Made by a program: the position numbers and the translations under genes | The notes under the pieces: generated by a model | The model's input: only the letters and a program-made list of their open reading frames with translations | Told to the model about the DNA's origin: nothing | The model's database searches: none | NCBI GenBank assembly: GCA_043803405.1 | Contig: JAZDKB010000018.1 | Coordinates: 128,001 to 192,000, forward strand | Direction: 5' to 3' | From: Spirochaetota bacterium | GTDB taxonomy: Bacteria > Spirochaetota > UBA4802 > JAFGDQ01 | Length of the DNA: 64,000 nucleotides | Shown: positions 1-64,000 of the stretch, piece after piece | How positions within the stretch are numbered: position 1 is the first letter of the stretch | Layout of the letters: each line of letters opens with the position of its first letter

Positions 1-176
1 TGAGCTTGTTTGAAAATACTGTTTAATGTACCGGAAGCAATATCATCAGATGGTTTGCCGGCGATTGTTAAACGTCCGGATTTATACAAATGCTTATATT
101 GTCTATGACTTCCCTTTGTTGTTACGAGAAACCAGCCATCTGATTCGATTATTTTAATAATATCTCTGATTTTCAT
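1..176 (-). CDS. hicA: HicA-family mRNA interferase toxin, 3' end cut by window edge (not in ORF track)
   Basis: Manual translation from ATG at 176: MKIRDIIKIIESDGWFLVTTKGSHRQYKHLYKSGRLTIAGKPSDDIASGTLNSIFKQA; GSH motif and GTLxSIxKQA tail typical of HicA. Confidence 0.9.
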   Translation of the reverse strand, partial: MKIRDIIKIIESDGWFLVTTKGSHRQYKHLYKSGRLTIAGKPSDDIASGTLNSIFKQA

Positions 177-271
177 TTCTGGAATATGTATAGTAAAGAT
201 TAGCGACAATTGCAATATTTTTTTCTATTTATATGCCGTTTATCGGGTTATATAATAATTAAAATCGAACA

Positions 272-365
272 TGTAGGGGCACGGCATGCCGTACCCCTAC
301 AGATGGACATGTCCCTATAGACAATACTGGGACATATGTAGGGGCAAAAATTTTTCATCCCTACA
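272..365. repeat. Two GTAG-type REP-like palindromes
   Basis: TGTAGGGGCACGGCATGCCGTACCCCTACA (272-301) and TGTAGGGGCAAAAATTTTTCATCCCTACA (337-365). Confidence 0.8.
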
Positions 366-406
366 GACATTGCCCCTGCAGGTGTCCGTCAAACAACGGT
401 GTAGGT

Positions 407-470
407 ATGTCAAAAACGATCGGATCAATTATTCGCGATTTTAAAATCAGTATGACGAATTGGAATAAAG
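407..470 (+). pseudogene. Remnant of REP-associated tyrosine transposase (RAYT / Y1 HUH family)
   Basis: Translates MSKTIGSIIRDFKISMTNW, matching the SKTIGSIIRGFKxxVTKW helix of RAYTs; directly follows GTAG REPs; no intact ORF. Confidence 0.6.
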
Positions 471-511
471 ATGAGCATAATTCGATTGTAAATAATAACG
501 AAGTATTTTTA

Positions 512-540
512 TTGACTCTTTCCTGTAATGATTCTACTTT
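512..540 (+). promoter_or_regulatory. Sigma70-like promoter of the MBL hydrolase gene
   Basis: TTGACT-N17-TACTTT; a diverged copy at 5290-5318 keeps both boxes and the spacing. Confidence 0.55.
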
Positions 541-608
541 TTTTATACCTACTTAAATAAATTTATCTTTTAATATAATTTGTAACAAATATTTAAAAGG
601 ACAATCCA

Positions 609-1337
609 ATGAAAATAAAAATTCTCGGAAACGGAGGATATGTAAACAAAGGACTTCCGTATAATTCGTTTATTATTAATTCAAAGCTTTTGGTGGAATG
701 TCCTCCGGATATAATGGTTTCACTTCACAGGGAAAAAGTGAATCTGCCTTTGATAGAAGAAATTTTTATTTCGCATCTGCACGGCGATCACTGTTTCGGA
801 TTCCCGTTTTTCGTGTATCATTTTTATCACAATGAAATTAATGTTAAATTCAGGCTTTTTTCGGTAAAAGAAGCAAAGGAACATTTAATTGATTTAACTG
901 AAAAGGCATTGTCAGCCGGGAACCCGTGCATTGACTGGATCAATAAAAACATAGAATTTGTAAATATTTCAGATAATCCTGAGATCAGTTTGCTGAATTA
1001 TAAAGCCAGGCTTTTCCGAATGGATCATTCCAGGGAGAATTACGGATTCGTTCTTTATGATAATGGGAGAAGTTCCCTGTCGTATATATCAGATACGAAA
1101 TGGTCGGAGAATATTGAAGCAATGCTTAAAGAAAATCCCAAAGCGGTTTTAGTTGATCTTGCAGGTGAGCCTGAGGATAAAAATCCTGTTCATTTAAGCG
1201 AGAAAGAAATAATAGCAAAGGGAATCAAGCTTGTAAGTAAAGAAACAATATTTTACGGTACGCATTTAATTCATAAAAAGAAAAGCTCTCATCATAGAAT
1301 TAAGTATGTAAAGCCGGGAATGAAGATCAAGATATAA
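609..1337 (+). CDS. Metallo-beta-lactamase fold hydrolase (RNase Z/PhnP-like)
   Basis: SHLHGDH motif, later H, YISDT and GTH motifs; starts MKIKILG. Confidence 0.8.
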   Translation: MKIKILGNGGYVNKGLPYNSFIINSKLLVECPPDIMVSLHREKVNLPLIEEIFISHLHGDHCFGFPFFVYHFYHNEINVKFRLFSVKEAKEHLIDLTEKALSAGNPCIDWINKNIEFVNISDNPEISLLNYKARLFRMDHSRENYGFVLYDNGRSSLSYISDTKWSENIEAMLKENPKAVLVDLAGEPEDKNPVHLSEKEIIAKGIKLVSKETIFYGTHLIHKKKSSHHRIKYVKPGMKIKI

Positions 1338-1376
1338 GCTATATTGAAGAAATAATATATTATATAGGAGTTTCCA

Positions 1377-4300
1377 GTGTATGCAGCAATGGTTAATGCG
1401 TTAAAAAAAATAATGCCATATTTTATTTTTTTATTTATTATTGTCTGCACAAACACTCCAAATTCAATCAAGACCGATGCCGATAAAAATAAAATCTTTA
1501 GCAGCATGTATCTTAATAATAAGGAACCGGCAGGAAAGCTGGAACTTATACCGCGGATTATTCCAATAAGCGATTTTTCAGCAAAAGAAATAATACAAAA
1601 ATCAAATCCGATTTCATGGTATGTGAAAGGCCTGCGGGGTGTTCATATTGAAGACAGCGAAACAGGCAAAAAGTTTTACAAAATATTCGGCTTTGGCTCA
1701 ACAGTTGTTAAGTCGGATTATATTCATCTTCTGGACAAAGAAAAGAAACTGGTATTTGTAGAAGTTTACGATTCAGGCGGCCATTCATATTACGCTATTG
1801 TTGACATGAATGCAAACAAAGTAATTCACGAGCAGGAGACTCCGGGTTGCCTTGTTCTTCCCCTGGAAGGGAATTTGCTGGTACATGAAAGTAAAACAAA
1901 AAAATGGTTTTTAAGAGACTATACCTTTGCGCAAAAGTTTGAAAATGATCTTACCAGAATGCTTACAAACAAAAAGATACAGTATATACATTATAAAAAT
2001 ATCGATGAAAAAAGCAGAAGTATTTTATGTTCATCAGAATATAAGGACATGAATGAAAATGGAATTCTGATAAATATTTCCTGGAAAAAGGATTTTAAAA
2101 ACGCAAAGGCTATACCGCTTGTCAGCGCATTTGAAGGGAAAAAACATTACAGTGACCAATTTCAATTTGCTCAGTCGGGCGAGTGGGCTGCATGGGAATA
2201 TTCGAACTCAGTGCAGAAGAACGAATCAATATACACTATTTATTCAGAGCTTTACTTCTTTCTTCGCATTGAAGGCGAAATTTACGATACACCGTTCTAT
2301 GGCGGCGTTATAGTTAAGAGGGAAAGCGGGCGCGGTGCAGATACAGACATAATAAGCGAATTCCTGACACATAAAGATTACGGTGAGTGCTTTGCAGTGT
2401 ATAACTGCACATGGCTGAAAGGCAGCAGATCTGTTTTGCTGTACACTCGTGATGATTTAAAAAAAGCTTATAAAGCAAATAAAGAACAGGCTGTAGCTAA
2501 AAAACTGGCATTGCAAAAAAGCAGCTATTCTGTAAATATCGAAATCTCTGGTGCTAAAGAAATTACTTTTTACCCGCCTGCACCCGTATATCAGTATAAA
2601 GTATCTCCCGACGGGCATTTCGTTGCAATTGAAGACTGGGAATTCCGTATATCGGTATATCCTATTGTTAATGGGGCTGTTTCTGCAGTGCCATGCAGCC
2701 GTTTTTTGCCATATGGAGATAAGGTTAAAGGAATATATTTCTCCCCTGACTCCAATACAATTCTTACGACTGCATTGAATAGCGCAGGTATTGTTTCATG
2801 GAACCGCTTCGGAGCGCTGAACGCAAAAATAGATTCAGGGCAGGTTTCCGATATTCATTGCTACACAAACAATGTATTTGTTTTTGCAGAGGGAGAGAGA
2901 CAAATTAAAATCCGCAGCATATACGGGAAAATCATTTGCGACTATTTCATTCCATTTGATGACGATGTGTATAAACCTTTATGTGTAACAGCGTCCGCGT
3001 CTGGAAGCAGGATTATTGCAGGCACATCAGGCGGATGGATATATTTTATCGATACAAAGACAGGAAAATTTTCCAGAAAAGATTATAAGACATCTGACAT
3101 TACACAAGTCTGTTTAAGCCCGAGTGACGATTATTTTGCCTTTAACGTTCCGTTTAAAAAGACAGTATATGTGTGCAATCTTAACGGACGGATAATCAGA
3201 AATATTTCCCCTGCTGTTTTCAATTTAACAAAAGAGTCGTGGCAAAAGGAGATAGACAAAAGTCCCGCGGGAAATTGCTCAAGAATGATATATACACCTG
3301 AAAAGGAAATCAGTCTTATGACTTCCTCACATAAAGGCGATTTCTTGGTATATGTTAATCAGGATAATGACATCTGCTTTATGCCGGATAATTTCAGTAC
3401 AATCATTTACTCAAAATACCATTCCGACGAAGTAAACGCGATTGCTGTTTCACCTGACGACAGCCTGGTTGCAACAGGCGGCAAGGATATGAAGATATGC
3501 CTCTGGGACAGAAACGGCCGTCTTACAGGTACTTTTTTCGGGTGTACGAACCCTGTTGAAAACATAGCGTTCTCAAAAGACGGTAAAGAGATAATCGCGT
3601 CTTCATCAGGACAGATAATCTCATTCGACAGAAATGGATCAATTCTGCGCGAGAATCGCTTTGATTTTTACGGTAATCAGGGATCCGGGAATTCAGGCTC
3701 TGTTTATCTTTATCATAAAAAAGGCTCGTATCCTGAGCTTAAGAATTTACAGGGGAATACTCTTAATAAGTTTAAGGATTATAAATTAAAGGGTGAATAT
3801 ATTATAACAGATCAGTGGGCTTATGAGGTTACGCGTTATTCTGTAACCGACAATTCTTTCGTAAACAACGCTGTCTTTTCGCAGGACGACAAATATATCG
3901 CGCTTATAAAGGATGACACGAATATTGATTTCTGCGAAACAAATCATAAAATACTTTTTTCTATAGCGACGAATAATGCCAGGTATAATAAGGCTGTATT
4001 TTCGCCTGACGGCAGGTATGCAGCATGTAATATATACAGGGGAAAGTACGCGGGCGATGGCATTGTCGGGTTAGAACAGGTGCTTGTGATTGACCTTCAA
4101 ACTAAAAAAAACGTGCTGCTTTTAAATGAAAATCCAGGTTTTGATTTTAGCGGTAATTCCGAAAGCTTATTTACCTATAATGACGGAATCATTAAGCAAT
4201 GGGACCTTAAGGAAATATTCAAAGGAAAAACCCGGATTATAAACTGCTCAGGCCAGAAAGGCATAACAAGGGATTACAGGCTGAGCTTTAAGGATTTTTA

Positions 4301-5204
4301 TGCTGACAATGAATTTAAGATTGATGCAGCCGCCTTTATGCCAGGAAAGCTTATTATACATGGTTCTTCATGGAGAGATTTTTCCGAGTACTCGCCAGCT
4401 ACTCTGAAGTATAATAAAAGCTTTAACAGTAATTTTCATGATAATCTTGACAGCTCGCCTGACAACAAATGGATATCGGTTTCTGATAAAGATAAAATCG
4501 CTGTCTGGGATTCTCAGAAACGAAGCCTTTTATGGGAAAAGAGTATTAATAAAGACAGGATAAGCAAAAGCGCGTTTTCTGCTGACAGCAGGCTCCTGGC
4601 ATTGTACCAATACGATACTTACGACTGGGGCAAGGGACGTATTGCCAGGTTCGTTGACGTACAAACTGGCGCAGTTAAGCTTGAAGCAAAAAAGCGCTAT
4701 CAGGGTCATGCGGATACAGTGCGCTTCAGTAATGACAGCAAAATGCTTTGCATTTCATCATCCGAAAATCCGATTGTCTTTATTTCTGCTGAAACAGGCG
4801 AGGAGATATGGACTGCTTCAATGAAAAACTGCAATGTTTTCGATATTGCTTTTTCTCCGGATAATAAATGTTTTGCTGCAGCTGTAAGGAATTATAATAC
4901 ACATATACGAAAAATATTGATTTATGACATAAACACCAAAAAGGTTCTGTGGGAATTTACGAATCTTCGAAGTGATATACAATGCCTCATGTTCTCTGCA
5001 GACAATAAATACCTGTTTGAGGGCGATGAGTCATCTATACGTATCCGCGATCTTGCTACCAAAAAGATAATGTATACTATTGCCGGTTTTGACGGCCATC
5101 CCAAAAAGATGGGATTCTCCGGCAGCGAATATTTCTGCCTGCTGACAAGCGAAGACCATTTGTATGTTTATAACTGGAAGGATATTGCAGGATTTTTAAA
5201 ATGA
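1377..5204 (+). CDS. Large exported WD40/beta-propeller repeat protein, possible lipoprotein
   Basis: Hydrophobic N-terminus ending IIVC; many FSPD/FSxD repeats and HSDEVNAIAVSPDDSLVATGGKDMKICLWD. Confidence 0.85.
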   Translation: MYAAMVNALKKIMPYFIFLFIIVCTNTPNSIKTDADKNKIFSSMYLNNKEPAGKLELIPRIIPISDFSAKEIIQKSNPISWYVKGLRGVHIEDSETGKKFYKIFGFGSTVVKSDYIHLLDKEKKLVFVEVYDSGGHSYYAIVDMNANKVIHEQETPGCLVLPLEGNLLVHESKTKKWFLRDYTFAQKFENDLTRMLTNKKIQYIHYKNIDEKSRSILCSSEYKDMNENGILINISWKKDFKNAKAIPLVSAFEGKKHYSDQFQFAQSGEWAAWEYSNSVQKNESIYTIYSELYFFLRIEGEIYDTPFYGGVIVKRESGRGADTDIISEFLTHKDYGECFAVYNCTWLKGSRSVLLYTRDDLKKAYKANKEQAVAKKLALQKSSYSVNIEISGAKEITFYPPAPVYQYKVSPDGHFVAIEDWEFRISVYPIVNGAVSAVPCSRFLPYGDKVKGIYFSPDSNTILTTALNSAGIVSWNRFGALNAKIDSGQVSDIHCYTNNVFVFAEGERQIKIRSIYGKIICDYFIPFDDDVYKPLCVTASASGSRIIAGTSGGWIYFIDTKTGKFSRKDYKTSDITQVCLSPSDDYFAFNVPFKKTVYVCNLNGRIIRNISPAVFNLTKESWQKEIDKSPAGNCSRMIYTPEKEISLMTSSHKGDFLVYVNQDNDICFMPDNFSTIIYSKYHSDEVNAIAVSPDDSLVATGGKDMKICLWDRNGRLTGTFFGCTNPVENIAFSKDGKEIIASSSGQIISFDRNGSILRENRFDFYGNQGSGNSGSVYLYHKKGSYPELKNLQGNTLNKFKDYKLKGEYIITDQWAYEVTRYSVTDNSFVNNAVFSQDDKYIALIKDDTNIDFCETNHKILFSIATNNARYNKAVFSPDGRYAACNIYRGKYAGDGIVGLEQVLVIDLQTKKNVLLLNENPGFDFSGNSESLFTYNDGIIKQWDLKEIFKGKTRIINCSGQKGITRDYRLSFKDFYADNEFKIDAAAFMPGKLIIHGSSWRDFSEYSPATLKYNKSFNSNFHDNLDSSPDNKWISVSDKDKIAVWDSQKRSLLWEKSINKDRISKSAFSADSRLLALYQYDTYDWGKGRIARFVDVQTGAVKLEAKKRYQGHADTVRFSNDSKMLCISSSENPIVFISAETGEEIWTASMKNCNVFDIAFSPDNKCFAAAVRNYNTHIRKILIYDINTKKVLWEFTNLRSDIQCLMFSADNKYLFEGDESSIRIRDLATKKIMYTIAGFDGHPKKMGFSGSEYFCLLTSEDHLYVYNWKDIAGFLK

Positions 5205-5289
5205 ACTTCATTAGCTGACATTGAAGTTATTCATCCAGAAAATTTGTTCCGGATTATATGAAGACGTATTTCCCATCTGTGTATTTTTA

Positions 5290-5318
5290 TTGACTCTTTC
5301 CGGTAATATTTCTATTAT
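5290..5318 (+). promoter_or_regulatory. Sigma70-like promoter, duplicate of 512-540
   Basis: TTGACT-N17-TATTAT; GTATTTTTATTGACTCTTTCC shared with 503-523. Confidence 0.55.
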
Positions 5319-5354
5319 TTTTAATAGTATTTAATTTTATGCTTACTTACTTGA

Positions 5355-5478
5355 AAAGGGAATTAAATTAATAGGCAAAGAAACAGTATTTTACGGTACG
5401 CATTTAATTCACAAAAAGAAAAGCTCCCACCATAGAATTAAGTATGTCAGGCCGGGAATGTAAATTAAGATATAAGCC
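5355..5478 (+). pseudogene. Diverged duplicate of the 3' end of the 609-1337 gene, with premature stop
   Basis: KGIKLIGKETVFYGTHLIHKKKSSHHRIKYVRPGM*IKI* versus KGIKLVSKETIFYGTHLIHKKKSSHHRIKYVKPGMKIKI*. Confidence 0.9.
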
Positions 5479-5517
5479 AACTGTTGATATAACAAATATA
5501 ATAAACCGGAGGGATAT

Positions 5518-5784
5518 ATGGAAGAAGGGCAATATAAGGTTGCAGCTCGCATTACAGGCATTAAAGGCAAATGTGCATTCGGCCATAAGGTCGGTGAAAC
5601 ATTTGAGCTAAGCGGTTATACACCGGACGGGCTTTGCGGTTATTTTTATCATGATATTTACCCGTACATTATTATGCTGGAGTTCGGGGGAAAATTCCCC
5701 GCAGCATGGAGCGGAGAAATAATGAAGTTCGACTGCATGGATAAGGAAAATGCGGTAAGCATTGAAATGAGACGCGTTGATTAA
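5518..5784 (+). CDS. Small Cys-containing protein, TIGR04076-like
   Basis: KGKCAFGHKVGETF..TPDGLC..CMD pattern; RBS GGAGG. Confidence 0.7.
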   Translation: MEEGQYKVAARITGIKGKCAFGHKVGETFELSGYTPDGLCGYFYHDIYPYIIMLEFGGKFPAAWSGEIMKFDCMDKENAVSIEMRRVD

Positions 5785-5798
5785 CTAAGGAGGATTTT

Positions 5799-6245
5799 GT
5801 GAAAGCGCTAATTCAGCGTGTAAGCCGCGCATCTGTCAGCATTGGCAGCGAGGTTGTCGGAAGTATTGGCAAAGGCCTTGCTGTTCTTGTCGGAGTTGTT
5901 AACGGGGATACACTGGAAGATGTTAAATACCTTGCAGGAAAAACGGTTAACCTGCGGATTTTCGAGGACGAACAGGGGAAATTCAACCTGTCGCTCCTTG
6001 ATATAAAAGGAGAGCTTCTTGTCGTAAGCCAGTTCACGCTCGCTGCTGATTGCAGAAGGGGGCGTAGGCCGAGTTTTACTGACGCTGCTGCTCCTGATAT
6101 TGCCGAAGATCTAATCAGCAACTTTGTTTCCGAAGCCGGTAAACTGGGCGTCAAAACTGCAACAGGCCGCTTCCGGTCCCACATGCTTGTAGAAATTCAC
6201 AATGACGGGCCTGTGACAATTATGCTAGACAGCGCTGAGAAGTAG
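5799..6245 (+). CDS. dtd: D-aminoacyl-tRNA deacylase
   Basis: MKALIQRV start, SQFTL, GRRPSF and NDGPVT signatures. Confidence 0.97.
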   Translation: MKALIQRVSRASVSIGSEVVGSIGKGLAVLVGVVNGDTLEDVKYLAGKTVNLRIFEDEQGKFNLSLLDIKGELLVVSQFTLAADCRRGRRPSFTDAAAPDIAEDLISNFVSEAGKLGVKTATGRFRSHMLVEIHNDGPVTIMLDSAEK

Positions 6246-6287
6246 ATTTATATGTCAAATAAATATTATGTATTTCAATTTTGGGTA

Positions 6288-6439
6288 CTAGTGTCTTGAC
6301 CGTATAAATTTAAATTGATTTTGCCACAGAGACACGGAGTCACAGAGAAGATGAATTAATTATTTTTATAAAAACTCAGTGACTCTATGACAAAATTTAA
6401 AATATTTTTTAATTCAAGATCATACGGTCTAAGCACTTG
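6288..6439. mobile_element. MITE-like element with terminal inverted repeats enclosing a GCCACAGAGAC-family palindrome
   Basis: CTAGTGTCTTGACCGTAT / ATACGGTCTAAGCACTTG imperfect TIRs; inner TTTTGCCACAGAGACACGGAG / CTCAGTGACTCTATGACAAAA. Confidence 0.55.
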
Positions 6440-6478
6440 TAACCACAAAAACTGATCACTTGCAATTCAATCAATATT

Positions 6479-7486
6479 ATGACAGCAAATAAAAAGCCGA
6501 TTATTGAAGAAATCCTGCCAAATTTTTACAGGGTCGAAATCCCGCTTCCCGATAATCCGTTAAGATCCATCAATTCTTATATGATAAAGTCTCCTGAACG
6601 GAATTTAATTATTGATACAGGAATGAACCGCAGCCTGTGCTTTAATGCAATCAGCGAAGCAGTAAGGGAGCTTGGAATAAACCTTAATAAAACTGATTTT
6701 TTTATTACACATTTTCATTTTGATCATATAGGCCTTGTAAGCAGGTTATTTTCCCCTAATTCTAAATGCTATTTCAACAGCCCTGAATCTTATGAGACAC
6801 GGTTTTTTACTTTAACAGACTGGGTCAACAAAGCAATGTCGCTGGCTTCTCTTCACGGATTTTTTGAAGCGTGGAGCAATGACATAAAAGCTGAGATAGC
6901 TATTGAAGAAGATCATTATCATATTATTTATCCTGAATTTACAATTGTAAAAGAAGGAGATATTATAAATGCCGGCGATTATTCTTTTAAGTGCATTGAG
7001 ACACCCGGACACAGCCTTTGCCATATATGCCTGTATGATGAATCGCGCAGGATACTGATTTCCGGCGACCATGTGCTGGGAGATATCAGCCCTAATATCT
7101 CTTCAAGATTAAACGATGAGGACCCGCTTATGGAATATTTGTCCAGCCTGGATAAAATCAGCGGACTTGATGTTACCTTGTGCCTTCCGGGCCACCGCAG
7201 CATAATTAAGAATTTCCACAGCAGAGTAAGCGAGCTTAAACAACATCACGAAGAAAGATTGAATGAGATACTTGATATTTTAAATACACAAAATCAGAAT
7301 ACTTACCAGATAGCATCTCAGATGAAATGGGACATGTCCTACGATACTATGGAGGAATTCCCTGTTTTCCAGAAATGGTTTGCTTTTTCCGAAGCCCTGT
7401 CGCACCTGCGATACCTGGAATCATTGAATAAAGTTATCCGGATTACATGCACGGATAAGCATATAATTTATTCAAAGAAGAATTAG
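6479..7486 (+). CDS. MBL-fold hydrolase (glyoxalase II/LACTB2-like) with C-terminal winged helix
   Basis: THFHFDH, TPGHS, SGDH, LPGH motifs; C-terminal EALSHLRYL. Confidence 0.85.
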   Translation: MTANKKPIIEEILPNFYRVEIPLPDNPLRSINSYMIKSPERNLIIDTGMNRSLCFNAISEAVRELGINLNKTDFFITHFHFDHIGLVSRLFSPNSKCYFNSPESYETRFFTLTDWVNKAMSLASLHGFFEAWSNDIKAEIAIEEDHYHIIYPEFTIVKEGDIINAGDYSFKCIETPGHSLCHICLYDESRRILISGDHVLGDISPNISSRLNDEDPLMEYLSSLDKISGLDVTLCLPGHRSIIKNFHSRVSELKQHHEERLNEILDILNTQNQNTYQIASQMKWDMSYDTMEEFPVFQKWFAFSEALSHLRYLESLNKVIRITCTDKHIIYSKKN

Positions 7487-7529
7487 AACTCATCTAAAAA
7501 GCACCGGCTGTTTTTTAGCTAAGCTGTAA
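7483..7529. repeat. Short palindrome related to the 53386 element; may act as terminator
   Basis: TAGAACTCATCT shared with 53387; CTAAAAA...TTTTTAG stem. Confidence 0.4.
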
Positions 7530-7676
7530 TTATTTTCCTCCGGATTCAGCACTTTTTTAAAATCCAGGACAATTAAAATCAATCCGATTATTACATTTTA
7601 TATAAAATTGCATTATACTTGACTTATGAACAAAAATGGTATATGGTATTAAACAAAATATTTAACCGGTTTCATG

Positions 7677-7810
7677 TATTAAACGCAGAGAGCGCGGATA
7701 ACCAAAAGGTAGCAGAAAAATTAAATATAGTATAAATAAAAATAAAGCTGATCGCATTTCCCTTATTTTTTTGCGAATCAATGATTGCTTTGCGTTCTCT
7801 GCGTTTAATA
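7677..7810. repeat. ACGCAGAG-family long hairpin in the glgP leader
   Basis: TATTAAACGCAGAGAGCGCGGA / TTTGCGTTCTCTGCGTTTAATA arms; downstream of TTGACT-N17-TATGGT at 7619-7647. Confidence 0.7.
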
Positions 7811-7887
7811 AAAAAACACAAGTATAATATTTCTGAATAAATTCCAAACGCGGTTCTGCAGATAATAATTTCCCGGAGGAAAACATT

Positions 7888-10377
7888 ATGACGAAAAGTT
7901 CCGATAACAAAATAAAACTTACATCAAGACCGTATGAGTTATCAAATGATAATATTAGTTCCATCAGGGATTCATTTGCAAATCATCTGGAGTATTCACT
8001 GGCAAAAGATCAGTTTTCAGCTACAAAACATGACTGCTATAAAAGCCTTGCGTATGTTATGCGCGACAGGCTTGTAAGGCGCTGGATTGAAACCCAGCAG
8101 GCTTATTATAATTACGATTCCAAACGGGTATATTATCTTTCTCTGGAATTTTTAATGGGCAGGGCGCTCGGAAACAGTATGATTAATACCGGCTTGTACG
8201 AAAAGGCTTCGCATGCGTTTGCAGGGATGGAATATTCGCTGGAAGAGCTTCGCGATGCGGAATGGGATGCCGGTCTCGGCAATGGCGGCCTTGGCAGGCT
8301 CGCTGCCTGTTTTCTGGATTCAATGGCAACTCTGCAGCTACCGGCATACGGCTACGGTATTCGTTACGATTACGGCATCTTTTTTCAGCAGATTATGGAC
8401 GGCTACCAGGTCGAAATTCCGGATAACTGGCTCAGATACGGGAATCCCTGGGAATTTGAAAGGCCGGAATATCTGTACCCTGTAAAATTTTACGGGAATG
8501 TGAACCAGTATAACGACGAACATGGGAATCTGAGAAATGAGTGGGTAAATACCGAACAGGTTATGGCTATGGCATACGATACGCCGATTCCGGGATACAA
8601 AAACAATACGGTAAATTCTTTGAGACTGTGGTCTGCAAAATCAACGCGGGAATTTAACCTGGAATATTTCAATTACGGCGATTATAACAAAGCTGTTGAG
8701 GATAAAGCGGAATCGGAAGTAATATCAAAAGTGCTTTATCCGAATGATAATGTTTTTGAAGGAAAGGAACTGAGGCTTAAGCAGGAATATTTTTTTGTTT
8801 CTGCCAGCCTTCAGGATATTGTGCGTCGTTATAAAAAAGCTCATGATTCGTTTAATGAATTTTCAGATAAAGTCGCAATTCAGATGAATGATACTCACCC
8901 TTCTGTTGCAATAGCGGAGCTAATGCGGATTTTAGTGGACATCGAGAAACTTGACTGGGATGTTGCATGGGATATTACTAAAAATACATTCGGATATACA
9001 AATCATACAATTCTTCCCGAAGCTCTGGAGCAGTGGCCTGTTCATCTGTTTGACAGGGTTCTGCCAAGGCATCTGCAGATTATATATGAGATCAACAGGC
9101 GCTTCCTGGAAAAGATAAGCAGGACTTTCCCGGACGAGAGCGGACGGCTTTCAAGAATGTCGATCATAGAAGAAGGCCAGGAGAAAAAAGTACGCATGGC
9201 AAACCTGGCAATAATAGGAAGCCATTCGATCAATGGTGTCGCAGCTTTGCACAGCGAAATAATAAAAAATCAGGTCTTTCACGATTTTTATGAGCTGTGG
9301 CCGGAGAAATTTAACAATAAGACCAATGGCATAACACAGCGCAGATGGCTTAAACTCTGCAATCCGAAACTGGCGTCATTAATCGATTCCAAAATAGGTG
9401 ATCAATGGGTTACCGATCTTTACGAGTTGAAAAAACTGATCCCATTTGCCGACGATGTGGCTTTCCAGGAAGATTGGTGCAGAGTAAAAAGAGAGAATAA
9501 AATATTCCTCGCGGAATATATAAAGATACATACTGATGTAAAGGTTAATATTGATTCCATTTTTGACTGTCATGTAAAAAGAATACATGAATACAAGCGA
9601 CAGCTTCTGAATGTTCTTCATGTCATTACGCTATATAATCGTTTCGTGACAAACAGTTCAAAATCTGACGTGCCGCGAACAGTGATTTTCGGGGGAAAGG
9701 CTGCGCCCGGATACTATATGGCAAAGCTTATCATTAAGCTGATAAATTCGGTGGCACAGACTATCAATAATGATGCACGCGTGGGTGACAGGCTAAAAGT
9801 CGCGTTCCTAAGGAACTATTGCGTTTCAAACGCAGAGAAAATAATTCCTGCAGCCGATCTTTCCGAGCAGATTTCCACTGCGGGCACGGAAGCATCGGGC
9901 ACAGGCAATATGAAATTCGCTTTAAACGGAGCTCTTACGATCGGCACTCTTGACGGCGCAAATATTGAGATAAAAGAGGAAGTAGGCGACGAAAATATAT
10001 TCATCTTCGGACTTAACACTGAAGAAGTGAACGCAAAAAGATCTTCGGGATACAGATCGTGGGATTGTTATATTACTAATCCGGAGCTAAAGCTTGCGAT
10101 AGATATGATACAGGGCGGGTATTTTTCCGGCCATGACCGTGATCTCTTTAAGCCCATAACAAATTCTCTTCTGGATATGAACGATCATTATATGCTGCTT
10201 GCTGATTATGATTCATTCATTAAATGCCAGGAAAAAGTAAGCGAAACATATAAGAACGCGAAATTATGGACAAGGATGTCCATAATGAATACTGCCAGGA
10301 TGGGTAAATTTTCTACGGACAGGACTATTAAAGAATACGCAGATGATATCTGGGGCGTTAAGCCTGTCGAATTTTAA
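7888..10377 (+). CDS. glgP: Glycogen/starch phosphorylase
   Basis: [38 protein letters not shown] (PLP lysine). Confidence 0.98.
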
Positions 10378-10391
10378 TTTTATATAACATA

Positions 10392-11309
10392 ATGAATTTT
10401 TTTAGATCCGTTAAACTCTCTGTTGGGCTGATAAGTTATTTAATTATATTTTTTATTGCCGCAACTTTGATTCCTCAGAATGAAAATATAAATTTTTATA
10501 CTGATTATTACGGTCCGTTTGCAGGAAATATAATATTATTTTTAAGGCTGAATGATTTTTCCCGTTCAGCTTTTTTTTTAGTCCCAGGATTTGTTTTTTT
10601 TATAAATCTTCTTTTTTGCAGCATTCACAGATTCTCTTCCCGTATTAAGAAAAAGCTTCCATTGCGCCCTGGCCCGGATATTATCCATTTAGGAATAATG
10701 ATCCTCTTTATAGGAGGTTTTCTTTCTTCCGCAGCGAGACAGGAAAAAATGTTCTTTCTTATGAAGGGTGAAAAGCTGAATATTACAGACAGTTTTGACC
10801 TTGTACTGGAACAATTTAACTTTGAGAAATATGCGGATGGAAGGCCTAAAAGCTGGATAAGTACAGTTATAATTAAAAATATAGAAGGGAAGCAAAACAG
10901 GTATTCCATTGAAGTCAACAAACCGCTAAAAATAGAAAAATACGCTTTTTTTCAGGAATCATATTCTGGTTTTGAAGCCTTAATCTTTAAAAATAGTCGG
11001 GGTAAATCGTTCACGATTAAAAATAAGGAAAGCTTAAAAACATCTGCAAAACATATTTACTTTCAGCAAATTAAAAACAGGGAAGCTCTTGTAACAGTCT
11101 GGGATAACAGCAGGGATATTGAAACAAAACTTATAAAAGCCGGTGACCGCATAGATGATTTGACTTTAACTGAAATATCCGCCGGATATTTGTCCGGCTT
11201 AAAAGCAGTATATGATCCGGGTACTAAATTCGCAATACTGTCTTTCATAGTTATTTGCTGCGGCCTGTTTGTTACTTTCTATCAGAAAAGAGGAGAACTA
11301 AAACAGTAA
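10392..11309 (+). CDS. resB: Cytochrome c biogenesis protein ResB/Ccs1 (system II)
   Basis: TLIPQ, NLLFCS, IIHLGI, IEVNKPL, YDPG motifs; TAATG overlap with ccsA. Confidence 0.85.
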   Translation: MNFFRSVKLSVGLISYLIIFFIAATLIPQNENINFYTDYYGPFAGNIILFLRLNDFSRSAFFLVPGFVFFINLLFCSIHRFSSRIKKKLPLRPGPDIIHLGIMILFIGGFLSSAARQEKMFFLMKGEKLNITDSFDLVLEQFNFEKYADGRPKSWISTVIIKNIEGKQNRYSIEVNKPLKIEKYAFFQESYSGFEALIFKNSRGKSFTIKNKESLKTSAKHIYFQQIKNREALVTVWDNSRDIETKLIKAGDRIDDLTLTEISAGYLSGLKAVYDPGTKFAILSFIVICCGLFVTFYQKRGELKQ

Positions 11310-12088
11310 TGGCTACAGCTAGTTTTTTTCTTCAGGTTATTCTGCTTTTTGTTCAGATATTTTTTATTATCACAAAAAGAAATATCAATTTTATTATCTA
11401 TTATTTTTTTCTTGCTTCTTCGCTGCTTCTGCTAAGTGAGACAATTTACAGAAGCATTAAGATATCCTTTGTAGCAGTAACCGGAATGTTCGAGGCTTTA
11501 ATTCTGTTTTCCGCGCTTATTAATCTGATAATATTTTTTTATTTAAAATGGCAGAAAGAGAATGCTCTTACGCATATCGTTTTCGGGTGCACTTTCGTCA
11601 GCATCATCCTGCTTTCTCTGGCATCGTCACCGTTAATACCGAAAGATATGCTTCCCCCGATTCCCACACTTCGTTCTAACTGGCTTGTGCTGCATGTTGC
11701 CTTTACATTTGTTGGCGAAGCATTTTTTACGCTGGCATTTTTTTCCGGCATATTATTTTTACTAAGCAAAAACGAAGAAAGAAAACATAACCTTGACAGG
11801 CTTACATATACGTTTATAGGGATCGGGTATCCGGTTTACACTGCCGGAGCTCTCGCCTTCGGGGCAATATGGGCATATTACGCATGGGGAAATTACTGGT
11901 CGTGGGATCCCAAGGAAACATGGGCTCTGATTACCTGGCTGGTGTATACGCTTTATCTTCATTTCAGGATAATCAGAAATCAGAAGGGAAAAATTACTGC
12001 TATGCTTGCAGTAGCTGGATATATTTCCACTATGTTTACCTTTTTCGGAGTAAACTTTCTGCTTTCAGGACTGCACAGTTATAGATAA
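11309..12088 (+). CDS. ccsA: Cytochrome c biogenesis protein CcsA/ResC (system II); start moved to ATG 11309
   Basis: WWD motif GAIWAYYAWGNYWSWDPKETW, LHV, C-terminal GLHSY. Confidence 0.95.
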   Translation: MATASFFLQVILLFVQIFFIITKRNINFIIYYFFLASSLLLLSETIYRSIKISFVAVTGMFEALILFSALINLIIFFYLKWQKENALTHIVFGCTFVSIILLSLASSPLIPKDMLPPIPTLRSNWLVLHVAFTFVGEAFFTLAFFSGILFLLSKNEERKHNLDRLTYTFIGIGYPVYTAGALAFGAIWAYYAWGNYWSWDPKETWALITWLVYTLYLHFRIIRNQKGKITAMLAVAGYISTMFTFFGVNFLLSGLHSYR

Positions 12089-12150
12089 TTATCTGCCGGT
12101 TATGCTGCATACAATGCCGGATAATTTTGTGGCCGGTTGTCTCAGTGGAA

Positions 12151-12245
12151 TTTTATTTCAGTATCTTCCTCAATATTATACTTTTGAAAAAACGCCTGAT
12201 AATATCCAGGAATTCCTGAGCACCAACCTGAGGCCATTTAATAAG
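12151..12245 (-). pseudogene. Orphan duplicate of the last 30 codons of the 14921-16309 gene
   Basis: Encodes LIKWPQVGAQEFLDIIRRFFKSIILRKILK*, identical in protein to 14921-15013; nucleotide differences are synonymous. Confidence 0.92.
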
Positions 12246-12504
12246 ATTACCTCACAAACAAATTTTATTTAATTTCTCTCCTTCCGCTATTTTAGTTTCA
12301 TCTTTGCGTAATAAACACCTTTTTGCGGTTCTAAGCTTATTTATTTTATAAATCGCTTCAATTGATTAATCCGACAAACTGATCGATCAAACACATAATT
12401 TTATGTGGATTTTTATTGACGAAATAACTTAATAGTAAAATATCCTTGACTTAATGTTAATATTTAAAATAATTTTTTCTAAAAACTCCATATTATTCTT
12501 AATC

Positions 12505-13011
12505 ATGAAAAATATAAAAATAATTATTTTACTTTCATTGCTTTTCAGTGTAGCTAACGCACAAACTTTAGAAAATAAAAAAATTCCCGACTTCCCTGTT
12601 TTTGATGTTTACGACAATAGACATTCAATTTTAGACCTTTTAAAAGACCTGCCGGACAAAGGATACCTTATTCTTAATTTCACTTCAATGTTTTGCAAGC
12701 CGTGTAAAAAAGAAATCCCGGAATTAATGAACATAAGCGATAAATTTAAAAACAGAATAAAAATTATTTATATTTATTCTGAAATCAACAACAAGGAAGT
12801 AATTAATGACGCTTTAAAACTGGGCATTAAAAATAATGAATTAATCAACGTATGCACTGATCTTTTTTCTACAATAAAAAAGGAGCAGAATGTTAAAAGC
12901 GTACCTTATACAATACTGATTTCAAAAAACGGTGATGTCCTTAACCGTATCGAAGGATATACGGAAAAAAATATTAAAATAATTTATTCACTTTTGGAGG
13001 CAACCAAATGA
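12505..13011 (+). CDS. Exported TlpA/ResA-like thiol-disulfide oxidoreductase (track start 12454)
   Basis: Signal peptide, LNFTSMFCKPCKKEIPEL CxxC, SVPYT cis-Pro. Confidence 0.85.
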   Translation: MKNIKIIILLSLLFSVANAQTLENKKIPDFPVFDVYDNRHSILDLLKDLPDKGYLILNFTSMFCKPCKKEIPELMNISDKFKNRIKIIYIYSEINNKEVINDALKLGIKNNELINVCTDLFSTIKKEQNVKSVPYTILISKNGDVLNRIEGYTEKNIKIIYSLLEATK

Positions 13012-14861
13012 GACTGGCGTGTGTATTTCGTGTATCCAAGCTTGTCGTTTTAATTGTTATATTATTTATTAATAATTCATTCGCTCAGAATGAAAAGAAG
13101 CTTAGTATATTTGTTCAGAATATTGATGTTAAAGATGTGCCTCAAAAGTATTCGGAACTTGCTATTGATTCAATTAAAACTGCAATTACCGAACAATACG
13201 GCCAGAAATATACCATGGCCGACAAGGAGTCGCTGGCATCCACAATGTCCAATGAAGAATTAAAACAGGCTTATGGATGCGATGATGAAAAATGCAGACA
13301 AAAAATAGCCGAACAGCTGCGGACTGATTTTACAATAACAGGGAAGATATATCGGGATGCTAATCAAGACATGTTTAGAATAGCCCTTAATTTAAATGAT
13401 AAAAGCGGCAAAACAATCAGGATAAACTACGCGAAATGCCATAGCAATCAAGTAGAATATTACAGCAAAGAATTAACAAAATCACTTTTCAATCCGCAAT
13501 ATAAAGTGCGGGAAGCCGGAATCGGCGATATAAGTTCTGAAGGAATTATTGTAGGAACACTTAAAATGCAAAAGGTTAAAGATCTGGATATCTCAATAAT
13601 GAAATTTACTACAACAGACAGATTTATAAATGATATACTTCCGATGATAAAAGATGGCATAAGGAAAGGTGATGAAAGATATGAGTTAAAAGACTATAAT
13701 AATGCGTTAGAAAACTATAATAAAACTTTAAATACTGTGACAAATGATATTCCTCCGGATAAAGTAACGAAAGATATTGAAATTCTTAAAGAGAAAATTC
13801 AGCAAAGAATCGGAACTGTTATTTATGCCCAATTTGCCGCAAGAGTGGAAGAAACAGACAGAAAGGTAAATGCAGCGCCTTCACCGAAATTAGATCAGAT
13901 GGAGAAGTTTAAAGAATTATATTCAATTATTTTGCATGATTTAAATCGAACAGAATTAGCTTATAAAACAAATAATATAAATATCCTTATTAATCAGGTC
14001 AACAACCGCCATGATTTAATAGCAGCAAGCATTGTAAATCATTATTCTGCACTTGGCGCCGCTTCCTATAACAGTCAGAAGTTTACTGAAGCCATTGCCT
14101 ATTACAATAAGGCTATTGCATCAAGTGTATATTTTATCGATCAAAAAAAGACAAAAACATCGACTACACAACTGAACCGAAAAATAGAAATTGTCAATAA
14201 AGCGGGACAGGACTTTCTTGCCAACCGCGTCTACTATTTCATTGATTCAGCCTTAACCTTTAATGTTTTTAAAAATTATGATAAAATGAAAAGCACAATG
14301 GCAGATGCTGCGATGCTGATTAAAGAAAATGAGGCTTACAGCACCGGGGATTTAATTGTGTATTATAACGGCAAAGCCGATTTTTTAAATCAGCCAAAAT
14401 ATACTTCTAGCGAGGAGTTAAACAGGAAAAGGATACAAAATGAACAACTGAGAATAAGCCAACAAAAAAGAAAAGATGCAATAGAAGCAAATAAAAAGTC
14501 GTATGGCCTAGCTTTTTTTTATTCAATATTACCTGTCACAAGCGGCATGGCGTATGGTTTGGATAATAACGGGATAGGAATTATTCCATGTGTTCTAAAA
14601 ATAACCGGCTTATTAGTATGTATAGCAAAACCAGCAGTCGGTCTTACCATATATGGAGTTGGAGCGGCTGCGGATTTAGTAGGAGGGATTAATTTTGTCT
14701 CTTTCTATAATAAAAAATTTGCATACAATGGATTTATACAAGATAGTGTAAGTCTAAATATTGAACCTATTTTATTTTCAAATTATCAACCAAGAGATGA
14801 GAAAAGTTTAACTATGAATAGGCTTGATGGGCTGAGATGTTCAGTGATATATCATTTTTAA
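13008..14861 (+). CDS. Exported protein with CsgG/TolB_N-like N-terminal domain, TPR-like helices and C-terminal hydrophobic segment
   Basis: Signal peptide; GCDDEKCRQKIAEQL..TITGKI; YNNALENYNK and FTEAIAYYNKA helices; ATGA overlap with tlpA-like gene. Confidence 0.6.
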   Translation: MRLACVFRVSKLVVLIVILFINNSFAQNEKKLSIFVQNIDVKDVPQKYSELAIDSIKTAITEQYGQKYTMADKESLASTMSNEELKQAYGCDDEKCRQKIAEQLRTDFTITGKIYRDANQDMFRIALNLNDKSGKTIRINYAKCHSNQVEYYSKELTKSLFNPQYKVREAGIGDISSEGIIVGTLKMQKVKDLDISIMKFTTTDRFINDILPMIKDGIRKGDERYELKDYNNALENYNKTLNTVTNDIPPDKVTKDIEILKEKIQQRIGTVIYAQFAARVEETDRKVNAAPSPKLDQMEKFKELYSIILHDLNRTELAYKTNNINILINQVNNRHDLIAASIVNHYSALGAASYNSQKFTEAIAYYNKAIASSVYFIDQKKTKTSTTQLNRKIEIVNKAGQDFLANRVYYFIDSALTFNVFKNYDKMKSTMADAAMLIKENEAYSTGDLIVYYNGKADFLNQPKYTSSEELNRKRIQNEQLRISQQKRKDAIEANKKSYGLAFFYSILPVTSGMAYGLDNNGIGIIPCVLKITGLLVCIAKPAVGLTIYGVGAAADLVGGINFVSFYNKKFAYNGFIQDSVSLNIEPILFSNYQPRDEKSLTMNRLDGLRCSVIYHF

Positions 14862-14920
14862 AAAATATTAACACTTTATTAAGGTAATAATATTTATTAG
14901 TTGAAAGCATACCAATGCTT

Positions 14921-16309
14921 TTATTTTAAAATCTTCCTCAATATTATACTTTTGAAAAAACGCCTTATTATATCCAGGAATTCCTGAGCACCCACCTGAG
15001 GCCATTTGATGAGTGCTTCTGTAAGGTTTGAGCATTTGATAGGCTCAGTACGCCAGTCCGATATCAGGACCGGCTTATAGACTTCCGGAGAGCGCAGCAG
15101 AAAACCGGCATCCAATAACTCGCCTTTTGCGCAAATGTGTACTTTAATTGGGACACCCAGTTTTTCATTAAGCGCTTTTAATGTACTATCATCAGGTTTA
15201 TTTTTATTATTATGTGTCTCAACGCGTATATGCAGCCTTTTTCCTGTCACTATAACGAAGTATACGGCGCTGTCAAATTGCTTTGCAAATTCAAGAATTG
15301 ACTGTTCCAGGTTATACGAATATATCTTTTTGCCGTTCAGATTTATTTCATCATCCATTCTGCCTAGAATTTCAATTACCGGGGCCGGATCGCCGCACGC
15401 ACATTTTCCCGGGACGATTCTGCACATATCTCTAGTGTAAAAACGGAAAAGCGGGGCTGCTTCCCTGTAATATGAAGTAACTGTAAGCACTCCGGAATCC
15501 CCGGCCTTTACAGGCTCTTTTGTCTCCGGATCAAGTATTTCTATTATAAAAGAGTCCCTGTGAAGATGATGATTCCCCTTTTTGCATGTTGAAGCAATGC
15601 CGCCGGTTTCCGTGCTCCCGTAAACCGACCTTACAGCAACGTTCCACTTGTTCTCGATGTATTCTTTAAGCGCAGGCGGTACAACGGCTCCGGACATTAA
15701 AGCGAGCTTGATTGATCCAAGGTCTTTTTTCAGGTCATATCCGCATTTATCCGCAACCATTTCCAGCATAATAAGCTCATTTGGCAGGCACCCGATTGCT
15801 TCAACCTTAAGCCGTTTGATTATTTCCAGTGTCCGCTGATAAGTGACGTTCCAGCTGAGGTAGCCTGCAGGCACTATTATACCTCCAGTCTGTCTGGTTC
15901 TTATCTCGAGTACAAACGGGGGGACTGCGAAAGAATAAGGAAACCTGTTAAGCACAAGCATGCCTTTTTTTATTTCGGATGTCCATCTGCTGGTCATTGT
16001 TGCTTCACGTTCATAATCGTCAACAGTAAACCAAGACGCAACCGGAGCGCCGGTAGTACCGAAAGATTCGTGGTAATGCCACGCTTCCGATCTTGGTACG
16101 GCAAGCGTATCTTCGGGAGCAAGCCCGCGCAGATCTTCCTTTAAAGTTAGCGGGAGCTTAAAGAAATCCTCCCATGAGTTCAGCTTGAGTCCCGCGTATT
16201 TCTTTTTGTAAAGGCCGTTTTTGCTGGCTTTACTGAATAATTTCTGGATTGACGGCAGAGAAGCCAGCCTGCCGTCAGCTGTGTTGCTGGTCATATTTTT
16301 TGTTTTCAT
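14921..16309 (-). CDS. Phenylacetate-CoA ligase (PaaK)-like adenylate-forming enzyme
   Basis: ESFGTTG P-loop, YGSTETG, PLFRFYTRD, GRMDD. Confidence 0.85.
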   Translation of the reverse strand: MKTKNMTSNTADGRLASLPSIQKLFSKASKNGLYKKKYAGLKLNSWEDFFKLPLTLKEDLRGLAPEDTLAVPRSEAWHYHESFGTTGAPVASWFTVDDYEREATMTSRWTSEIKKGMLVLNRFPYSFAVPPFVLEIRTRQTGGIIVPAGYLSWNVTYQRTLEIIKRLKVEAIGCLPNELIMLEMVADKCGYDLKKDLGSIKLALMSGAVVPPALKEYIENKWNVAVRSVYGSTETGGIASTCKKGNHHLHRDSFIIEILDPETKEPVKAGDSGVLTVTSYYREAAPLFRFYTRDMCRIVPGKCACGDPAPVIEILGRMDDEINLNGKKIYSYNLEQSILEFAKQFDSAVYFVIVTGKRLHIRVETHNNKNKPDDSTLKALNEKLGVPIKVHICAKGELLDAGFLLRSPEVYKPVLISDWRTEPIKCSNLTEALIKWPQVGAQEFLDIIRRFFKSIILRKILK

Positions 16310-16388
16310 AAGTTCCGCACCGGATTTTTATATTTTTAAAAACAATAAACCATATATTTTTAACAATTTATTGAATTACAGAATTAGT

Positions 16389-16772
16389 TTAATCGTTTCG
16401 TGTTTTATTATCGCCTGTCAGTTTCTCAACTGCCATTCTTGCTGCCCACCGTAAAATAATATAAGTATAATGCGCGCCTGCTAAATACATCCCTGCCCAG
16501 AAAACCAGGTGAGACAGGCCATAAGCTACCGGCCCTCCTATAATTAGAAGAAGCGGCTCACTTTCGGAAATCGATATTACGCCAAGAGCTATCACCAGAG
16601 GCCAGCCGATCACGTAACTGAATAATATCAGAAATAATCCGATAAAATTTTTTATAATTGTCCGTTTTTCGGGTATAATTTTTAAGTTGCTTAAATCGGC
16701 TTTCTCCTGTACCGCTTTATAAACAAAAGGAATTTTTAAAAGCCTTTCCGCTATTTTTCTTTTGAATTTCAT
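16389..16772 (-). CDS. Hypothetical membrane protein
   Basis: 127 aa, two to three hydrophobic helices, co-oriented upstream of the ligase. Confidence 0.7.
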   Translation of the reverse strand: MKFKRKIAERLLKIPFVYKAVQEKADLSNLKIIPEKRTIIKNFIGLFLILFSYVIGWPLVIALGVISISESEPLLLIIGGPVAYGLSHLVFWAGMYLAGAHYTYIILRWAARMAVEKLTGDNKTRND

Positions 16773-17031
16773 GAAAATAGATTATGCCGGTAAAAAAATA
16801 TAAGAATAATTTGACTATCAAATAAGCAGTAATACTTTTAATGCAATCGATTTTTATTTATTCCGTTTAATGTGTTTGGGAACAATTTAAAATATTGACA
16901 AAAGAAATATAATCGCTTAACAGGCAAATATGTATTGAATATCTTTTTTAAAGATATTATTATTGAATATATTTTGAGTTCAAAGCTAAAGATAAAAAAT
17001 AATGCTATTTTAACCAGGTAAAATAAAAATT

Positions 17032-17253
17032 ATGAACTATTATTATAAAATAATTATTGAACCACAGGAAGAGGGTGGGTATACGGCATATGTTCCGAAA
17101 CTGCCGGGATGTGTATCTGAAGGGGATACATATGATGAAACGCTGGCTAATATTAAAGAGGCGATAGAATTATATTTAGAAACATTAAAAGAAAAGGATA
17201 AAATTATCAAAACCGATGATACACATATTTCGGAAGTTTGCGTTTCCTTATGA
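17032..17253 (+). CDS. hicB: HicB-family antitoxin (short, no DNA-binding domain)
   Basis: GGYTAYVPKLPGCVSEGDTYDETLANIKEAIELYLE. Confidence 0.93.
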   Translation: MNYYYKIIIEPQEEGGYTAYVPKLPGCVSEGDTYDETLANIKEAIELYLETLKEKDKIIKTDDTHISEVCVSL

Positions 17254-17468
17254 GCAAAGAAATACCCTCTCTTAAACCTAAAGATGTAATCAAAATTCTG
17301 TCAAAACTCGGATTCAAATTTCATCGCCCAAAAGGCAGTCATAAAATTTATACAAAAGACGAATTTTTAGTTATTGTACCTGATCATAATAAAGATTTAA
17401 AAAAAGGAACTCTTGTCAACATTGCAAAGGGTACCGGCTTATCACTTGAAGAGTTCTTTAAATATTAA
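17250..17468 (+). CDS. hicA: HicA-family toxin; start moved to ATG 17250
   Basis: KGSH, VIVPDH, DLKKGTL; ATGA overlap with hicB. Confidence 0.93.
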   Translation: MSKEIPSLKPKDVIKILSKLGFKFHRPKGSHKIYTKDEFLVIVPDHNKDLKKGTLVNIAKGTGLSLEEFFKY

Positions 17469-17471
17469 TAA

Positions 17472-17894
17472 ATGGCTAAAGACACCTTGCATACTTACGA
17501 AGCTAAAATATCGGTTCCATTCCACGACTGCGATCCAATGCAGGTTGTTTGGCACGGCAATTACTTTAAATATTTTGAGATCGCACGTGATGGACTGCTT
17601 TTCGGTCTGGGAGTCGATCTCCAGTCGTATTTCGGAAAAGAAAAATACGTTTTCCCCATTATCAAAACTTCGTTAAAGCACATTTCGCCGTTAAGGCACC
17701 GCGATGAATTTATCTGCAAAGCCACTCTGCTGGATGCAAAAATTAAGCTGGAATTCTCTTTTGAGATACGCCTGCTTAAGGACAATAAATTATGTGCTAA
17801 AGGGAAAACCGAACAGGTTGCCGTAAAATATCCTGAAATGGAAATCATGTTCAGCATCCCTGACGAAATACGCTCTGCCCTGGGTTTTGAATAA
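17472..17894 (+). CDS. Hotdog acyl-CoA/ACP thioesterase (4HBT family, ApeK-like)
   Basis: VPFHDCDPMQVVWHGNYFKYFEIAR. Confidence 0.9.
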   Translation: MAKDTLHTYEAKISVPFHDCDPMQVVWHGNYFKYFEIARDGLLFGLGVDLQSYFGKEKYVFPIIKTSLKHISPLRHRDEFICKATLLDAKIKLEFSFEIRLLKDNKLCAKGKTEQVAVKYPEMEIMFSIPDEIRSALGFE

Positions 17895-19624
17895 TGGATG
17901 ATATTTTTAATAAAGCGCTGGTTACAGGATTTGAACGCGTTGCAGCGTGGGCCGACCTTCTGGACGGGATAAATGTTTACCCGGTCGCGGACGGGGACAC
18001 AGGTCGCAACCTTACAGTGAGCCTTTCCCCGTTGCGCTTCCCTGGAAAAGAACGCAAAGATATTATTAAAGCTCTTCTTTTTGCTGCGCGCGGCAACTCT
18101 GGCAACATTGCTGCGAGATTTTTTTCCGGCTTTCTTGCTGCTGAAAGCATGGAGGCGCTTACTGATGCTGCTGAGAACGGGCGCAACGCAGCGTGGGAAG
18201 CTGTGAGCAAACCGCGCAAAGGCACAATGCTTTCGGTATTTGACGCACTTTCGGAAACTCTCCGCAAAAAGACATTCGAAGCTGACGAAAAATCAGTATC
18301 TGAATTGCTCGATCATCTGGAAAACGCTGTTCACGCTACTGTTGCTCAGCTTGCGCGTTTAAAAAAAGCGAACGTAGTTGACGCGGGCGCTCTCGGCATG
18401 TTCATTTATTTCGAAGGATTTTTTAACGCTCTGGCCGGCACAGGCAAATATCGTCCCATAATGAAAATTTTTAAGAATAAGCTTGCAGTTTCAAACGCGT
18501 TTCATGAAAAACCGGAAGCAGGCTATTGCGTGGATTTAATATTAAAGGCAGACTCTAATTCAGAGGAAGCCGTGAAAAAAGCGCAGTCCGATAAAAGCGC
18601 GGTAATAATAAGAGAAAACGATTTTATAAAAATACATATTCACACGGACGACAAGCTTGGAGCGCGTGATAAGTTTGAATCGTTCGGACTTGTTAAATGG
18701 GCAGACGATGATCTGTGCGCGCAGATCCTGGATTTTAACAGCGCGCATAAAAAGCAGGCAATACATATTATGAGTGACGCTGCTGGGTCGCTTACTCATA
18801 AGGACGTCAAGGATCTCGGCATTACGCTTCTGGACAGCTACATTACCGCAGAGAGCGCGTGCGCACCGGAAACGTATTTTGATCATAACGAGCTTTATAA
18901 ATCAATGCTTAGCGGAGTAAAAGCGTCTACATCACAGGCGTCCGATTTTGAAAGATTTCAGCATTATGAAAGCGTACTTAGCAGGCATAAAAGAGCGCTG
19001 TATCTTTGCGTAGGTTCTGTTTATACGGGCAATTACAGGACCGCTATGGACTGGAAGAATAAGAACGATAAGGAAAACAGGCTTACTGTAATCGACACAG
19101 GGACAGCGTCCGGAAAGCTTGGACTGATTGTAATTGCTGCTGCCCGATACGCACGCGAAGTATCAAGCCCTGAATCGGTAATTAAATTTGCCGAAAAAGC
19201 TATTGCCTTTGCCGACGAGTTCATTTTTCTCGAAAAACTGCATTATCTCGCAGCAGGAGGCCGCATGTCCAGGACCGGCGCTTTTTTCGGAGACATGCTT
19301 CACGTAAAACCCATTGTTAGCCCGCATTCAGACGGGGCTGCGAAAATCGGTATAGCAAGGAACAATAAAGATCAGCTTGAATTTCTTTTCAGGAAACTTG
19401 AGAGCGCTCTTAAACACGACGCAAGAGCTCTTATAATGCTTGAGTACACAGACAATCCCGGCTGGGTCGAAAATAAATTAAAAACAGAAATTAAAAATAA
19501 ATTTCCGAATGCCGAAATACTGGTTCAGCCACTCTCGCTCACTACAGGTGTTCATACGGGCCCCGGCACATGGGCAGTTGCGTATCTTGACATTGACGCA
19601 ATCAAAACGAATTCCAGGATTTAA
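17894..19624 (+). CDS. Fused DAK2 (FakA-like kinase) and DegV (FakB-like) fatty-acid kinase
   Basis: INVYPVADGDTG, ARGNSGNI, VVDAGA, KIHIHT in N-half; STSQ, IDT, GGRMS, VKPI, HTGPG in C-half. Confidence 0.85.
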   Translation: MDDIFNKALVTGFERVAAWADLLDGINVYPVADGDTGRNLTVSLSPLRFPGKERKDIIKALLFAARGNSGNIAARFFSGFLAAESMEALTDAAENGRNAAWEAVSKPRKGTMLSVFDALSETLRKKTFEADEKSVSELLDHLENAVHATVAQLARLKKANVVDAGALGMFIYFEGFFNALAGTGKYRPIMKIFKNKLAVSNAFHEKPEAGYCVDLILKADSNSEEAVKKAQSDKSAVIIRENDFIKIHIHTDDKLGARDKFESFGLVKWADDDLCAQILDFNSAHKKQAIHIMSDAAGSLTHKDVKDLGITLLDSYITAESACAPETYFDHNELYKSMLSGVKASTSQASDFERFQHYESVLSRHKRALYLCVGSVYTGNYRTAMDWKNKNDKENRLTVIDTGTASGKLGLIVIAAARYAREVSSPESVIKFAEKAIAFADEFIFLEKLHYLAAGGRMSRTGAFFGDMLHVKPIVSPHSDGAAKIGIARNNKDQLEFLFRKLESALKHDARALIMLEYTDNPGWVENKLKTEIKNKFPNAEILVQPLSLTTGVHTGPGTWAVAYLDIDAIKTNSRI

Positions 19625-19634
19625 TAATTTTAAA

Positions 19635-20375
19635 ATGAAAAAAATGAATAAAAACAAATTTGCCGTTATTATACCTGTTTACAATCACGAAGAAATGATA
19701 GCCAGTGTTGTGAAAAATACACTTCAACTCGGCTTTCCTGTTTTCGTGATTGATGACGGATCAACAGATAATACTTTCGAGAATATAAAAAAAATAAAAG
19801 GCATTAAGATACTGCGACATAATGAAAATAAAGGGAAGGGCGCCGCGATACTGACAGGATTTAAAGAGGCAGCCAAAACTGCCGACTGGGCTATTACTAT
19901 TGACGGCGACGGCCAGCACAATCCAAAGGACGCTCTTGCCCTGATAAACGCGATCCCGCAGGGCTCGCGGCCTGTTGTGATCGGCAAGCGTGAGAAGATG
20001 TTCGGGAGCGACGTGCCGTGGACAAGCAGGTTCGGCCGCGGATTTTCAAACTTCTGGGTAAGGCTTTCTGGCGGGCCTGCTGTTTGCGATACGCAGAGCG
20101 GGTTCAGGATTTATCCTTTGCCGGAAATGCTTGCCATAAAAACAAAGGCAATGCGATACCAGTTTGAACTGGAACTGCTCGTAAAAGCACACTGGAAAAA
20201 AATCCCTGTAATTGAAGCTCCTGTAAGCGTAACTTATTCGCCAGGCACAAAGCGCGTTTCCCATTTTCGGCCTTTTATCGATTTTATGCGCAACTCATGC
20301 GTATTCTCCAGGCTTATCTGCTCAAGAATTTTTATTCCGGCTTATGTGCGCAGAAAAATCAAGTATTCCGAATAA
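19635..20375 (+). CDS. Glycosyltransferase family 2 (track start 19509; ATG 19635 or 19644 more likely)
   Basis: IIPVYN, IDDGSTD, GKGAA, DGDGQH, DTQSGFRIYPL, SHFRPFIDF. Confidence 0.92.
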   Translation: MKKMNKNKFAVIIPVYNHEEMIASVVKNTLQLGFPVFVIDDGSTDNTFENIKKIKGIKILRHNENKGKGAAILTGFKEAAKTADWAITIDGDGQHNPKDALALINAIPQGSRPVVIGKREKMFGSDVPWTSRFGRGFSNFWVRLSGGPAVCDTQSGFRIYPLPEMLAIKTKAMRYQFELELLVKAHWKKIPVIEAPVSVTYSPGTKRVSHFRPFIDFMRNSCVFSRLICSRIFIPAYVRRKIKYSE

Positions 20376-20563
20376 TATTTATCTGAATATTGCAAAAAAA
20401 ATAATAATATTAATATCTATTAATACTTAACTCAATAATCTATATAGTTGTTATTGAGTAAATTTTCGTTGATTATTATTTCTATCTATGTTATCGAGAA
20501 TATACTTCATTTATTGATGATTTAAAAAGTATTACGGATATATATTTACGAGGTAAAAATAAA

Positions 20564-21223
20564 ATGGCACAGATATTATCGGATAACGACCGCGGCAGGC
20601 TGGATAAGCTTGTAGAGGAAGCAGAGAAAAGCACAAATGCCCAGATAGTGCTTGCTGCTGTTAAGCGCAGTGACAGCTATGCCGAACTGCCATGGAAGGC
20701 GTTTGCCCTTGGCGCGTCTGTTGCAGGATTGCTTGTTTTTTATTTTGATTTGCTGTCACCAGGATGGGGTTCAGACACAATGGTTCTTGTCTCGGTTGCG
20801 AGCATACTTGCTGCAGGCGCTGCATTCGCGCTTTTGGCAATAGTGCTGCCTGTTTTCGGCAGGCTTTTTTTATCAGCCGATAGAGCTGAAACTGAAGTAC
20901 GGCAATACGCCGAGTCGCTCTTTCTTTCACGCGAGATTTTCGCCACGAGCGGGCGCACAGGCATCCTGATGCTTATCAGTATGTTCGAGCGGGAAATCGT
21001 TATTCTTCCGGATAAAGGGTTGGCTAATAGATTAAGCGAAAATGCAATGCAGAACATCATTTTAAAAATGACCGCTCAGCTTAAACGAAATGAAATTGCA
21101 GGCGCAATGGAGACAGGTGTTAAGGAGATCGGCAAAACTCTCGGAGCCACAGCATCCGCAGCAATTAAGAGTGCAGGCAAAGATGAACTGTCCAATGAAA
21201 TCATTGAGGAGAAGGGCGTATGA
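20564..21223 (+). CDS. TPM-domain membrane protein
   Basis: AEKSTNAQIV, TSGRTGILMLISMFE, DELSNE; paired with the YgcG-like gene. Confidence 0.85.
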   Translation: MAQILSDNDRGRLDKLVEEAEKSTNAQIVLAAVKRSDSYAELPWKAFALGASVAGLLVFYFDLLSPGWGSDTMVLVSVASILAAGAAFALLAIVLPVFGRLFLSADRAETEVRQYAESLFLSREIFATSGRTGILMLISMFEREIVILPDKGLANRLSENAMQNIILKMTAQLKRNEIAGAMETGVKEIGKTLGATASAAIKSAGKDELSNEIIEEKGV

Positions 21224-22179
21224 AAAAGACATCCTTATTACTATTCATATCAACTATAATTCTGTCTGCGTCTATCGCAGGCGCTGCGGATGTCCCTTAC
21301 CTTACAGGCCGTGTTACGGACAACGCGCAGCTTCTTTCTGCCGAAACGCGCAAGTCGCTTGCTGAAAGCCTTAAAGCGCACGAAAGCCGCACAAGCAATC
21401 AGATTGCGGTATTAACGATTCCCACGTTAAATGGCGAAAGCATTGAAGATTACGCTGTCAGGGTTTTCAAGGAATGGAAACTTGGACAGAAAGGCAAGGA
21501 TAACGGCATCCTAATTATTGTTGCGCCGAATGACAGGCGTATGCGCATTGAAGTCGGTTACGGACTTGAAGGGACAATGACGGACTTAATGGCAGGCCGT
21601 ATAATCCAGAATATCATGACTCCAAAATTCAAAAGCGGGGATTATAATTCCGGAATTGCTGAAGGTGCGAAAGCAGTCATTGATGTGCTGGAAGGCGGGC
21701 AGGTACAGGAAACTGCTGTTAATAAAGAAAATACCGAAGAAAAATCCGGCTTTTTAAATATTCAGGGTCCTGACATGTCTATCACTGAACGCATTCTTTT
21801 CGGGGCATTTATTTTCGGAATTATTGGGCTTTTTACTGTAATAGGAATACTTACTCCGGGCATAGGCTGGTTTCTGTATTTGTTCTTAATTCCGTTCTGG
21901 GCAATGTTCCCGATTGTAGTTTTAGGTACAGGCGGAGCATTTGTCTGCTTTATAACATATATAATTGCCTTCCCAATAATTAAACTATTCATTAGTAAAT
22001 CCAAGTGGTATAGTAAAGCAAAAAAGGATCTGCGCACAAAGGGAAAAGCTTCCATAGGCGGATTTGTGTTTTCATCCGGAGGATCGGGCGGGTCATGGTC
22101 GTCCGGGAGTTCGGGAGGCTCAGGCTTTTCCGGCGGGGGAGGATCGTCCGGTGGAGGAGGGTCATCCGGGAGCTGGTGA
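21220..22179 (+). CDS. TPM-domain (YgcG/DUF477) protein
   Basis: GRVTDNA, WKLGQKGKDNG, RIEVGYGLEG, Gly/Ser tail GFSGGGGSSGGGGSSGSW. Confidence 0.93.
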   Translation: MKKTSLLLFISTIILSASIAGAADVPYLTGRVTDNAQLLSAETRKSLAESLKAHESRTSNQIAVLTIPTLNGESIEDYAVRVFKEWKLGQKGKDNGILIIVAPNDRRMRIEVGYGLEGTMTDLMAGRIIQNIMTPKFKSGDYNSGIAEGAKAVIDVLEGGQVQETAVNKENTEEKSGFLNIQGPDMSITERILFGAFIFGIIGLFTVIGILTPGIGWFLYLFLIPFWAMFPIVVLGTGGAFVCFITYIIAFPIIKLFISKSKWYSKAKKDLRTKGKASIGGFVFSSGGSGGSWSSGSSGGSGFSGGGGSSGGGGSSGSW

Positions 22180-22193
22180 ATCGCCTTATTTTC

Positions 22194-25100
22194 TTAATCA
22201 TATAGAAATTTTACATTAAGGCAGGATTCAATAATATCGAACAGCTCCTGCTCCTTAAAAGGCTTTCTTAAAAATGCGTTTGCGCCTGCATTCAGCGCTT
22301 TCTTTTTATCCTCGCTGAAAGCGCCTGCTGTTACTGCAATTATAGATATATTATTATCTTTAATTTCCCTGATAGCTTTTATGGCCTCGTAACCGTTCAT
22401 CATAGGCATTCTCATATCCATCAGTATAATATCGGGAGTCCATTCCTTTGTTTTTTCAACTGCTTCAATCCCGTTGGATGCTTCCTGAATTTCAAAACCT
22501 ACAGGCTCCAGTATTTTCTTAAGCAGAACGCGGTTATCGGACTTGTCGTCGGTTATAAGAGTTTTATATTTGTTTTTTCCCGGTTTTATTTTTACAATGC
22601 GTCCTTTGCGTACTTTCTTTTTCTTTTGCAGTTCTTTTCCGGTTTCAATATTAACCTGAATTGTAAAACATGAACCTTTCCCTGTCTCGCTCTTAAGAGT
22701 AATATCGCCTCCCATTAACAGGGCATACTGCCTGCTTATGGTAAGGCCTAAACCTGTGCCTCCCTCGTTTATTCCGGCCTCGGTTTGCCCGAACACGCGG
22801 AACAGCTTTCCGATTTCATATTCAGGAATACCTGGGCCTGTATCTTCCACTTCAATTTTAAGAACACATTTATTTTTGCTTATTCCCTGAGTATTAACTT
22901 TCACAATAATGCCGCCTTCGTTCGTAAATTTTTCGGCATTACCTATAAGATTAATGAGAATCTGCTTTAACTTTGCTTCATCGGCAACAACAGTCCCAGG
23001 CAGGCTTTCCGGATATACCATCTCGAAGTTCAGATTTTTGGTTTTTGTCTTTAGACTGAACATTGCCTCAACATCAGATAATAATTTACGCAAGTCAAAT
23101 TCCGAAACATTCAGTGTTACCTGCCCTGCCTCTATTCTCGACATTTCAAGAATGTCGTTTATTATGGACAGCAAATGTTCCCCGCTGCGGTTTATTGTTT
23201 CAAGCGATTCGACCTGTTCCGGATTAAGATTATCGTCGTACATCATTAGTTGGCAAAATCCGAGTATCGAATTAAGCGGAGTTCGTATCTCGTGGCTCAT
23301 GTTGGAAAGAAATGTGCTTTTAGCCCGGTTGGCGTTTTCCGCCAATTCTTTGGATTCTTTAAGCGTCTGCTCGGCGATCTTAAAAGGAGTTATATCCCGG
23401 TTAATGCCTATAAGCCCTGAAACATTTCCGCTGGAATCTTTTAAAGGCAGTTTTAATATTGAATACCATCTTTCATTTTCATCCGGATGCCTGATAATTT
23501 CCTCATAGTTCATTGTCTTTCCGTAATTTAATACTTCCTGTTCATCTTTATAATAATTTACAGCTTTATCATACGGGAGAAGGTCAAAATCGCTTTTACC
23601 TGTAAGATCATTTACATTTGATTTGCCGAATATCCGCAGAACATGATAATTCGTAGTGATGAACCTGCTTTCTTTATCCTTTATGTAGATTTCATCTGGA
23701 ATATTATCTATGAGAGTGCGAAGTAGATTCCGTTCTTTCGCGAGTTCACCGGTGCGAACTTTAACAAGCTCTTCCAGATGCTCATGGTATTTCAGTAATT
23801 CATCTTCGTTTCGTTTGCGTTCGGTAAAATCATCAGAGACTGCTATAATTTCCCCTGAAGGCAGCTTGTATACATAATTCTCATACCAGCCGGACAGTTT
23901 ATTGTCTTTATATTGAGTTATAGGAAAACGCTCGGGATTGCCGGTTTCCCACACTCTTTTAAGAACATCAACAAGACCGGATTCTTTTATTGATAACCTG
24001 GCATTATGAATACTTCTTCCGATTAGATTTTCCTTTTGCTCATTATCTATTGCTTCCCCTGCCTTGTTAAAATCCTTGAATATAAAATCGTTTCCATTGT
24101 CTAATGCCTGGTAGATGGCTACACCGCTGCTAATATTGTCAAATAATTCCCTGTATCGTACTTCGCTGTTCCGTAAATCCTCTTCCGCCTGTTTCCGCTC
24201 AGTGATATCGCGTATATTACAGTGTATTACTTCTTTGTTATGTACCGGATACATGCTGCTGATAAATTCCACAATAAGAACCCTTCCATCTTTTGTCATT
24301 AGGGGTATGTTATCAAAGCGAAGGTATTTGTTTCTTTTAAGTTCGCTGAATGAATATTCCGAAATATATTCTTTATTAAATAAATCAAGCTGGCATAATT
24401 TTTTTCCTATTACTTCATTATTCGAATAACCGAGCTTTTCCTGAATTATTGGATTTGCATCAATGATGTTTCCCGTAACAGGATCTATTATTACAATAGC
24501 GTCCTTTGCTGTTTCAAAAAGCCTCCTGTACCTGAGTTCACTTTCCTTCAGCTCTTCCTGGGCAAGATTACGGCTGAGCGCAAAAGCTATGATGTTTGAA
24601 ACTCCTTCGAAAAACTCTATCATCCCGGATGTAAACATGTTCCGCCGCCTGTCATTTAACTGGAGCAGCCCGATTGTCTCCTTCATGCTCTTTAACGGAA
24701 TAAGAGCGACCGACTCATAGCCCTCGGCGTTGCACCTGTTGCGGAGGCTGGGCTTGCTGTCCTTTCCTTCAGCAGATTCCATGAGATTGGTAGTTGAGTT
24801 TGTCCAGAAGCTCCCGCCCTTTGTAAAAAATGAAAAACCGGCATTCGTTCTGCCGCAGATAATATTTCCGCACATACATTCCAGATGTGCGTTGCCCATT
24901 GTGTCCCGGACTATTGTTCCGCCAGGGTCAAACGCGCAGAGGTAATTCTCGGCTTTCACAAACAAGTCCGGAAATCCTTTTGTATGATAATAGGGATAAT
25001 CTTCCCCGTCTTTTAGCCTGACGCCTACGCATTCGAATCCCATATTATTGCTGATTTCAACCGAGATATTTCGTATTGCCTCCAGCGTGTTCTCAGTTCC

Positions 25101-25403
25101 GTTTAATATAGCCATAATATTTTTTGTAAGATTGGAATATTTCTCAGCCTGCTTGCGTTCCATTCTTTCCTTGTCGTGCATTTCATTTTCTTTTTTATTC
25201 ATTTGAACTGCATTTACATAAAGGATAACAACAGTAATTATAATGAGAAGAGCATTTATTGCCATCATGCCCGGAATAAATGATTTGAGAATATTCAGGT
25301 TAAATATCCAGCCTGCCAGCCCCAGACATCCGATTGCCAGGGAAGTTAGCCCTGCAGCAAGAATGAATATTTTTATAAAACCGGTATTTAGTATTAGTTT
25401 CAT
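22194..25403 (-). CDS. Hybrid sensor histidine kinase (TM, GAF-like, 3 PAS, HisKA, HATPase, REC)
   Basis: FLSNMSHEIRTPLN, NLIGNAEKFT, DTGPG, GTGLGL, ILMDMRMP. Confidence 0.95.
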   Translation of the reverse strand: MKLILNTGFIKIFILAAGLTSLAIGCLGLAGWIFNLNILKSFIPGMMAINALLIIITVVILYVNAVQMNKKENEMHDKERMERKQAEKYSNLTKNIMAILNGTENTLEAIRNISVEISNNMGFECVGVRLKDGEDYPYYHTKGFPDLFVKAENYLCAFDPGGTIVRDTMGNAHLECMCGNIICGRTNAGFSFFTKGGSFWTNSTTNLMESAEGKDSKPSLRNRCNAEGYESVALIPLKSMKETIGLLQLNDRRRNMFTSGMIEFFEGVSNIIAFALSRNLAQEELKESELRYRRLFETAKDAIVIIDPVTGNIIDANPIIQEKLGYSNNEVIGKKLCQLDLFNKEYISEYSFSELKRNKYLRFDNIPLMTKDGRVLIVEFISSMYPVHNKEVIHCNIRDITERKQAEEDLRNSEVRYRELFDNISSGVAIYQALDNGNDFIFKDFNKAGEAIDNEQKENLIGRSIHNARLSIKESGLVDVLKRVWETGNPERFPITQYKDNKLSGWYENYVYKLPSGEIIAVSDDFTERKRNEDELLKYHEHLEELVKVRTGELAKERNLLRTLIDNIPDEIYIKDKESRFITTNYHVLRIFGKSNVNDLTGKSDFDLLPYDKAVNYYKDEQEVLNYGKTMNYEEIIRHPDENERWYSILKLPLKDSSGNVSGLIGINRDITPFKIAEQTLKESKELAENANRAKSTFLSNMSHEIRTPLNSILGFCQLMMYDDNLNPEQVESLETINRSGEHLLSIINDILEMSRIEAGQVTLNVSEFDLRKLLSDVEAMFSLKTKTKNLNFEMVYPESLPGTVVADEAKLKQILINLIGNAEKFTNEGGIIVKVNTQGISKNKCVLKIEVEDTGPGIPEYEIGKLFRVFGQTEAGINEGGTGLGLTISRQYALLMGGDITLKSETGKGSCFTIQVNIETGKELQKKKKVRKGRIVKIKPGKNKYKTLITDDKSDNRVLLKKILEPVGFEIQEASNGIEAVEKTKEWTPDIILMDMRMPMMNGYEAIKAIREIKDNNISIIAVTAGAFSEDKKKALNAGANAFLRKPFKEQELFDIIESCLNVKFLYD

Positions 25404-25716
25404 AAAAGAAGTTCCGTCTTTTATGCTGAATTTATAAAAATTTAAACTAACAGATAATTATAAATGATGTTTAGATCTGATTGTTCGTTAATCTGTCTGA
25501 ATTACATATTTCAGGATATCAATATAAGCAGGTTGCTAAGCGAAGCATTATTGATGCTGTTTGATTTATAGTATAAACCACCTGGCAAATAAAAGCAAGA
25601 ATTTTATGTTTAATAAAAGTCATCGGATTATTTTGATTGACTCGAATGTATTCACTTCATAATTAAATTACTCATCTGTTAAACTTACAATTTTACATAA
25701 ATGGTTTTACCAAACA

Positions 25717-28700
25717 ATGAACAAAACATTTTTAAAATTCAGATGGCCTTTTATTATTTCTTTGATAGCAGTCATTGCTTTGCTTTTTGTTTACAGGCTG
25801 CAGTATTTTACAGTTGATACTGACCTTATCGAATACCTGCCTCATGATGACGCAGTTTTAACGGATGCGCGTGCTGTTATCAAGCATCTGCCGTTTCAGG
25901 ACAAAGTTGTAATCGACCTCTGCCTTAAAAAGATAGACAGGGACATCCTTGTTGAAGGTGCGAATTTTTTTGAAGAAAGACTGAGAAAGAGCGGCCTGTT
26001 TAAAAATGTCGGCATTGACGAAATGCAGAAACTGTTCCCTCCGCTTATAATGCATATTACTAAAAATCTTCCTGTCCTGTTTACGGCAAAAGAGCTGGAG
26101 CGTGATATTAAACCGATGCTTTCCAGGCAAAACATAAAAAAAGCTCTTAATCAAAATCTGGCGCAACTGCAGAATCTTGAAGGCATTGGGCAATCTGAAT
26201 TTATAATGTACGATCCGCTGGATTTTAAAGGTCATATAATATCAAAGCTTTCGGACCTGGTTCCTTCAAAAAAAGCTTCCATTTACAGAGGAAAACTGAT
26301 CTCGCAGGATGAAAAACACCTCCTTATAGTTACTGAGCTAAACGGTTCCGGAACTGATATTGCGACTTCGGAAAAGATAAACGATTTAATTTATAGCATT
26401 TCCGCGGATTTTAAAAAGGTTTATAGCCAGAAGGGATATAACTTTGAAGTCAATCCTGTAGGCGCATATCGCGCTGTGCTTGATAATTCATCCGCGACAA
26501 AGAAGGATACTGAAAGGGCTGTTACGATCTCCACGATAATAATCGCGATCCTGCTTATTATTGGCTTTCCCAGGCCGCTTGTTGGACTGCTCGCTCTATT
26601 ACCGTCTATACTCGGCACGGCACTGGCGTTCATAGTGTACTCGCTTATACACAGCTCCATATCGGTACTGGCAGTCGGGTTCGGGGGCGCGATCATTTCA
26701 TTTACAGTCGATTACGGGATTACGTACCTTTTATTCCTCGACCGGCCTTACGAGACTTACGGGTTCGAAGCGACAAAGGAGGTGTGGACTCTGGGGCTCC
26801 TCGCAATGCTGACTACGGCAGTATCTTTCGCGTTCCTTTTTTTAAGCGGCTTTCCTGCTCTCGCACAGATCGGCGAATTCGCGGCTCTTGGTGTACTCTT
26901 TACTTATATATGCGTTCATCTGTTTTTCCCTGTAATATTTCCGGTAATGCCGCCTGCGAAACGAAAAGGTTTTCTGCCTTTACTGGCTTTTGTTAAAAAA
27001 CTGATATTCTCCGGCGGAAAATACAGATTCATTGCAGCTGTTGTTTTTTGCATAATAATGCTGTTCTTCGCAAAACCTGTTTTTCAAGTTGATATAAGTT
27101 CAATGAATTCGGTAACGGACAAAACGCTGGAATCCGAAAATATGGTAAAAGATACATGGGGCAACATATTAAACCGCATATACCTGATGAGCGAAGGCAT
27201 GGATGCTGAGGAATTACAGGACAGGGGCGACAGGCTTGCTCGCATGCTGGAAAAGGACATTGAAAACGGCGTCGTTGCTTCAGCTTTTATGCCGTCAATG
27301 ATTTTTCCGGGCACTGACAGGGCAAACGAAAACCTGAGCGCGTGGAAAAAATTCTGGAACAAAAAGCGGACTGCCGAATTTAAAAAAAACATATACGCTG
27401 CCGCGCATGAGGCCGGCTTTACGCAGGATGCGTTCCGCAGGTTATTTGACATGATAGAGAAAAAAGACTATAAAGCTGCCCCAATGCCTGCCGAATTTCA
27501 CGGCATGTTCGGCGTTTCCAAAAAAAGCGATACGGAATGGATGCAGTTCTCGATTCTGACTACTGCGAAAGATTATAAAAGCGAGGATTTTTATTCAAGA
27601 TACAGCAAAGCAGGGATTAAGCTTTTCGATCCCTGGCTTTTCAGCGAACGTCTGGCTAAACTGCTTATGTCCGGATTCATTAAGATGGCACTGATAGTCG
27701 GCATCATAACTGTCATTGTAGCTCTACTGTATCTGCTGGACTGGCAGCTTGCTTTGATTTCAGTTATCCCGACAATTTTTTCTCTTATTTGCACATTCGG
27801 CACTTTAAATATTTTAAATCAGCCTCTCGGTATTCCTACTATCATTATTATAGTGGTTGTCATCGGCATGGGAACTGATTACGCGATCTATCTTGTAAGG
27901 GCTTACCAGAGATACATGGATGAGGAAAATACATCTCTAAGGCTTGTGCACATGTCGGTGTTTTTGTCGTTCGCGACAACATTTGCGGGCTTCGGCCTTC
28001 TCGCATTATCCAGCCATTCGCTTCTTAAAAGCGCGGGGCTCAGCCTTGGCCTTGGCATAGGATATTCGTTCATAGGTGCTGTGATGCTTGTGCCGCCTAT
28101 GCTGAAATACGTGTTTACGCAGAAATTGCAGGCAGATGAAAACATCATCGCCGGTTCGGCAGAGCATTTTAAGCATGTTATGAAGAGATACAGGCATATT
28201 GAAGCTTACCCGCGCATTTTCGCGCGCTTTAAAATGAAGTGCGACCCGATGTTCCCGAGACTTGCCGATTTTGTAAAGCAGCCGAAGCAAATACTGGATA
28301 TCGGGTGCGGATACGGTGTTCCGTCCGCATGGCTTCTCGCGATTTATCCGGATGCGCGCGTGCACGCGCTGGACCCGGACGCGGGACGCGTTTACATCGC
28401 GTCCAGAGTTATCGGAGAACGCGGGAGCGTCGCGGTCGGGAGCGCACCGGATCTTCCTGCTGTCGGGAACAAATGCGACACAGCACTCCTTCTCGACATG
28501 ATACATTATCTGAATGACAGCGATCTTCGCGCTACTCTAAAATGGGTTTGTAAATATCTTACAAAAAAAGGAAAGCTGATAATACGGGTAACGATGCCTA
28601 CGGAAAAAAAATTCCCATGGGAAAGGATGCTGGAACATTTGCGCGTGAAACTGTTAAAGACAAAAGCATATTTCAGAACTGCTGCGCAGCTCGAAAAGAT

Positions 28701-28785
28701 GATAAAAGAAGCAGGACTTAAAGTTAAGCTGACTGAACCTACAAAGAAAAACCGCGAAGAGACGTGGATAATTGCCGAGAAATGA
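25717..28785 (+). CDS. MMPL/RND-family lipid exporter fused to C-terminal class I SAM methyltransferase
   Basis: Two TM bundles with TVDYG and GTDYA; C-terminal ILDIGCGYG and LLDMIHYL. Confidence 0.88.
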   Translation: MNKTFLKFRWPFIISLIAVIALLFVYRLQYFTVDTDLIEYLPHDDAVLTDARAVIKHLPFQDKVVIDLCLKKIDRDILVEGANFFEERLRKSGLFKNVGIDEMQKLFPPLIMHITKNLPVLFTAKELERDIKPMLSRQNIKKALNQNLAQLQNLEGIGQSEFIMYDPLDFKGHIISKLSDLVPSKKASIYRGKLISQDEKHLLIVTELNGSGTDIATSEKINDLIYSISADFKKVYSQKGYNFEVNPVGAYRAVLDNSSATKKDTERAVTISTIIIAILLIIGFPRPLVGLLALLPSILGTALAFIVYSLIHSSISVLAVGFGGAIISFTVDYGITYLLFLDRPYETYGFEATKEVWTLGLLAMLTTAVSFAFLFLSGFPALAQIGEFAALGVLFTYICVHLFFPVIFPVMPPAKRKGFLPLLAFVKKLIFSGGKYRFIAAVVFCIIMLFFAKPVFQVDISSMNSVTDKTLESENMVKDTWGNILNRIYLMSEGMDAEELQDRGDRLARMLEKDIENGVVASAFMPSMIFPGTDRANENLSAWKKFWNKKRTAEFKKNIYAAAHEAGFTQDAFRRLFDMIEKKDYKAAPMPAEFHGMFGVSKKSDTEWMQFSILTTAKDYKSEDFYSRYSKAGIKLFDPWLFSERLAKLLMSGFIKMALIVGIITVIVALLYLLDWQLALISVIPTIFSLICTFGTLNILNQPLGIPTIIIIVVVIGMGTDYAIYLVRAYQRYMDEENTSLRLVHMSVFLSFATTFAGFGLLALSSHSLLKSAGLSLGLGIGYSFIGAVMLVPPMLKYVFTQKLQADENIIAGSAEHFKHVMKRYRHIEAYPRIFARFKMKCDPMFPRLADFVKQPKQILDIGCGYGVPSAWLLAIYPDARVHALDPDAGRVYIASRVIGERGSVAVGSAPDLPAVGNKCDTALLLDMIHYLNDSDLRATLKWVCKYLTKKGKLIIRVTMPTEKKFPWERMLEHLRVKLLKTKAYFRTAAQLEKMIKEAGLKVKLTEPTKKNREETWIIAEK

Positions 28786-29651
28786 AACGATTAGTTTACA
28801 ACTATCTGTCAAAAACATCCAGGCTTTTCGGCATCTGGATTTTCCTCACTGCGGCCTGGTGGATATCTACAGGATATTTCCTCCTGTTCCCTGGACGCGT
28901 TAAAATAAGCATGGACTTTTACAAAGCGCTTTTTCCAGGTAAAAGTATTTTCTTCTGTATGCGTTGTTCATGGAAGCAGTTCCACAATTTCACGAACGTA
29001 TTTATTGACAGATTTATTCTGCACGATTTTAACGATATTACATACACGTCCGAGGGATGGGAGCATATTGAATATGCTGCCCGTGAAAAGACAGGCGGAA
29101 TTCTGGTAATGTCGCACATAGGCAACTGGGAGGTTGCTGCGCATCTGTTAAGGCGCGAAAAAATAAACATGCTTCTTTACATGGGCATTAAACAGAAAGA
29201 ACAGATTGAGCGCACACAGAAAGAGAGCCTTGCGAAAAGCGGGCTTAAAATAATAGCTGTGATGCAGGAAGAGAGTTCTCCGTTTGACATTCTGGAAGGC
29301 ATTAACTTCCTGAAAGACGGCGGCCTTGTTTCGCTCACAGGCGACCGCATCTGGAGAGGAGATCAGAGAGCTGTAGGAGTAAGTTTTCTGGGGCACAAAG
29401 CGCTTGTTCCGGAAACGCCGTATATTTTCGCCCTTCTTTCCGGAGCCCCGGTATTCTTTTTCTTCACGTTCCGCACAGGCAAAAAGCAGTATCATTTTAA
29501 AATATCGCAGCCCATGTACATCAGGTCCGCATCCCGCAAAGGACGTAAAGAAATCATAAAAAAAACAGCCCAGCATTATGCTGAAATAATGGAAGCAAAT
29601 CTGCGCCAGTATCCTTACGAATGGTTTCATTTCGAGAGATTTATTAATTAA
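28782..29651 (+). CDS. LpxL/HtrB-like lipid acyltransferase; start ATG 28782
   Basis: SHIGNWE, GDR, FLG, YPYEWFHF; ATGA overlap with MMPL gene. Confidence 0.88.
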   Translation: MKRLVYNYLSKTSRLFGIWIFLTAAWWISTGYFLLFPGRVKISMDFYKALFPGKSIFFCMRCSWKQFHNFTNVFIDRFILHDFNDITYTSEGWEHIEYAAREKTGGILVMSHIGNWEVAAHLLRREKINMLLYMGIKQKEQIERTQKESLAKSGLKIIAVMQEESSPFDILEGINFLKDGGLVSLTGDRIWRGDQRAVGVSFLGHKALVPETPYIFALLSGAPVFFFFTFRTGKKQYHFKISQPMYIRSASRKGRKEIIKKTAQHYAEIMEANLRQYPYEWFHFERFIN

Positions 29652-29706
29652 TGCCCCCACCCGGCCATTGCTGACGCTCGGCTGACATGGTGTTGTCTTA
29701 AAAGAA

Positions 29707-29844
29707 TGCCACGGAGACACTGAGACACAGAGTTTAATAATAATTTTTCAAATAGTTTAAGATATTATTAACCATAAGAGATATTTTTCATTAAAACAAC
29801 GTTATTCGAATAAAAATCCTTTGTGTCTCTGCGCCTCTGTGGCA
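29707..29844. repeat. GCCACAGAG-family palindromic element
   Basis: TGCCACGGAGACACTGAGACACAGAG / CTTTGTGTCTCTGCGCCTCTGTGGCA. Confidence 0.8.
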
Positions 29845-29913
29845 AATTTTTTATTATGAGATGCTTCAAGGATAAATATCGCAGTCTAGGTTGAAAAAAT
29901 AAATATTAATTCT

Positions 29914-31170
29914 TTACACTCTTCCGAATTTCGCACCTGCCAGCTTCCTCTCCCTGTGCCTGAACGTGTTGTCTGCTTTTTCTTTCTCAACCACCTTTTT
30001 GATAAGCTTGAACATTTTATAGGACTGCGGTTCGTCTTTATAAAACGTGTCCCATGCGTACTGCAATAGTTCCTGAAGCTTTTCAGGAGAGAGATTTTTA
30101 GGCTGAAAAACAACTTTGTCAGCGCTGTATTCATTCCAGTCGTATGAAAAAATGCGGTTATCTCTCTTCAGGTCTTCATAAGCTTTCGAATGCGGGAACG
30201 GAGTAAGCACTGTAAACTCAGCAAGGTCCAGATCGATCTCCAGCAGAAAATCGATAAGCTTTTTTATGTAATCTTCGGTATGGTCGTCCAGTCCGAGAAG
30301 TATTGTGCCCTCAACACCTATCCCGAAATCCTTGTAGCGCTTAATCCTGCTGCGTATGTAATCGGACGTGTCGAATACAGCCTGGTACACGTACCACGCG
30401 CCCGCTTTCGCGGCAAGCTCCAGCACCTCGTTGTCGTCCTCGATAGGGTGGCAGCACCATTTCTTCTTTAACGGGATCATTTCGCGGAAAAGCTCCATCT
30501 CCCATTCTTTGTTCTGCGCGAGCGAGTTGTCCACTATGAACAGCCTGTTGTTGTCAATGCTTTCCAGCTCTTCCAGCACCCTGTCTATTGGCCTTGGCCT
30601 GAACATCCTGCCGCCGAGATACGGAGTACAGCATGGATAGCAGTTGAACCTGCATCCGCGCGAAGCGTGAAAGAGATCGACCATCTGTATGCCTTTATAA
30701 TTATACAGCTCCTTTTTTAATATATCCCTTCTCGCGGGGCCTACCATTTCAATTGGCATAAAGTCGTTCAAATAATTATAAACTTTTTTAAGGCTGTTGT
30801 TTTTAAAATCAATAAATATTTCTTCCATTCTGCCTTCGGCCTCGCCCAGAAAAACAGAGTCAGCGTGCTCCGCTGTCTCTTCTGCGTGAAGCATTGTCGC
30901 TATGCCGCCGAATATCACTTTTATGCCCCTGCGCCTGTACTCGTCCGCAATTGCCCAACCGCGCTTTATCTGGCAGGTCAGCATCATTGAAATGCCCACA
31001 AAGTCGGCCGTATCGTCAAAGTTCAGCTCTTCCACGTTCTCGTCAGTAAAGTCGATGTCAACATAATCGGGCAGCGCTGCTGCCATTGTTACTGGCCCGT
31101 GAGGCGGCAGATGGAATTCCGTTTGCCCTGTCAGCTTTTTCCACGCGGGATATATGAGTTTGAATTTCAT
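29914..31170 (-). CDS. Cobalamin-binding radical SAM enzyme; start ATG 31170
   Basis: N-terminal B12-binding domain (DENVE, VIFGGIAT, GEAE), SRGCRFNCYPC, LTPFPHS. Confidence 0.92.
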   Translation of the reverse strand: MKFKLIYPAWKKLTGQTEFHLPPHGPVTMAAALPDYVDIDFTDENVEELNFDDTADFVGISMMLTCQIKRGWAIADEYRRRGIKVIFGGIATMLHAEETAEHADSVFLGEAEGRMEEIFIDFKNNSLKKVYNYLNDFMPIEMVGPARRDILKKELYNYKGIQMVDLFHASRGCRFNCYPCCTPYLGGRMFRPRPIDRVLEELESIDNNRLFIVDNSLAQNKEWEMELFREMIPLKKKWCCHPIEDDNEVLELAAKAGAWYVYQAVFDTSDYIRSRIKRYKDFGIGVEGTILLGLDDHTEDYIKKLIDFLLEIDLDLAEFTVLTPFPHSKAYEDLKRDNRIFSYDWNEYSADKVVFQPKNLSPEKLQELLQYAWDTFYKDEPQSYKMFKLIKKVVEKEKADNTFRHRERKLAGAKFGRV

Positions 31171-31181
31171 TAACAGCTCCA

Positions 31182-31221
31182 AAAAAATACTCCCTCCATT
31201 TTGATGGAGGGAGTATTTTTT
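31182..31221. terminator. Bidirectional intrinsic terminator-like hairpin
   Basis: Perfect 18-bp stem AAAAAATACTCCCTCCAT-TTTG-ATGGAGGGAGTATTTTTT. Confidence 0.85.
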
Positions 31222-31281
31222 ATCAAGTTTATTATATTATAATGAGCTTATAAATCAGTATAAATAATAAGTTGTTATTAA

Positions 31282-31854
31282 TTATTGCTCTATCTTTTCA
31301 TTTATAAAATAAACCAGGTTGTAAACACAATTGTTTACGCGGCCTTCAAAGCCCCAACCGGAAACATCCATTGCAGCTTTTGAATAAATACTCGCGGTTA
31401 CCTTGTATAATTCTCTTCCGGATTTTCCGTCAATAAAATGTATAGTCAGGTCGAGTGTATCTGATCCTGCCATAGCTCCAAAGAAAATCTTCGCCGCTGT
31501 GCTTGTGCGCTGTACATATTCCACGTTTGAAAATTTAATAACAAGCCCGTCATTTTCAGGCTGATTATTTTTTGAAGCAACTACTGTAGATTTCTTTTCA
31601 GTTATAAGTTTATTAAAGTAATCAGGCATGTTTTTCTGATTCATGAAATTGATAGCTTCTACCCATTTTTCTTTCTTTTCATATCCAAAATCTTTCCACT
31701 TGTTCTCATTCAGATCAAGCCATCCGACATTTATTACCTTATACTTCTTAAGGTCGCCTGAGACTTTAGTTTCTTGTACAACGCCCCAGTAAGAGGTACA
31801 TCCAAATGTAAACATTGCAAAACCAAGAAGAATAATAAATAAGCTTTTTCTCAT
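31282..31854 (-). CDS. Lipoprotein, DUF4410-like
   Basis: Lipobox FTFGC; IFFGAMAGSD motif. Confidence 0.6.
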   Translation of the reverse strand: MRKSLFIILLGFAMFTFGCTSYWGVVQETKVSGDLKKYKVINVGWLDLNENKWKDFGYEKKEKWVEAINFMNQKNMPDYFNKLITEKKSTVVASKNNQPENDGLVIKFSNVEYVQRTSTAAKIFFGAMAGSDTLDLTIHFIDGKSGRELYKVTASIYSKAAMDVSGWGFEGRVNNCVYNLVYFINEKIEQ

Positions 31855-31967
31855 AATAATCCCCTATAAAATTTTATTAGTTAAATACAACTTATATAAA
31901 AATTATGGCTTAATATTCGATATATTTTTATTTTTTGTCAACCAGTATTTCCTGCCAGGCCAAAACC

Positions 31968-32609
31968 TCACATCTTTTCAAAGCTGATCAGCTCAAGGAA
32001 AAGCGTGTAACCGAAAAGCCCGTGCGCTACTAGCTCAAGTCTTTGCGGCAGGCCCTTGCTGTTAAGTTGCATGATATTTACAGTCCGCGTTAAACCGTAA
32101 GAGCTGTCGTATTTGTTTATCTTTGTTTCGCCGCCTTGCGTGATCACATCTATTGTTGTGCCGTCGGCGCAGCCGAAGCGCGCTATGCTTTTTCCGTCCG
32201 GCTGCTTCCCGTAAACCGGGCTCCTGGCTTCAGGGGCAAAGTAGATCAGCTTCAGGTCGTCCATTAAAGCTTTTACGAAATCGGAAGACTCAAATGCGGG
32301 TATTGCGCGGTTAACAGTAACAGCATTGTTGCCTAAGCTTGCGTCTAAGAGCACCAGCCCTTCCACGCTCATCATCACAGCGCGTATCGATCTTTGCGCA
32401 GGATCGACACTCGTCACGCCGATGAGCAAAAGCCTGTCCCCGTTTGGAAGCTCTGCCTTAATTGAATGAGTAAGCTGATATTTATCTTTCAGATAAAAAC
32501 CTGCGGCCATATGCTCTTTGTACCGGCCCGGATGTTCAATTACTGGAAGGCTTTTACACGAGAGAAAAAGAACCGCTGCTGCAAATAATAAAAACGCGTA
32601 TTTTTTCAT
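31968..32609 (-). CDS. Lipoprotein, DUF3261-like (seen in aryl-polyene-type clusters)
   Basis: Lipobox LFLSC; MSVEGLVLLD, LMDDLKLIY; ATGA overlap with LolA-like gene. Confidence 0.6.
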   Translation of the reverse strand: MKKYAFLLFAAAVLFLSCKSLPVIEHPGRYKEHMAAGFYLKDKYQLTHSIKAELPNGDRLLLIGVTSVDPAQRSIRAVMMSVEGLVLLDASLGNNAVTVNRAIPAFESSDFVKALMDDLKLIYFAPEARSPVYGKQPDGKSIARFGCADGTTIDVITQGGETKINKYDSSYGLTRTVNIMQLNSKGLPQRLELVAHGLFGYTLFLELISFEKM

Positions 32610-33220
32610 TCAGGATTCCGGTACAGTCTTTCATCAATATTTTTATTGTGCTCAATTGCGCTGAATTTTATCAGAGTGTACGAGTCGCCGGACTCGCTTA
32701 TCTTAACGCTTTTAACAACGCCCTCGGTCCTTGAAACAGCAAGCTCTATGCTGCTTATAATGCCTGCGAAAGTTTTATCCCTCGGAGTAAGTATAATCCT
32801 GTCAACCGCGCCTTTGCTTAAGGTTGCCTTAAAATTCGGGTCATCATGGAAGCGGCCTGCAAGCCACGAAGTGATCTCCTGCATAACGATTTCCATTGCC
32901 TGTGCCTTTGCACGTGTGTCTTCGGTCAGACCGTTCCTGCCTTCAATGTAGCTCTTGACCCTGCCGTTATGCGATAGCAGAATGCTTTTTACAGGTGTAA
33001 CATATTCCCATCTCAGCGACTTTGGAGCACTGAAAAAGAACCTGCCTTCGGACACAAGCGGCTTAACGAGTATCTTCATGTGTTTTTCCTGTGTGAATTT
33101 CGCGCTTACTGTTTTTATTGCTTTCGCGACCTTGCCGATTTCCTCCCAGTCATCGGTATACGCGACCGAAGCATTAAAACATAAAAAAATTATTAGTATG
33201 ATAATTGTCTTTTTGTTCAT
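32606..33220 (-). CDS. LolA-like periplasmic lipid carrier (ApeL-like); start ATG 33220
   Basis: SAKFTQEKHMKILVKPLVSEGRFFF, LRWEYVTP, ESGDSYTLIKF. Confidence 0.88.
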   Translation of the reverse strand: MNKKTIIILIIFLCFNASVAYTDDWEEIGKVAKAIKTVSAKFTQEKHMKILVKPLVSEGRFFFSAPKSLRWEYVTPVKSILLSHNGRVKSYIEGRNGLTEDTRAKAQAMEIVMQEITSWLAGRFHDDPNFKATLSKGAVDRIILTPRDKTFAGIISSIELAVSRTEGVVKSVKISESGDSYTLIKFSAIEHNKNIDERLYRNPE

Positions 33221-33288
33221 GATCGTTCCTGTACGAAATTTTCTTTGGAAGATATACATTCTTTATATTTTATTATTATTTGCTAAGT

Positions 33289-33349
33289 TAAATCCACCCT
33301 GACCCCCTTTCATTAAAGGGGGTGGCGAGCAAAGCGAGCCGGGGGATTT
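33289..33349. repeat. CCCCCTTT...AAAGGGGG nested palindrome
   Basis: AAATCCACCCTG-ACCCCCTTT-CATT-AAAGGGGGT...CCGGGGGATTT; related copy at 51536. Confidence 0.7.
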
Positions 33350-33390
33350 TCTTGCACTCATAGAAATAGCATTCCCCCCCAAATAAATTT

Positions 33391-34119
33391 TCAGAACATG
33401 CCGCCGTTCACGGAAATGACCTGACCAGTAATATACGAGGCATCGTCAGAGCAGAGAAAACGCACCACTTTTGCCACTTCCTCAGGTTTGCCTATCCTGT
33501 TCATAGGTATCATTTGCTTGATCATGTCCTTAGGCGCGTCCTTTATCATTTCAGTGTCAATGAGCCCCGGCGCGACCACATTGAGCCGTATCCCGAGACG
33601 CGCAACTTCAGTAGCGATCGATCTTGTCGCGGCAATTACCGCAGCTTTTACAGCAGAATAGTTGGACTGCCCGCGGTTGCCTATAAGCGCGGATACGGAC
33701 GCTATTGTAACAACAGAGCCTCTGTGCTTGGGCACCATCTTCTGCAGAATAGGTCTTGTAATATTATAAAATCCTTTTATTGTAACGTCAATGAGCGAAT
33801 CCCAGTCCTCTTTCTTGTGCATCAGGAAAAGCCCGTCCGCAGTAATGCCCGCGTTGTTGACAAGAACGCTCACGTATTTAAAACGCGAGATAATATCCTT
33901 TACGCATTCCTGTGTCTTTTCATAATCCGCAACATCGAATTTCATTATTTCGCCAGCGCCGTTATTGGCTTTTATCATTTCAAGAGTCTGTGCTGCTGCT
34001 TCGTCATTGGACCTGTAATTTACAATTACATAATAACCGTGCGCAGCAAGCTCAACACAAATCGCCCGGCCAATGCCGCGGCTTCCTCCTGTGACAACCG
34101 CTATTTGCTGCTCGCTCAT
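33391..34119 (-). CDS. fabG: 3-oxoacyl-ACP reductase (ApeQ-like FabG)
   Basis: TGGSRGIG, NNAG, YSAVK, VAPGLIDTEM, GQVISVNGGM. Confidence 0.93.
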   Translation of the reverse strand: MSEQQIAVVTGGSRGIGRAICVELAAHGYYVIVNYRSNDEAAAQTLEMIKANNGAGEIMKFDVADYEKTQECVKDIISRFKYVSVLVNNAGITADGLFLMHKKEDWDSLIDVTIKGFYNITRPILQKMVPKHRGSVVTIASVSALIGNRGQSNYSAVKAAVIAATRSIATEVARLGIRLNVVAPGLIDTEMIKDAPKDMIKQMIPMNRIGKPEEVAKVVRFLCSDDASYITGQVISVNGGMF

Positions 34120-34160
34120 TCTTTACTCCTTATTCTTTACGCTATATTCCCTGGATAATT

Positions 34161-34248
34161 GGCCACAGAGGCGCGGAGGCACAGAGAATTCTTTTTTAAA
34201 AATAATATTTTATCTCTGTGTCTTAGTGTCTCTGTGGCATTCTTTTAA
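34161..34248. repeat. GCCACAGAG-family palindromic element, inverted copy of 29707-29844
   Basis: Reverse complement reads TTAAAAGAATGCCACAGAGACACTAAGACACAGAG...CTCTGTGCCTCCGCGCCTCTGTGGC. Confidence 0.8.
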
Positions 34249-34313
34249 TTCAGTTCCCATGGAATTATGATTTTTATCTGGTAATAATGATTTATAAAAA
34301 AAATAATCTTGTC

Positions 34314-34736
34314 TTACACAGGGCTGAAAACCTGCAGAACTACTTTGCAAAGTATTTCACTGTTTGATGCGTTCTCAACACTGCCTTCAAAAACAGCATA
34401 GTTCTCGTCATCAAAACGCGGCGCAACCCTTATTAATAGCCGCGTGCCGAGAGCAATTTCCCCAGCAAAAAAATCAGCCTGCTTAACGCCTACTATCCAT
34501 CCGAAAACTCCCTTGCCTGTTTCCTTTAATTTTTTACATCCTATTGCAATGCCTGTGCTTTGCGCGACAAGCTCAACCATAATAATCGGATTGACGGAGT
34601 TATCATTAAACAAAGGCCATTTCTCTGAAACAACGGATTCCGTAACAGCGCGCTTTCCTTCAACCTCAACTATTCTGTCTAACAGTTTCAGCCTGTCGCG
34701 GTGTGGAAGTATGTCTTCAATAGCTACATCGATCAT
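34314..34736 (-). CDS. Hotdog 3-hydroxyacyl-ACP dehydratase (ApeP-like)
   Basis: ILPHRDRLKLLD, VELVAQ, GWIVG. Confidence 0.85.
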   Translation of the reverse strand: MIDVAIEDILPHRDRLKLLDRIVEVEGKRAVTESVVSEKWPLFNDNSVNPIIMVELVAQSTGIAIGCKKLKETGKGVFGWIVGVKQADFFAGEIALGTRLLIRVAPRFDDENYAVFEGSVENASNSEILCKVVLQVFSPV

Positions 34737-34994
34737 ATAATTTTATTTTTTCTTACTGGTAAAAAAATTTGAATTATCTTCGAACCCGGTTAAAAGATGC
34801 TTTGATTCGTTTGTCTTATACAACAGACTGCGATTTTGTCTGCTGAGATTGATTCTAAATACAGGTATTTCATTGACCAAGTCAAGATAAAAAACATTCT
34901 CCAACAGGCCACTGTTCATTAGTTATTGACTTTTCTGAATTAATAGATTTATTATTGATAATGATTAAATCAATTTTTTCCGGAGGAATTTAAA

Positions 34995-36413
34995 GTGGGC
35001 ATTAAAAAAGGAATAAATAAAAAGCAAAATATCTCAAAAGATCTTATTCAGATACGCAATCAGATTAATAAACAGAGAGATTTTTTTAATACAGGCTCCA
35101 CTAAAGAAATATCATTTCGTATAGAACAGCTTAAAAAATTAAAAAGCGCGCTTAAAAAATACGAACCTGAAATAATGCAGGCATTGTATAAAGACCTTAG
35201 AAAATCAGACTTCGAATCTTATCTAACCGAACTGGGTGTTCTTTACTCAGGGATAGATTACGCACTGGCAAATATAAAAAAGTGGGCAAAGCCTAAAAGA
35301 GCCAAAACGCCGTTTTCGCTGCGTCCTGCGCGAAGCCGGACAGTAGCCGAGCCATACGGCAGCGTGCTCATAATAGGGCCGTGGAATTATCCTCTTCAGC
35401 TTGTTGTGGCTCCTTTGATCGACGCGATCGCGGCAGGCAATTGCGCAGTAGTAAAACCCTCTTCACTCGCGCATTATACGTCGGAAGTAATCGTAAAAAT
35501 CATTTCGGAAACATTTGATCCGGCGTATATTTACGCAGTTAAAGGAGGAACGGAAAGAACGCCGTTTTTAATTACTGAAAAATTCGACTACATCTTTTTT
35601 ACAGGCGGGACTGAAACAGGCAGAACAATTATGCAGGCAGCAGCAAAGGAGCTGACGCCTGTAACCCTTGAGCTTGGCGGCAAAAGCCCTGCAATCGTAA
35701 GCAGCGATGCCGCAATCGACATGGCAGCAAAAAAGATCACGTGGGGAAAATTCGTCAACGCGGGGCAGACATGCATTGCGCCGGATTATGTACTGGCACA
35801 TAAAGATATAAGCGAAAAACTGGTCTCAGGAATTAAGCATTATGTGGAAATATTCTACGGCAAAGACCCGAAGCAAAGCCCGGATTTTGCGCGCATTATA
35901 AGCCCGGGACATTTTAAAAGGATAAGCAATCTTTTAAAAAAAGCGGATATTGTTTTCGGCGGTCGTACAGACGAAAAAGAGCTATATATATCCCCTACTG
36001 TAGCAAAGAATATTTCGCTGAAGCATCCTTTGATGCTGGAAGAGATATTCGGGCCTGTGCTGCCTGTGCTGGAATTCAGCGATATTAACGAAGCGATATC
36101 GACTGTTAAATCCATGCCAAAACCGCTGGCCCTTTATCTTTTTACTTCGGGTAAGAATATAGAGCAGAGAATCAGCAATGAAATATCCTGCGGAGGTATG
36201 GTGATAAACGACACCTTGCTTCATGTCGCGAACCATCATCTGCCTTTCGGGGGAGTTGGTTTCAGCGGGATAGGCCAGTATCACGGCAAAGCGGGCTTTG
36301 ATACCTTTTCGCACATAAAAGCTGTAATGAAAAGCCCGCGGAGCATTGATCTACCGCTTCGTTATCCGCCATATAAAAATAAAATTAAATTTTTAAAGTG
36401 TTTATTCGGATAA
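34995..36413 (+). CDS. Aldehyde dehydrogenase (class 3 / fatty-aromatic aldehyde type)
   Basis: GPWNYP, FFTGG, LELGGKSP, GQTCIAPDY, EEIFGP. Confidence 0.95.
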   Translation: MGIKKGINKKQNISKDLIQIRNQINKQRDFFNTGSTKEISFRIEQLKKLKSALKKYEPEIMQALYKDLRKSDFESYLTELGVLYSGIDYALANIKKWAKPKRAKTPFSLRPARSRTVAEPYGSVLIIGPWNYPLQLVVAPLIDAIAAGNCAVVKPSSLAHYTSEVIVKIISETFDPAYIYAVKGGTERTPFLITEKFDYIFFTGGTETGRTIMQAAAKELTPVTLELGGKSPAIVSSDAAIDMAAKKITWGKFVNAGQTCIAPDYVLAHKDISEKLVSGIKHYVEIFYGKDPKQSPDFARIISPGHFKRISNLLKKADIVFGGRTDEKELYISPTVAKNISLKHPLMLEEIFGPVLPVLEFSDINEAISTVKSMPKPLALYLFTSGKNIEQRISNEISCGGMVINDTLLHVANHHLPFGGVGFSGIGQYHGKAGFDTFSHIKAVMKSPRSIDLPLRYPPYKNKIKFLKCLFG

Positions 36414-36489
36414 AGAAATAAAGGATTATCAGGCAGATTGAATACTTTTCAAAATTCTGCGGCAGAATCATCCGGTACGGCTTCCCTTC

Positions 36490-37854
36490 CTACCATGAAT
36501 ACATCAACTCAGCCTCAACCTGGTCATTTTTCGAGTATCTTCCGAACACCGATTGCGGAGGCCCATCCAGAATGATTGCTGTAATGCCAGCTTTCCATGC
36601 ATCAGTAAAAATATACCTGATATTCGCCTTTGCCATGCTAGCTCCGTGTTCAGGGTTATACGCAATGCTTGCATTCGTTTCCACCTTCTGGTTCATCCAT
36701 GTTACCTTGATGTTAGCCCAGAGAATTGTCTCCACTTTCCTTTCGTAAAAATTTTCAGGTCTGTCCGGAATTACAGTCTGCTGTGCCTGTATTATAAGAG
36801 TAACGTCTTCGAACAACCTGTAGTCCGCGCCGATTCCATAGTCCAGCACGTCGGTCTTATACCCGATGGTGTTCAGAGGATAAACACCGGGTGAAGTAGT
36901 CGTAGGATACCCCCAGAGCTCCCTGCGTATATTATAATACCTGTTCATGATATAAGCAGCCTCAGCCCGCAGGCTCCAGTCTCCCATCACTGCGGCTCCA
37001 TCTAATCCGATCGAAGTGATCCTGCGGAAGTCCGGTACATAGCCGGGATCGATCTTTATTATATCGGTTTGTGGAATAATTTTAAGCGAGGTTGTTTTGA
37101 ATACAGGACGCGGATCATAACCGCGGTACAGGTTAAGTGCCCATTCGATGTCGCCTGTGCGTTTTACTCTCATGCCGATATTGCTGTTCCCGATTCTACG
37201 CTGGGGTAAGTCGGGCTCGCCCGGGACGATCTCTGTGCCCGGGATCTGCAGGAACGCTGTGTTTGATATGCCCGACCAGCGCTCATCCGGCATGGAGAGG
37301 CGATAGGGTACCAGCACCGGTATCCATACCATATCGCATGTCCATTTATCTATCAGCATGCTCGCAGACATGGAAGGAACGCCGATTTTCCGGTCTTCGA
37401 GCGGTTTTCTAAGAAACTGGGTATAATCACAGGGATTCAGCATGTCATTCGGCGGGAATTCGTCGAGCCTGCCCCATGCAAAGCGCTGGATGCCTGCCCT
37501 GAGATCGAGTGCAGCAGAAGAATATTGCAAATAGAACTCTTTAAATTCAAGATAGGGGGTATTACTCTGGTACACGTCGCTATAGTTCTTAAATAGCTTT
37601 TTATCACGCGCAGGCCGTTTCACGCTCCCGTCCCATCCGCCTTCGAGCCATGAATGAAACTTCCATGACAGATCGCTTACATCAAGTTTGACGCGTCCTG
37701 CAGCACCAGGATATTCTTTCACATTGTCGCTGTCCGAAGCCTCAACTCCGCGCAAATTCAGATTGCCGGAAACAGTGTATATGTCGTCGGCGTATATTGA
37801 TTGAGAGATGAATATAATGTATATTAAGATGAATGCCAGTTTTATCATAAACAC
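36490..37854 (-). CDS. Outer-membrane beta-barrel protein, DUF1302-like
   Basis: Signal peptide, DLRAGIQRFAWGRLD, alternating beta strands, terminal YSW. Confidence 0.7.
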   Translation of the reverse strand: MFMIKLAFILIYIIFISQSIYADDIYTVSGNLNLRGVEASDSDNVKEYPGAAGRVKLDVSDLSWKFHSWLEGGWDGSVKRPARDKKLFKNYSDVYQSNTPYLEFKEFYLQYSSAALDLRAGIQRFAWGRLDEFPPNDMLNPCDYTQFLRKPLEDRKIGVPSMSASMLIDKWTCDMVWIPVLVPYRLSMPDERWSGISNTAFLQIPGTEIVPGEPDLPQRRIGNSNIGMRVKRTGDIEWALNLYRGYDPRPVFKTTSLKIIPQTDIIKIDPGYVPDFRRITSIGLDGAAVMGDWSLRAEAAYIMNRYYNIRRELWGYPTTTSPGVYPLNTIGYKTDVLDYGIGADYRLFEDVTLIIQAQQTVIPDRPENFYERKVETILWANIKVTWMNQKVETNASIAYNPEHGASMAKANIRYIFTDAWKAGITAIILDGPPQSVFGRYSKNDQVEAELMYSW

Positions 37855-37914
37855 ATTAGTACACCGTCACATTTGAAATTGTGGATGTAAGAATATTTTT
37901 AAATCTGTCTTTGT

Positions 37915-38709
37915 TTATTTCCCAGCCCTTTCCAGCGACCGCTGTGTGAAAAGATCATCTGAATAATGTGTATGATATTGAACTTTGTCGAGAGTGAGTT
38001 CAGTCCTGTGCTTTGTCTTCCTGTTTTCCATCTCCATCCAGAATGGAGTTGGAATTCCGTCAATGATCCTTACATCTTTGAATACGCCGGCTCTGTAAAT
38101 ATCATTATCCTTGTAGTATTCAATCTTAAAATGAATCCACAGATCTTTTGCCACCCATGCAATGTACTTGGTAAATTTTCTGCGAACCTTCGGAGTCACC
38201 TCGACAACATAGCAGGGTTTCCCGTCAATGGTATCTTCTTTCAGAATGCTGAACTTGTAATCGTTCAGGTTAGGCGGGCCGCCGAAATCATCATAGGAAA
38301 AATCGGATCCGAAGAACGAGTCGTCCTGCGAACTGTTCGCTATACGGCGCACACGTTTGAATTCAGGGAAATACGCCCACAGGTCGCGTTCTGAGAACGT
38401 ATGGGCGTGGATCAGGAATCCGACGTTCTTCAGGTCAGGCGGAGTGTTGAATATTACGAGGTTTTTGTATGCCTCAGGGTCGGCCTTTTTGCCGTATTGA
38501 GTAAGAGAGCGCGTACGCTTTCCTCCGCCTTTATCAAAGAGAACCATGGTTGCATCGATCTTATGATCAAGCCACCTGGAGCGCTGCTCATGGAACTTCT
38601 CGTATACCTCCCTGCCGGACATGGCAAAAACAGATGACGGGAACAGAATGATTAAAACAAGTATTCTGCTTAATGTAAAAATGTTTATCATTTTTAATTT
38701 ATTATTCAT
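37915..38709 (-). CDS. LolA-fold outer membrane lipoprotein-sorting-like protein; start ATG 38709
   Basis: FNTPPDLKNVGFL, WAYFPEFKRVRRI, SFFGSDFSYDD. Confidence 0.85.
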   Translation of the reverse strand: MNNKLKMINIFTLSRILVLIILFPSSVFAMSGREVYEKFHEQRSRWLDHKIDATMVLFDKGGGKRTRSLTQYGKKADPEAYKNLVIFNTPPDLKNVGFLIHAHTFSERDLWAYFPEFKRVRRIANSSQDDSFFGSDFSYDDFGGPPNLNDYKFSILKEDTIDGKPCYVVEVTPKVRRKFTKYIAWVAKDLWIHFKIEYYKDNDIYRAGVFKDVRIIDGIPTPFWMEMENRKTKHRTELTLDKVQYHTHYSDDLFTQRSLERAGK

Positions 38710-41293
38710 AGGAAAGTGCCTCCACAATATTGGTCTTTGCTGCCCGCCGGGCAGGGTAAAGCCCTGCCAGCACAGAAAGCCCGACAGAAAGTATAATGGC
38801 CGCAAATAATGCAGGATAAAACAGATTATACTTCATACTTGCACCAAAGGCAGCCTGGTAAAACCCGTCAAATATTATCCAGCCGGTCAATATTCCAACC
38901 ACTGTGCCCATCAGCCCTCCTGTAAGACCTATAACCGCGGACTCAATAAGAATGATTCTCGACACCTGGCTTCTCTTCATACCTATGGATCGAAGTATGC
39001 CTATCTCCCGTGTTCGTTCCATAACAGATGCGAGAAGCGCGATAACTATGCCGAAACCTGCAATGATTAAAGTAAGTATGTTCACTGCATTAAACAGAGC
39101 AAAAAAGCTGTCTAACATTTTATGTACTTCTGCCCTGAATTCTACACCTGAAAGTACAAATAGCTTCCTTCCCTTGCCGAATTGTTCCAGGATGGCCTCT
39201 TTTACTTTAACCAGATCTCCGGGAGATTTTACACGCACTTCATAGGTATCTACCAGATTGTCTTTCCAGTGTTTTTTATAAGTGGACGTATCCATATATA
39301 TACTGCCAAACTCAGACGAGTAATCTGCAATTATGGCAGCTACGCTGAAACGAATCGGGCTGATAGGGGTTGGAAGTATAATTGTATCTCCCGGCTTTAT
39401 GTGATACCTTGTAGCAAAACTTTCGTTCACTGTAAGGTTATCCTTACCCGGTAGAAGCCGCAGTACGTCTTCCCTTCTGCCTTCCGCGATCATAAGAGGA
39501 CAGTATCCCATCCTCATGGCCACATCAATGGAGTGCAGAATAATCCTGCTACCCTTGTAATTTATATTATTCTTACGGAAAGGTTCTACTGTCAGAATTT
39601 TTGGAATCTTCTCAATTTCCTTTAGCATTGCTTCAGACATTGGTACAGTAGGTGCATCGCCTGAAGCCATAAGATGACCTGAGCTTATAAAGATATCTGC
39701 CCGCACTATGGATTCAATCCAGTCAAACACTGACTTTCGAAAGCTGTTTACGATATTAGCAGAACTGACAAAAAGACAGATACTGAAAAAGATGGCTGCA
39801 ACAGCTACAGCATTCCTGGTAAGGCTCTTCTGCAGGTTCATGCCTGCAAGCCTTCCAAGAGATCCGAAAGAAAAAGAAAGGAATGGATGTATCAGCGTTA
39901 AAAACCACTTCAGAAAATACGGACTTAGAAGCGAAATAGCAATCATAAGAAAAAGCGTAGAGAGCCAGACTAAACCTGAGTAATTGGAAGAGGATGAAAT
40001 ATCTGCTATTTTATAGATTCCAATAATAAGAACTGAAAGTAAAAAGAAGAAAGCAGAAATTATCTTTATCCTTCTGGAAAAGAAAAAACCGTCTCCTGAA
40101 TAGGGTAAAGAGCGGATAGCTGAGATAGGTGAAATTTTCGAAATAGAAAAAGCCGGCGCCGCAGCTGAGACAAGACTGACAAATATTCCAATACTGCCGC
40201 CACGTAAGATATCTATCCACGAAATAATAAGTCCATCAACCGAAATCTTAATATATGTCTCGGTCAGGGATTTGGCTACCATTCCAATACTGAGCTTTGC
40301 AAATAAAACACCAAGAACAACTCCAAGCACAGAACCAAGTGCAGAGAACAGAAATGTCTCCCCCAGGAACAACCTTACGATTTCACCCTTTCTGGCTCCG
40401 ATAGCCCTGAGTATCCCTATTTCCTTTCTGCGTTGTACAGTTGATATCGAGACTGCGTTATAGATAAGGTACATTCCAACTATCAGTGCCATTAGGCTAA
40501 AAGCTCTCATAAAATTTCGGTAGCTGCCCAGCAGTATCTCAACCTGCTTTGTCCTGCCTGCAGGGGTGTCAATATTATACCCTTTGGGAAGTGCGTGCTC
40601 AATACGTTCCTTCACTGTATCTATGGTTTCTCCCGGTAGCAAACTCATGTCTATACGATCGATACGATTTTCTTTCCCGAACGCCAGTTGAGCAGCAAAG
40701 ATGTCCATTATAGCAATGTCGCCGCCCGCAGCCTTTGCCGGGCCTTCGGGGTTTAGCAGGCCTCTCACTTTGAACCGCTTTATGCCCTGAACAGTCTGTA
40801 CCTTTATTTCCTGGTCGATTTTAATGCCTTCCCTGTCTGCTAAAGCCTGCGTAATAAGGATAGAATCGCGTTTTGCAAGAAAGAGCAATGGATCAGGAAT
40901 ATCTGCAGATTCGTCCTTTATACTATAACTGCGGACATTGCTGTCCTGCAGTGTGTCGATGCCAAGTATCATAAGCGCGCGCTCGGTGCCGCCGGAAAGG
41001 CTGGTATTTGCTTCTATGACCGGCACCGCGTACTCCACACCCTGAACCTTCTGAACTTTGTCGAGCATTTCTTCCGGGAATCCGGAACCAGCCAGGGTAA
41101 CCTGAAGGCTTGCCCTTCCCATAATCTGATTCATGGATTCCTCAAAGGACTGGAGAACGCTCCTGTTCACGATATCCAGGGAAATCATTGCAGCTACACC
41201 CAGACATATACCGGATATTGCAACTATCAGTTGAGTCTTCTGATGCTTAATATGCTTAAAACTTATATGACGAAGCAGATTTCCAAGGTTCAT
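38702..41293 (-). CDS. MacB/FtsX-type ABC transporter permease (two permease modules)
   Basis: QRRKEIGILRAIGA and ERTREIGILRSIGM; YPARRAAK..EALSYE. Confidence 0.93.
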   Translation of the reverse strand: MNLGNLLRHISFKHIKHQKTQLIVAISGICLGVAAMISLDIVNRSVLQSFEESMNQIMGRASLQVTLAGSGFPEEMLDKVQKVQGVEYAVPVIEANTSLSGGTERALMILGIDTLQDSNVRSYSIKDESADIPDPLLFLAKRDSILITQALADREGIKIDQEIKVQTVQGIKRFKVRGLLNPEGPAKAAGGDIAIMDIFAAQLAFGKENRIDRIDMSLLPGETIDTVKERIEHALPKGYNIDTPAGRTKQVEILLGSYRNFMRAFSLMALIVGMYLIYNAVSISTVQRRKEIGILRAIGARKGEIVRLFLGETFLFSALGSVLGVVLGVLFAKLSIGMVAKSLTETYIKISVDGLIISWIDILRGGSIGIFVSLVSAAAPAFSISKISPISAIRSLPYSGDGFFFSRRIKIISAFFFLLSVLIIGIYKIADISSSSNYSGLVWLSTLFLMIAISLLSPYFLKWFLTLIHPFLSFSFGSLGRLAGMNLQKSLTRNAVAVAAIFFSICLFVSSANIVNSFRKSVFDWIESIVRADIFISSGHLMASGDAPTVPMSEAMLKEIEKIPKILTVEPFRKNNINYKGSRIILHSIDVAMRMGYCPLMIAEGRREDVLRLLPGKDNLTVNESFATRYHIKPGDTIILPTPISPIRFSVAAIIADYSSEFGSIYMDTSTYKKHWKDNLVDTYEVRVKSPGDLVKVKEAILEQFGKGRKLFVLSGVEFRAEVHKMLDSFFALFNAVNILTLIIAGFGIVIALLASVMERTREIGILRSIGMKRSQVSRIILIESAVIGLTGGLMGTVVGILTGWIIFDGFYQAAFGASMKYNLFYPALFAAIILSVGLSVLAGLYPARRAAKTNIVEALSYE

Positions 41294-41979
41294 TATGCAT
41301 CCTCCCCCAGGGAGATGTCTTTTGACAAAATTCCGTCTTTAAGTGTTATTATGCGTGTGCCATAAGCCGCAGCTTTGGGGTCATGTGTCACCATGACTAT
41401 GGTCTGGCCCTGCTCGTTCAGGGATTTGAGGAGCAGGAATATCTCTTCTCCCGTATGGGAATCGAGGTTGCCGGAGGGTTCGTCTGCAAGCAGCACATCC
41501 GGGTTTGTGATCAGGGCGCGGGCAATGGCTACCCTCTGCATCTCGCCGCCGGAAAGCTGCTCCGGCCTGTGCCCGGTTCGCTCTCCAAGCCCGACCTTCT
41601 GCAGAAGCGCATCAGCTTTCGGTTTTATCTTCGAAAAAGGGACGCTGTCGAGTAGAAGAGGAATGCCGACATTCTCTGCTGCTGTAAGCAGTGGAAGAAG
41701 ATTAAAAAACTGAAAAATAAAGCCTATGCGTTTACGCCTGATGAGCGTAAGCTCGTTGTCGCTTATCCCGTGAAGCCCAACATTATCGATAAAGACCTCG
41801 CCGGATGTCGGCTGATCCAATCCTCCCATCAGATTTAAAAGCGTACTTTTCCCGGAACCGCTCGGCCCCATTATGCTTAAAAACTCGCCTTTTTTAATAG
41901 TTAAGGAAATATTGTTCAGCGCATGAACTTCTTTTTCACCTTGTTTATATGTCTTTGTAGCATTCTTTAATTTAATCAT
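41293..41979 (-). CDS. ABC transporter ATP-binding protein (LolD/MacB type)
   Basis: [27 protein letters not shown]. Confidence 0.95.
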
Positions 41980-41990
41980 ATACTATACTC

Positions 41991-42533
41991 CTATCGCAAA
42001 TTGAATTCGCGAATTTTATTTTCAGAATGAGTCAGCCATTTAATGTCTGCCTCCGCGTGAAACAGGCCTGCGTCCATTAGCAGCTCCGTTACCAGGCCGT
42101 TAAGGCTTTGGCGCTCTTTTTTTAAAGCCACTTTTTTTCGTGTAAGGCGGTTCATTTGCTTCAGATACATTGCTTTCTGTTTTTCGATCAGTTCAAGTAC
42201 AGGCTCAGGATGTTTTTTATCCATAAATACGAGCTTAATAAAAAACTCATCGCGAAGCGCCCGAACTTTACTCACAGGCGTAGTCAGCCATTCATCCAGT
42301 TCCTGGCGTCCTTTCTCCGTAATACTGTAGATCTTTCTATCAGGACGCTTCTCCTGGGATTGCCTGTCATAGGTAACAAGCTCTTCCTTCTCAAGGCGGT
42401 CCAGCGTAGTATATATCTGGCCATAGTTGAGTCTCCAGAAATCACCGACCTTTTCATCAAAGCTGCTTTTTAATTCGTATCCGTGCAGGGCTTTCTCGGC
42501 TAAAATCCCAAGCATAGCAAACTTAATTGACAT
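41991..42533 (-). CDS. PadR/AphA-family transcriptional regulator
   Basis: HGYELK, GQIYTTLDRLE, RKIYSITEKG, C-terminal AEADIKWL. Confidence 0.93.
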   Translation of the reverse strand: MSIKFAMLGILAEKALHGYELKSSFDEKVGDFWRLNYGQIYTTLDRLEKEELVTYDRQSQEKRPDRKIYSITEKGRQELDEWLTTPVSKVRALRDEFFIKLVFMDKKHPEPVLELIEKQKAMYLKQMNRLTRKKVALKKERQSLNGLVTELLMDAGLFHAEADIKWLTHSENKIREFNLR

Positions 42534-42557
42534 TGTTTAAGTCTCCAATGATAATAT

Positions 42558-42575
42558 CTATATAATAGTATATAG
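42558..42575. promoter_or_regulatory. Candidate PadR operator
   Basis: Inverted repeat CTATATA-ATAG-TATATAG 25 bp upstream of padR start; AT-rich so may be chance. Confidence 0.3.
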
Positions 42576-42806
42576 CTAAAAGTATATAACAAGTGATAAA
42601 AATTGACTTTTATGTCAATATTATTTTTGATTTTTTTTATAAAATATGTTCGATAAAGTTTATTTCAGGAATTTTATTAAATTGTGAGAGGGGTATCCGG
42701 ATGCAGGAATATGATTAAAAATCAATGTCAATCTGACAAGTTATCTGACTTTTTATAAGATTTAATATTTCAAATGAACCCTGGATATGTCCCTAGATAA
42801 TACAAT

Positions 42807-42900
42807 GTCATTTCGAACCCTGTGCCTCCCAGGCGAAGTCGCTGGAAAGCAGGGCTAAAAATCTATTCTTATTGAGATTTCTCCCTTCGGTCGAAATGAC
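42807..42900. repeat. GTCATTTCGA-family REP-like palindrome
   Basis: GTCATTTCGA...AGATTTCTCCCTTCGGTCGAAATGAC, 10-bp perfect ends with inner stems. Confidence 0.75.
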
Positions 42901-42918
42901 CTTATATTTATTAATGTA

Positions 42919-43416
42919 CTAATCTATCTTGCAAAACAACGAACCTTTAGCTCCGCATACCGGGCATGTTCCGGGCGCTTCCTTCTCGGCAGTGAATCCA
43001 CATACAGGGCAAATGTAATATGAATATGTTTCCTTAGATTTGCCTAAACTGTCCAGAAGATTCTGGTAAAGCTGAGCATGTATTTTTTCTACTGAATTTG
43101 CGAACGAGAATGTCCTCTCAGCAGCCTTGTTCCCTTCGGATTTTGCAGCTTCAATCATCTCAGGATACATGCTTGTGAATTCATGAGTCTCGCCCGAAAC
43201 CGCTTCCTGAAGATTCTCTTTTGTGCTCTTAATCCCGTTAAGCACTTTTAGATGACTGTGCGCATGTATAGTCTCTGCTTCTGCAGCTGCGCGGAAAAGC
43301 TTTGCTAGCTGGGGATACCCTTCCTGGTCTGCTTTCGCCGCAAAAGCAAGATACTTTCTGTTTGCCTGTGATTCTCCTGCAAAGGCCTCTTTTAAATTCT
43401 GTTCTGTTTTCGACAT
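42919..43416 (-). CDS. rbr: Rubrerythrin
   Basis: AFAGESQA, ExxH di-iron motifs, CPVC...CPVC rubredoxin domain. Confidence 0.96.
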   Translation of the reverse strand: MSKTEQNLKEAFAGESQANRKYLAFAAKADQEGYPQLAKLFRAAAEAETIHAHSHLKVLNGIKSTKENLQEAVSGETHEFTSMYPEMIEAAKSEGNKAAERTFSFANSVEKIHAQLYQNLLDSLGKSKETYSYYICPVCGFTAEKEAPGTCPVCGAKGSLFCKID

Positions 43417-43487
43417 GCTTAAGTTTCTCCCTGTATGATTAAATATTGCTGTCTTTGGCCTTCAAGCGTTCTAAAGACAGCTTAACT

Positions 43488-43853
43488 CTATTTGCCTGAG
43501 CTTGCATCTATTAATACATTACCGCGCGTGACCCTGCTTGCTCCTGTCTGTTTAAGAACAATTGCTTCCTCGTATTTGCTGGTTAAATCAATCTCCAGAT
43601 CGTCTTTTGATAAAACTGAAACTTCTCCCATAATATCAGTTCTGCCTTTGTTTAATAATATAATAATGGGTGCTGACGTTAATCGTTTGAACCTTAATTC
43701 CGCTAGTTCACCGTTTGCCCTTCCGAAAACAGTTATTGATAACATACCTTTTTTTACTGCGTCATTTACTCCGACCTTTTCTGCTGCCATTGCAGCTGCC
43801 GAACAAAATATTAGGGACAATGCAAAGCAAAAACAAATCATTGATTTTTTCAT
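43488..43853 (-). CDS. Hypothetical exported protein
   Basis: Signal peptide ending AAMA; RBS AAGGAG; hairpin at 43448-43481 downstream. Confidence 0.7.
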   Translation of the reverse strand: MKKSMICFCFALSLIFCSAAAMAAEKVGVNDAVKKGMLSITVFGRANGELAELRFKRLTSAPIIILLNKGRTDIMGEVSVLSKDDLEIDLTSKYEEAIVLKQTGASRVTRGNVLIDASSGK

Positions 43854-44072
43854 TTGATTTTCTCCTTATGTTTAATTTTAAAGAAACTGATGTTTCTGTT
43901 TTTAATGATCTTTATTAAATCGGCTTAATTATTAAAAACGCGTTTTTATTTAAAAGATACTTTATGCAAGGTCCTGTAATGCAGATCAATTTGTATTATA
44001 TATTTTTACATAAATTATAACAAGCTAATTTTATAAATTGATAATTACGACTGCATTAGTTGCCGTAAAATT

Positions 44073-44453
44073 TTAATCCAGAACACCCAAAGGCATTGGT
44101 ATGAGCTGCTTGTTATTGTTCATGCATATTATATCAACCTCTGCTTCCACCATTCCCTGGCCGTTAAGCTCAACACGCTGAATTAGCCTGCGCCTGAATT
44201 CGCTCCTGTCCTGGCCGACTTTTGTCACAACCTGAAGATTATCCCCCAGCTTTGCAGCCTTTAAAAATTTTATTTTCATCTCATATACGGCAAAGTTGAA
44301 TCCTTCCGCGTTATACTGGCTTATTGGTTTGCCGTTCCTGGATACAAATTCGCTTCTGGCCCTTTCCATATACTTAAGATAATTAGCATGATATACAATA
44401 CCGAGACAATCCGTATCTTCGTAATATACCTTTACATCTATTCTGTGTTCCAT
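44073..44453 (-). CDS. YbgC/FadM-family acyl-CoA thioesterase; start ATG 44453
   Basis: VKVYYEDTDCLGIVYHANYLKYMERARSE. Confidence 0.92.
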   Translation of the reverse strand: MEHRIDVKVYYEDTDCLGIVYHANYLKYMERARSEFVSRNGKPISQYNAEGFNFAVYEMKIKFLKAAKLGDNLQVVTKVGQDRSEFRRRLIQRVELNGQGMVEAEVDIICMNNNKQLIPMPLGVLD

Positions 44454-44657
44454 AAATAGCGTCCTTACCTGTAATGAATATACTATGTCTGTGACTAAAA
44501 AAAATACCTGGGAGATTGTCAACAGATAAAATATTATTACATAATAACCCGATTGCACCGAAAGCTGGTGCGATAACACCGGAGGAATACTACAGGGTAT
44601 TTTATTTGACTTTTTAAAAATATTAGTATCACACTATAAACTATTTTTCTGATCTAC

Positions 44658-44685
44658 GGAACTTTTATTGATCTTTATTGTCTAA
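44658..44685 (+). promoter_or_regulatory. RpoE-type ECF promoter upstream of the VWA lipoprotein
   Basis: GGAACTT-N16-TCTAA, 30 bp before ATG. Confidence 0.55.
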
Positions 44686-44715
44686 AAAATATAATAAAAA
44701 ACCGGAGGCATTATA

Positions 44716-46587
44716 ATGAAAAAATTACTATTTCTGATAATCGCATTTGTTTTTATATTCGGATGCGCTGATTCAAAAATGGCAAAAGTATCGTCCGATG
44801 ATAAAAGCTTAAGAGATGAAGTGGCTGCAGACACATCTTCGGCCAAACAGGACATGGAAAGGGCAAAGGCTTCTTCCGAAGAAAAAGACGCATCCGGCTA
44901 CAAGGAAGCAAAGAAGGCATCTGAGCCGGCATCGCCCTCGAAAAAGAAGAAGAACGGGGACAGCAAGGCGGACATGGCAGCTCCGGCCGGAGCGCCTTCT
45001 CCTCGTGAATCGTCTGCCGGAGCAGGCGTTGGCGGCGGAAGGAGCACAGTGCCGTCATCATCAGGACTAAAGGCAGGCTTTGCGGACGACAATAAGCAAT
45101 TCAATTACTTTGTAAAATTTCTTGAACAGTACAAAGGCTCTGCGAAGCATTATCCTGCAAATATTGAGGAACGCATTATACTTAAAGTATTTGATTTCAA
45201 AAACAAAAGCATAGCCAATGCAAAGATCGATATTTTTGCTGACAAAAAACAATTATGTTCCGGAAGAACATACGCGGACGGCAGCTTTTTGTTTTTTCCT
45301 TCAGAGTACGGGAATAAGCCTGCGGCTTACAGGGCTGTAATTACATCGCAGCAGAAATCAAAAGAAATAAAAATAGACAGGCAGGGCAAACGTGAAATTG
45401 ACGTAAATTTTGACGGGCTTCGTCCTGAGATGAAAAATATTCCTATAGATATTTTATTCATTCTGGACACAACTGGCAGCATGGGCGAAGAGATAAGCAG
45501 GCTTAAAGACACAATAGAAATAATCAATATGAACATCGCGTCCATTTCAAGCAAGCCGAAGGTTCGTTTCGGCATGGTTCTGTACAGGGATAAAGACGAA
45601 GAATACCTGACAAAAATTATTCCGCTTACTGACGATCTTGACAGGTTCAGGGAGGAGCTTAACAAAGTTGAGGCCAACGGCGGTGGAGACGGGCCGGAAG
45701 ATCTCCAGTCCGCATTATCGGATGCGTTAACTAAAATAAAATGGAATAATAACGGCATACGCCTTAGCTTTATTATTACGGACGCTCCCCCTCACATTGA
45801 CTACGGGCAAAAATACACTTATATAAACGCAGCCCGTGACGCGAGACAAAAAGGAATAAAGATATTCTCCGTAGGCACAGGCGGCCTTGATATAAACGGC
45901 GAATACGTTTTAAGGCAATTGTCGCAATACACGTATTCAAAGTATATCTTCCTTACTTACGGCGAAAGAGGCGAGGCTGAAGGCGGGAAGGAAGGCAGCG
46001 TGAGCCATCACACAGGCGCGAATTTTCAGACCGACAAGCTCGAGAGCATAATCATCCGCTTTGCAAAGGAAGAGCTTTCTTTTCAGTCGGATAAGCCTCT
46101 GGAACAGGGAGAGGAATTTATTCAGGCTGTTAAAATAAAAGACGAGCAGAACGAAGCGACACTTAAAAAGCTTAATGACATGTGCATTGCACAGCTTATT
46201 GATTATTCGTCAATAGGCATTCCTTTGGGTACAACTGTAAGCGTAATTCCCTTTGCTTCGGACAACAAAGCGCTTAAATCAAATGCCGAGTATTTTACAG
46301 AACAGATGGCCTTTTCGCTTGCCAGGAACAAGACATTTAAAATAGTTGAACGCAAGGATATGCAGAAAATCCTTAAAGAGCTTGAACTTCAGTTTACAGG
46401 CCTTGTTAAGGATGAAAGCGCTGTTAAGGCAGGCAAACTCATCGGCGCAAAAATGATAATTACAGGAAATATTTACGAAAAGCCAGCCAATTATGAGATA
46501 TTTTTAAAGCTGCTGCGCGTTGAAACAGGGGAAGTGGTTTCCGTTAACAAGCTAAGAATAGACAGAATGCTTGGACTTTCAAAATAG
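44716..46587 (+). CDS. VWA-domain lipoprotein with C-terminal CsgG/FlgO-like domain
   Basis: Lipobox IFGC, disordered linker, MIDAS DILFILDTTGSM, GGGDGPE, TDAPPH; C-terminal FKIVER..KAGKLIGAKMIITG. Confidence 0.85.
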   Translation: MKKLLFLIIAFVFIFGCADSKMAKVSSDDKSLRDEVAADTSSAKQDMERAKASSEEKDASGYKEAKKASEPASPSKKKKNGDSKADMAAPAGAPSPRESSAGAGVGGGRSTVPSSSGLKAGFADDNKQFNYFVKFLEQYKGSAKHYPANIEERIILKVFDFKNKSIANAKIDIFADKKQLCSGRTYADGSFLFFPSEYGNKPAAYRAVITSQQKSKEIKIDRQGKREIDVNFDGLRPEMKNIPIDILFILDTTGSMGEEISRLKDTIEIINMNIASISSKPKVRFGMVLYRDKDEEYLTKIIPLTDDLDRFREELNKVEANGGGDGPEDLQSALSDALTKIKWNNNGIRLSFIITDAPPHIDYGQKYTYINAARDARQKGIKIFSVGTGGLDINGEYVLRQLSQYTYSKYIFLTYGERGEAEGGKEGSVSHHTGANFQTDKLESIIIRFAKEELSFQSDKPLEQGEEFIQAVKIKDEQNEATLKKLNDMCIAQLIDYSSIGIPLGTTVSVIPFASDNKALKSNAEYFTEQMAFSLARNKTFKIVERKDMQKILKELELQFTGLVKDESAVKAGKLIGAKMIITGNIYEKPANYEIFLKLLRVETGEVVSVNKLRIDRMLGLSK

Positions 46588-46612
46588 AGGACAGTATCAT
46601 TATACATCGATC

Positions 46613-46648
46613 AGGGGAGTTTTAATGCTTAGGCATATAAACTCCTCT
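46613..46648. terminator. Hairpin downstream of VWA gene
   Basis: AGGGGAGTTTTAATGCTT / AGGCATATAAACTCCTCT stem. Confidence 0.45.
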
Positions 46649-46781
46649 GTACTTCGGATATTTCCTCTTTGCATTCAATCCCATACTGAAGCTTCCCTTG
46701 GGAGCAGCAAATGCTGCTAAAATAATACTTGCCAATATGATATTTTTTATCAGGATGAGTTAATACTTCAGGAGAATTAAA

Positions 46782-48452
46782 TTGAAAAAGAACGATAACA
46801 ATATTCATCCGCTCGGCACACGCGCGCGTATTCTTTTATCCAGCGTTTTCGGGCCATATGCCCGGGACGACGAATACGGCAGCCGCGCAATCAATCCTAT
46901 GGAGCTTTACCACAACCAGGTAACGCGCGTGCAGGGCCCGTTCTCCCTGCGTATGTTTCACCGCTCGTTCGGGCTTATGCTTATACAGGAGAACGTAGAC
47001 GCACCGTGCACACTTCTCGACTTCCCAACGCTGGAGCGCTTTGCAGAAGAAATAAAAACAAAGGCTTATGATATTATAGGAATAAGCTCCATTATTCCGA
47101 ATGTAGGCAAAGTAAAAAAGATGTGCGAGATTATACGCAAACATGCTGCGGACGTCAAGATCGTAGTAGGCGGCCATATAGCAAACCTTCCCGACCTGCA
47201 CAAAATAATCGATGCTGACTTTATAGTAAAAGGCGAAGGCATAAGCTGGTTCAGAAAATATCTGGGACAGGATACTAAAGCGCCTGTTAAGCACCCTGCT
47301 GTCATCTCGGGATTCGGCAACCGCATTTTCGGCATACGCCTTCCGGGCAAGGACACTGCTGCTACGCTCATCCCTTCAGTAGGCTGCCCTATGGGCTGTA
47401 ACTTCTGTTCAACATCGCATCTCTTTGGAGGCAAAGGCAAATCCGTGAACTTTTATGAAACAGGTGATGAGCTTTTTAACGTGATACTCCAGATCGAAAG
47501 CAAGTTGAATGTGCAGAGATTTTTTATAATGGATGAGAACTTTCTGCTGTATAAGCAGCGTGCTTTAAGGCTTCTGGAGCTTATAGAGAAGCACAAAAAA
47601 AGCTGGTCGTTCTATATATTCAGCTCCGCAAAGGTCATTAGCTCGTATTCCGATGAACAGCTTCTGGGTCTAGGAGTATCGTGGATTTGGATGGGGCTTG
47701 AAGGTAAAGGAAGCCAGTACACCAAGCTAAAGGAGATCGATACCCGTTCGCTTGTTAAACATCTCCAGTCCATCGGGATCGGAGTGCTCGGATCAAGCAT
47801 AATCGGGCTCGAAAATCACACTCCGGAAAACATTGAAAGCGTTATCGATTACGCGGTGAGCCACGGCACGGATTTTCATCAGTTTATGCTTTACACTCCG
47901 ATTCCGGGAACCGCTTTGTACGAAGAGCATAAAAAAAAGAAAACACTTCTTCCGGAAAAAGAATGCCCTCTTCCGGATACTCACGGCCAGTACCGTTTTA
48001 ATTTTAAGCATAAATATATTAAAAATAAACAGGAGATACAATATCTTCTGCAGGCATTTCAAAAGGACTTTGAAACAAACGGCCCCAGCATTGCGCGGTT
48101 AATCAGGACTTTGCTTAACGCGTGGAAGCAGCACAAGGACCATGCTGATATGCGCGTGCGCTCGCGCATTCTCTGGGAAACACGCAGGCTCAGGGATGTG
48201 TACCCGGGCGCCGTGTGGGCAATGAGGAAATATTATAAAAAAAATAAATATATGTATGATAAGCTTTCGGAAATACTCCGTGATATTTACAAAGAATTCG
48301 GGATCATTGTCAGGATAATCGCGCCTGCTGTGGGTATGTGGGTGTACTTTAAGATCGCGAAGGAAGCGCACAGGCTCTCGTGCGGATGGACTTACGAACC
48401 TGAGACGCATTACGAAAAGAACGAAAAAGCTCTGGCTATGGAAGGGCAGTGA
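46782..48452 (+). CDS. Cobalamin-binding radical SAM enzyme
   Basis: YDIIGIS, IVVGGH, GEG, GCPMGCNFC, MDENF, YTPIPGT; TTG start with AGGAGA RBS. Confidence 0.92.
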   Translation: MKKNDNNIHPLGTRARILLSSVFGPYARDDEYGSRAINPMELYHNQVTRVQGPFSLRMFHRSFGLMLIQENVDAPCTLLDFPTLERFAEEIKTKAYDIIGISSIIPNVGKVKKMCEIIRKHAADVKIVVGGHIANLPDLHKIIDADFIVKGEGISWFRKYLGQDTKAPVKHPAVISGFGNRIFGIRLPGKDTAATLIPSVGCPMGCNFCSTSHLFGGKGKSVNFYETGDELFNVILQIESKLNVQRFFIMDENFLLYKQRALRLLELIEKHKKSWSFYIFSSAKVISSYSDEQLLGLGVSWIWMGLEGKGSQYTKLKEIDTRSLVKHLQSIGIGVLGSSIIGLENHTPENIESVIDYAVSHGTDFHQFMLYTPIPGTALYEEHKKKKTLLPEKECPLPDTHGQYRFNFKHKYIKNKQEIQYLLQAFQKDFETNGPSIARLIRTLLNAWKQHKDHADMRVRSRILWETRRLRDVYPGAVWAMRKYYKKNKYMYDKLSEILRDIYKEFGIIVRIIAPAVGMWVYFKIAKEAHRLSCGWTYEPETHYEKNEKALAMEGQ

Positions 48453-48739
48453 GTTGCGGCTTTTTCTGTTAGTTCCAAGTAGACCTTCTTCCTGCTTAGT
48501 CCGTCCCTGCTGACTCCGAAAGATTATCAGTCACCGTAAGGCCCGTCCCCGTCTTAGCAAAAATCCAGAGGTGATTCTTCAGTCGAACGCCTATCATCCT
48601 GAGAGTGCGTTGGAAAGCCATTGCTTCTGTGACTGCGTTTTACTATCAGGTACCTTTTTCTTCCCGGAAAAATCTCTTTAATAATAAAATATAATTTAAT
48701 ATAATATAATTCAGTTTTAAATTTTACGCGAGGTATTCA

Positions 48740-49777
48740 ATGATACGGATTAATATTAATTTGGTCCGTCAGGGAATGACTACCGCCGGTAACATTTATT
48801 CAGTCGACGGGACTCTGCTTATACCGATAAACACAACCTTGACAGGTGATTATATAAGGAAACTCAAACAGGAAGGTTTTGATTCCATATATGTTCAGAA
48901 TCCGCATATAAAAGGTTTAGAACCATTTGACCGGGAAATTGAGAGAATAAAAGCTGAAGCAACAAGTATAATTCACCGTGAATGCGCAGATATACGATCA
49001 GATAAAAAATTAAATCTATCATGTATTTACAATATATCTGAAATGATTGTCGATTGTGTGTTAAGTAATAGGAATCTGCTTATTCATCTTTCTGATATCC
49101 GTGCGCACAATGATTATACCTTCGGCCATTCTGTTAACGTGTGCATGCTTTCGATCATGACCGGAATTAAAATGAGATATAATAATACCCAGCTTCATGA
49201 ATTGTCCGTAGGTGCACTTCTTCATGATATCGGAAAACTTCTGATTCCGGATGAAATTCTTTCCAAGCCTTCAAAACTTGTCGGCGATGACTGGAAGATC
49301 ATGAGACAGCACGTTACTCTGGGTTACGAAATTGTTATGGAGAAAACCGGGAATGTATCGCCGCGTTCGGGTAACATTATACTGCAGCATCATGAGAACT
49401 ATAACTGCAGGGGATATCCGGCCGGACTGTGCAGTGATGAGATCGATGAATATGCGAAAATTACAGCAGTAGCTGACATGTATGACGCTATAACAGCTGA
49501 CCGCACATACAGGCCTGCATCATATCATCATGACGCTTATCACAGTATACTTGCCGCAAAAGGCGTGAGATTTGATCAGGAGATTGTCGATGTATTTATA
49601 AATAATGTTGCTAAGTATCCGATTGGAAGTGTGATTTTGTTAAGCACTTTCGAAACCGGTACTGTAATTGAAAGTTTTGCGGAAACCCAGGATCAGCCTG
49701 TAGTTAAAGTAATAGCTGATGAATACAGAAGGTCTCTGGCCGGCAACGGCCGGATTATTGATGCAACTTTATTTTAA
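48740..49777 (+). CDS. HD-GYP domain cyclic-dinucleotide phosphodiesterase
   Basis: YTFGHSVNV, LLHDIGK, QHHE, RGYP, VADMYDAITADRTYR. Confidence 0.93.
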   Translation: MIRININLVRQGMTTAGNIYSVDGTLLIPINTTLTGDYIRKLKQEGFDSIYVQNPHIKGLEPFDREIERIKAEATSIIHRECADIRSDKKLNLSCIYNISEMIVDCVLSNRNLLIHLSDIRAHNDYTFGHSVNVCMLSIMTGIKMRYNNTQLHELSVGALLHDIGKLLIPDEILSKPSKLVGDDWKIMRQHVTLGYEIVMEKTGNVSPRSGNIILQHHENYNCRGYPAGLCSDEIDEYAKITAVADMYDAITADRTYRPASYHHDAYHSILAAKGVRFDQEIVDVFINNVAKYPIGSVILLSTFETGTVIESFAETQDQPVVKVIADEYRRSLAGNGRIIDATLF

Positions 49778-50224
49778 AAAATTAATAATTTCCTGAATAT
49801 CCGGTAATTCCTTAATCGGATAAACCTTGACAAAGATAGCCTTTCTTTGCTCGTCGAGGATTACATTAGCCCGCTCAGAGAAACCTAACTTATCAATTAA
49901 TAATCCGAGTTTTGAAGCTAGTCCGCCATGCGGCCAAAAATCGGATAGTAAATCTATTCTTTCTATGCCAAGACTTTTTGCCCATGCCTTTTTACAGGGT
50001 ACTGCATCAATGGATAATCCCAGCGGAACAGTGTTCAATTTTTTAAAAGTCTCAAAGTTCGATTCAAGTGATTGCATCTGTTTTGCACAAATATCAGTCC
50101 ATGCTAAAGGATGGAAGGACATCAGTATTTTTTTCCCTTCCAATGCGGCGGTATCGAGGATTGTATCATTCTGGTTTTTTAATGAAAAATTTTCAAAATA
50201 ATCACCTGTCTTTATTCTAGTCAT
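49769..50224 (-). CDS. Peroxiredoxin (AhpC/TSA, AhpE-like); start ATG 50224
   Basis: FHPLAWTDIC (PxxxTxxC), LLSDFWPHG, SERA. Confidence 0.9.
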   Translation of the reverse strand: MTRIKTGDYFENFSLKNQNDTILDTAALEGKKILMSFHPLAWTDICAKQMQSLESNFETFKKLNTVPLGLSIDAVPCKKAWAKSLGIERIDLLSDFWPHGGLASKLGLLIDKLGFSERANVILDEQRKAIFVKVYPIKELPDIQEIINFLK

Positions 50225-50645
50225 CTTCTCCTCCTGATTTATTGATTGATAACCCTGCATATTATATATATGCTAAATCTTTTTTACAAACAAAATTTAA
50301 ACAAGATTATTGAGTAATGCTGGGCAAAGTACAGCAATCCAATATACAGTTATCAATATTCAGAAGCTCCGATAGAAGGAGGTAACGCAAAATTTCCGGA
50401 GTGATCAATTGTTATCCCTGTTTCCGAACATCTGCGAGATAACACATGGTGTACCTGGCATCCCTGCCGGAATTCGCGCTTTCTCAACAGAAAAAGGCAA
50501 TTTAAAACCGCCGGAACACACTGCATTTATAATTGTCTAACCGGAAAATATCCTTATTAAAATATCCTGCATATTTTTAATCCGCATGTCAGTATAACAA
50601 TCCCTGTACAGCGCCTTCACACATTAAAAAATTTTTCCGCGGAAA

Positions 50646-50676
50646 GTGACATTAATATCCTTCATATTTGTTTAAT
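50646..50676 (+). promoter_or_regulatory. Putative ECF promoter, copy 1
   Basis: GTGACA-N17-TGTTTAAT. Confidence 0.6.
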
Positions 50677-50759
50677 CAATAAAGCAATTCAGCGCATGAG
50701 TGTTCTGTTGTTTTTCATTATTAGCTGTGTGCGCTGATAAAATTAAAAAGGAGGTCATA

Positions 50760-51461
50760 ATGAAAAGCATGTCAAAATTTTTTGCCGTAATTTTAGCAGT
50801 ATTCCTCTTTGGCAATTCCGGAATCTTTGCCCAGGAAGCGGCAAAGGCCGCAACTGAAGCGGAAAAAATAACTAACACCGGCGAAACGCAGGATAAACCG
50901 AAGCGCGAGGTGAGTGCGCTTTTTAAAGGCATTGGGAAGGATACTTACATTTCCGGTTACGGTGCGCTTACGGGGTCATACTCAAGGATCAAAGGAGAAG
51001 ATGCGTTCCTGCCCGGCTTCCGTGCTGGACTCATACTGGATAACCTGGTAATTGGCCTGAGCGGCACATGCCTTGCGCATCCGAATAAAAGGAGCGACTT
51101 CGGGGATAATTCATATACGGACGGGAAAGACTACGTGGACTTCAGCTATGGAGGCGCAATGGTCGAATATTACTTCTTCCCGCAAAAACTGGTGCATTTT
51201 TCAATAGGCACTGTGATCGGCGGAGGAAGCCTCAGGTTTTCGTCAGACAGGGATGACGACGATGACAATGACAACAGGGGCGGGGATAAATTTTTCGCAG
51301 TGGAGCCAGAAGCGAATGTTTTCATAAATCTTGCAAGGTTCTGCCGCGTCGGCATAGGCGGTTCGTACAGGTACATCAATGGCCTGGATAATGATACCTA
51401 TAAAGACAGGCATTTCAACGGCGCGAATGTTAAACTGGTAGCAGCTTTCGGATGGTTCTAG
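50760..51461 (+). CDS. Small outer-membrane beta-barrel protein; start ATG 50760
   Basis: RBS AAGGAGG, signal peptide, YGGAMVEY, VEPEANV, GGSYRY, terminal FGWF. Confidence 0.75.
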   Translation: MKSMSKFFAVILAVFLFGNSGIFAQEAAKAATEAEKITNTGETQDKPKREVSALFKGIGKDTYISGYGALTGSYSRIKGEDAFLPGFRAGLILDNLVIGLSGTCLAHPNKRSDFGDNSYTDGKDYVDFSYGGAMVEYYFFPQKLVHFSIGTVIGGGSLRFSSDRDDDDDNDNRGGDKFFAVEPEANVFINLARFCRVGIGGSYRYINGLDNDTYKDRHFNGANVKLVAAFGWF

Positions 51462-51535
51462 GGCAATAGCACATACAGGGGCAGGGGCTGTATCACGCTA
51501 AAAAAAGCAGATTTGTTTATGATAATTTTTGCTGT

Positions 51536-51576
51536 AAATCCCCCCTACCCCCCTTTAAATAAAAAAGGGGGGTAGC
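51536..51576. repeat. CCCCCCTTT...AAAGGGGGG hairpin
   Basis: CTACCCCCCTTT-AAATAAA-AAAGGGGGGTAG; same family as 33289. Confidence 0.7.
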
Positions 51577-51643
51577 CGTTTCGCCTCAAACGATTTAAAT
51601 TTATAAATAGCTTAAAAATAAATTATTCAAGAGAGAAAAAAAA

Positions 51644-52285
51644 ATGTCTGATACATTATACCTTGTAGGTTATGCCGAAACCTTTGTTTTTATTATGCTT
51701 CTTGCGGCAAGCATAATAGCACTGGCAGTAGGCATAGAGAGGACTGTAATATTCAAAAGGAATACAAATAAAAAAATAGATCTGTTCGTCAGCCGGTTAA
51801 TTGAGCTGTTCCGCAGCCGCAACATTAAAGCCGCTGCCGCGCTGGTAAAGGAAACAGGAGAAAACGTATATACACGTTTTGCGGACTTTTCAATGCATCA
51901 GGCGGAAAAATACGGAAGCGATCTGCCCGAACTTATGTCCGGTAAAATAATAGAGGAAAAGATGTTTCTCGAAAAGCGGCTTACAATATTGAACACTCTT
52001 GGAAACAACGCGCCTTTCATAGGCCTGCTCGGCACAGTGCTCGGCGTTATTAAAGCATTCTACGGGCTTGGCACGCTCGGCAGCACAGGCGCGGAAGTGG
52101 TAATGCGCAGCATCTCAAAGGCTTTGCTTGCTACGGCAGCAGGCCTGTTCATAGCCATACCCGTAGTCATGGCAAACAATTACTTTTCAAAAAAAGTGAA
52201 GATCATTACCCAGCATCTTGAAATTTTTTCCAGAGAAATAAACGCGAGCCTTCGCGCAAAAAAAAAGAATGCAAAGAGTGAATAA
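51644..52285 (+). CDS. exbB: ExbB/TolQ proton channel protein
   Basis: LNTLGNNAPFIGLLGTVLGVIKAF, ALLATAAGLFIAIP. Confidence 0.93.
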   Translation: MSDTLYLVGYAETFVFIMLLAASIIALAVGIERTVIFKRNTNKKIDLFVSRLIELFRSRNIKAAAALVKETGENVYTRFADFSMHQAEKYGSDLPELMSGKIIEEKMFLEKRLTILNTLGNNAPFIGLLGTVLGVIKAFYGLGTLGSTGAEVVMRSISKALLATAAGLFIAIPVVMANNYFSKKVKIITQHLEIFSREINASLRAKKKNAKSE

Positions 52286-52304
52286 ACAAAAGAGGTAAAT
52301 TGCA

Positions 52305-52706
52305 ATGTCAATATTTTCAAATTCGGAAAGCGACGAGATAGGGTACATCAACATTACTCCAATGGTAGATGTTCTGCTTGTGCTCCTTGTCATATTCATG
52401 GTAACAGCGAATTTTTTAAAGATGGAATCCGTAAACATAAACCTGCCAAAGGTTAACTCGGCTGATCCCAATATCGCGAAATCAGTTCAGATTGCGCTTA
52501 CGAACAACGGCAGGCTTTTAATGGAGGACAGCGAAATCACTGAAGAAAGAATGCTAGCAAGGCTTTCGCAGGAAGCCAGGTACAGGCCGAATGTGAGGGT
52601 AACGCTTTCCGCTGATGAGCGCCTTGCATACGGGAAAATAGCGCACGCGATGGGCATTATCCGCCAGTCGGGCGTTACGCGAATTGCTTTGTCCGTAAAG
52701 CGCTGA
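52305..52706 (+). CDS. exbD: ExbD/TolR protein
   Basis: INITPMVDVLLVLLVIFMVTA. Confidence 0.93.
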   Translation: MSIFSNSESDEIGYINITPMVDVLLVLLVIFMVTANFLKMESVNINLPKVNSADPNIAKSVQIALTNNGRLLMEDSEITEERMLARLSQEARYRPNVRVTLSADERLAYGKIAHAMGIIRQSGVTRIALSVKR

Positions 52707-52719
52707 TGCATATAAAATT

Positions 52720-53379
52720 ATGATAAAAATATATCATCAAATAATTCAAAAGTTCAGAATGATGGATCTTTTCAGGCGATGCGTCAGCATTTCATTCAGC
52801 CTTCATCTGTTATTTATCGGTACATATTATCTTTCCAGTATGCCTGCTTTCAGCTCGGATGCCGGTGAAGTCTTTGACAGCCGGAACATAAGCTTTAAGA
52901 ATACGGAAGTTGATTTTGTCGATCTTCCGCCTTCCGTTATTTTGGGCGGTGACACAAACCCGGCTCCGGTACAGAAGGAAGAATGGGTGGAGGGCACAGG
53001 CAGGGGCAGGCCCGATGCGGGCAATACAGACGTAAATATAAACAAGCTCTCAGGCACAGGCACTGACCCGGACGGGTACATGTTCGCGGATCTCGCGGAC
53101 CATCCTCCAGTGCCGATAATCGATTTTAATCCGGACGATTTTTTTCCGCAGGCAGCAAGATCTGCGAACATTCACAGGAGCACAGTGCTTGTTGAAGTCC
53201 AGGTAAACGAGAACGGCTCTGTTAAAAATTTCAGGCTATTGTCCGCAGCTTCAGTATACGGTTTTGACGAGGCAGCAGTCAAAGTGCTTTCAAGGATGCG
53301 CTTTCGGCCCGGAAAGGTAAACGGCAGGCCTGTAAAAATGCTTGCGCGCATGCCCCTGGTATTTGCCCTGGAAGACTGA
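52720..53379 (+). CDS. tonB: TonB energy transducer
   Basis: TM with SxxLH, C-terminal FPQAAR..VNENGSV..GFDEAA..FRPGKVNGRPV. Confidence 0.9.
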   Translation: MIKIYHQIIQKFRMMDLFRRCVSISFSLHLLFIGTYYLSSMPAFSSDAGEVFDSRNISFKNTEVDFVDLPPSVILGGDTNPAPVQKEEWVEGTGRGRPDAGNTDVNINKLSGTGTDPDGYMFADLADHPPVPIIDFNPDDFFPQAARSANIHRSTVLVEVQVNENGSVKNFRLLSAASVYGFDEAAVKVLSRMRFRPGKVNGRPVKMLARMPLVFALED

Positions 53380-53385
53380 TGCATA

Positions 53386-53473
53386 CTAGAACTCATCTCA
53401 AAATTAGATTTTATTGTGTTTTAATCAATCCTGAATAGTTCCTATAAATTAATAATCTTGAGATAAGTTGTAG
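53386..53473. mobile_element. MITE-like element (88 bp)
   Basis: CTAGAACTCATCTCAAAATTA / TAATCTTGAGATAAGTTGTAG imperfect 21-bp TIRs. Confidence 0.6.
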
Positions 53474-53502
53474 AAATCTCATTAAGAGTCCATCCCGGAA
53501 TA

Positions 53503-53533
53503 GTAACACTTTCGCTGCCCTCCCGTGTTGAAT
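53503..53533 (+). promoter_or_regulatory. Putative ECF promoter, copy 2
   Basis: GTAACA-N17-TGTTGAAT. Confidence 0.6.
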
Positions 53534-53583
53534 AATAAAAAGATAAATTTAATATTTTATTCATTCAATAAAGGGCCAGCGAT

Positions 53584-55983
53584 ATGTCATTATATCAAAA
53601 CAAATCTTTTTATTTATTTGTCATAATTATTTTTTTTATTATGAAAGTCTCTGTCATTCATGCGCAGGCAGCAAAAGATGAATCTCCTGCTGCGGCAGAA
53701 CAGCCCGTGAAAGAAGCAGGCATTGCTGAAAACAGTGAAGCGCAAAAGCCGGGCGACCCCTCCTCACAGAACGCGGCTGAAAATGAAAAGGCAAAAACAG
53801 ACAGCAAAGAGACTGTGCTAAAGCCGCTCGTGATTCGCGGTTCAAAGGCGCGCGACAAGAAGAAGCCGGACATACAGAGCATCTCGCGCCAGACAATGAC
53901 TACCGAGGACATGAAAGAGGTTCCTGCTTCATTCGGGGATTCGGTTAGCGCTCTAACTTCGCTTCCGGGAATAACGCGCGAGGGAGGGAGCATATTCGGC
54001 GACCTTGTGATCAGGGGCGCCGATCCCATGGGCAACAAATATTTTGTCGATGATATTCCGCTCTATGATCCTCTGCATTTCGGAGGGATTCATTCTGTAA
54101 TCAATACGAACTTAATAAAGGATATAGACGTATACTCGTCCGCGTTCCCGGCTGAATTCGGATCAGCTACATCTGCCGTTATCAATATTTCCACTATAGA
54201 CAGGGTAAATGATTATGGAGGATATTTCGACGTAAGCCTTCTTTCCGTTAACACGCTTTTAAAAGCTCCCATACTGAAGGACAATAGCAATAACCTTGTT
54301 TTTAACAGGCCTTTAACCGGAGCGGATAATGATATACAGAATGCAGGATTTGTAATTGCGTCCGGAAGGTACGGCTATCTTGGCCTCGCCATAAAAGCCT
54401 CGGATATGATGACAGGCAATGACACACCTGTATCCCCCGAATACTGGGATTACCAGTTTAAGATGAAATATAATTTCAACACTGTACATTCGGCTACAAT
54501 TTTTCTTTTCGGGTTCAAGGATTTTATACGCATACTGATGAACGATGATCTCATGGAATCAGGGGATGATCCGTATATGATGAATGCGAAAATGAGATAC
54601 GAGAGGATATCGCATAATCAGGGACTGTATTTTGATTCGAAATTCAGCAATGACTTAAGCAACAGGATCCTTTTATACAGCTCTTTTACTGATATTAATG
54701 AATACTATGATTTTCCTGCAACAGGCGCTGCCTCATGGGCAAAGGATCTGGGACTGCATACAAAGCCCTGGATATTCGGACTAAAGGATAAGTATAAAGC
54801 AAAATGGCTGGACAGACATGCGGAACTTAGCGGAAGCGCCGAATACACGTTTTATCATTTTACTGCAAAAGGCAATTCCATTATTAACAAAGGAATGTCT
54901 CCTGTACTTGATTTCGGCGATGAAGACGCATTTCAAAGATACAACCTTGATGAAAAAATCATCAACCATGTTTACGGCGGTTACATTGAGAATAAATTTA
55001 TTTTTTCCGGCCTTACTGTCACTCCGGGCATACGGTCAGATCATCTTGTAAGAACAGGCGAGACAACATTTGACCCGAGACTTATGGCGAGCTGCAAATT
55101 TCCAACCAATACAACTATTGGTGCAGCAGGCGGGCATTACAGTTATTTCCCGCAGGTAAACCCGTACATCTTTGGTGAAAACACGGATGTCGCAGGCATG
55201 GGTAAAAAATTAAAATCCGAAAAAGCGTGGCATTCAAGTGTCAGCATTGAACAGGAAATCGGGCTTTTTTCATTTAAAGTTGAAGGATTCAGGAATTATT
55301 ATTATGATGAGCCAATGGCGTATCCTCATTATGAAGCAGACGGCACATATTTCCAGGGATTATGCTCAGGTAAAGAAAAAACCCGCGGATTTGAACTAAT
55401 GCTTCGCAAGGACTCTGAAGAGAGCAATAACGGGCTGTTCGGATGGATGAGCTATACATATACTCGCGCAAAATTTAAAAGCGGCCTGCCTACTACTGCT
55501 AATTTTCACGGAGTCGATCAGGGCTATATTGGAGACGAATACGGCGACAAATGGATCACATCGGAGTACGAGCAGGAGCATAATTTCAAGCTTGTCGCAG
55601 GTTACAGGCTTAACCGGCATATTTTAAGCGGACGTTTTCAGTACTGTTCGGGATATCCGTATACGCCTATTACAGGGCATGACTATGATGAAGATTATAA
55701 TACTGCTACTGGGAAAGACCGGTATATACCTGTATCCGGCGACAGGAATGCAAAAAATTTTCCATCTTATTATTCGCTTGATCTCAGATACACGCATAAG
55801 ACAAATTATTCATGGGGCAATGTAAGCTGGTACGTAGAAGTGATCAATTGTTTAATGAAAAAGCAGGTAAACACACAAAAGTGGTACTGGGACAGACCGT
55901 ATAGTGAAGGCAACAATCCGAAAAACAAATCGGAAGATACTCTTAATTTTATGCCGAATTTAGGAGTTGAAATTAAATTTTAA
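53584..55983 (+). CDS. TonB-dependent receptor
   Basis: Signal peptide, plug SLPGI..LVIRGAD..NKYFVDDIP, DIDVYSSAFPAEFG, barrel strands, terminal Phe. Confidence 0.92.
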   Translation: MSLYQNKSFYLFVIIIFFIMKVSVIHAQAAKDESPAAAEQPVKEAGIAENSEAQKPGDPSSQNAAENEKAKTDSKETVLKPLVIRGSKARDKKKPDIQSISRQTMTTEDMKEVPASFGDSVSALTSLPGITREGGSIFGDLVIRGADPMGNKYFVDDIPLYDPLHFGGIHSVINTNLIKDIDVYSSAFPAEFGSATSAVINISTIDRVNDYGGYFDVSLLSVNTLLKAPILKDNSNNLVFNRPLTGADNDIQNAGFVIASGRYGYLGLAIKASDMMTGNDTPVSPEYWDYQFKMKYNFNTVHSATIFLFGFKDFIRILMNDDLMESGDDPYMMNAKMRYERISHNQGLYFDSKFSNDLSNRILLYSSFTDINEYYDFPATGAASWAKDLGLHTKPWIFGLKDKYKAKWLDRHAELSGSAEYTFYHFTAKGNSIINKGMSPVLDFGDEDAFQRYNLDEKIINHVYGGYIENKFIFSGLTVTPGIRSDHLVRTGETTFDPRLMASCKFPTNTTIGAAGGHYSYFPQVNPYIFGENTDVAGMGKKLKSEKAWHSSVSIEQEIGLFSFKVEGFRNYYYDEPMAYPHYEADGTYFQGLCSGKEKTRGFELMLRKDSEESNNGLFGWMSYTYTRAKFKSGLPTTANFHGVDQGYIGDEYGDKWITSEYEQEHNFKLVAGYRLNRHILSGRFQYCSGYPYTPITGHDYDEDYNTATGKDRYIPVSGDRNAKNFPSYYSLDLRYTHKTNYSWGNVSWYVEVINCLMKKQVNTQKWYWDRPYSEGNNPKNKSEDTLNFMPNLGVEIKF

Positions 55984-56061
55984 TAGTGAATGATTCAAAT
56001 CCATTAGATAATTCCAGAATGAGCTAAAATCTGATTTATTGTTTAATTTTAAATTTAGCAG

Positions 56062-56228
56062 TACTCCGTATAGAGAATTGAAATACATAACAAAATTTTC
56101 TGCGGAATCGCACCCTTTTTTTCTGCTTTTCAGTTAATTAAAGGCTTTTAGTTCAGGGTGCGAAAAGCGTCCTCAAAAATTTTGTTATGTATTTCAATTC
56201 CTGGCATTTATGACGGCGTATAGGAGTA
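56062..56228. mobile_element. Long nested palindrome / MITE-like element
   Basis: Perfect 25-bp IR 56075-56099 / 56176-56200, inner 9-bp IR TCGCACCCT / AGGGTGCGA, outer TACTCC / GGAGTA ends. Confidence 0.7.
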
Positions 56229-56262
56229 TCTAAGTTTATAAGCGGAATTATTTTTTAGCAGG

Positions 56263-56293
56263 GTAACAAATAATACGGTTTCAGATGTTTAAT
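56263..56293 (+). promoter_or_regulatory. Putative ECF autoregulatory promoter, copy 3
   Basis: GTAACA-N17-TGTTTAAT, 26 bp before the sigma start. Confidence 0.65.
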
Positions 56294-56319
56294 TAACAGA
56301 GATTAAAAAGGAATTCAGG

Positions 56320-56808
56320 ATGCAGATCGATGTTGCTGAATATTACAGGAAATACGGGCCAATGGTGCTCAGAAGGTGCAGATTGCTTCTTAAGGATGAA
56401 GACAGGGCAATGGACGCCGTGCAGGATGTATTTGTGAAGCTTCTGCAGAACCAGGACAGGCTGAGCGGCACATATCCTTCGAGCCTGCTTTTCAGAATGG
56501 CAACCAACGTGTGTCTGAATATTATACGTTACGATAAAAGCAGGCCGCAGGCAGACTGCGGCGACATTCTGGCTTACATTGCTGCCAATGATGACATGGA
56601 GAGCAGGATCGCGGTAAGGGATTATATCGAAAGAATATTCGCAAAAGAAAAAGCAACCACAGGCGAACTTGCTGTAATGCACTATGTGGATAAAATGACG
56701 CTTAATGAAGTAGCAGAAATTTCCGGGATGTCTGTTTCCGGGGTCAGGAAGCGTCTGAGAAAATTAACTGAAACAGCGAAATCTCTGGATATGGAGGAAG
56801 AGATATGA
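56320..56808 (+). CDS. ECF RNA polymerase sigma factor
   Basis: Region 2 AMDAVQDVFVKL..LFRMATNVCLN; region 4 MTLNEVAEISGMSVSGVRKRL. Confidence 0.94.
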   Translation: MQIDVAEYYRKYGPMVLRRCRLLLKDEDRAMDAVQDVFVKLLQNQDRLSGTYPSSLLFRMATNVCLNIIRYDKSRPQADCGDILAYIAANDDMESRIAVRDYIERIFAKEKATTGELAVMHYVDKMTLNEVAEISGMSVSGVRKRLRKLTETAKSLDMEEEI

Positions 56809-57614
56809 ACAATAACCGAATACCCGATATTATGCTTGAAAGATATGTTCTGAAAGAGCTTGACCCGAAAAAGACAAACGAGATCCGCGTGCTTAGTGAA
56901 ACTGATCCGGATATAGCCTCAAGGATAATGGAGATCAGGAAGTCAAACGAAGAAATACTGAGAACGTATCCTGATGACAAGATCACGGCAGAGATAACGC
57001 ATAAATATAATACACAGAATATATCCTGGAAAAAACAGCGCCGCATTCCGGTAAAATATCTGCGCATTATCCCGCCTGTTGCTGTCGCAGCTGCAGCTCT
57101 TGTTGTTTTTATACTGCTTCCGGCTGTTAAAAAAGATGTGGCAATTATAGATACGAATGACATTACAAGGATCAAGGGAAAGGAAACTGCGCTTTACTTG
57201 TACAAAAAAAACAGAAACGGCGAAATTGATCTTATGAAAAACAATTCGGGCGCAAAAACAGGCGATCTGATTCAAATAGGTTACTCAACAATGGAAAATT
57301 CTTATGGCGTGATTTTATCGATAGACGGCAGGGGGAAGGTGACCCTTCATTATCCTGCTAATGAGAAGCAATCATCAAAGCTGCCTGCAGGAAAAAAACA
57401 CTTGCTCGAAAATTCATACGAGCTCGACGACGCGCCGGATTTTGAACGTTTCTTTTTTATAACATCATCTAACGAGATAAATATAGCATCTGTTGTATTT
57501 TCCGCAGAGATGCTTGCAGTTGAAAGGAAAAAGGCAATGACTGAAAATTTAACCTTTCAGTCTCTCAAAAATGAATCGATTAACCAGGTCTCTGTACTTG
57601 TTAAAAAGGATTAG
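56805..57614 (+). CDS. Putative single-pass anti-sigma factor (ActD-like, DUF4384-like periplasmic domain)
   Basis: ATGA overlap with sigma; N-terminal LERYVLKEL helix, TM, TRIKG, GDLIQIGY, SIDGRGKVTLHYP, SYELDDAP. Confidence 0.7.
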   Translation: MNNNRIPDIMLERYVLKELDPKKTNEIRVLSETDPDIASRIMEIRKSNEEILRTYPDDKITAEITHKYNTQNISWKKQRRIPVKYLRIIPPVAVAAAALVVFILLPAVKKDVAIIDTNDITRIKGKETALYLYKKNRNGEIDLMKNNSGAKTGDLIQIGYSTMENSYGVILSIDGRGKVTLHYPANEKQSSKLPAGKKHLLENSYELDDAPDFERFFFITSSNEINIASVVFSAEMLAVERKKAMTENLTFQSLKNESINQVSVLVKKD

Positions 57615-57619
57615 CTTAA

Positions 57620-59911
57620 ATGAAAAAAATATTTAATGTCATTTGTATAATATTTTTCTGTTTTTTTTATATTATAAATATTTCCGGCCTTGAAAAAAAT
57701 ACCATCCGCAGATTTGCTTTAATAGTGGGGGCAAATGACGGAGGCCCTGCCAGGCCAAAGCTTAAGTATTCGGTTTCGGACGCAAAATCAGTTCTGACAG
57801 TGCTTAACGAAATGGGCGGCATTACACGGAACGACAGCGTACTTCTGATTGAGCCTGACAGAAAAATTTTTTTTTCAGGAATGGATTCTGTTATAAAAAA
57901 AATAAAGCAATCAGGAAAAACATCGGATAAAAAAGAACTAATATTTTATTATTCAGGACACTCAGACGAAGAATCCATACTCCTCGGCAAAGAAAAAATA
58001 TCCTACAAGGAGATAAAGGATTTCATAAACAGCACACCTTCCGATGTGCGCATTGCAATACTCGACTCATGTTCATCTGGAGCTTTCACGAGGCTTAAGG
58101 GAGGTAAAATGCGCTCTCCGTTTCTCGTGGATTCCGCATTTAACATGAAGGGATACGCGTTTATGACTTCAAGCTCGCCCGACGAAGCATCGCAGGAATC
58201 TGAAAGAATAAAGGGCTCGTTCTTTACGCACTATCTAGTCGCGGGTTTAAGAGGCGCTGCGGACATGACCCAGGACGGCCGCATCACTCTTAACGAAGCA
58301 TACCAGTTTGCCTATAACGAGACCCTTGCGGGCACGGAGAAGACAATGAGCGGGCCACAGCACCCGAACTACAATATACAGATGTCGGGAACCGGCGATG
58401 TCGTAATGACGGATATACGTAAAAGCTCTTCTTTAATGATTATAAGCACGGAGATATCCGGCAAGCTGTTCATCAGGGACAGTGGGAACAGCCTTGTTTG
58501 CGAATTAAGAAAATCCGCAGGGCGCGCCATGCAGCTTGGGCTGGAGGGAGGAGCATACAGTATCACATACATAAAAGAAGGCAGCCTGTACGAAGCGGAT
58601 ATAACACTTAATACAGGCAAAGAAGTAGTTCTTTCGAATAATGACTTTAAAAAATCAGCTAAAGACAAAACAGTAGCCCGCGGAGATGCAGATAACAGCG
58701 AAAACAAATACGAAACAGTGGAATGGCAATTTTCTCTTTATCCGATGTTTCAGAGGAACAGAAACGTAATTAATAATTTTACGTTTAATCTTTTTGGAAG
58801 CTACAGCGCCCGGTTAAACGGACTCAGCTTTGGACTGGGTCCCGGCATTGTAAAGGAAGATGTAAAGGGGATTCAGCTGAACATTTTTGGAAATTACGCT
58901 GGTGAGAGAGTTGAAGGCGCACAGCTTTCCGTTATTGGCAATTATTCCGGGGGAAATATTACAGGTCTTCAATTATCACATCTTTTTAATATTGCCAGAG
59001 GCAATACAACCGGAGCGCAAGTATCACAAATTTTTAATATTTCAAGAGGCGACTTGACCGGGGCTCAGGTTTCCACAATATTCAACTATAACAGTAAAGA
59101 CGTAAAAGGAACACAGACTTCCTGCATCTTTAATCATGCGCAGCAAAATATTACAGGTCTGCAGCTTAGCGCTGTATATAATTATTCCGGCGAAAACGTT
59201 AAAGGCACGCAGATATCAGCAGTATATAACCACGCAGGAAAAAAAATGACAGGCCTGCAGCTTACCGGTGTCTGCAATTATTCCGGCGATGATGTAAATG
59301 GAACACAGATTGCCGGTGTTGCAAATATTTCGGGTAACGCAAACGGAGTGCAGATTGCTACATTCAATCTTGCAAAGGATTTCAGCGGTGTTCAGCTGGG
59401 CGTCATAAATATCGCGAAAACGCAGAACGGATTGCCTATTGGCCTCATTAATTTTTCCGAAAACGGCGCCATAGAAATCGCAGCATGGGGAAGCACGTTT
59501 ATGGCAGGCAACGCTGGTTTATTGTTCCGTTCGCATTATATTTATACTATATTTTCAGCAAGCTGGAATAATCTTGATGAAAAGATTGATACATCCTTTG
59601 CATATGGATTTCATCTTGGTGTCCATATACCGGTAAGCTCTTTTTACACGGACATTGACGCAGGTTTTATCCATATAGATAATGACAAGATCTTCTCGGT
59701 TAAAGAAAACACTGATCAGCAGGCATTGCAGGGAAGAATATCGATCGGGTATTATATTACAAAACGCATCTCGGTTTTTGCAGGCGCGGGTCTTAGTTAT
59801 ATATATGACAGCGAATTCAATAATGATGACGGAGATACGAGATTTAAGGAAGGAAAATATTCACCGTTGTTCTTTGCCGGAATAAAAGCTGCGTTGTTCG
59901 GCAATGGATAG
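57620..59911 (+). CDS. Exported caspase-family (C14) protease with 16-aa beta-helix repeats and C-terminal barrel-like domain
   Basis: Signal peptide; RFALIVGAN, YYSGH (His 57959-61), ILDSC (Cys 58070-72), GSFFTHYL; GxQxxxxxN repeats. Confidence 0.9.
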   Translation: MKKIFNVICIIFFCFFYIINISGLEKNTIRRFALIVGANDGGPARPKLKYSVSDAKSVLTVLNEMGGITRNDSVLLIEPDRKIFFSGMDSVIKKIKQSGKTSDKKELIFYYSGHSDEESILLGKEKISYKEIKDFINSTPSDVRIAILDSCSSGAFTRLKGGKMRSPFLVDSAFNMKGYAFMTSSSPDEASQESERIKGSFFTHYLVAGLRGAADMTQDGRITLNEAYQFAYNETLAGTEKTMSGPQHPNYNIQMSGTGDVVMTDIRKSSSLMIISTEISGKLFIRDSGNSLVCELRKSAGRAMQLGLEGGAYSITYIKEGSLYEADITLNTGKEVVLSNNDFKKSAKDKTVARGDADNSENKYETVEWQFSLYPMFQRNRNVINNFTFNLFGSYSARLNGLSFGLGPGIVKEDVKGIQLNIFGNYAGERVEGAQLSVIGNYSGGNITGLQLSHLFNIARGNTTGAQVSQIFNISRGDLTGAQVSTIFNYNSKDVKGTQTSCIFNHAQQNITGLQLSAVYNYSGENVKGTQISAVYNHAGKKMTGLQLTGVCNYSGDDVNGTQIAGVANISGNANGVQIATFNLAKDFSGVQLGVINIAKTQNGLPIGLINFSENGAIEIAAWGSTFMAGNAGLLFRSHYIYTIFSASWNNLDEKIDTSFAYGFHLGVHIPVSSFYTDIDAGFIHIDNDKIFSVKENTDQQALQGRISIGYYITKRISVFAGAGLSYIYDSEFNNDDGDTRFKEGKYSPLFFAGIKAALFGNG
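58868..59455 (+). repeat. Intragenic tandem repeats, about 13 units of 14-16 aa (LA_2272/2273-like)
   Basis: GIQLNIFGNYAGERVE GAQLSVIGNYSGGNIT GLQLSHLFNIARGNTT ... GVQLGVINIAKTQN GLPIGLIN. Confidence 0.85.
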
Positions 59912-59977
59912 ATAATAGAACATTAAATATGAGAGGCACTCGCCAGGATGAGAAATCCCGATAAAAACAATTTTATG

Positions 59978-60050
59978 CAGGCCACGAGGGATTTGAACCC
60001 CCAGCCCTCGGTTTTGGAGACCGATGCTCTACCAGTTGAGCTAGTGGCCT
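59978..60050 (-). tRNA. tRNA-Trp (CCA anticodon), 3' CCA not encoded
   Basis: AGGCCAC/GTGGCCT acceptor, TAGCTCAACTGGTAGAGC D arm, TCGGT-CTCCAAA-ACCGA anticodon arm, GGTTCAAATCC T arm. Confidence 0.96.
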
Positions 60051-60230
60051 GTATGGATATTTATACGTAATTACAGAAAAATAAAAAAATATATATCTGT
60101 CAAGTAAATAACCGGATAAATATTGCATCCCGAAAAAATCTCTTTTATTTCTTAAAAACCTTTATCACTGAATAATTCGTGAATAAGCCAAAAGAATCCT
60201 AAAATATATTTTATCTGTTCAAACAGGCTC

Positions 60231-61670
60231 TTAGTAATACTTCCCCATCAGGACATCTTCGAATAAATATTTCTGGTTGTCGGCTTTTTCTTCAAAATGG
60301 ATCGGATAATTTCCGTTAAAGCAGGCCATGCAGAACTGCATTTCAGGTTTATCAATAGCTTTCATCAGAGTTTCTGTGCTTAAATACTCTATCGAATCCA
60401 CCCTGAGATATTTTCTAATCTCCTCGATCGTATGAGTTGCTGCAATCAGTTCGCTGCGCGTCGGAATGTCGATCCCGTAAAAGCACGGAAATTTTGTAGG
60501 CGGAGCGGATATCCTTATGTGAATTTCTTTTGCGCCGGCGTTCCTGAACATCTTCATAATTTTACGCATTGTGGTGCCGCGCATTATGGAGTCATCCACG
60601 ACCACCACTCTTTTGCCTTTTATCGCGGATTTAATGACATTATACTTTATTTTTGCACCAAAGTCCCTTATCTTCTGGGACGGCTCAATAAAAGTCCTTC
60701 CTATGTAATGGCTCCGTATCATTCCGGTTTCATAAGGTATGCCGGATTCCTTGGCAAATCCAAGCGCTGCGACTATGGAAGAATCCGGGATGGGAACAAC
60801 GATGTCCGCTTCAATGGGCGACTGCCTGTAAAGCATTCTTCCCAGCGCTATTCTCATATCGTAGACCGAGTGATTAAAGATGATGCTGTCCGGTCTTGAA
60901 AAATAAATATATTCGAAAACACAAAGCGAGTGCTTTTCTTTTTTAAAAGGATAATACGATTTAACGCCGTTCTTCGATATCTCAATAAGCTCGCCCGGCT
61001 CTATTTCCCTTTCGTATTCGGCGTCAATAATGTCAAACGCACAGGTCTCGGATGCAACAACATGAGCGCTGCCAAGGCTTCCGAGCACCAGCGGTCTGAA
61101 GCCATTCGGATCCCTCACCGCGTAAATCGTATCCTTGTTCATTATTAGAAGCGAATAAGCTCCCTTTATCTGCTTAAGAGCGTGTATCAGGGCTGTCAGG
61201 AAATCCTTAAACCCGGACTTTGCCATCAGGTGAATAATGACTTCCGAATCAATAGAAGTCTGGAATAATGAGCCCTCGCTTTCAAGCCTGTTCCTTAATT
61301 CTGCCGTATTGACCAGGTTCCCGTTGTGTGATAATACCATGGGACCAAGTATGGAATCCGCTCTTAGAGGCTGCGCGTTCCGGAGAAAAGATGAACCTGT
61401 TGTGGAATACCTGTTGTGCCCAATGGCCATGTGGCCGCGCAGATTTGTGATATCTTCTTCTTTGCCAAAGACATCGGTTACTTTACCCATGCCTGCATAC
61501 CTGTATATGTGCAAGCCATCAGAGGATGCTATGCCCGCAGATTCCTGCCCCCTGTGCTGAAGAGTGTATAAACCAAGATAAGTCAGGTTTGAAGCATCTT
61601 CACGTCCGTATACCCCAAAAACGCCGCATTCTTCCCTGGGTTTATTTTCTCCTATATCATATACCGTCAT
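60231..61670 (-). CDS. purF: Amidophosphoribosyltransferase
   Basis: Propeptide then EECGVFG, LQHRGQE, HNRYST, VVDDSIMRGTT, Fe-S cysteines CFYG and CMAC. Confidence 0.98.
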   Translation of the reverse strand: MTVYDIGENKPREECGVFGVYGREDASNLTYLGLYTLQHRGQESAGIASSDGLHIYRYAGMGKVTDVFGKEEDITNLRGHMAIGHNRYSTTGSSFLRNAQPLRADSILGPMVLSHNGNLVNTAELRNRLESEGSLFQTSIDSEVIIHLMAKSGFKDFLTALIHALKQIKGAYSLLIMNKDTIYAVRDPNGFRPLVLGSLGSAHVVASETCAFDIIDAEYEREIEPGELIEISKNGVKSYYPFKKEKHSLCVFEYIYFSRPDSIIFNHSVYDMRIALGRMLYRQSPIEADIVVPIPDSSIVAALGFAKESGIPYETGMIRSHYIGRTFIEPSQKIRDFGAKIKYNVIKSAIKGKRVVVVDDSIMRGTTMRKIMKMFRNAGAKEIHIRISAPPTKFPCFYGIDIPTRSELIAATHTIEEIRKYLRVDSIEYLSTETLMKAIDKPEMQFCMACFNGNYPIHFEEKADNQKYLFEDVLMGKYY

Positions 61671-62048
61671 TTATTCCTCCAAACAGTTGCTTCTGCACTA
61701 TAACGAGTGAATTCATATTTTGTAAATACTTATTATTTCTACAGGGGAATAAAATCTGTATTTTTTTAATAAGATAATTGACTAATATAAATACATATCC
61801 TAACATAACAACGGTCTAAAACAGGAGATTAATTCTCCTTTAAACTGTCAATTGTTTTTGATGCATCAGAATATATCAAAATAGGTTTTGTTGCAGAAAT
61901 TACCTTTATACTTTTAGTAGAGTATAATAATATATTAAAAATTTATCTGTAAGGCTATAAAATTTAAATAATATTAAGCTGGTTGCATTTTTTAAAGTTA
62001 AATCCGGTTTTGCAACGACCCAATAATATTATTTGCAGGAGTAAATTA

Positions 62049-62636
62049 ATGAAAGTAATTCATATAATTAAAAAAATAGAATCAATAGATGAGGATATTA
62101 AGGAGCTAAGAAAGCTCGAAAAATCTCTGCAAAAAGACAAGTCCTTTTCAACACCTATTTATATATCAATTGAAAAGCAGATAAATATATTGCTGGGAGA
62201 CAGAATTAAGATGCTTGAGCTCAAGATTGCAAATCCTCCTCTTGACATGTTAAAGGATATTGAAGGAGCAGAGGCTGAAGAGGCATCTGAAAAAAAACCG
62301 GAAAAATCGGTAAAAAAAGCAAAGCCGAAAAAAGACAAGTCTTCAGTAAAAGCAGGCGATGAAACGGATGAGATAGAGGACATTGACGACATTGGCATTT
62401 TAACGCAGGATTTAATAGACGAAAAGTTCGCCAGGTTAAAAGAAGAAAAAGATCTTATTGATAAAAAATTAGCCGGCCCGATGCGTAATAAAGATGATGA
62501 AGACAGCATAAGCGATGAAAGCATTAAGCTCCTGGACGTTGCACTTGAGAACGGCTCTCTTAACAAGACTTCACTTGATAAAGAAAGGAAGAAGGTCAGA
62601 TTCTTTAAAGATAATTTTCCGGGCGGGGATTACTAA
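62049..62636 (+). CDS. Hypothetical charged/coiled-coil protein; start ATG 62049
   Basis: Open frame with RBS GCAGGAG; Lys/Glu/Asp-rich; no recognised motif. Confidence 0.65.
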   Translation: MKVIHIIKKIESIDEDIKELRKLEKSLQKDKSFSTPIYISIEKQINILLGDRIKMLELKIANPPLDMLKDIEGAEAEEASEKKPEKSVKKAKPKKDKSSVKAGDETDEIEDIDDIGILTQDLIDEKFARLKEEKDLIDKKLAGPMRNKDDEDSISDESIKLLDVALENGSLNKTSLDKERKKVRFFKDNFPGGDY

Positions 62637-62642
62637 AATTAT

Positions 62643-64000
62643 TTAAGCTTTTTTCATACCTTTTTCAAGCATCGATTCAATTTTATATTTCTCCAGAAAA
62701 TAGATTGTGCTGCCCATTTCGCTTTCGTTTTTATTCAGATTTTTAAATGCTACTTCTCTTACAATAACGCTAACATTCATGCCTTTCTTTTTATCCTGCA
62801 AAAGCTTTGCCGATATGCTCCCTAAATCTTTAAAAGACACAAACCCTGAGGAAGTTTTATCCTGATATATAATATTATAGAATGTTTCGTTATCGCGTCT
62901 TTCAATGAGAGCCGCAAGCGCGCGTTTATTTTCCGAAATTAAAATCAGCTTTCCTTTAACTATTGCCGTTTCATCAACAACAGACAATTCCCCGAACCTG
63001 TCGATCAGCAGCTTATTAATTTTAAATGTATTCTTTTTCTTCTCCGAAATCTGTGCTGTTTTGGTTAGGCGCTTAACAATATTCTGGCAAAAATCATACA
63101 GATAAGTCAGGAATTCCTCCTTCATTGCAATCGGTTTTATGAATGAAAACAAATTCCCGGTTTCATTAACTATATAAGTAAAAAACAGATTTCCTTTTTC
63201 TTCATACGCAGCCGTAAGAATATTGTTTTCAGAAATATTGCGTAGCGCACTTAATGAAGTAAATACCGGGTCTCCGGAGAAAAAACCGTATTCAATTTGC
63301 TTTTTCGGTTTTATAGTTATGGCAGTTAAAAGATTGATTATATTCGGATAAATACCGGTTTCTATTTCTTCACCGTTTCTTATTACCATCACCAGTTTTG
63401 TTCCGATATTTGCGATAAATCCGGCTGATGTTTTTTTCCTGTCTTCGATTATGGCAGCATAGGCTTCTTTAAATAAGCTGATTATTCTTTTAAACGGTTT
63501 TTTATATGGATCAGGCGTGTTAATTGCGCAATGATCTTCAAAACTTTTTTTTAATTTATTGCCGTCTTTTAAAACAGTAAAAAGTATATTAATGAGATCT
63601 TCTTCGGAATTATATTCTTTTAAATATGATTCGCCCCAGCTTGTATGATAAAGAAAATGCAGTGTCTGAATTTCTTCGGGATTTTCAATATTAAAATTAA
63701 CTATTAAGAAATTTAACAGATTAAAAACAGGACTCAGAAAATAATCATTTCTTAAAACGATCCTCTCTTCTTTAAAAAAATTGGAACTTTGATCGAGAAA
63801 GCTCAGTACCTGCTGCTGATTGATCCTTGTGTATCCAGACTGTATGTTCACCCTGGTAAAACCCGGATAAAATATCTGGTTAAGAGATGTCCAGATTAAA
63901 AGTTTCAGCAAATTGCTTTCAGTCTTCAGTGTGGTTGTTATAAAACTGTCGGTTTTTACGGTGTTTCTTTTATACAATCTCCACTCTATGTTGTTAACAG
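62643..64000 (-). CDS. C-terminal part of a large protein, probably class I adenylate cyclase (5' end outside window)
   Basis: Frame open to window edge; LLKLLIWTSLNQIF, FLYHTSWGE (cf. LYRNSWNE of CyaA), YIVNETG. Confidence 0.45.
   Translation of the reverse strand, partial: VNNIEWRLYKRNTVKTDSFITTTLKTESNLLKLLIWTSLNQIFYPGFTRVNIQSGYTRINQQQVLSFLDQSSNFFKEERIVLRNDYFLSPVFNLLNFLIVNFNIENPEEIQTLHFLYHTSWGESYLKEYNSEEDLINILFTVLKDGNKLKKSFEDHCAINTPDPYKKPFKRIISLFKEAYAAIIEDRKKTSAGFIANIGTKLVMVIRNGEEIETGIYPNIINLLTAITIKPKKQIEYGFFSGDPVFTSLSALRNISENNILTAAYEEKGNLFFTYIVNETGNLFSFIKPIAMKEEFLTYLYDFCQNIVKRLTKTAQISEKKKNTFKINKLLIDRFGELSVVDETAIVKGKLILISENKRALAALIERRDNETFYNIIYQDKTSSGFVSFKDLGSISAKLLQDKKKGMNVSVIVREVAFKNLNKNESEMGSTIYFLEKYKIESMLEKGMKKA

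Follow-up and report, generated by a model that had tools for sequence, protein, structure and literature searches.

Organization of the locus

In the window (the whole stretch of 64,000 nucleotides that was analysed), eight co-oriented open reading frames occupy positions 50760-59911 of the forward (+) strand, and the eight genes listed by an earlier, sequence-only reading are all confirmed by the ORF list and Pfam. Pfam profile searches, of the kind which that reading had proposed, returned ExbB, ExbD, TonB_C, Plug, Sigma70_r2/r4_2 and Peptidase_C14, with DUF4384 below its curated cut-off. The first gene (50760..51461) encodes a predicted small outer-membrane beta-barrel of 233 aa; it has no Pfam match, and its family is common to the C-terminal tail of 12 orthologous caspases. 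Next come exbB (51644..52285; MotA/TolQ/ExbB, Pfam ExbB 1e-29), which has two ~75%-identical paralogues elsewhere in the same genome, exbD (52305..52706; Pfam ExbD 5e-27) and tonB (52720..53379; Pfam TonB_C 3e-12). They are followed by a TonB-dependent receptor of 799 aa (53584..55983; Pfam Plug 5e-9), in which Plug is the sole Pfam match at E <= 0.05 and no STN signalling domain was detected.

The last three genes encode an ECF sigma factor (56320..56808), a predicted anti-sigma factor (56805..57614) and an exported caspase-like protease (57620..59911). The tight coupling claimed for them is present in the sequence, as an ATGA overlap at 56805-56808 and a 5-bp gap at 57615-57619. The eight genes together are predicted to form more than one transcript, because the locus contains three copies of a promoter motif (see below), a hairpin after the first gene and a 126-bp repeat between the receptor and sigma genes. 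The 12-bp GC hairpin (51545..51575, +), in the gap between the barrel gene and exbB, is a possible terminator or processing site; the whole 196-nt stretch has a z-score of only -1.3, and the terminator scan did not call it. The repeat (56075..56200, no strand assigned) is a MITE-like inverted-repeat element with 18 full copies, an unrelated genome-wide repeat. A scan for sigma-70 promoters and terminators gave a chance-level result only, and a sequencing-run search found no RNA run and one DNA run with a small share.

Conservation of the sigma/anti-sigma/caspase trio

Loci were collected by a C-terminal anti-sigma pattern, not by the K-G motif discussed below. Among 80 such loci (Spirochaetota, Aminicenantes, Myxococcota and others), the caspase gene lies directly 3' of the anti-sigma gene in 77 and the sigma gene 5' of it in 76, and the trio is complete in 73. 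This neighbourhood analysis bears out the earlier proposal of a conserved module, and we consider it almost certain that the module is real. The anti-sigma family is common: 301 genomes were sampled from the phylum and 45 of them carry it, and it comprises 1174 protein clusters among 7993 candidates scored; a plasmid search for it gave no match. An apparent anti-sigma-caspase fusion in one genome (G020) was rejected as an assembly gap of Ns. Monoderm hosts, suggested by 'Eubacteriales/Clostridia' titles, were also set aside as probable mislabels, since the 8 rows nest among Aminicenantes with short branches in a quick tree.

The TonB genes behave differently from the trio. A TonB-type receptor is found within 10 kb in 12 of the 80 loci, exbB/D in 4 and both in 1, which does not support the view that they are a conserved part of the system; they are a predicted, variable output of the trio. 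In FecI/FecR/FecA and DegS/RseA/RseP systems, proteolysis of an anti-sigma factor frees an ECF sigma, and a TonB receptor can be the target. Could the receptor here be the sensor of such a pathway, with the caspase incidental? Receptor and ExbBD-TonB genes are adjacent to the trio, with the receptor gene among the predicted targets of the sigma, as in Fec-type systems. However, no STN domain was detected in the receptor, Pfam finds only DUF4384 and no FecR domain in the anti-sigma, and a receptor is nearby in so few loci that classical cell-surface signalling, the comparison first drawn for this locus, fits poorly and is extremely improbable. Relative to both known systems, the candidate site-1 enzyme is instead a dedicated cysteine protease.

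The three proteins of the trio

The sigma factor (162 aa) has sigma2 and sigma4 regions (Sigma70_r2 2e-10, r4_2 4e-4) and a predicted autoregulatory promoter, and on these features it is an ECF sigma. In the ECF classification of Casas-Pastor 2021, as far as its main text and part of its supplement go, DUF4384 is named once, for ECF25, and caspases are not mentioned.

The 269-aa product of the middle gene belongs to an ActD-like family (DUF4384 9e-5, below the curated cut-off). Its model has a helical N-domain (residues 4-67), a transmembrane helix (~92-107), a disordered linker and an Ig-like DUF4384 domain (129-268); there is one hydrophobic segment, and a single helix is found in 87 of 88 homologues. 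The N-domain aligns with all 62 residues of RslA (Z 6.8, rmsd 3.5), a score lower than the caution level that the tool sets for helical bundles. Paralogues give weak zf-HC2 matches, below cut-off, and the protein of the window is without zinc ligands. The protein looks like the putative anti-sigma factor it had been proposed to be, and would bind the sigma. Foldseek searches with this model, and with that of the caspase, found no match at E <= 0.001. A gene for an RseP-type M50 protease with a PDZ domain is present in the genome (G000:C4:40064).

The 763-aa caspase-like protease is a C14 enzyme (Peptidase_C14, PF00656, 6e-11, above cut-off). Its modelled layout runs from a signal peptide through a caspase domain, a beta-sandwich and a beta-helix to an 8-stranded barrel, the model being poor at residues 145-268 (pLDDT <50) and overall (pTM 0.38). 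The features first claimed for it stand: an N-terminal hydrophobic, signal-like stretch, shared by 74 of 76 orthologues; the catalytic dyad of His114 (57959-57961) and Cys151 (58070-58072), with Cys151 conserved in 79/79 and His114 invariant in the same alignment; LA_2272-type repeats; and the predicted beta-helix and barrel, the barrel matches being weak (E 0.06-0.08). Asp54 and Asp149, both 79/79, align with the S1-pocket positions of metacaspases, and we take them to be the acidic S1 residues of Arg/Lys-specific enzymes. The suggestion that the caspase senses its signal through the repeats does not hold as a general rule, since the repeats are missing from 26 of 66 complete caspases. The barrel-like tail may act as a receptor; 23 of 77 loci contain a stand-alone gene whose product shares 29-71% identity with this part of the caspase.

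Conserved K/R-G motifs and candidate cleavage sites

For the suggested cleavage of the anti-sigma factor by the caspase, a candidate site is R122-x-K124-G125 (57168..57179, +), with K in 88/88 homologues, G in 87/88 and R in 74/88. It lies in the predicted periplasmic linker, where residues 109-124 have pLDDT <50 and columns 107-118 reach no more than 21/88. Further homologues keep K124 in 113 of 113, a count that is partly circular in that the same profile found them. In the modelled topology, K124 would lie a median of 20 residues from the inner membrane.

The same motif recurs in the caspase itself, as R158-x-K160-G161 (58091..58102, +; K and G 79/79, R 62/79), a candidate activation-loop site. 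A third site, R354-G355 (58679..58684, +; 78/79 each), may mark a release point at which the outer-membrane tail would part from the protease module, and the residues around it (349-362) have pLDDT <50. Metacaspases are described as cutting after Arg or Lys, and cleavage at conserved R|G sites has been reported for a bacterial caspase (bioRxiv 2025.11.14.688446). In distant myxobacterial trio paralogues, read by eye, K-G is present in the linker in 13 of 13, and K/R-G in the caspase loop. General co-variation of the Arg before K-G is absent outside one clade (55 pairs with both, 11 with the anti-sigma Arg only, 6 with the caspase Arg only, 6 with neither). A complex prediction with caspase residues 26-365 and anti-sigma residues 110-269 scored 0.01, which speaks neither for nor against an interaction. 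One Aminicenantes clade has an altered sigma4 helix, an altered -35 element and a changed Arg before K-G in both proteins; these changes count as a single event.

What would this conserved bond be for? Caspase cleavage at K124 as the activating step is slightly more likely than not, but invariance of K-G would be just as compatible with a role in inhibition or docking. Under that second explanation, the linker would act as a pseudo-substrate, inhibiting the caspase (as PCi does PCaspase) or docking it, and a housekeeping site-1 protease would free the sigma. In its favor, the motif in the linker repeats the one in the loop of the caspase, and there is precedent in PCi, which is described as both cleaved by PCaspase and its inhibitor (bioRxiv 2023.06.23.546230). 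Moreover, sigma-anti-sigma copies without an adjacent caspase (L095, L104, L134) keep K/R-G; the genomes concerned, however, hold close caspases elsewhere, and the site, in a linker modelled as disordered, is immediately outside the membrane, as site-1 cuts are in RIP systems. We judge the pseudo-substrate explanation unlikely. Myxococcaceae also have one sigma-anti-sigma copy without an adjacent caspase domain, which would need a caspase in trans.

Predicted promoters and targets of the sigma factor

An ECF promoter motif, GTRACA-N16-GTGTT, was learned from other genomes with a training set of 40 sigma-upstream sites. Across 90 loci it gives 97 matches against 3-5 in shuffles, kin loci among these matches not being independent; by our own classification, the gene that follows is a sigma gene in 56 cases and an exported, outer-membrane, TonB or module gene in 39. 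When the 3.98-Mb genome is ranked by the motif, the receptor promoter comes first and the barrel promoter second. The former (promoter 2, GTAACA-N16-GTGTT, 53503..53529, +) scores 21.6 bits and is kept before receptor orthologues in G001, G002 and G006; the G006 orthologue lies on another contig, so the motif is retained even when the gene is unlinked. The latter (promoter 1, GTGACA-N16-TTGTT, 50646..50672, +) scores 20.7 bits and is kept 5' of barrel orthologues in G001, G002, G005 and G006. Position 50646, where the sequence-only reading had begun the locus, is the first base of this copy.

Promoter 3 (GTAACA-N16-ATGTT, 56263..56289, +; 17.1 bits, rank 8) is predicted to be autoregulatory, and the caspase gene lies downstream of it. 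The motif is absent upstream of the other 6 of the genome's 7 receptors and upstream of the other 18 of its 19 sigma-70 r2 matches. Genome-wide matches below ~20 bits are no commoner than in shuffles (at >=14 bits, 18 in the genome and 24-27 in shuffled sequence), and two weak matches before barrel-like genes (C48, C10) were dropped as targets, lying within this background.

The sigma factor very probably drives the barrel and receptor genes. The proposal that it expresses the TonB uptake module gains support for those two genes and not for exbB, upstream of which the motif was not found in the window. Since exbBD-tonB has no motif of its own, exbB would depend on transcripts that start at the promoter of the barrel gene and continue past the hairpin; whether exbBD-tonB is co-induced with the regulon we regard as evenly balanced.

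The caspase might itself be an output of the regulon, or a maturation enzyme, with K/R-G cut constitutively during export and with non-covalent signalling or other envelope substrates. It lies in the sigma's own operon, one caspase gene (L047) has its own copy of the motif, and in two myxobacterial loci (L140, L141) a close caspase ends an exbB-exbD-tonB-receptor-lipoprotein row, the retrieved stretch containing neither a sigma nor an anti-sigma gene. Against this, the strict adjacency to the anti-sigma (77/80) and the same site in 13 distant paralogous trios make a mere output role quite unlikely.

A proposed proteolytic switch

The reading we prefer, at a probability of roughly 0.55, is a trans-envelope proteolytic switch in which the exported caspase cuts the predicted anti-sigma after Lys124 and frees the ECF sigma. 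The trio, the dyad, the three invariant K/R-G sites and the promoter motif are observed in sequence and alignments, while the anti-sigma fold, disordered linker and outer-membrane tail are model predictions. The caspase would hang into the periplasm from its predicted outer-membrane barrel, which as a receptor would be a sentinel copy of the outer-membrane protein that the system induces. Ligand binding would trigger self-cleavage at K160 and so activate the protease, and a cut at R354 would release it from its anchor, a step that matters because K124 is so close to the inner membrane. The released protease would then cut K124|G125, RseP would cut the transmembrane helix, and the freed sigma would induce small barrels, TonB receptors and its own operon, with exbB-exbD-tonB reached only by read-through.

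More tentatively, the trio may exemplify a modular receptor-protease class, in which swappable outer-membrane barrels fused to a caspase sense surface ligands; the protease would release itself at R|G, cross the periplasm, clip the anti-sigma at a motif that duplicates the one in its activation loop, and so induce a caspase-less receptor twin and TonB uptake genes. This broader proposal, in which the Myxococcus xanthus act operon would carry such a switch, may well fail as a whole.

Relation to known systems

Of the bacterial caspases studied so far, the majority act in the cytoplasm in defence or cell death, and few of their substrates are known. The candidate K124|G125 bond, the two putative self-cleavage sites, a reporter promoter and the predicted targets make a non-death signalling role testable. 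The literature searched, chiefly open-access papers and the texts of preprints, contained no mechanism for the trio. A close parallel is DdvS/DdvA of M. xanthus (PMC11506125), described as an ECF sigma and a single-pass anti-sigma with a periplasmic caspase-family His-Cys domain, for which linker cleavage and then RseP are proposed. In DdvA a TPR-CHAT domain is part of the anti-sigma itself, and a defence island is under its control, whereas here the 269-aa anti-sigma has no CHAT or TPR-CHAT and ends in DUF4384, a C14 protein with a predicted outer-membrane barrel forms the protease separately, and the predicted targets are envelope proteins. If correct, the switch would be a separate-protease counterpart of the proposed, unproven DdvA mechanism.

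Two defence systems also combine a protease of the caspase family with a sigma factor. In type III-E Csx29/Csx30/RpoE (Craspase), the protein that binds the sigma is cut by a caspase-like protease, and DUF4384 is reported as the C-domain of some Csx30 proteins (bioRxiv 2022.08.17.504292), but Csx29 is an RNA-triggered CHAT protease in a CRISPR locus, and no Cas genes were found at this locus. Haliangium PCaspase/PCi/PCc-sigma likewise pairs a proteolysis-activated C14 caspase with a sigma and a small cleaved partner; it differs, as described, in SAVED-CHAT activation, broad substrates, abortive infection and a kinase, with no outer-membrane anchor mentioned. An anti-phage or cell-death module of this kind is highly improbable here: PADLOC matches are weak only (E >= 5.7e-4), no CRISPR/CBASS family appears among 145 long neighbour ORFs (>= 550 aa, first 330 aa of each), the predicted targets of the motif are envelope proteins, and the protease is predicted to be exported.

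Asplund-Samuelsson 2012 (PMC3501461) described four operons of M. xanthus in which metacaspase genes occur together with sigma-70 factors, and others in Anaeromyxobacter, Haliangium, Sorangium, Ralstonia and Fibrobacter; the sections drawn on here give no anti-sigma, site, promoter or mechanism. The act operon of M. xanthus runs in the order GGDEF gene, sigma-54 activator, GNAT gene, anti-sigma homologue (32% identical) and caspase homologue, the last two being, by inference from gene order and domains, ActD and ActE. It differs from the present locus in that its sigma gene lies at another locus, which also holds a second anti-sigma gene and a barrel gene lacking the caspase part. The same promoter motif stands just before the anti-sigma homologue, and the proposed switch supplies a biochemical hypothesis for these two genes in a genetically tractable organism.

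Conservation of the trio

The eight co-oriented genes named by the sequence-only reading (barrel gene, exbB, exbD, tonB, TonB-dependent receptor, ECF sigma, predicted anti-sigma and caspase) were all found as described, and the ATGA overlap between sigma and anti-sigma and the 5-base gap from anti-sigma to caspase are both seen in the sequence. Of 600 pattern matches in a wider scan, 585 held up, and the best 80 loci were kept. The sigma-anti-sigma-caspase trio is the core of the system and the TonB genes are its variable part, because the trio is complete at 73 of these 80 loci, as against 12 with a TonB receptor, 4 with exbB/D and 1 with both in the fetched flanks (many of them short; 145 long ORFs were scanned, each over its first 330 residues). 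The neighbourhood analysis proposed earlier thus upholds the trio, while the receptor and ExbBD-TonB lose their place as fixed parts. The caspase adjoins the anti-sigma at 77 of the 80 and sigma precedes it at 76; the loci lacking one or the other comprise three contig ends and four from Myxococcaceae.

An anti-sigma homologue occurs in 17 of 40 relatives. In their fetched stretches it is followed by a caspase in 16 (the remaining one is a contig end), the receptor is next door in 3, the barrel gene (50760..51461, +, in the window) immediately precedes sigma in 6, and exbB/exbD/tonB appear in none. Two same-genus genomes have the barrel-exbB-exbD-tonB block, but about 10 kb off or on a different contig. 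The window's own genome (G000) holds one copy of the trio, one close paralogue of the receptor, and two further exbB-exbD-tonB sets (contigs C20:71218-72999 and C43:79119-80864) with 59-80% identity to the window's set; both same-genus genomes show the same triplication.

In the caspase tree the nearest relatives carry the labels Spirochaetes or Leptospirales, which makes a Spirochaetota host most probable. Eight loci labelled Eubacteriales/Clostridia (L039, L040, L046, L056, L061, L066, L078, L080) nest among Aminicenantes and are probably mislabelled. An anti-sigma-caspase fusion at locus L018 (G020:C108) is apparent only, and reflects an assembly gap.

Candidate protease and predicted anti-sigma

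We favor, with a probability of roughly 0.55, the view that the caspase is the site-1 protease for the anti-sigma. A signal would reach the predicted outer-membrane tail of the caspase, which may act as a receptor; the caspase would cleave itself at K160 and R354 and then cut the anti-sigma at K124; and RseP, whose gene is present in the genome, would cut next and release sigma.

Cys151, Asp54 and Asp149 are found in 79/79 caspases and His114 does not vary in that alignment either, so that the His-Cys dyad is indeed intact; among solved structures the caspase profile finds metacaspases (best E 4.3e-6). K160-G161 is present in all 79 and R354-G355 in 78, and a hydrophobic signal-like stretch precedes the caspase domain in 74/76. 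A bacterial caspase is reported to cut conserved R|G sites (bioRxiv 2025.11.14.688446).

In the anti-sigma model (mean pLDDT 85.7) the N-domain is helical and is followed by a transmembrane helix, a disordered segment (109-124) and a beta-sandwich C-domain, Ig-like by structure comparison. The RslA anti-sigma domain can be aligned over its full length with residues 4-67, at a middling score (Z 6.8, rmsd 3.5, 62 aligned). K124 is present in 88/88 anti-sigmas and G125 in 87/88, with linker columns 107-118 conserved in at most 21/88 and a median of 20 residues (range 6-49) from helix end to K124. This K-G linker might instead be an inhibitory pseudo-substrate, which we consider doubtful; that the caspase is an output or maturation protease seems somewhat less likely again.

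With the caspase taken as site-1 protease, what would sense the signal? The catalytic half of the caspase model is weak, and a beta-sandwich, the proposed beta-helix repeats and an eight-stranded barrel end are visible in the prediction. The tails of 66 complete caspases comprise 40 beta-helices, 12 of the barrel-gene family and 14 others, so that sensing through the repeats cannot hold in general. Stand-alone genes 29-71% identical to the caspase tail occur at 23/77 loci. Predicted structures from Bacteroidota clusters join the same tail to STN or FecR_C domains (27-43% of members), a lead that the tail may be a receptor module.

Promoter motif and predicted regulon

In the regions preceding 65 non-redundant sigma genes, GTGAC + TGTT occurs 22 times and GTAAC + TGTT 19 times, counted by region (shuffled maximum 5-8). 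A matrix for the predicted ECF promoter, GTRACA-N16-GTGTT, was built from 40 of 63 sigma-upstream regions, none from the window's genus. Across the 3.98 Mb genome it ranks the receptor promoter first (21.6 bits), the barrel promoter second (20.7 bits) and that of sigma itself eighth (17.1 bits). At 20 bits or more there are three matches, where three shuffles give none; below that, matches are at chance level. The motif is absent from the genome's other 6 receptors and other 18 sigma-70 matches, from both extra exbB-exbD-tonB sets, and from before the window's exbB. The idea that sigma drives the TonB module accordingly holds, as a prediction, for the receptor; exbB here would depend on read-through from the barrel promoter. 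Barrel orthologues keep the motif in four relatives and receptor orthologues in three, in one of which receptor and trio lie on different contigs. Promoter evidence for receptor and barrel as predicted targets is what the window adds.

Across 90 loci there are 97 motif matches (3-5 in shuffles). We class 56 of them as lying before sigma genes, 40 of these having served as training sites, and 39 as lying before genes for barrels, tail twins, receptors or other exported proteins, before exbB (two loci) or before module genes; 2 are left unexplained. Among the genes that follow these matches we recognized none for chaperones or assembly, which would favor ligand uptake, rather than general envelope stress, as the response. 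In one Aminicenantes clade of six the sigma4 helix and the -35 element are altered and both anti-sigma and caspase have lost the Arg that precedes K-G, a single event; outside that clade this Arg does not co-vary between the two proteins.

Two chance-range matches in G000, C48:62977 (-) and C10:97710 (+), at 18.1 and 14.4 bits, precede barrel-like exported proteins; at its N-terminus the C10 protein is similar to the 415-aa products of motif-bearing genes in relatives. Locus L047 (10811-16419) has separate motif copies for caspase and exbB-exbD-exbD-tonB, with a second anti-sigma homologue after tonB.

Relation to known systems

The trio would work much like DdvS/DdvA (PMC11506125), but the CHAT fused to DdvA is missing here. 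It would likewise resemble Csx29/Csx30/RpoE (bioRxiv 2022.08.17.504292), but without that system's Cas genes; a defense module is very unlikely. It would also work like other RIP systems, but no STN or FecR domain was found here; classical cell-surface signaling is the least probable reading. Operons pairing sigma-70 factors with metacaspases were described as early as 2012 (PMC3501461), the available part of that source giving no mechanism for them, and we found none for the trio in the literature searched.

Myxococcaceae have the trio broken up. At one locus the order is promoter-sigma-anti-sigma-barrel, and a caspase domain is missing; at a second it is promoter-anti-sigma-caspase, downstream of GGDEF, sigma-54 activator and GNAT genes; and a third caspase ends an exbB-exbD-tonB-receptor row. 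By gene order and domains the second matches the five-gene act operon, and we infer that its anti-sigma and caspase are ActD and ActE. Thirteen distant myxobacterial trios (among 19 fetched regions), read by eye, have K-G in the linker of the anti-sigma and K/R-G in the loop of the caspase, and distant anti-sigma paralogues carry HxxxCxxC zinc motifs with weak zf-HC2 matches.

Myxobacterial genomes hold up to 11 caspase-family matches each (L135-L137, L142-L152), many in distant trios without the window's promoter motif. At L140:3-7689 and L141:4220-10177, where neither sigma nor anti-sigma occurs in the fetched stretch, a close paralogue of the caspase closes a gene row of exbB, exbD and tonB with genes for a TonB_C-fused receptor and a lipoprotein.

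Other features of the window

A 126-bp MITE- or REP-like element (56075-56200) with 25-nt perfect inverted arms has 18 full copies of about 123 bp genome-wide; arm changes mostly keep complementarity, and target duplication is not obvious at the copies. A predicted lipoprotein (44716-46587), in which a VWA domain and a CsgG/LpoB-like domain are combined, is followed by a B12-binding radical SAM gene (46782-48452). An ORF leaving the window edge (62643-63998, -) has a weak class-I adenylate cyclase match (E 5e-5).
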